Assembly: GCA_003144275.1 (NCBI GenBank)
Contig: NJBF01000043.1
Location: forward strand, 1 to 27,290
DNA from: Candidatus Heimdallarchaeota archaeon B3_Heim
Lineage (GTDB): Archaea; Asgardarchaeota; Heimdallarchaeia; Hodarchaeales; Hodarchaeaceae
Direction: 5' to 3'
Length of the DNA stretch: 27,290 nucleotides
The notes beneath the pieces were generated by a model that did no database searches, was not told the DNA's origin, and saw only the letters and a list, made by a program, of their open reading frames with translations. Of this stretch, positions 1 through 27,290 are shown piece by piece. A program made the position numbers and the translations under genes. Position 1 is the stretch's first letter. Each line of letters opens with the position of its first letter.

Positions 1-160
1 TTTCGTGGCGGAAAGCGAGGTAGTTTGATTTTGGTCATGATAACTGCTAATCACTTTTCTCCACATTTAAGTCTTTCCCCTTCGAGATTTCATGACATTC
101 ACCTTCTCCCATAGTTACGAAGTACTGTTACGTTTGAAGACATTGGATAATTAAAGAACT

Positions 161-958
161 TTATTTCCTTCCTATAAAGAATAGATGTGAAGCTGAACCA
201 TACTGATTGATTCGATTTTTAATCCTCACTCCTTCCAGTAAAAGCTCTTTTACAAAAGAATTGTTTTCAAGAATTCCATTATCAAGTCCTTTCTGCAATT
301 TATCAAGGTTTTTATCAACCTCTTTTAATGCAAGGTTAATAATACTGGTGTTATTCGGATTATCACACTTGTATTTGTCATCACAGAGTATACAGTTTAC
401 AGAATGAGTAGATTCGGTAATAAATTCAGGGTTAAGTTTTAATTGCGATGCAAACAGTTTAATTTCTTTTTTTGTCAACGTTTTATTATGAGGGATACCA
501 AGTAAAGAATCGATTTTTGCACCCCAATGATGACACAAAATATCGGATTTCTGAGCCTCAGACTGGGGTTCGTCACGGAACATTTCCTGAAGAATGAAGT
601 AGCCATTAGGTCTTAATACTCTTTCCATTTCAACCAGTACTTTCTCAATGGATGTTAAATGATGTAACGAGTGGGATATAGAGACTGTATCAAAGGAAGA
701 ATCGTCAAATTCGAGTAATTCAGCATTCATTTCAAGAAATTGGACAGGGTTGTCGGAAAAACGTGTATCATCCCATTTTTCTCTTGAGATATCAATTCCA
801 ATGAAAGAATCATAATCTAGTAATAAATCTATCAGAGTTCGAATAAAACTTCCACCTTGAGTCGCAACATCAAGTATTTTCCCTCCAGCGATAGATTCTA
901 ATTGTTTTTTTATATCAGGGGCTCTAGAATTTGCCAAATCTCTTGGTAAATGTTCCAA
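161..958 (-). CDS. Class I SAM-dependent methyltransferase (Methyltransf_11/UbiE-like fold)
   Basis: Motif I variant KILDVATQGG, acidic motif II FIGIDIS, post-II MNAELLEFDDSSFDTV, SHSLHHL, and MERVLRPNGYFILQE. The TTG start is from the ORF track and is uncertain. Confidence 0.85.
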   Translation of the reverse strand: MEHLPRDLANSRAPDIKKQLESIAGGKILDVATQGGSFIRTLIDLLLDYDSFIGIDISREKWDDTRFSDNPVQFLEMNAELLEFDDSSFDTVSISHSLHHLTSIEKVLVEMERVLRPNGYFILQEMFRDEPQSEAQKSDILCHHWGAKIDSLLGIPHNKTLTKKEIKLFASQLKLNPEFITESTHSVNCILCDDKYKCDNPNNTSIINLALKEVDKNLDKLQKGLDNGILENNSFVKELLLEGVRIKNRINQYGSASHLFFIGRK

Positions 959-1129
959 GATACGAAACTCCGTAGAAAATAATTTAATTCGAAGTTCTCT
1001 GTAAAATCACTTCCTTAAAATCTATACTATGATGGCAAAGTTTCCCTTCTAAAAGAAATCTTTTTACCAATACAGAAATCTTCAAACTTAAATAAATCAA
1101 AATTAATTGAAAATGTCTTGGGTTAATCA

Positions 1130-2086
1130 ATGGCTAATAAACAGCAGGACGAATCAATAATAGAATGGTTACTCAAAGGAGATCCATCCATTCGATGGCA
1201 AACAATGAAAGATCTAGGTAAGTCTCCAAAAAGAGAAATTTTTAAGGAACGATCCAAAATAGAGCAAGAAGGGTGGGGAAAAATGCTTATGGATTTCCAA
1301 GATCCTGCTGGAACATGGGGTAATAACTATTATACTCCAAAATGGACTTCTACAACATATACCTTACTACTCTTACGAAGATTGGGAATAAATCCTCTGA
1401 ATGAACGATGCAAACTTGGATGTAATTTATTACTGACTAATGGCCTTTTAAATGATGGAGGGATAAATTATTCTAAAACAAAGAAGAAAAGAAGTGAAAC
1501 CTGTATTACAGGCCTCGTTTTTGGCATCCTTTCGTATTTTAAACTAAAGGATGAAAGGATGGAGATGATTCTCGCCTATTTAATCAAAAATCAAATGGAA
1601 GATGGAGGATGGAATTGTAGGTTTCCTCGTGGAGCGACCCATGCATCATTCCATACAACTCTCATGGTCTTAGAAGCATTATATGAGTATCAAGAATCAT
1701 TCTCCAATAAAAATTCTAAAGAAATACTTAGAATGCGACAACGGGCACAAGAATTTCTCTTACTCCATGAGCTTTACAAATCTCATCGGACTGGTGAGAC
1801 GGTAAGCACGAAGATGACGATGTTATCTTTCCCACCGAGATGGCACTATACTGTGATCGCAGCGTTGGACTATTTTCAGAAAATTAACCATGAGAAAGAT
1901 GAGCGTTTCTCCGATGCAATTAAGATTTTGACTAAAAAAGAGAAAAAAGGAAAATGGCCCCTTCAGTCCCCAATAAAAGGAAAAATCTGGTTTGATATGG
2001 AACCCGTTCGCTTTCCAAGTCGATGGAATACCTTAAGAGCCCTTAGAATTTTACAATGGTGGAATCAAGAAAGACAAAGAATCTAG
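1130..2086 (+). CDS. Prenyltransferase/squalene-oxidase repeat (alpha/alpha toroid) protein, function unknown
   Basis: QW-like repeats (QDPAGTWG, LLNDGGINY, NQMEDGGWNC, KKGKWPL). The terminal motifs DPSIRWQTMKDL and PSRWNTLRALRIL match my recollection of an uncharacterised, widespread family often labelled squalene cyclase. One barrel only, no DxDD motif. Confidence 0.7.
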   Translation: MANKQQDESIIEWLLKGDPSIRWQTMKDLGKSPKREIFKERSKIEQEGWGKMLMDFQDPAGTWGNNYYTPKWTSTTYTLLLLRRLGINPLNERCKLGCNLLLTNGLLNDGGINYSKTKKKRSETCITGLVFGILSYFKLKDERMEMILAYLIKNQMEDGGWNCRFPRGATHASFHTTLMVLEALYEYQESFSNKNSKEILRMRQRAQEFLLLHELYKSHRTGETVSTKMTMLSFPPRWHYTVIAALDYFQKINHEKDERFSDAIKILTKKEKKGKWPLQSPIKGKIWFDMEPVRFPSRWNTLRALRILQWWNQERQRI

Positions 2087-2253
2087 TAAATCTTTTTTTA
2101 CTACGAACCATTCTTCTTGAATTTCCTAGTTCACACTTTTCCTTTGAATAATCTCAACTTCAAGTTCATTATCAGTGAAGATCTTATCTTATAGCTTTTT
2201 GCCCTCTTCCTAATTAACTTAAGTTAGGAAATTTGATCAGAATTTGATTCGTA

Positions 2254-2544
2254 ATGAATGAGAGAGAATTCCAGGAAATGAAGGAATGGAAAATTAAGGG
2301 CTTTTCAGAGGAAATAAAAGAAAAATTAGATTCGAAATTAATGGAAGACCGATATAGCTACTGGTTCCGGTATAGAAGCATTCCATGGTATAGAAAACGG
2401 AGAATAAAAGGATCTTACCCTGAAAAACTAATCAAAATGGCCTTAAACGAGCTTCAACTGGTAGCGAAGGTACGGAGAGGGAATAAAGGAGCATATATTT
2501 CTTCTTATTGGCTGATAGAATCTAAGTCTGGTATTTTGGATTGA
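2254..2544 (+). CDS. Hypothetical 96-aa basic/aromatic protein, possibly winged-helix-like
   Basis: ATG-started ORF filling the gap between two genes, with protein-like composition. An amphipathic helix EKLIKMALNEL is followed by the hairpin-like VAKVRRGNKGAYISSYWL. Confidence 0.5.
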   Translation: MNEREFQEMKEWKIKGFSEEIKEKLDSKLMEDRYSYWFRYRSIPWYRKRRIKGSYPEKLIKMALNELQLVAKVRRGNKGAYISSYWLIESKSGILD

Positions 2545-2562
2545 TATAAACTGAGATTTGAT

Positions 2563-3105
2563 TCATTTTTTTAATTCTCGCAAGACATTTTGAACAAGAT
2601 CTGTAAAAATCTTCGGGATAATTTTTCCTCCGAACTTAGCAGAAGCTTCATAGAAATCAGAACCTTGAGATCTTGCATAACGCTGCCCATCTTGAGTAGG
2701 AATTGCCTTTTGTCCAGCTAAATCAGTTTTATTGCCAACAATGAAAATTATCTTGTCATCTCCAGCAACTCCTCGGTATTCTTTTAACCAACGATCAAGA
2801 TCCTTTAATGTTTCGGGGCGGGTTATATCATAGACGCCTATACACCCTAAAGAACCCTCAAAATACGTTTTACGTAAACTCCCGAATTTTTCTTCTCCTG
2901 CGGTATCCATAAATACAATTCTAATCGGTTTAGCATCAATGATTAAACCTCGTTTGACAGTAATGTCAACCCCAAGAGTAGGTAAATAATCTTCAGAAAA
3001 AGTGTTCTCAGTATATCTTCTGATCAGAGAAGTCTTTCCAACTGAATATGTTCCAACAGAGTTTAGCTTGATTATAACCTCATTCGACAATAGTGATTTA
3101 CCCAT
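2563..3105 (-). CDS. Ras-superfamily (Rab-like) small GTPase, eukaryotic signature protein
   Basis: G1 GTYSVGKTS, G2 YLPTLG, G3 DTAGEE, G4 NKTD, G5 EASAK. RabF-like segments LGVDI, KFGSLRKTYFEGS and GVYDIT. No C-terminal Cys. Confidence 0.93.
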   Translation of the reverse strand: MGKSLLSNEVIIKLNSVGTYSVGKTSLIRRYTENTFSEDYLPTLGVDITVKRGLIIDAKPIRIVFMDTAGEEKFGSLRKTYFEGSLGCIGVYDITRPETLKDLDRWLKEYRGVAGDDKIIFIVGNKTDLAGQKAIPTQDGQRYARSQGSDFYEASAKFGGKIIPKIFTDLVQNVLRELKK

Positions 3106-3323
3106 TTGTTTTGATATTATTTTCAGTTAAAAGCAATTCGAATAATCTTTTCTCTCGATTAACAATAGATAAGGGCTACATAATGGCTATCAGGCTTTTA
3201 GGCTACACTATCTATATAAAATATGATATAATTTTTACTAAAAAGTGGGAAAACAGATACAATATAATGTATTTTGTTTGAAAATAGATTCTATAGACAA
3301 GAAATTGTGAAGTGAGGTCACTC

Positions 3324-3755
3324 ATGAAACTAAGTCCTTCTCAAGAAACAAAAGTAAAGCGATTTATTCCAAAACATTCAGGCTCATCAGCATTCTGGTG
3401 GGTACTTCAAAGGGTCTCAGGATTTCTCGTATTCCTATTTGTATTTTTCCATATGGTAGTGAATCATTATCTAACCTTATGGCCAGGTATGGAGTCACGT
3501 CCTGAGTTAGAAGACGGGATTGCCTCGTTCTCCGCTGTACAGTGGAAAATGCAAAACCCGTTGTATTTCTGGATATCCATTTTATTTGTGGTATTTCTTA
3601 TGTTGCACATGTTAAATGGATTTAGGATGGTAGTACTTGATGTAGCAACAGGTCATTCATTTCGAAAGATATTTGGTATCTTGTTACTACTTATTGGAGT
3701 GTTAGCGGTAATATACGCTTTTACACTTAATTCAACAATCTTATCTCTCGGGTGA
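3324..3755 (+). CDS. sdhD: Succinate dehydrogenase/fumarate reductase hydrophobic anchor subunit (SdhD-type)
   Basis: Three TM helices; WWVLQRVSG...FFH and LHMLNGFRMVVLD motifs, with KMQNP before helix 2 as in SdhD-type anchors. Start moved from GTG 3312 to in-frame ATG 3324 because GTGAGGT (3312-3318) looks like the RBS. Confidence 0.8.
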   Translation: MKLSPSQETKVKRFIPKHSGSSAFWWVLQRVSGFLVFLFVFFHMVVNHYLTLWPGMESRPELEDGIASFSAVQWKMQNPLYFWISILFVVFLMLHMLNGFRMVVLDVATGHSFRKIFGILLLLIGVLAVIYAFTLNSTILSLG

Positions 3756-3760
3756 TAAAA

Positions 3761-4276
3761 GTGTCAGAAACTGAAAATATTGTGCATCAGTCACAAGTAG
3801 AAACAGATAGTCACGGTTCCAAATTTTACAGGTGGTTTAAGCCCTTCTCTCGAGGCATAGGAATGTATTCTTGGTTAGCTCAACGATTAACGGGACTACT
3901 CCTTATAATGTACGTTTTCATCCACTTTGGGATTATTGGAACAATGTTATTAGACACATTCCTTGGGTTTGAAACCCCAGGTTTACTGTATAATAGTATC
4001 ACCGCAGCAATGGGGTCGTCTCTTGTTGCAGGTATGGGTTTTCCTGAAGTAGTGGAAAGTATGCTTCGTTTTTCCTACATTATCGATGCGGGATTAATAG
4101 CCGCATTAGTTTATCACGGTTATAATGGAATCAGAGTAGTTCTGTTCGATTTAGGAATTGGAATTCGTAAACAAAAGCAGATTTTCTGGATACTCTTGAT
4201 ACTTGGTATAATCTCTTACATATTAGCCATGTATCTTATTATGATCGTTCCAGAAATTGTGTTAGCTGGAGAGTGA
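3761..4276 (+). CDS. sdhC: Succinate dehydrogenase/fumarate reductase cytochrome b subunit (SdhC-type)
   Basis: [12 protein letters not shown]...FIH and [15 protein letters not shown] motifs, three TM helices. Start probably GTG 3761 after a GGGTGA RBS that overlaps the sdhD stop (the ORF track gives 3752). Confidence 0.82.
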
Positions 4277-4283
4277 AAAGACA

Positions 4284-6002
4284 ATGATAAAAAGACATTC
4301 AGTATTAGTGGTCGGTTCTGGTCTATCAGGTATGCGCGCAGGGATCGCTGCTAAAGAAAGTGGGGTAGATGTTGCTGTAATATCTATCTGTCAACCAGTA
4401 AGAAGTCATAGTGTAGCTGCACAAGGAGGAATCAATGCACCATTAGGGAATGCGCCTGAATCAAAAGATGATTCAGTCGAACGACATGCGTTTGATACAG
4501 TGAAGGGATCGGATTATCTGGCTGATCAATCAGCAGTCCTTAAAATGATTGGTTTAGCTAAAGAAACTATCTATGAGCTTGAACATTGGGGGTGCCCATT
4601 TTCACGATTCGAGGACGGTAAGATCGGCCAACGCCCATTTGGAGGCGCTGGATATCCTCGTACTTGTTTTGCTGCCGATAGAACAGGTCATTCTGTAATT
4701 CATGTTCTTTGGGAAAGATCTGTGAAATTAGGGGTTCCTGTTTACGAAGATCGATTCGTAGTCCGGATTGCTACCAAAGATAAAAAAGTTACAGGTCTGA
4801 TAGCTCTGAATTTTGTAACTGGTGAGCTTGAAATGTGGGAATGTGACTCTATTGTTTTTGCTATTGGTGGAGCTGGCCAGATTTATGGAGCCACATCAAA
4901 CGCTCTAAATTGTACAGGCTTTGGAATAGCGGTAGCTGCATGGGCAGGTGTTGCCATGAAGGATATGGAATTTATTCAATTTCATCCAACTTCTCTATAT
5001 GGTAACAATGTTCTTATCAGTGAAGCTGCACGTGGAGAAGGTGGTTATCTCCGAAACAATAAAGGTGAACGCTTCATGGAGAAGTATGCACCTGGAAAGA
5101 TGGAATTAGCGCCTAGAGATATAGTCTCGCGTTCAATATATCAAGAAGTATTAGAAGGTCGAGGTTATGGAACAAAAGAGAATGGTTATGTCCATCTTGA
5201 TTTAACGCATCTACCTGAGTCACAAATCCTTGAAAGGCTTCCTCAAATTCGCGAACTTGCTCTCCGGTTCTCAGGTCAAGACATGGTGAAAGATCCGATC
5301 CCAGTTCAGCCAGGATTTCATTATCTTATGGGAGGAATCCATGTAGATGAAAACTGCGCAAGTCAAGAGTTAGCTGGCTTTTACGCGACTGGGGAAGGCG
5401 CCTGTATTTCTGTTCATGGTGCCAATCGGCTTGGTGGCAATTCTCTTTTGGGATGTGCTGTTTTTGGCAAAGTTGCAGGCTTAGAGGCAGCTAAATATGT
5501 GAAAGAGTCTCCACCAGTTTTTGATGCCCAATATTCCATTTTTGATGAGTATAAAAAACAACAAGAAGAAATAGATTATTGGTACAGTGGTGAAGGTAAG
5601 AATGATCCCTTTGAGATCATGGAAGAAATGCGAGATATAATGAAGTTAAATGTCTTTGTTTATCGTGAAGAAGCTGATCTCCAGAAAGCCTTAGATAGTA
5701 TAAGAGCACTGAAAAAGAAGTTCAATGAAGGAGTCTATCTTAAATCGAAAGTTAGGCAATACAATAGAGAATTAGAATGGGTATTTGCTCTTAAAGGAAT
5801 GCTTGATGAATCTGAAGCCATATGCATGGGAGCTCTTGCTAGAAAAGAATGTAGAGGTAGCCATTGGCGTCTTGACCATATGAAGAGAGATGATGATAAT
5901 TTCTTGAAACATAGTCTAGTAAACTTCGAAAATGGTGAAGGAAAGCTAAGCTATCAAGATGTCATTATCACGAAGTGGCAACCAGAGGAGCGTAAGTACT
6001 GA
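4284..6002 (+). CDS. sdhA: Succinate dehydrogenase/fumarate reductase flavoprotein subunit
   Basis: FAD motif VVGSGLSG, covalent-FAD His in [52 protein letters not shown]-terminal ECRGSHWR. Confidence 0.97.
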
Positions 6003-6011
6003 GGTGATATC

Positions 6012-6755
6012 ATGAGTTCAACAAAAGAAACTAAAACCTTAACCTTTAAGATTAAACGTTTTAATCCTGTTGTGGATGATGAACCTTATTGGGATACGTA
6101 TGAATTGGATTGCGATGATGGAACAACGGTTCTAATAGCGATTCAGGAGCTTATAGCAAAGCAGGATGGCTCTATTGCGATGCGTTATAATTGTCGTGCT
6201 GGTGTATGCGGCAGCTGTGCCCTTCTTGTGAACAATAAGTATATGTTGGCGTGTGAAACTCTGGTTTTACAACTAAACAAGAAAGTCATCAAGCTAGAAC
6301 CACTTCCTTCATACCCAGTGATCAAAGATCTCGTAGTAGATATGTCCCAATTCTATGAAAAACTGTTAGCAATTGATCCGTATCTTAAACGAGATCACTC
6401 AAAGGATCCTGAAACTGAAATCTTGCAAATTCCTGAAGATTTCCATATTATCGAAGAAGCAACTAAGTGTATTCTGTGCGGTGCGTGTCATTCATCATGT
6501 GTTTCGGTATGGACGGATACTAATTATTTAGGTCCTGGAGCTCTTCTCAAAGCATTCCGTTTCACAAATGATACAAGAGATGAGGACCGAAGAGAACGGT
6601 TGAAACGAGTTACAAGTGAAGATGGCGTTTATCGTTGTCATACTGCTTTTAATTGCGTTGAAGCCTGTCCAAAGGAACTCAATCCTACAGAAGCGATTCA
6701 GACCTTGAAGCGTCAATCTGCAAAACAAACTTTGAAATTTTGGTCGAGAAGTTGA
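6012..6755 (+). CDS. sdhB: Succinate dehydrogenase/fumarate reductase iron-sulfur subunit
   Basis: [2Fe-2S] CRAGVCGSC...LAC, [4Fe-4S] CILCGACHSSC, [3Fe-4S]-type CHTAFNCVEACP. GAGGTGA RBS at 6001-6007 overlaps the sdhA stop. Confidence 0.97.
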   Translation: MSSTKETKTLTFKIKRFNPVVDDEPYWDTYELDCDDGTTVLIAIQELIAKQDGSIAMRYNCRAGVCGSCALLVNNKYMLACETLVLQLNKKVIKLEPLPSYPVIKDLVVDMSQFYEKLLAIDPYLKRDHSKDPETEILQIPEDFHIIEEATKCILCGACHSSCVSVWTDTNYLGPGALLKAFRFTNDTRDEDRRERLKRVTSEDGVYRCHTAFNCVEACPKELNPTEAIQTLKRQSAKQTLKFWSRS

Positions 6756-6820
6756 CCAAAATCAACTTTTTTCTTCAGTACTAGTAATTCTAGTACTCTT
6801 TTCTTTTATCCTAATTTTTC
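6751..6820 (+). terminator. Probable terminator of the sdh operon
   Basis: A T6 tract (6767-6772) follows a short GTTGA/TCAAC stem. Next is the inverted repeat AGTACTAG-taatt-CTAGTACT (6777-6797), then a further pyrimidine/T-rich stretch. Confidence 0.55.
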
Positions 6821-6892
6821 TATAGTCTGAAAAAATTGGGTTAATAATAAAAAGACATAATCTCGATTAACGGACATTCCTGAGTTGACACT

Positions 6893-7689
6893 ATGAGTTC
6901 ATTTTCTACAAAAAGATTTCTCATTCCATTTTTCATTGGTAGTTTAGGTTTTTTAACTATTCTTCTCTCGGAATTTATCGCGTTTGATCAAGGAGAGAAG
7001 ATTGTAGAACTCACCTGGCTTGCAAGTTTATTTGTTGTGATTTCCACCTTGATCGTCCGATTTTACTCGCTTGATGGAAGCCGTGTGAATCAAATTATTA
7101 AAGAAACGAATCCATTGAAAAGCTCTGAGTTGAGACCCCAGCGCTACTTAAATTGGATGGTAATCGCAATGATTGTTGGTCTTATTGCAACGGTGACGAT
7201 CGCCTCTGATTTTATTTATGGAATGCTTGCCTATTTAGTGATGCAACTCTGCCTGATAATCTCTTACTCTGGAATTATATCTATTAAACCATCGGAGTTT
7301 CGAACAGTTTCAAGATTGTTTCATAAGATAGTATTTTTTATTGTCGCGTGGGTGATTCTTATCCCCACGATTTATATCATATTAATTTTTAGTGGAACGG
7401 ATTCTCTTATTGTAATCCCATATGTTTTTACTATCGGAACAATGACTTGTATTTCTTGTTTGGTTTAGTTTATGATCGACGATCGCGTCTCTTTCGTTGG
7501 CTGATGGTCTTTGCTACAGGTCTGTTTGTATTTTCTGATACCTTAATCGGAAATAGCAGATATGGAACTATCGAGATCAATCTTAATTATCTGATTGATA
7601 TCACCTATGTTCTCAATATATTCTTATTATCGCATGCTATTTTGTTTTTACGGAATGAATTAGGTATGACTCCTTATAAGACTGCTTAA
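6893..7689 (+). pseudogene. YhhN/TMEM86 (lysoplasmalogenase-like) membrane protein split by a -1 frameshift near 7455-7468
   Basis: ORFs 6893-7468 and 7447-7689 overlap in adjacent frames. Adding one base in ATT TC[N] TTG TTT GGT joins them into about 265 aa (…TMTCISLFGLVYDRR…). The YhhN-like motif GLFVFSDTLIG is in the second part; FIYGMLAYLVMQ and IPYVFTIGTM are in the first. Confidence 0.65.
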
Positions 7690-7868
7690 GATAGAAGTAC
7701 AAAGGATATACAGGAATTAGGGGTTAAACATGGGAAAAATTTATAATATCGCATATATTCTTGAATATTTGTATGATATCTTTTTTTTGTTAAAGATATG
7801 GTATAAGGTAATATTGCTCAGAGTAAGAATCTATTATCTTTTCACCCTGAATTTCTGATTTCCAATAG

Positions 7869-8017
7869 AAAGTAAAGGTAGTCCTTTACTTTACAATGCG
7901 TATTTCGATTCTTTGATGGAAAAATCAGAAGCAGACGGTAATCGTATAATTAAATGAATTTATACGAAGAATTTACCATTTGAATTTTATTTAAAATTCG
8001 AAAAAGTACTTTAAATT
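7869..8017. promoter_or_regulatory. Promoter region of the opine-dehydrogenase operon with several inverted repeats
   Basis: AAAGTAAAGG-tagt-CCTTTACTTT (7869-7892); TCGTATAA-N10-TTATACGA (7942-7967); GAATTTTA-tt-TAAAATTC (7982-7999); palindrome AAAGTACTTT (8003-8012) overlapping a purine-rich BRE-like run and TATA-like TTTAAATT (8010-8017). Confidence 0.5.
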
Positions 8018-8036
8018 GTAAAAAGAGTCATTTAAC

Positions 8037-9182
8037 ATGAGATCTAAGGAAATTGATGCAAATTGTATCGCTATCCTAGGAGCTGGAAATGGTGGTCATG
8101 CTTTTGCTGCTTATGCAAAATCAAAAGGATATAAGGTTAAGATATGGAATAGATCCATTTCAGTTATTGATGCCATAAAGAAAAATGGAATCACCTCATC
8201 AGGTGTACTTGAAGGTCATTTCAATACCGATCTAGCTACACCCTCGATCCAGAAAGCTATCGAAGAAAGTAAGTTAATAATGCTTGTGACAACGGCCGAT
8301 GCACATAAAGAAATAGCTGTACAGATCGCTCCTTATTTAACAAACGATCAAGTTGTAGTTTTAAATCCAGGGAGAACAGGGGGTGCATTTGAAGTGAGTA
8401 ACACCATTAAACAGCATAATGGCCCATTTAAACCACAGGTGATTGAAGCTCAATCCTTACTATTCGTTTCACGATGTACCAAACCTAGCCATGTAACAAT
8501 TGCAGGAATTAAAAGAAGAGTACCAGTTTCTGCTTTCCCATCATTTTATAACGAAGAAGCTATTCCTGCATTGAAAGAAGTAAGTAGCAATTTTTGTGAA
8601 ACCGAATCTGTATTAAATACCTCATTTGATAATATAGGAGCTATATTTCATCCAGCACCCTTGTTATTGAATGTAGCCAGATGTGAAGATCCCTATGTCA
8701 AATATAGACATTATATTGATGGAGTGTCACCATCTGTTGCTTGTTTCTTAGAGAAAATGGACAATGAAAGAGTTGCAGTTGCAGGAGCTTATGGTGTTCA
8801 CGCCATTTCACTGAAAAAATGGTTAAATTTAGTTTATGGGAGTACAGGAGAAAATTTGTTTGAAATTGTTCAGAATACAAAGGAGTATCAAAATGTTATC
8901 GCACCATCTAACCTCGATGTCCGCTATATTTTTGAAGATATTCCCACTGGGTTAGTACCTATTTCGAGTTTTGGGGAAGCTGCAGGTGTACCAACACCCC
9001 ATATTGACATGATAATTAACTTGGCTACATCTATGTGTAATAAGGACTATAAGAGCCATGGTAGAACAATAGAGTCAATGGAACTAGATAAAATTCCCAG
9101 TTACCTGTTAAAAGAGTATGTGACTCTTGGAGATGAATTTTACATCGAAATAATGAATCAGGAGAGTGTATTAGAAGAATGA
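8037..9182 (+). CDS. NAD(P)-dependent opine (octopine/nopaline-type) dehydrogenase family protein
   Basis: Rossmann motif IAILGAGNGGHAFAA, LNPGRTGG, TSFDNIGAIFHP, the C-terminal helical-domain motif RYIFEDIPTGLVP, and GVPTPHIDMII. Confidence 0.9.
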   Translation: MRSKEIDANCIAILGAGNGGHAFAAYAKSKGYKVKIWNRSISVIDAIKKNGITSSGVLEGHFNTDLATPSIQKAIEESKLIMLVTTADAHKEIAVQIAPYLTNDQVVVLNPGRTGGAFEVSNTIKQHNGPFKPQVIEAQSLLFVSRCTKPSHVTIAGIKRRVPVSAFPSFYNEEAIPALKEVSSNFCETESVLNTSFDNIGAIFHPAPLLLNVARCEDPYVKYRHYIDGVSPSVACFLEKMDNERVAVAGAYGVHAISLKKWLNLVYGSTGENLFEIVQNTKEYQNVIAPSNLDVRYIFEDIPTGLVPISSFGEAAGVPTPHIDMIINLATSMCNKDYKSHGRTIESMELDKIPSYLLKEYVTLGDEFYIEIMNQESVLEE

Positions 9183-10903
9183 AGCATAAGAAGCATATAT
9201 TATGTGCTACACTCGGATCTTGTGTCCATATTGCTGGAATATTTAATTTTATGCAGATTTCTCAAGAACAGGGTTATAAAACAACATTCTTACGCCCTCC
9301 AAACACAATTGAAAATATCATAAAGGAAATAAAAAGAATAGATCCAGATATTGTCGCATTGAGCTATCGTTTGACACCAAAGGTAGCAGTTGAGATTGTG
9401 AGTAAGCTTATAGATAAAATCACTCCCAAGATGAGGGAAAAGGAGTGGATTTTTGGTGGAACAAGTCCAGTATGTAAAAGTATTGAGCCCATGGGTCTAT
9501 TTAACCATTTCTTTACAGGCCAATCGTCAGAAATAGATGTTATAGAATATTTAAGAAATTCCCGATTTCCATCTAAAGAAGAAAAAGTTTATGCAACTAA
9601 TTTACTTGACCGTTTGAAAGCTTATTACCCTTATCCATTGATCAGAGCCCATTTTGGAGTACCCTCTGTTGAAGTAACCTTTAAAGGTATCAAAACTATA
9701 GCACTTGCAAAGGTTATTGATATTCTTTCAATAGGTCCTGATCAAAACTTCCAAGAACACTTTTTTTGCCCAGAGGAAATGAAAGTATTAGAACAGGGGG
9801 CAGGAGGAGTTGCAATACGTTCTAAAGAAGATTTAATCAATTTTTACGAGGCATCAAAAAATGGAAATTTTCCATTATTACGTTGTTATTCAGGTACAAG
9901 AAATCTAATACAAATGGCCGAGTTACTTAAAAATACCATTAATAACGTTTGGGGTGCCACACCCCTTTTTTGGTATTCAGAACTGGATGGCCGAAGTAGT
10001 AGAACATTACAAAGTGCAATCAAAGAAAATCAAGAAAATATGATTTGGCACGCTAGACAAAACCTACCATTTGAATCAAATGAATCCCATCATTGGAGTT
10101 TAAGGTCTGCACCAGACGTAATTGCTGTTACGGCTGCTTTCTTGGGCGCATATAATGCGAAAAAAGCTGGAATACAACATTACATTTCCCAGATGATGTT
10201 CGATACCCCTCTTGGAATTTCTCCTCGCTTTGATTTAGCGAAAATGATAGCTAAGACTGAATTAATTGAGGGATTACATGATAAGAATTTCAAAACGTAT
10301 CGTCAAGTTCGCTCAGGGCTTCTAAGTTTTCCTGAAGATTTAGATCTTTCGAAAGGTCAGTTAGCGTCCTCTATTCAAATCGCAATGTTTATGAGACCGC
10401 ATATTGTACATGTGGTTAGCTATTGTGAAGCTGATCATGCTGCTACGCCAGAGGATATTATAGAAAGCGCAAAAATTACACGGAAAATTATCTTAAATTC
10501 AATAAGAGGATTACCATATGTTCATTTTGATACAAAGCTTGAAGAATATAAGTCTAGACTTATTTCAGAGACTTATCATATTCTTCAGGCAGTTCAGAAT
10601 ATCTCAGAAGAATCAAATATGGATCCATTAAGTCACCCTCTAACATTAGCAAATGCGGTTAAAATAGGAATATTTGATGCGCCGCATTTAAAGGGGTTAA
10701 AGGCTGCATGTGGAGAAATTCAAACTTCTGTAATCGATGGGAAGTGTATAACCATTGATCCTCATACAGATTTAATTTTATCTGAATTCGACAGATTAAA
10801 TCGAATCTTGGAGAAAAATGGCTTCCCTCTGCTAAAGAATGAATTGAAACACCAGAATACAACTCAAATCCAGAGGAAATTATTCACTTCTCCCTTTAAT
10901 TAA
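9179..10903 (+). CDS. Cobalamin-binding protein: N-terminal B12 Rossmann domain plus about 450-aa catalytic domain of unassigned function
   Basis: C15-V-H17-I-A-G20, then exactly 41 residues to S62-Y-R-L, then 28 residues to G93-G94. This matches the DxHxxG-x41-SxL-x26-28-GG base-off/His-on signature with Asp replaced by Cys. ATGA overlap with the upstream stop. Confidence 0.8.
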   Translation: MKHKKHILCATLGSCVHIAGIFNFMQISQEQGYKTTFLRPPNTIENIIKEIKRIDPDIVALSYRLTPKVAVEIVSKLIDKITPKMREKEWIFGGTSPVCKSIEPMGLFNHFFTGQSSEIDVIEYLRNSRFPSKEEKVYATNLLDRLKAYYPYPLIRAHFGVPSVEVTFKGIKTIALAKVIDILSIGPDQNFQEHFFCPEEMKVLEQGAGGVAIRSKEDLINFYEASKNGNFPLLRCYSGTRNLIQMAELLKNTINNVWGATPLFWYSELDGRSSRTLQSAIKENQENMIWHARQNLPFESNESHHWSLRSAPDVIAVTAAFLGAYNAKKAGIQHYISQMMFDTPLGISPRFDLAKMIAKTELIEGLHDKNFKTYRQVRSGLLSFPEDLDLSKGQLASSIQIAMFMRPHIVHVVSYCEADHAATPEDIIESAKITRKIILNSIRGLPYVHFDTKLEEYKSRLISETYHILQAVQNISEESNMDPLSHPLTLANAVKIGIFDAPHLKGLKAACGEIQTSVIDGKCITIDPHTDLILSEFDRLNRILEKNGFPLLKNELKHQNTTQIQRKLFTSPFN

Positions 10904-10921
10904 TTCTTTATTGTCTGTCTT

Positions 10922-11860
10922 TCAAATTGGAGCATTAAATATATCGAAGCGTGAATAATGACCTGAGTAATCAAAATTCTGTCTTTCTTCAATTGCTTTC
11001 ATAAAATCGACATCAGCATAAACAATTCCTTCTGTACCAACTAGTGGGTCACTTACAAAGTTCCCTTTTGGATCCGCTATAACCGTTCCCCCATTTTGCC
11101 AAATTTTTCCCTTTTTCTCCTCTAAATTAAGATATTTCTTAACTGGGAACTCTTTATCAGATAAATTTAGAAGATCCTCTGTTCTCAACAGGCCAGATGC
11201 TGATATTACCCAATAACGTCCTTCTAAAGCAAGGAACCGTGTAATTTCTCTTGTCAGGCCATCACTCCCTGGCCAAACAGCTACGTGTAATAACTCATTT
11301 TGTTTATGAAGCGAAGCACGTGCATAAGGAATCCAATTCTCCCAGCAGTTTAAGCCACCGATTTTATATCCATGAAAAAGTACTGTTTTAAGTCCTAGTC
11401 CGTCACCATCCGCCCAAATAAGTCTTTCTTCATAAGTAGGTTTAATCTTCCGATGTCGATTGATTAACTCACCATTTTCATCGATCGTAATCAATGTACA
11501 GTATGTCGAACCACTAGATTTTTCAGCAATTCCTCCCATCATCATGATTTTTAATTCCTTAGCTAACTTTCGCATTTCTAAAATGACTTCTGAACCACCT
11601 GATAAATCGAGTGCTTCACGCCAATATGTACTGTACGTTTTTTTCTGATCGGAGTTGTCCCATTTTGCTCCTCCAGTCTGGGATGGCCAAAATGGATAAC
11701 CAGGGATTAATGTTTCCCCCCATGTCACCAATTTGGCATCATTATCCCGAGCTTCCCTAATATAATCGGATAATTTCTCCCATGTCTTTTGACTATTTAA
11801 TACGATAGGAGCAATTTGAATTCCTGCAACACGAACCATTGGATATTCCTCATACTTCAT
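10922..11860 (-). CDS. Carbon-nitrogen hydrolase, nitrilase branch
   Basis: Catalytic triad Glu (WGETLIPGYP), Lys (RHRKIKPTYEER), Cys (GGLNCWEN); C-terminal DYSGHYSRFDIF. Confidence 0.92.
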   Translation of the reverse strand: MKYEEYPMVRVAGIQIAPIVLNSQKTWEKLSDYIREARDNDAKLVTWGETLIPGYPFWPSQTGGAKWDNSDQKKTYSTYWREALDLSGGSEVILEMRKLAKELKIMMMGGIAEKSSGSTYCTLITIDENGELINRHRKIKPTYEERLIWADGDGLGLKTVLFHGYKIGGLNCWENWIPYARASLHKQNELLHVAVWPGSDGLTREITRFLALEGRYWVISASGLLRTEDLLNLSDKEFPVKKYLNLEEKKGKIWQNGGTVIADPKGNFVSDPLVGTEGIVYADVDFMKAIEERQNFDYSGHYSRFDIFNAPI

Positions 11861-11972
11861 CTGTGAACAGAGATTAACAAAATTGACATTTTACTTAATA
11901 TCACTTGTAGACTTAAAATATTTAAATGCTACATGACTAAAAAGAATTTATCGTAATCAATGATTAACTAGG

Positions 11973-12824
11973 ATGGGTCTAGTATTGAAGAAATGCCCGA
12001 AATGTGAAAATGAGTTTCCAGATGACTATTTGTTCTGCCCGAAATGTGGTGGTAAGTTTTCAAGTCACGATTTAGCTGGTTTTGAGGAGATTGATGATTC
12101 AAATCTGATGGTTGCGGGGTACGACTTACACAAGTCCTACTTAATGGGTAAAAATGCTGTTAATGCTCTGCGAGGAGTTGACTTGAAAGTTAAGATTGGA
12201 GATTTTATCTCTATTATGGGACCATCAGGGTCAGGAAAGAGTACTCTGATGCACTTACTTGGTGGATTAGATAAACCATCAAGAGGTCACATTGTTATAC
12301 GCCAACCAACTGGTTTACCCGAAAAAAAAGGATCACTTCAAGATATTTCCAACCTGTCAAAAGAAGCACTTTCAGAAATTCGCTTACATATTTCTGGATT
12401 CGTTTTCCAGCAGTTTTACCTATTACCGACATTATCTGCAGCAGAGAATATTAGCATCCCCCTCATTTTTTCTGGGAATAAATCAAGTCTTGTGAAGCAA
12501 AGAACCGATCAATTACTTGAATTGGTTGGTTTATCTATGAGAGGCCATCATCTTCCTTCAGAGTTATCAGGGGGTGAGCAACAAAGAGTTGCCATTGCTA
12601 GAGCGCTAGCAAATGATCCTCCCCTAATTTTGGCTGATGAGCCAACAGGTGATCTTGACTCACGTACTGGACACATGATAATGGAGATGTTAAAGAACCT
12701 CAACGAAATGGGTAAGACCATTGTTATGGTTACTCATGACCAAAGTGTGGCTGGCTTTGCACGAACTAAATATGAAATGATGGATGGGAAATTTATCAAT
12801 AAAAACCAAGGAGAAATGAGGTAG
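11973..12824 (+). CDS. MacB/LolD-type ABC ATPase with N-terminal zinc ribbon
   Basis: CPKC-x10-CPKC at the N-terminus; Walker [11 protein letters not shown]-loop FVFQQFYL, signature LSGGEQQR, Walker [10 protein letters not shown]-loop VTHD. Confidence 0.93.
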
Positions 12825-12830
12825 CCCAGT

Positions 12831-15671
12831 ATGAATCTCAGAATTCAAACAAAACAACAAAGCGGCTGGTTGCTAAAATTCATTTTTCGAGATTTTAAGA
12901 AGCATAAATTGAGAAACCTAATTGCTATACTATCAATTGGGTTAAGTATTGGAATTCTTGTAGCAATGAACGCTACAGTTGACACCTTGGGAAATACCTA
13001 CGTAGATCTAGTAATTCATACAACCCCTGATTATGATTTTGAGATCAGACCAACTAAAGAAGCAACAATTCAAAACTATTCACGACTCATATCCTCTATA
13101 AAAGAGATTAATGAGATTGAAGAGGTTACACCAAGATTTATCTCCCCTTCTAACATGATACTCTCCTATGAGCTGGAAAATGATACTAGATATGACTTAA
13201 TACAACTTCCTGCTACTCTAATTGGTTTGAACATAAGCAAAGAAAATGAACTCGGAATTGGTTCCTTTGACCCAAGAATTGACAACGCCATTGGAGTAAA
13301 CAAATGCCTTCTTGTGGGAAACTTTGGTGAAAACGTCAGAACAGCATTAAATGATAACCTTTCGGTTAATTACTTCTATCTCAGGTTAAATAATCCCATT
13401 ACAGGGGTAATTAGTGAGATAAAACTAGAGATTGAATCGGTTGTACAAAATCAACAACGTTTACCCGATGCCTTCAACCAAATCGTAGTTGATCTATCAC
13501 TTATTGAATCATGGCTTAACATAGAGGAGATTTGTACAACACTTATTGGGAAATTTAAAGACCCTGTGTATTCAGTAATGGATCCTGAGGGATCTGTTGC
13601 TAAAGCTAAAGATTTAGCAATAACTATCCAGTCAAAAATTGGTATTGAAGAATATTCGGTTTCACTCCCTAAAGCTCTGGCAATTGAAAGTGCAGATTTC
13701 ACAGGATTTAGGCTATTGCTAAATTTTATTGGGATTTTGATACTCCTCTTAGCCACAATTCTTATTTATTCCCTAAATACAGTTTCTATCCAAGAAAAAA
13801 ACCAAGAATATGCAATGTTAAGAACAATTGGTATCAAAGACCGTAAATTACTCCTGATGTTATTTGTAACCCAATTGGTTAATGTTTTTTTTGGAATAAT
13901 AGTTGGAATAGTATTAGGCTATGTTCTTAGCTTAGTGATAACTAACCTTCTGTTATCCAATATACCCAACCTCTCAATGACCATTTCCACCAGCACCCTA
14001 ACCTTTTCGGTGTTTGTGGGAAGTGTAGCTGGAATATTATCTGCTATTAAACCTAGTGTAAACTTGATCAACAGAAATATTACCACGAGTCTGGAAGTAG
14101 GTCGTGTGCTCAATCAAGAATATTCCATTCAAAGGGAAAGAAGTGTCTCAAAAAGCATGGGATTATTAGGGTTTGCTATAGCCAGTATGGGATCAGTATT
14201 CTTTATTATTCTCCCACTTTTGGAATTTCTAGATAATCCACTCTATACACAAATTCTATTCTTAAGCTTATTATTATCATTCCTCATTGGATCTGTACTC
14301 CTAACCGTTGGAGTTTTGTCCCCTATTTGTGAAATGGTACTTGTAAGGATAATGATTGCTTTTAAATACACCCGTAAGATAGGTATCATGACTAAAACTT
14401 TCTTATTGAAAAATCAACGTAGAAATTCACTAACTGCCACTATTTTCGCCCTTAGTATGGCTTTCATTCTGTATCTTTCAATGTCCAATAGTTTCCAGGG
14501 TCATATGATGGTTGAAAATTTAAGACATTATTATGGGTCAGACTTAGTTGTTCAGTCATCTGGAGTACAAGATGCTTATGTTGACCCATCTGTCGTGACA
14601 TTTCTTGAAAGTCACAATAATGTATCTTCAGTATCTTATGTGACTACTGGAAGTATTTTTTCATTAATAGGTTGCCAAGCAACTCTTGGTGATCTAGCAT
14701 TATTCGATGCACTTACCCCGAGTGGTATTTATGGTATTTCTGATTCCAATTTCGACCAAAGTCTTTACAGAAAACCTATCATCCAACAACCTGCAAACCA
14801 AAATGCATGGGATCTTCTAACAAATAATAATACAGTAATCATTTCAAGAAGTATCGCAAATCAGCTGAAAATGGATGTTGGTGACTTTATAAGACTCAAA
14901 ATTTCCAGTTATATAAGCAAAAATCATCAATTGTATGGTAAGGATTTAAATCTATCTATTGTTGGGATAGTAGACCGTGTTAATGGTTTTCCTGATGTTC
15001 ATATCGCTAAGAGGTACTCTGGTTCTTCAGCTATCTTTCTCGGAAATTTTACCTGGAATCAGGTAATGCTTGGGAAAAGCATCAACAATTCAGATCAAAT
15101 AACTGCTGAAAAGAGTATAGACCGAGTATTTGTAAAAGCAAAATTTTGGTGGACAAGGACAACTTTTCTGGAGACCATACAAAGTGATCTCTTTTTAGAA
15201 TTTGGGACATCAATTGTCACCGTGAGAATTGACCTTTTATTAGAAAATCTCGATACGCAACTAGAACAGCAACGAGATCAGCTTGCCATTATTCTATCAT
15301 TATCGCTGATAATTGCTTTCTTTTCCATTTTTTCTAGCACTCAAACAAGTATTTTAGAATCAATGAGAGAAATTGGTGTAATTAAAGCTGTTGGATTGAA
15401 GCAAAGAACAATTACTGTAATTTTTATTTCACAGGCTGTAATTTTAACTGTCGTTTCGACGATTCTAGGTGGTCTAGTAGGTTACATTCTTGCCTTACTT
15501 TCGCACCTGCAGTCAGCGATTCAGACAGAATTCCCCATAGCACTTATCCCTGTGGATGCAATTATATACCAAGTGTATGCAATATCCATTGTTTTAGCGA
15601 TAATTGGTACTTATATTCCAGTTCGATCACTCAAAAACAAAGAACCATCGGAAATCTTACGAACATTATAA
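12831..15671 (+). CDS. FtsX/MacB-like ABC permease with two repeated halves
   Basis: Two TM1, large extramembrane domain, 3-TM units. FtsX-type motifs EKNQEYAMLRTIGI and ESMREIGVIKAVGL; ends EPSEILR. Starts 6 nt after the ATPase stop. Confidence 0.9.
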   Translation: MNLRIQTKQQSGWLLKFIFRDFKKHKLRNLIAILSIGLSIGILVAMNATVDTLGNTYVDLVIHTTPDYDFEIRPTKEATIQNYSRLISSIKEINEIEEVTPRFISPSNMILSYELENDTRYDLIQLPATLIGLNISKENELGIGSFDPRIDNAIGVNKCLLVGNFGENVRTALNDNLSVNYFYLRLNNPITGVISEIKLEIESVVQNQQRLPDAFNQIVVDLSLIESWLNIEEICTTLIGKFKDPVYSVMDPEGSVAKAKDLAITIQSKIGIEEYSVSLPKALAIESADFTGFRLLLNFIGILILLLATILIYSLNTVSIQEKNQEYAMLRTIGIKDRKLLLMLFVTQLVNVFFGIIVGIVLGYVLSLVITNLLLSNIPNLSMTISTSTLTFSVFVGSVAGILSAIKPSVNLINRNITTSLEVGRVLNQEYSIQRERSVSKSMGLLGFAIASMGSVFFIILPLLEFLDNPLYTQILFLSLLLSFLIGSVLLTVGVLSPICEMVLVRIMIAFKYTRKIGIMTKTFLLKNQRRNSLTATIFALSMAFILYLSMSNSFQGHMMVENLRHYYGSDLVVQSSGVQDAYVDPSVVTFLESHNNVSSVSYVTTGSIFSLIGCQATLGDLALFDALTPSGIYGISDSNFDQSLYRKPIIQQPANQNAWDLLTNNNTVIISRSIANQLKMDVGDFIRLKISSYISKNHQLYGKDLNLSIVGIVDRVNGFPDVHIAKRYSGSSAIFLGNFTWNQVMLGKSINNSDQITAEKSIDRVFVKAKFWWTRTTFLETIQSDLFLEFGTSIVTVRIDLLLENLDTQLEQQRDQLAIILSLSLIIAFFSIFSSTQTSILESMREIGVIKAVGLKQRTITVIFISQAVILTVVSTILGGLVGYILALLSHLQSAIQTEFPIALIPVDAIIYQVYAISIVLAIIGTYIPVRSLKNKEPSEILRTL

Positions 15672-15766
15672 ACTGAATTCAGTCAAGATTTCAACGACGG
15701 CAAAGAATCTTTCAGCCCACATCCTATAGTAGGAATTATAGACCTATAGAAATTTGGATAAAAGCT

Positions 15767-16081
15767 TTAATCAACATTTATTACCTTTAGGAAGTGCTTG
15801 ATATTGCTTAAGGTTTCTTTATAGTTATTAGCTCCTTTGGAGGTCACATTGACTAATACTCGTGGTCCTTTTCTTGTTATTACATCTCGTTGAGTAATAT
15901 ATTCTGCTTTTTCCAATCGTCCCAGATGGGTCGGAATAGATCCCCAAGTAAGACTACATTTTTTTCTTAACTGGCCTTGAGTCATCGGACCGATCGCAAT
16001 TAATAGACTCATAATCATCAAACGTTTGGGATGAAAGATTAATGGATCAGCCTTTTTTACCCCATTAATCACCTCACTCAC
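15767..16081 (-). CDS. Winged helix-turn-helix transcriptional regulator (HTH_34/ArsR-MarR-like)
   Basis: IFHPKRLMIMSLL...LTWGSIPTHLGRLEKAEYI followed by the wing RKGPRVLVNVT. 4-nt overlap with the upstream gene. Confidence 0.8.
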   Translation of the reverse strand: MSEVINGVKKADPLIFHPKRLMIMSLLIAIGPMTQGQLRKKCSLTWGSIPTHLGRLEKAEYITQRDVITRKGPRVLVNVTSKGANNYKETLSNIKHFLKVINVD

Positions 16082-16731
16082 GTTTTTACAACCTTCTTCT
16101 CTGCTAAGTATATAGAATATGATGTACTTAAAGAAGCTAGAATTAATGCTAATGCAGGAGAAAGATAGTTGTTTTCTGGCAAATCAGGTATTACAGCAAG
16201 ACAGATAAAGAGAAATGGGGTTGCAATTAGGAGAAAAATTGAAAATAGGAGAACTGGTTGAGAAAATAATTCTTGTTTGTTATAATGAAACCGTTCCGTT
16301 GTCACTCCTATGATCAGGTTTGCTAAACCTAAGAGAGGAAACCAAAGAATTTGAGGGGAAATGACTGTTCCCATGAATGTATTCACAAGATAACCCAGAA
16401 GAAAGACTAAAATATAGGATATTCCCCAAATCGGAGCCTCGTATTTCATGGGTTCAACTCGCTTGAGGATATGGTGAAAAATTTTCAGATGGATACCCAC
16501 AGCTAGCAATGTTAAGGCAAACCATCCCAGAATGAGCGGCCAAATGGTAGTAATCACCATTTGCAACAAGGTAATACTCCCTGTAAGTAATACCATTAAG
16601 ACCAAATTCCCCAATGAAAAAGCAAGTGTATAGCGATAAATAGAGAGATTTAGCGCTGCTTCCATAAGCTCAGTTGATTTCCAAACAATTTCCTCATCCA
16701 AATCTATTAAATTTTCTTTCATTGCTTTCAT
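16078..16731 (-). CDS. Hypothetical integral membrane protein (about 6 TM)
   Basis: Repeated hydrophobic segments; lies in the same operon between the ABC-2 permease and the wHTH gene. Confidence 0.7.
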   Translation of the reverse strand: MKAMKENLIDLDEEIVWKSTELMEAALNLSIYRYTLAFSLGNLVLMVLLTGSITLLQMVITTIWPLILGWFALTLLAVGIHLKIFHHILKRVEPMKYEAPIWGISYILVFLLGYLVNTFMGTVISPQILWFPLLGLANLIIGVTTERFHYNKQELFSQPVLLFSIFLLIATPFLFICLAVIPDLPENNYLSPALALILASLSTSYSIYLAEKKVVKT

Positions 16732-16768
16732 GTTCCTTTTTGATTTATTTTTTGATTGTTTTCTTTAT

Positions 16769-17584
16769 CTATTCATAAACTAATGTTTTACGCTGGAAAA
16801 GTAATATTCCACCATATAGGGAGACGATTGTTGCTAAGACAATTATGATAATTGCTCCCCATAGGGGAATAACTGTAAACTCGGCAGAGAAGAGGTTTAA
16901 ACTATGATAACGAAATGAATCTGTCAGTATATTGTCACCAAGCATAACCACTTGCTGAAATATTTGATTCACCCAGAAAGGAGGAAAGAAATACACGATA
17001 GGGCTATCGAAAGGAATGAAGATACCACTTAAGAACAACACTGGCATTACATAACACATAGAAATCCCAGTGGCAGCATCAGCTGTTTTTGCATAGGCAG
17101 AAATCACAATTCCTACCCCTAATGTCGATATTCCAAAGATAAAGATGATAAATAGCCCGATGATTAATAAGAGCACTTTCTGTTCGTGAAACCTTACACC
17201 AAGGAGGCCATAGCCAAGAAATACCATTAATAATAGCTGAATAGCTAGGAACACTGATTCACTCAGTAAAGTTCCTATGAAGATCTTTGTCCTCCCAATG
17301 GGAGTCGTATCGAGTCTCATCAATGTACCCCGATGTTTTTCACTTGTCAAGGACACCGCTGCATTTATTGTACCAAAAGATGCAGCATAGATCAAGACTG
17401 ATGAAAACGCGAGGTCAAATACGTTATATCCACCTGGAACTTCGATTGAATTAAACACAAACAGGAATATAAACGTAAATAGTATAGGAAAACCAAATGC
17501 ATATAAATACGTTTGGTAACTTCTAAATTTAATTTTAAGGTTTTTTACCGCAATAGCGATAATTTGTTGTAATTCTATTTTCAT
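16769..17584 (-). CDS. ABC-2 type exporter permease
   Basis: Six TM segments; FGFPILF, SEKHRGTLMRLDTTP, LFLSGIFIP motifs. 4-nt overlap with the ATPase stop. Confidence 0.9.
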   Translation of the reverse strand: MKIELQQIIAIAVKNLKIKFRSYQTYLYAFGFPILFTFIFLFVFNSIEVPGGYNVFDLAFSSVLIYAASFGTINAAVSLTSEKHRGTLMRLDTTPIGRTKIFIGTLLSESVFLAIQLLLMVFLGYGLLGVRFHEQKVLLLIIGLFIIFIFGISTLGVGIVISAYAKTADAATGISMCYVMPVLFLSGIFIPFDSPIVYFFPPFWVNQIFQQVVMLGDNILTDSFRYHSLNLFSAEFTVIPLWGAIIIIVLATIVSLYGGILLFQRKTLVYE

Positions 17585-18536
17585 TGATTTAACCTCCGAC
17601 GTGCTAGGATTAAGAATACATCCTCCAGTGTCGATTGGCGAAGATTAAGTTCTTTAATTTCACCCAAATCTGAATAGATTTCTTGATGTAATATTTTAAC
17701 CAAATTTTTTATTCCCCCAGCAAAAAAAATACTAATTTTCAGATCATTGTCGTTAACAATGTTTTTGACAAAATCCAGAGACTCAATCTGTTTAATTAAC
17801 TCTTGAATTATCATTTTTTGATCGGATACGATTTCCAATGTGTTTTCTTCGCAAAATCTTTCCTTGAGTGACTCTGATGTGCCATCGGCTATTATTTTTC
17901 CTTCATCTAATATTAAAACCCGATCACTTAGAGTTTCTGCTTCATTCATATCATGTGTTGTCAAAATAATGGTCTGATGATTGTTTTTGAGCTCACGAAG
18001 CAGTTCCCAAACAGTATGTTGGGATTGGGGATCAAGTCCTGCTGTAACTTCATCTAGAAATAGTACCTCTGTGTCCATGATTAGATTAATTGCTAGATTT
18101 AATCGCCTTTTCATCCCTCCAGAAAAGTTTTTTACTCTATCTGTTCTTTCAATGAGTCCTAGTCTATCTAAGATTACTTTTGCTTCTCTTTCTAATTTTT
18201 TTTTTGTTTTCCTTGCATTATACCGAAAAATACAAGATTTTCCAATGCTGTGAGTTCTTCATAGAATACTAGTTCTTGTGGAGCAAAGCTAATGCATTTT
18301 CTGACCTCAGCTTGCTCTTTGACAATATCATATCCATTAACAAAAGCGGTACCTTCATCAGGCTTTAGTAAGGTAGTTAACATTTTAAGAATTGTTGATT
18401 TACCAGCACCATTGGGTCCTAATAGACACACTATTTCACCTTTGTTTACGTGAAGATTGATGTGATCAACAACAACCGTCTTATCATATAATTTTGTTAA
18501 ATTTTCAGTTTTAAGCGCGATTGACAATTTTTTCAC
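17581..18536 (-). pseudogene. ABC-2 (DrrA/NodI-like) ATPase split by a frameshift in an A10 tract (18196-18205)
   Basis: Walker A GPNGAGKST is in ORF 18192-18536. The frame of ORF 17581-18114 stays open upstream to 18195 (LEREAKVILDRLGLIERTDRVKNFSGGMKRR) and carries the signature, Walker B LFLDEVTAGLDP and H-loop TTHD. One extra A gives a continuous protein of about 318 aa. Confidence 0.85.
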
Positions 18537-18722
18537 CAGTTATATTTTTTTCAAATTTTTCGTCAAGAACGCAGTAAATTTCGAATTAAATATACCCGGA
18601 GGAGACTTTGAAAATCAAAGTGCGGATGTTTGGAAACAATGATTTTAAGTTGGACAAATTCAATTATTACCACTATCTCTCATAATCTTAAAAGTCATCA
18701 AATATATATTGAGGAACTCTTC

Positions 18723-19466
18723 TTGACTAAAAAGCAATTACAACCCCATATTAAGGTAAATGAAGTTGATAAAATTTGTTTTATCGCTGGAAATCCTGAC
18801 AGGATTCCCCTTATAGCTTCTCACTTAAAAAATTCCAAAAAAATCGCAGAACATCGTGGTCTTATAGCTTACAAGGGATTTACACCATCAAAAAATATCC
18901 CCATAACGGTACTGACAACAGGTATGGGATGTCCTAGTACAGCTATCGTTTTAGAGGAAGCTTATCGTGCAGGTGGAAGAACCTTTATCAGAATTGGATC
19001 TACAGGTTCACTGTTACCAGGAAAACAACATGGGATTGGGTCACTCTATATTCCTTATGCTGCAATACGTGACGATGGAACTTCACCCAAATTTGCCTCA
19101 ATGAAAGTTCCTGCAGTTGCATCTCCTAGTATTTATCAAGCATTATGTCACGCTGCTGACAACCTGCATATTAAATATGAAACAGGATTAGTTTGGTCCT
19201 CTGATATCTATTATCCCGATGATCAAAACCAATATAAAGAGTGGAGTAAGTTTGGGGGAACCTGTGTCGAAATGGAATCATCATTGTTATACATTTTTGG
19301 TCTCAAAAAACAGGTTCAAACAGGTACCATTCTTACTTCGGATGGGAATCTGAATGATGCTGATAGTATATATACAGGGTCGGTTGAGGAGAATCTACAG
19401 AAGTTCGAAACTGGCGTTGTCAACACTATTAAATGCGCGATTTCTGCAGTTGAGATACTCGATTAG
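18723..19466 (+). CDS. Nucleoside phosphorylase, PNP/UDP family (uridine phosphorylase-like)
   Basis: QPHI, AGNPDRI, EHRG, TTGMGCPSTAIVLEE, FIRIGSTGSL, AIRDDGTS, CVEMESS. Probable start is TTG 18723 after GAGGA (18711-18715); the ORF track extends to 18630. Confidence 0.88.
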   Translation: MTKKQLQPHIKVNEVDKICFIAGNPDRIPLIASHLKNSKKIAEHRGLIAYKGFTPSKNIPITVLTTGMGCPSTAIVLEEAYRAGGRTFIRIGSTGSLLPGKQHGIGSLYIPYAAIRDDGTSPKFASMKVPAVASPSIYQALCHAADNLHIKYETGLVWSSDIYYPDDQNQYKEWSKFGGTCVEMESSLLYIFGLKKQVQTGTILTSDGNLNDADSIYTGSVEENLQKFETGVVNTIKCAISAVEILD

Positions 19467-19513
19467 TAGCATTTAGATCATAGACCATGCATGGCTCTTG
19501 ACAGGTGTAACCC

Positions 19514-20536
19514 GTGATGAACTCAAAAGAGAGGGTCCTATTAGCTCTAAAACATCAGGAACCAGATTATGTGCCCCTTTTTGAAGCTTGGATTGAGAGT
19601 GAAATCATGGAACAGTTCAATGGAGATCCTTACTCAACTAGAATACGACTTGGGATGGATTGTCTCCCACTTGGAAATCATCCCTCCAATACTAATGCCT
19701 ATAAGAATGGTATAGATGAGTGGGGTCGAATTTTCAAAGATGGTCAATACAGTGGCGGATTACTCAAAACATTTCGTGATTTAGAACAATATACTGCTCC
19801 CCTATCCCATGCAGCGGATTGGTTTCCTGCAAAGGAAGTAAGGAAAATTAGAGATCAGTATCAAGAAGAATATGCTCTATTTTATGCTTGGCATGATTGT
19901 TCACTCGGATTATCCTACTTATCTATGGGTATGGAAAATTTCTTTTTGGCTTGTTACAATGAGATTGAACTCGTTAAAGCAGTGATCGACAGAAGTACTT
20001 TGTGGACAATTGCTCTTGTTGAAGAAGCAGTCAATAATGAGGTGGATTTCATAGTTTTAGGGGACGATGCAGCAGATAATAGTCGGCCCATGATTTCTCC
20101 TCAAATGTTTCAGGAGTTAATCCTTCCAGAATACAAAAAAATTGTTAAAAACTGTTCAGTTCCTATTATTTGGCACAGTGATGGAAATATTGAATCTTTA
20201 CTCCCTTTTATTATTGATGCGGGATTCTCAGGGGTCCATTCACTGGAATCAAAAGCTGGTATTAACTAACAGAAAATCAAACAGAAGTATGGAGCGAAAC
20301 TTGTGCTTGCGGGGAATGTTGATACTACTCACATTTTATGTCAAGAAGATCTAACTCTTGTCAGAGAAGAGGTTGAACGTACTATACACCAAGGAGCACC
20401 TGGTGGCGGATTCCTTTTTTCCTCCAGTAATAGTCTCTATCCTGGGCATAATATCCAATCGATTACAGAAATGTATCGATACGCCCGTGAGATTGGTAAA
20501 TATCCAATAGTAGAGAACAGAAGAAAACAGGGGTAA
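19514..20536 (+). pseudogene. Uroporphyrinogen decarboxylase/MtaA-CmuA superfamily protein interrupted by an in-frame TAA (20267-20269)
   Basis: MNSKERVLLALKHQEPDYVP, GDDAA, PMISPQMF, WHSDGN, then GIN*QKIKQKYGAKLVLAGNVD...GGFLFSSSNSL. Both ORFs are in the same frame; about 340 aa if read through. Confidence 0.85.
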
Positions 20537-20604
20537 CACAGACCTAGGCGTTTGTTTAAAATAAATATACCAGAAAAAATAGTAAATGTGTGGTTTGTTT
20601 GTAA

Positions 20605-21894
20605 ATGGTTGATAATAGAACTAATTCTCCAGAAGTGAAACTAAAGCAGAAGATTGAGGACCTTTTTTCTTCGAAAATTGATCCTATACATCATTTAAAA
20701 CAGTTAGATTATCCTAAGAAAGCTGGTACAGCTGGAGATAAAAAAGCTGCTAATTATATTGCTTCTACCTTAAAAAATTTCCGTTATGAACCGATCAGCC
20801 AAGGATTTCATTATTTAAAGTCAAATAGGAACTCTAGTCTAAGATTTCCTTTAATTATTTTAATCTGGGGACTGCTCAGTTTACTAAATATTCTATATTT
20901 TACCAACAACAAAATGTTGGGTCTGATAACTCTATCATTACCCTTAGTAATAATTATCGTATTATTCCGATTTGAAGCACTTATGAAATTCTTTTTCAGA
21001 CGAAGAGCGAAAAAATTAGAGGAATTAGAATCGAAAATAAGGAATAATAAATTGACTGAAGGTGAAAAAACACGCTTGATTACCAGTCAAAATGTTTTTA
21101 CCGATATCGGTAATCCCAATGCGCCTCATCAAATTCTATTTACTGCTCATTTTGATTCAATTTCTTCTAAACTTCCTATGAAATTTTCTAAAATAATAGG
21201 AAAATTGGGTTTTGTTTCCTTTTTTCTCTTTTCTATACTATACGCGATTAATTTCATAGGTATGTTCTATTTTGAATGGGATTTTATGGAGTTTTTGACC
21301 CCAGTTTTTGTGATTCTATTAATAACAGCTCTAATACTTTTGGAACTTCTGCTAATCTCACGTAGTTTTAGAGGTAATGAATCACATGGTATTATCGATG
21401 ATGGAAGCGGTGTAGCTATCTTATTAGAGCTCGCTAAGTTTTTAAAAATGCAGAATATGACTGATTATAGATTTACATTTGGGTTTTTTAGTGCTGAGGA
21501 AGCAGGCCTCATAGGATCATCGTATTACCATCGAAATTCACAATTAGATAAAAATACTCACGTAATTTCTGTCGATATGATTGGAGAAAACCCACCATTA
21601 AAATACATTAAGGGAATCAACCCTCTCATAAAAACGTCTATGAATCGTGATTTCAACACACGTATAGCTTCGATTGCAAAGCAGTTAGATATTGAGCTAA
21701 AAGAATCTAGTTTTTTTTATCCAGGGTCTGACTTTGCACATTGGTTATACGATGGTCATCCCACTAATTGGTTGATTAATGGGAGTAAACTTATTCATTC
21801 TCGACACGATAATCTAGCCAACTTGAATAAACCTTTGGTCATAGATGCACTAAAGATACTAATAGCTTATTTTACCTTGAAAATGGCTCCATAA
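20605..21894 (+). CDS. M28 family zinc peptidase with two transmembrane hairpin insertions
   Basis: Zn/catalytic motifs TAHFDS, DDGSGVAILLELA, FSAEEAGLIGS, SVDMIG, GSDF, IHSRHD; four hydrophobic helices inserted. Confidence 0.85.
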   Translation: MVDNRTNSPEVKLKQKIEDLFSSKIDPIHHLKQLDYPKKAGTAGDKKAANYIASTLKNFRYEPISQGFHYLKSNRNSSLRFPLIILIWGLLSLLNILYFTNNKMLGLITLSLPLVIIIVLFRFEALMKFFFRRRAKKLEELESKIRNNKLTEGEKTRLITSQNVFTDIGNPNAPHQILFTAHFDSISSKLPMKFSKIIGKLGFVSFFLFSILYAINFIGMFYFEWDFMEFLTPVFVILLITALILLELLLISRSFRGNESHGIIDDGSGVAILLELAKFLKMQNMTDYRFTFGFFSAEEAGLIGSSYYHRNSQLDKNTHVISVDMIGENPPLKYIKGINPLIKTSMNRDFNTRIASIAKQLDIELKESSFFYPGSDFAHWLYDGHPTNWLINGSKLIHSRHDNLANLNKPLVIDALKILIAYFTLKMAP

Positions 21895-21922
21895 CATGAA
21901 AAAATAATCTTAGGTGTTACCA

Positions 21923-22720
21923 ATGCTAAACAACTCTTATCTTCAGATTCAACTTTTAGCAAGCGAGGTAGATAATGCTGGAATGAATATCTTAGATTTT
22001 ATTAAGAGCCCTCTTCGAGAAAAAGCGATTATAATCCAAGGTGAGTCAATTTTTGCAGATGAAGAACTCGCTTCAAATATAACAAACACTCAATGCTCAT
22101 TAATCTTTTTATCTCGACATAGGGCTAAAAGTTTACGTCCCAGTTTAACGCTTCATCCTATTGGCAATTTTTCACAAGCAGAATTTGGCGGAAAAGATCG
22201 TACCCTGATCAATTGTAACACTTATCTACAGAAACAGTTGTTTTTAAACATAATCAATTTGCATTCCTCAGGAAAGTATGATTTAAAGTATGAATATGAA
22301 ACGAGTGTTGAGGTTACTCATCATGGACCATACACGCCAAATTCTATCACATATATTGAGGTTGGATCCTCAATGGAGCAATGGAACGATTTAGAAGCCT
22401 GTCGACTCATAGCTGAAACTGTGAATATGACGGATTTCGATAACCTCTACGGCCAGAAGACATGGATTTCCAGTATTGGGTTCGGAGGAAATCACTATCC
22501 TCAAAAATTTACCAAACAAATGTGTGAATCAGATTATGCGATTGGCCATATGTGTGCAAAATACGCAATTCCTTATCTAACGCAAGAATTAGTCGAGCAA
22601 ATGATCCAAAAAACATTCCCAACCCCAAAAATCGCGCTATTTGATAAAAAAAGTATGAAACGGAAACAACTAATCCGATCATGGCTTTCTGAATATGATC
22701 TGGAAGTAATCCAAATTTAA
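21923..22720 (+). CDS. dtdA: D-aminoacyl-tRNA deacylase, archaeal/plant DTD2 type
   Basis: FLSRH, PSLTLHPIGNF, EVTHHGP, YIEVGS...W, IGFGGNHY, GHMCAKY. ATG 21923 follows an AGGTG RBS (the ORF track starts at GTG 21914). Confidence 0.9.
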   Translation: MLNNSYLQIQLLASEVDNAGMNILDFIKSPLREKAIIIQGESIFADEELASNITNTQCSLIFLSRHRAKSLRPSLTLHPIGNFSQAEFGGKDRTLINCNTYLQKQLFLNIINLHSSGKYDLKYEYETSVEVTHHGPYTPNSITYIEVGSSMEQWNDLEACRLIAETVNMTDFDNLYGQKTWISSIGFGGNHYPQKFTKQMCESDYAIGHMCAKYAIPYLTQELVEQMIQKTFPTPKIALFDKKSMKRKQLIRSWLSEYDLEVIQI

Positions 22721-22832
22721 ACAGCACTCTTTATTGGAATCCTAATATGCGGTCTTACTAAATCCAGCATAAGAATTTAAAGTAAGTTTTACTCTGGCAC
22801 TATCAGTCGTATATTCAGGAGATAGTGTTGAA

Positions 22833-23198
22833 ATGAAGCTTGTTTTTCCTACTCTTCCCCCTGGAGGATTAGAGTCTATTATTAATCCTCATTTTGGAAA
22901 ATGTGAATCAGTAACTTTTGTAACTGTAGAAAACAAAGAAATTAAGGAAACCAATGTCGTTACTCCGCAGGGTCAACACTCTTGTGCTGCTCTCCCTACT
23001 CTGTTTGCTCAGAATGGAGCCGAGGTTTGCATCGTAGGAGGTATCGGTGGACGTCCCTATATGATCTTACAGGAATATGGTATTAAAACATACCGTGTCA
23101 ATGCAGAGTTAATCAATAAACCTATCAAAGACGTAATCTCCTTCTTCCTCACTAATCAGCTTTCCGAGCTTGAGAATGCATCATGTCAAGACCAATAG
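22833..23198 (+). CDS. NifB/NifX (dinitrogenase Fe-Mo cofactor biosynthesis) family small protein
   Basis: INPHFGKCESVTFV, CIVGGIGGRP, GIKTY; about 120 aa; GGAG RBS upstream. Confidence 0.85.
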   Translation: MKLVFPTLPPGGLESIINPHFGKCESVTFVTVENKEIKETNVVTPQGQHSCAALPTLFAQNGAEVCIVGGIGGRPYMILQEYGIKTYRVNAELINKPIKDVISFFLTNQLSELENASCQDQ

Positions 23199-23224
23199 TG
23201 GAATTTTCAGGAGTTGATTAATTT

Positions 23225-23494
23225 TTGACTTATGATATTCGGTTAAAAGTCATCAAACAAAAAGGAACTTGTGCTGCAGGTCACAAAGTAGGAGATGAGA
23301 TACTTATTTCTTATAAAGACAACAAAATTGAGGGAATGTTATGCTTACATTCCTTAAATTCGATTCTGCCTAAGGTGTTTGCATTGGCGTACGGAGCTGA
23401 ATTCCCATGGTTAGAAGATCCTGATGTTAGTACTCATGCTTGTCCTGACGCATGGAACCCTATGGTATACGAGATAATAAGAATAAAACGTTAG
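23225..23494 (+). CDS. TIGR04076-like small Cys-containing protein
   Basis: KGTCAAGHKVGDE, MLCLHSL, FPW, HACPDAWNPMVYEI pattern; TTG start after GGAG RBS. Confidence 0.8.
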   Translation: MTYDIRLKVIKQKGTCAAGHKVGDEILISYKDNKIEGMLCLHSLNSILPKVFALAYGAEFPWLEDPDVSTHACPDAWNPMVYEIIRIKR

Positions 23495-23563
23495 TTTGAT
23501 CCAATTGAAGAAATCATTCGTCTCTTTGTGATATAAAATTCTAGGACTTGGTTAACAATAAAT

Positions 23564-25261
23564 CTATTTCCCCCATACTGCTACAAAATTTCTTGCTTCG
23601 TGAGCATACTCCATAATCTCCTTTTCGTTATGATACAACTTCTTATTAAGCATACGCTCAATTAATGTTTCTAAGTGCGTTAATTCTATTCTTTCTCTCA
23701 TGGAGGGTTTTTGATCAAAGATTCTCTTCCAATCTTCAAATTGATTTACAAGTAAATCTTGTTCAATAGCAATTGTTTTCAATAGTTTGATTAAGTTTTT
23801 CTCCTTTGCTATCTTTTCTGCTTCGTTTAACAATTCTTGGGCTGATTCTATATTTAATTCCATCAAAGCTAGCTTAAACTGCAATAAGTAGGTTTCTGTA
23901 AGTAACCAATAAGAATTATTTTCTTTACTAATGGATTGTAGCTTTTCAGAAAGTATTTTCACTTCTTTCAGAACAGTTTCATCGTGAGTTGTTTTTAATT
24001 CGAATAATAATAATTCACTCTGGTTTAGTAAAGCTGAAATCGTTAATTCATACCATACAATTTCTTCTTTTGCTATTTCTTGAAATATTGCCAATGCCTG
24101 CATTTTATCAGATAATCTCTTGTTATTTTTTAGAACTATGGCTTTGGATAAACGATATTTCTGTGTGATCAGTGGAATGTCTTTTCGTCTTTTGTATATT
24201 TCCTGGAACTCATCTAAATAGCTTGAAATAGTTTCAGGGGAAAGATTACCAACAAAATTTCTCATTATAACATAAAGGATTTCAGCTATTCCCCAATCCT
24301 GTTCTAAATTTCTATAAATATCTAAAGCTCTTTTAAAACATTCGGAAGCTGATGATAAATCTTCTTTTTCAACATAAACTTCTCCTATATTACCGAGGTT
24401 TATAGCAATAGCTTTTTTGTTATCATGAGCCTCATTTAAGGCTAGACTTTGTTGATAATACTCTAACCCCTGATTTATCTCCCCTTTGTATACTAATGCT
24501 ATTCCTATATTATTTAAGGTGTTCTCTTTCAAAGTAAAAGGTAGAGTTTCTTTTAAAGCTAGACATTTGTGATAATAGTTTATTGATTGATCCAACTCCC
24601 CCAAACTAAGATAAACTCCCCCAATCGTGTAGTAAGAGTACGCACGAAGCAACATATGGTTTAATTCTTCTCCAGTATTCCTGATTTCCACGAAATAATC
24701 AAGAGCACGATGCAATTCCCCCTTAGCAACATATACTGAACCGATCAATTTGAGCGCAAATCCTGATTCCAGTTTCATACCTAATTCTTTATATAAGGAC
24801 AAACTCTTCTCCCCATATTCGAGTGCTTTATCGATCTCCCCTTGATTTTTTTTGATTTGAGCTTGAAGATTATATAAGGCTGCTTTTCTTCTTTTTATTT
24901 TATTAGATTGCGCTTTTGGAACATTGTTAATCATTCCTTCAGCTAATTCAATCAAATCATTACACCCCTCACTTTTATGAGATGCCAGTAAAGAGAAACT
25001 TTTTCTAACAATTGAATCTATCATGAGCAGTGGTTTTTCTAGAATTTTGCTTTTCTGGTATGAATGATGAGCTATGTCAAAAGCCTGGTTGTACTCTCCC
25101 ATTAAGTCAAGAATCTCACTTTTGCGAAGTAATAATAGAATAGTATCTGTATCAGATAATCCTGGTTTTTTCCCCGTTTCTTCGACTTTCAGAAGTGCTT
25201 TTTTGTACTGACCCTCATATATAAAAATCATTATTTGCTTTAATTCTTCTTCTATACTCAT
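23564..25261 (-). CDS. Tetratricopeptide-repeat protein (about 40-aa repeats) with a conserved helical C-terminal region
   Basis: Repeats GEIDKALEY, GELHRALDY, GELDQSINY, GEINQGLEY, EDLSSASEC about 40 aa apart; GGAG RBS upstream. Confidence 0.9.
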   Translation of the reverse strand: MSIEEELKQIMIFIYEGQYKKALLKVEETGKKPGLSDTDTILLLLRKSEILDLMGEYNQAFDIAHHSYQKSKILEKPLLMIDSIVRKSFSLLASHKSEGCNDLIELAEGMINNVPKAQSNKIKRRKAALYNLQAQIKKNQGEIDKALEYGEKSLSLYKELGMKLESGFALKLIGSVYVAKGELHRALDYFVEIRNTGEELNHMLLRAYSYYTIGGVYLSLGELDQSINYYHKCLALKETLPFTLKENTLNNIGIALVYKGEINQGLEYYQQSLALNEAHDNKKAIAINLGNIGEVYVEKEDLSSASECFKRALDIYRNLEQDWGIAEILYVIMRNFVGNLSPETISSYLDEFQEIYKRRKDIPLITQKYRLSKAIVLKNNKRLSDKMQALAIFQEIAKEEIVWYELTISALLNQSELLLFELKTTHDETVLKEVKILSEKLQSISKENNSYWLLTETYLLQFKLALMELNIESAQELLNEAEKIAKEKNLIKLLKTIAIEQDLLVNQFEDWKRIFDQKPSMRERIELTHLETLIERMLNKKLYHNEKEIMEYAHEARNFVAVWGK

Positions 25262-25440
25262 TAAAGTGTTATCTCCTGTATTAAAGAAAAGTAAATAGGC
25301 TACTTCCGCGATGTTAATGTACAGATCTTTTCGTTTTTTGAATTTTATTCGTAGTTGTTTCTCATAATGAAGAATTTAATGAATGTTACTAGAAACATCT
25401 ATCTGTTCACAAAAATTAAAAAATTACCTTTAAAAATTTA

Positions 25441-25460
25441 ACTAAACGAATCTAAACGAA
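25441..25460. repeat. Tandem 10-bp direct repeat [A/T]CTAAACGAA x2
   Basis: ACTAAACGAA TCTAAACGAA in the intergenic region between the two TPR genes. Confidence 0.6.
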
Positions 25461-25506
25461 AAAATACAACACCCACGTCCTTAGTTTCAGAGGTCTTTAA
25501 ATACGA

Positions 25507-27290
25507 TTAAGTTAAAGGGAATATTTTCTGAATGTAATTAATAATAACCGATTCCTCTTTATCAGAAAGAAGTTTTCCCGTATTGATATTCTCCTTGATT
25601 GAAGTCCATATATCGTCTGCTGATTCGAGTGAAGAAATTAAAGCCTTCATTTTTTTTATGGCAGAATAGGATTCCCCCTTGAAAACATAGGCGAATGTAA
25701 GAAAGAGATACGAATGAAAGATTAACCTGTACTCACCCAATTTCACTCGTTCAATAGAACTGGAAAACACCTCGTTACTAAATGATTCGATAGCTGAGAG
25801 AAAACCTCCAACTAATTGACTCTTAAAATTACCTTCAGGATTAAAATGATGAGTAAATAATGTCATCCCACCTTCAGTTATGATTAACAGCATCTCAGGT
25901 TTTTCTGGGACAACTCTTGATACAGCGGCAATATTTTGCGTTGTCATCCGATCTAATAAATTCTCTACTTTTTCAATTTCAATTTCATTACGTATCTCAA
26001 GATTACCAGTTTCGATATCAAATGTATTTATCTGATCCATTATGGCATCATATTCTCGTGAAATTGCGATCGCTAATTTCTGTAATCCTTTCTCTTCAGC
26101 GATAGTTTGGGCTTGATCAATGAGTCGTTTTGCTAGCGGAATATCATCAAGCAGCAGGGCAATTTCTGACTTCAAAAGATATCCTTCAGAGAGAAGGGAA
26201 TGGGAGTTCTGTTCTTCAGCAATGACAAGGAATCTATCAGATAGCTCTTCTAACTCCTTTAGAACAGTTGTATCTGCGGAAATCTTGTATTCAAACAATA
26301 ATATATCACATAAATTGATGATAGCGTCCGCTGTAACTTCTAGTGCTCGAACTTTCTCATTGGCTACATTCTCTAATAATTCCTGTGCTTTAGCTTTATC
26401 TCTTAAACGATTACTCTTCTTTAAGATTAATGCTTCAGAGACACGAAACATCTGACTCATAAGTGTTAATTGATAACGATTTGACGATTTTTCTAGTCTT
26501 TCAATGTACGCTTTAGTATTCGTGAGAGAATTGGTATCCAGAGTAAGTTTAATGACATGATAAAGACTCCACGAGCATGCCAAATAATCATTGATATCGT
26601 CACTCACGTTAATACTCTGCGTGTAATAACCACATGCTGTATCAAAATCGCTTTTTGCTTGGTTGACAAAACCTATATTGGATAAAGTCCATATCAAGAT
26701 CCACGGAAATTGTTTCTCTCGCGATAAAGTCAAACTACGATTCAATGATTCCAATGCAAGATCCAACTCCCCTCTAGTATGATGATTCCAACCAATATTG
26801 TTTAAGGTCAGAGATAAATTTTCCATGTTTCCTAGACGTTCTGAGCTAAACATACTCCGTTGTAGAAATCCTAGCCCTCGATCAAGTTCACCTAGCCAAG
26901 TGTATAAATTTCCTAAAAAATTCAGAGCAACTGCTATTCCTTGCTTGTCATTAATTGATTCAAAGATGGTTAAACTATCCAATATTTGTTTTAAACCTTC
27001 TTTTGTTTCACTGAGATAATTATAGTTTAATATTCCTATTCTAAGGGTTAGGCATGCAACTTCTCTCTGAAAATTCAATTGTTGGAAGATTTTACGACTC
27101 TTCTCAAGATACTGAATCTCCTCAGGAATTTTTCCCATAATACCATATAAAGAACCTATTGTCTTTAATGCCCTAGCTACCCCATCTATATAATTCATGT
27201 CTTGAAACATTTTCAAACTATCAGTTAATACACTAAGTGCTGGATTTACCTATCTTTTTGTCATTAATATTATCCCTTTAAATATTAAAA
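25507..27290 (-). CDS. TPR protein with C-terminal longin-like domain; probably 5'-truncated by the window and interrupted by an in-frame TAG at 27250-27252
   Basis: TPR repeats (GELDRGLGF, GELDLALES). The C-terminal MLLIITEGGMTLFTHHF...QLVGGFLSAIESFSNEVF...ERVKLGEYRLIF has a beta-beta-alpha-beta-beta-beta longin-like pattern. The frame upstream of the ORF-track start (27216) reads LIFKGIILMTKR*VNPALSVLTDS to the window edge. Confidence 0.8.

Follow-up and report, generated by a model that had tools for sequence, protein, structure and literature searches.

An opine dehydrogenase–cobalamin enzyme operon in a Hodarchaeales-type Asgard archaeon: a candidate route to a rearranged N-carboxyethyl acidic amino acid

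Closest described systems and layout of the locus

The association of an opine dehydrogenase gene with a gene for a cobalamin-type protein was predicted in 2009 as a new family of proteins dependent on B12 (Zhang, Rodionov, Gelfand, Gladyshev 2009, PMC2667541), with a distant N-terminal B12-binding domain, always beside pfam02317 and with Ddl/AsnB nearby in some genomes. By this description it is the family of the 574-aa protein analysed here, and the Ddl/AsnB neighbours were reproduced in our analysis. The 2009 study covered 11 bacteria and no archaea, and neither the GlmE-like barrel nor the CxHxxG hallmark was recognised there. It was the only relevant report found in the literature, which yielded no characterisation of the pair. 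An earlier note on this DNA had proposed the pair as a candidate undescribed pathway; no characterised pathway joining both enzymes was found, but the pairing itself had already been flagged.

Both enzymes have characterised relatives. Glutamate mutase of Clostridium cochlearium (GlmS/GlmE; structures 1cb7 and 1i9c; accessory protein GlmL/MutL) resembles the 574-aa protein in having both a TIM barrel and a Rossmann domain for B12 binding, but is built from two subunits rather than a single chain and carries DxHxxG where the 574-aa family has CxHxxG. Unlike glutamate mutase, the 574-aa family is always encoded next to an opine dehydrogenase. For the dehydrogenase, the reference is Arthrobacter ArODH (CENDH, 1bg6), an NADH-using enzyme with Ala111/Asn198 and a preference for hydrophobic amino acids. 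The metagenomic enzymes mODH-45, -47, -48, -49, -55 and -582 act on acidic amino acids and combine Arg111 and Gly198 with a motif of the NADPH type; they were described without genomic context (PMC10787698).

The window (the whole 27,290-nucleotide stretch of DNA that was analysed) contains the pair as a stand-alone operon of two genes, from a Hodarchaeales-type Asgard archaeon (Table 1). A spacer of 347 bp separates it from the closest ORF on the 5' side, which stops at 7689, and a convergent nitrilase-family gene adjoins the 3' side. The ATGA stop/start overlap indicates, at the level of sequence, translational coupling of the dehydrogenase and the B12 protein, and an identical 4-nt overlap is found in 28/28 Asgard loci. 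The ORF list and the sequence thus bear out the gene arrangement given in the earlier note (two-gene unit, upstream region, overlap and convergent 3' gene). The CN_hydrolase gene was considered as a third pathway member and rejected, as it is convergent and does not recur among neighbours of the pair. Genes for accessory ligases and amidotransferases are absent from the window.

Table 1. Positions of the operon, its domains and flanking elements in the window
Feature	Position	Strand	Details and basis
Upstream intergenic region of the operon	7690..8036	+	347 bp; ORF list and sequence
A-rich and TTTATAA block, candidate BRE/TATA promoter	7731..7745	+	Upstream alignments, 7 and 12 related loci
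Inverted repeat CTGATTTCC ... GGAAAAATCAG around an 8-bp hairpin	7855..7928	+	Arms conserved in 8 related loci
Opine dehydrogenase	8037..9182	+	381 aa, CENDH-type; Pfam Octopine_DH E 6e-43; 1bg6 E 5e-77
ATGA stop/start overlap	9179..9182	+	Visible in the sequence itself
B12-domain and TIM-barrel protein	9179..10903	+	574 aa; ORF list
N-terminal B12-binding Rossmann-like domain (residues 1-132 of the 574-aa protein)	9179..9574	+	Pfam PF02310, profile and structure matches
GlmE-like TIM-barrel catalytic domain (residues 137-542 of the 574-aa protein)	9587..10804	+	Model, Foldseek, VIA, hhalign
CN_hydrolase family gene	10922..11860	-	Next gene 3' of the operon, convergent

The dehydrogenase and the B12 protein

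Judged by its sequence, the first gene encodes a true opine dehydrogenase of the type represented by Arthrobacter CENDH, with an Arg/Gly pair typical of specificity for acidic L-amino acids and an NADPH-type motif. The protein scores 146.8 bits against Pfam Octopine_DH (PF02317; cut-off, 30), carries the Rossmann motif GxGxxG (G15-A-G17-N-G-G20) and was aligned with 1bg6 from end to end in a search of PDB sequences. Its putative catalytic residues His205, Arg296 and Asp301 align to His202, Arg292 and Asp297 of ArODH, in which His and Asp form the catalytic dyad and Arg binds the substrate carboxylate. In the alignment to 1bg6, ArODH positions 111 and 198 are occupied by Arg113 and Gly201, and D34/D36 of ArODH are replaced by N38/S40 of an N38-R39-S40 motif, as in NADPH-preferring mODHs. 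In mutagenesis experiments (Telek et al. 2024, PMC10787698), the Arg/Gly pair switched an enzyme specific for hydrophobic amino acids to acidic ones. The acidic-amino-acid mODHs listed above share the pair and the motif with the 381-aa dehydrogenase, and comparison by eye of the mODH sequences in the supplement of that paper with the dehydrogenase family revealed common LNPGRT..ALEF, SLDNIGAIFHP and HRY..EDVP blocks. Across 30 partner dehydrogenases, the Rossmann glycines and the catalytic and specificity residues do not vary, and the N38-R39-S40 motif is invariant or nearly so.

The second gene encodes one polypeptide in which a putative cobalamin-binding domain with a CxHxxG hallmark is joined to a barrel that, in the predicted structure, is likest the glutamate mutase E subunit. 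Its B12-binding domain is borderline for Pfam (cut-off, 32.1), with 30.8 bits in hmmscan and 32.4 in a six-frame search, and the domain (residues 1-132) matches corrinoid proteins with a VIA Z of about 15-16. The motifs are C15-x-H17-x-x-G20, S62-Y-R-L65 and G92-G93, so that the S-x-L-like and GG elements are kept while the canonical D-x-H-x-x-G is altered by Cys15 in the Asp position. This replacement is found in 122/123 and 77/78 family members, and C15, H17 and G20 are invariant. The earlier note had referred to a His-on B12 domain; His17 and Gly20 are kept, but the motif is not the canonical one, and His-on cobalamin binding through CxHxxG would be non-canonical yet plausible. The coupling of an opine dehydrogenase to a cobalamin-type enzyme, as that note described it, proved to be a real unit.

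The relationship of the barrel to GlmE is detectable by fold and profile-profile comparison only. Against Pfam Met_asp_mut_E (PF06368; cut-off, 26.6), the protein scores 11.9 bits (12.9 in the genome search), where a true GlmE reaches ∼780, and when the family profile was run against PDB sequences, the matches were to the B12 domain only (the corrinoid protein 4jgi and OraE), with no GlmE. The predicted structure (pLDDT 84.7), in contrast, matches GlmE (1cb7_B) in Foldseek with an E value of 3.8e-15, and GlmE is also the top structural match by VIA (Z 32.3, rmsd 2.9 Å over 367 residues), followed by lysine and ornithine aminomutases (KamD, OraE) and MCM. About 110 residues are invariant across 18 sequences of the family, and the invariant polar residues of the barrel include R156, R214, R235, R272, R275, R309 and R378. 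In the confident part of an hhalign profile alignment (78% probability; GlmE numbering checked against 1cb7_B), invariant E417 falls on Glu330 of GlmE, which we take to be a ligand of the adenosine ribose (5'-deoxyadenosine). In the other, N-terminal half of the barrel alignment, which is of low confidence and was obtained with relaxed settings, the glutamate-binding Arg66, Arg149 and Glu171 of GlmE correspond to His158, Tyr237 and Pro262, and Arg100 corresponds to a variable residue; invariant Arg156 and Arg235 lie on the strands two residues ahead of the Arg66 and Arg149 equivalents in this same low-confidence half. A complex prediction for the dehydrogenase and the B12 protein scored 0.00, which is uninformative for or against binding.

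Relatives of the 574-aa protein also bear on its chemistry. Some family members are naturally fused to a protein of the MutL/GlmL type or to an ATP-grasp ligase, and a paralog clade of ∼620 aa keeps the canonical DxHxxG; the gene for one member of this clade (P0176) lies directly 3' of an Octopine_DH gene. These fusions and the DxHxxG paralog beside an opine dehydrogenase support, by sequence comparison, a role in AdoCbl radical chemistry. Genuine GlmE is present alongside the 574-aa family in Anoxybacter and Tepidanaerobacter genomes, and the family is therefore not simply glutamate mutase. The host genome codes for a PduO-type adenosyltransferase and further B12 enzymes, as found by profile search; a MutL-type reactivase was not found in this genome, which is 94% complete.

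The 574-aa protein might alternatively not be an AdoCbl radical mutase at all: the Cys-x-His site could hold another cofactor or a metal, or a methyl-corrinoid for methyl transfer, or the domain could be degenerate and accompany the dehydrogenase without being catalytic. In favour of this, Cys replaces the canonical Asp in almost every family member, the B12-binding score is at the Pfam threshold and the Met_asp_mut_E score well under cut-off, and the glutamate-binding Arg66, Arg149 and Glu171 are seemingly not conserved, as far as the low-confidence alignment goes. We nevertheless regard this as unlikely. His17, Gly20 and the S-x-L-like and GG motifs are kept, the structural matches of the barrel are specifically to AdoCbl enzymes (GlmE, KamD, OraE and MCM take the top ranks), and E417 coincides with the Glu330 equivalent; MutL/GlmL-type fusions occur among members, paralogs with canonical DxHxxG are likewise paired with a dehydrogenase, and the extent of invariance across the family argues for a working enzyme. 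Among the B12 chemistries that the earlier note had offered, radical rearrangement is favoured by the GlmE fold, the MutL fusions and the Glu330 equivalent, and demethylation or methyl transfer is disfavoured.

Linkage, distribution and regulation of the pair

The dehydrogenase and the B12 protein are a conserved functional unit in archaea and bacteria, paired far beyond chance. Where a locus extends far enough upstream, the B12 gene is directly preceded on the same strand by an opine dehydrogenase gene; this holds for 28/28 Asgard loci, 4/4 loci of other archaea and about 36/39 bacterial loci. The neighbourhood and co-occurrence check that had been suggested for the two families thus came out in favour of a linked pair, and similar pairs do occur in anaerobic Firmicutes, as the earlier note had supposed. 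In one locus the dehydrogenase gene is 33 nt upstream of the B12 gene. An apparent fused dehydrogenase-mutase ORF in another locus (L040) was rejected as an artefact of longest-ORF calling.

The family of the 574-aa protein occurs in at least 567 species, and the pair is present in hundreds of anaerobic bacteria and archaea. Of 301 Asgard genomes sampled, 115 (about 38%) hold its gene. Both genes are present in 110 of the 121 Asgard genomes that hold either, 5 have the B12 gene only, 6 have the dehydrogenase gene only, and 180 have neither. The 5 B12-only genomes have these genes at contig edges, and 5 of the 6 dehydrogenase-only cases are paralogs of 27-33% identity. In another Asgard family the gene order is reversed and the pair is still adjacent. 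New here is a monophyletic clade of archaeal pairs, without the riboswitch of bacterial pairs and with its own conserved upstream inverted repeat.

Recurrent accessory neighbours in 79 loci are ligases and amidotransferases, with AsnB and Ddl near the pair in some genomes, and no transporter or downstream catabolic gene is conserved beside it in these loci. An opine-type metallophore (staphylopine, pseudopaline, yersinopine), with the B12 enzyme providing a modified amino-acid building block, is very improbable on this evidence. CntM-type opine dehydrogenases are established as the enzymes that complete metallophore synthesis, and a polycarboxylate opine could chelate metals. The 381-aa dehydrogenase is of the CENDH type, however, aligning fully with CENDH, and no CntM-type chain was among its PDB sequence matches at E ≤ 0.01. 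Moreover, no nicotianamine-synthase-like cntL, CntK or metallophore exporter or importer is encoded in the window or recurs in the 79 loci. The absence of cntL from the window, which had already been held against the known metallophore route, holds for the ORFs examined here.

Some bacterial pairs, orthologous two-gene units with proteins about 50% and 40% identical to those of the window, stand behind a c-di-AMP (ydaO/kimA-type) riboswitch, RF00379. This element lies directly 5' of the pair in 4/9 bacterial and 0/10 archaeal loci. No match to RF00379 was obtained in 7300-8300 of the window even at E ≤ 1, and no known riboswitch was found in the leader, as the Rfam E-value scan of the same interval gave a single, chance-level snoRNA match. 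Two other elements of the upstream region are conserved. The first, found as CAAAAAGTTAATAAA in related Hodarchaeales-type loci, is by sequence a candidate BRE/TATA promoter. The second is the inverted repeat that the Hodarchaeales-type clade has in place of RF00379. The RNA fold of 7840-7940 has an MFE of −26.3 kcal/mol (z −3.3), covariation amounts to one compensatory pair among 6-8 close relatives, and the 3.95-Mb host genome has a single copy of the pattern. The repeat is a candidate cis-regulatory element that may act either as a stem in a leader RNA or as an operator bound by a protein.

The earlier note had also suggested catabolism of environmental opines, such as those of invertebrates. 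In such a module, an imported opine or N-carboxyalkyl amino acid would be rearranged by the B12 enzyme and then oxidatively converted by the dehydrogenase to an amino acid and a 2-oxo acid. Opine dehydrogenases are established to be reversible, Arthrobacter CENDH, the closest solved relative, is considered catabolic, AdoCbl mutases often open fermentative routes of amino-acid degradation, and the samples that yielded the organism are from marine sediment or cold seeps. Against these points, the NADPH-type motif persists throughout the partner dehydrogenases beside the Arg/Gly pair for acidic amino acids, and the neighbourhoods lack a linked opine transporter or catabolic genes and have biosynthetic ligases and amidotransferases instead. 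Bacterial copies are, in addition, under c-di-AMP rather than a substrate-type regulator. We consider the catabolic direction improbable.

Proposed function and significance

We propose, with moderate confidence, that the operon makes a rearranged N-carboxyethyl acidic amino acid by means of an NADPH-dependent dehydrogenase and an AdoCbl-dependent GlmE-type mutase, for a substrate that we infer. The dehydrogenase would reductively condense pyruvate with L-glutamate, L-aspartate or a close analogue, at the expense of NADPH, to an N-(1-carboxyethyl) acidic amino acid. With adenosylcobalamin, the B12 enzyme would carry out a radical 1,2 carbon-skeleton rearrangement of the glutamate mutase type, acting either on the tricarboxylate opine itself or on the amino acid ahead of condensation. 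The end product would be a branched polycarboxylate small molecule, which in some bacteria is probably amidated or ligated further by the neighbouring AsnB or ATP-grasp enzymes. Its role would most likely be that of a solute in ion or osmotic homeostasis, an idea that is drawn from the riboswitch context of the bacterial pairs, while the Asgard host is without that riboswitch.

A bolder form of this proposal can be put forward only tentatively. The 574-aa family may constitute a new class of AdoCbl carbon-skeleton mutase acting on an opine, an N-(1-carboxyethyl) acidic amino acid, with an unprecedented Cys-His lower ligand. Its product would then be a branched tricarboxylate, new as a metabolite and widely distributed among anaerobes, and an undescribed cis-regulatory leader would have taken the place of the riboswitch in Asgard archaea. 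In the cobalamin ligand triad, the invariant Cys at the Asp position is a question for B12 chemistry in its own right.

The archaeal clade indicates that the module extends beyond bacteria and that archaea regulate it in another way. To our knowledge, few distinct adenosylcobalamin-dependent isomerase reactions have been described, and a new one would be rare. The family is a large orphan that has been awaiting a function since 2009. Its partner enzyme is defined and experimentally tractable, and characterised relatives of this partner point to the likely class of substrate. Solving this function would provide a new B12 reaction and probably also a new small metabolite that is tied, in bacteria, to c-di-AMP signalling.

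The gene pair and its conservation

The opine dehydrogenase gene (P0001) and the B12-protein gene (P0002) form a unit in which the second gene's ATG shares bases with the TGA that ends the first, as read from the sequence, and which lies 347 bp from the end of the closest upstream ORF (position 7689). The earlier note had described the two ORFs, their overlap, the spacer and the convergent next gene correctly; it was also right that the window holds no nicotianamine-synthase-like gene, which argues against the metallophore route that it had offered as one reading of the pair and makes that reading less likely. The top homologs of both proteins were found in Hodarchaeales and Heimdall-type Asgard MAGs (identities of up to 94% and 99%), and public DNA containing this stretch comes from marine-sediment and cold-seep metagenomes.

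Features of the window and related loci
Feature	Position	Strand	Remarks
Ras/Roc-family small GTPase	2563-3105	minus	Pfam Ras, E 1e-39
YhhN-family gene, two overlapping ORFs	6893-7468; 7447-7689		different frames; 191 aa and 80 aa
A-rich and TATA-like block	7731-7745
11-bp inverted repeat	7855-7928		CTGATTTCC ... GGAAAAATCAG
Opine dehydrogenase (P0001)	8037-9182	+	381-aa ORF
ATGA overlap	9179-9182
B12 protein (P0002)	9179-10903	+	574-aa ORF
CN_hydrolase (nitrilase) superfamily gene	10922-11860		convergent, next after the pair
ABC ATPase with N-terminal zinc ribbon, then FtsX/MacB-type permease	11973-15671		permease 946 aa, two FtsX domains
ABC-transporter ATPase, two ORFs with a gap	17581-18114; 18192-18536	minus	N-terminal ABC_tran 114 aa, C-terminal 177 aa
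Reversed-order Asgard loci	G071:C3:38533-41310; G113:C112:84790-87576; G264:C135:38151-40900; G267:C14:60217-63020
Locus of the ∼620-aa paralogous clade	L128:3613-6772

The remaining genes of the window are not related to the pair. Upstream are an sdhCDAB-like cluster and a YhhN-like gene, downstream is a MacB-type ABC system, and further genes encode a Ras-family GTPase, TPR proteins and other products. The YhhN-family gene is apparently divided, which could reflect a frameshift, a sequencing error or a pseudogene, and the ABC-transporter ATPase in two parts may be a disrupted gene; beside it lie an ABC-2 permease and a winged-helix regulator. The FtsX/MacB-type permease is unusually long. 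Ras/Roc-family small GTPases are eukaryote-like signature proteins typical of Asgard archaea.

When a single genome was scanned for each species, at least 567 species had a relative, and 80 of the loci obtained were analysed. Counting only loci with room upstream of the B12 gene, the dehydrogenase lay immediately upstream on the same strand in 28/28 Asgard loci (all with a 4-nt overlap), 4/4 loci of other archaea (with small gaps) and 36 of 39 bacterial loci (mostly with 4-nt or 1-nt overlaps); coupling of the two genes is conserved. A comparison of two lists for 301 sampled Asgard genomes placed the B12 gene in 115 and the dehydrogenase in 116, both in 110 and neither in 180, counts that are descriptive, the genomes being related and not independent. 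The five genomes with only the B12 gene were all partial or had it at contig edges, and five of the six with only the dehydrogenase carried paralogs of 27-33% identity. The co-occurrence pattern in Asgard is unambiguous. The two families both adjoin and co-occur, also in anaerobic Firmicutes as the earlier note had supposed. One Asgard family reverses the gene order, placing the B12 gene ahead of the dehydrogenase, but keeps the genes adjacent. Other neighbors are sporadic: an AsnB-type amidotransferase follows the pair in 11 loci, a Ddl-type ligase precedes it in bacteria, and PmbA/TldD, DD-carboxypeptidase, Lgt and Lnt also occur. Asgard pairs, like that of the window, are mostly free-standing.

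A quick maximum-likelihood tree, built from 78 family members and four paralogs, unites the 36 Asgard sequences, without exception, and three sequences of other archaea in one clade (SH-aLRT 98), within which the Hodarchaeales-type group of the window is a nine-member subclade on a long stem (0.74). The archaeal clade adjoins Bacillota clades, with deeper forks not resolved and the direction of transfer not readable from the tree; one archaeal sequence (Methanomicrobia JdFR-19) is placed among bacterial ones.

Identity and fold of the two proteins

P0001 is the sole Octopine_DH gene product (Pfam, 146.8 bits) of the genome searched (3.95 Mb, 103 contigs, 94% complete). It aligns end to end with N-(1-D-carboxyethyl)-L-norvaline dehydrogenase of Arthrobacter (ArODH; PDB 1bg6; E 5e-77), whose catalytic His202, Arg292 and Asp297 have His205, Arg296 and Asp301 as their counterparts. 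Ala111 and Asn198 of ArODH are replaced by Arg113 and Gly201, and Asp34 and Asp36 by N38 and S40, with R39 between; the latter replacement resembles a change in NADPH-preferring metagenomic opine dehydrogenases (mODHs). Reciprocal double mutants demonstrated that this same Arg/Gly pair shifts specificity away from hydrophobic and toward acidic L-amino acids; mODHs prefer Asp, then Glu and cysteate, take pyruvate as their oxo acid and perform better with NADPH (Telek et al. 2024, PMC10787698). P0001 therefore bears an acidic-amino-acid and NADPH signature. Because N38, R113, G201, H205, R296 and D301 are all invariant among 30 aligned dehydrogenases encoded beside B12 genes, the partner dehydrogenases make up one coherent class of the same NADPH and acidic-amino-acid type.

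The N-terminal B12-binding domain of P0002 scores close to the Pfam cutoff of 32.1 bits (30.8 and 32.4 bits), and its Met_asp_mut_E match is very weak. In an AlphaFold2 model that drew on 18 homologs (mean pLDDT 84.7, pTM 0.79), residues 137-542 match the E chain of glutamate mutase (1cb7_B; Foldseek E 3.8e-15; VIA Z 32.3 and rmsd 2.9 A over 367 residues), the barrel also matches lysine 5,6-aminomutase (Z 29), ornithine 4,5-aminomutase (Z 26) and methylmalonyl-CoA mutase (Z 20), and residues 1-132 match corrinoid proteins (Z 15-16). P0002 thus has an AdoCbl-mutase-type architecture, by these matches of the model a single-chain equivalent of the glutamate mutase subunits GlmS and GlmE.

The family hallmark is C15-x-H17-x-x-G20 in place of D-x-H-x-x-G, with Cys in 122/123 and 77/78 of the members whose motif could be located; P0002 also has an S-x-L-like motif (S62-Y-R-L65) and G92-G93. 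A paralogous clade of ∼620 aa (P0165, P0174, P0176 and P0188) has the same barrel, and the first three keep the canonical motif, read as GNDPHTxG, from which it follows that the superfamily descended from canonical B12 binders. Further, the gene just ahead of that for P0176 is an Octopine_DH gene with the Arg and Gly determinants, and the dehydrogenase association is therefore older than the Asp-to-Cys change. Besides a PduO-type adenosyltransferase, the window's genome has eight other matches to B12-binding domains, and a reading of P0002 as a protein that does not use B12 is less likely. A glycosyltransferase gene follows that of P0165.

Neither MutL nor a genuine GlmE was found in the window's genome at its 94% completeness. 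Among 1.8 billion cluster representatives, natural fusions joined family members to a MutL/GlmL-type protein (PF13941; P0149, P0156 and P0157) and one member (P0132) to an ATP-grasp domain of the glutathione-synthetase/RimK type. A weakly matched fusion to a Peptidase_M15 domain was also seen (P0143). The MutL and ATP-grasp fusions, together with the canonical-motif paralog beside an opine dehydrogenase, speak for AdoCbl radical chemistry.

The family is highly conserved, with ∼110 invariant columns (18 sequences from Asgard, Bacillota, Aminicenantes and Firestonebacteria). In profile-profile comparison with true GlmE (Tepidanaerobacter and Anoxybacter sequences, numbering checked against 1cb7_B), the C-terminal half aligned with 78% probability, and invariant E417 fell on GlmE Glu330, which we take to be the residue holding the ribose of 5'-deoxyadenosine. 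A relaxed alignment of the N-terminal half, of low confidence, placed GlmE Arg66, Arg149 and Glu171 on His158, Tyr237 and Pro262 and Tyr177 on Tyr266, with invariant Arg156 and Arg235 on the same strands two residues before His158 and Tyr237; these differences suggest a pocket unlike that for free glutamate, and possibly deeper. Anoxybacter and Tepidanaerobacter carry a genuine GlmE (∼780 bits) alongside the pair, and the two are therefore not redundant. Their GlmE genes are flanked by MutL-size and other genes.

Upstream region

A c-di-AMP riboswitch (RF00379) lies directly upstream of the dehydrogenase in four of nine bacterial loci tested (Thermoanaerobacter, Fervidicola, Sporanaerobacter and Tepidanaerobacter), and in none of 10 archaeal loci nor in the window. 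The Hodarchaeales-type clade shares the A-rich and TATA-like block and conserves the inverted repeat, which occurs once in the genome and has a favorable RNA fold (z, −3.3) with just one compensatory pair. The repeat may be a leader RNA or a protein operator; as an RNA, it may regulate in archaea what the riboswitch regulates in bacteria.

Predicted pathway and significance

The pairing, in the earlier note a candidate undescribed pathway, is not new: the same family was predicted in 11 bacteria by Zhang, Rodionov, Gelfand and Gladyshev in 2009 (PMC2667541). A full-text literature search found no later characterization of the pair, in agreement with the note, which knew of no characterized pathway joining the two enzymes. 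The window's pair is thus an archaeal example of an orphan enzyme pair noted in 2009 and, as far as searched, still uncharacterized. The finding is real and interesting, although discovery of the pairing is not new; added here are (i) the single-chain GlmS/GlmE architecture, with figures, (ii) the Cys-for-Asp hallmark, its DxHxxG paralogs and the fusion partners, and (iii) quantified Asgard co-occurrence and a distinct upstream element without the riboswitch.

Degradation of opines, the catabolic reading of the pair, is less likely than synthesis. We infer that the dehydrogenase would convert Glu, Asp or an analogue to its N-(1-carboxyethyl) derivative and that the mutase would perform a GlmE-like 1,2 rearrangement of that opine or of its precursor; the invariant barrel arginines (R156, R214, R235, R272, R275, R309 and R378) might suit a tricarboxylate substrate. 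The product would be a branched polycarboxylate, with a putative role in ion or osmotic homeostasis.
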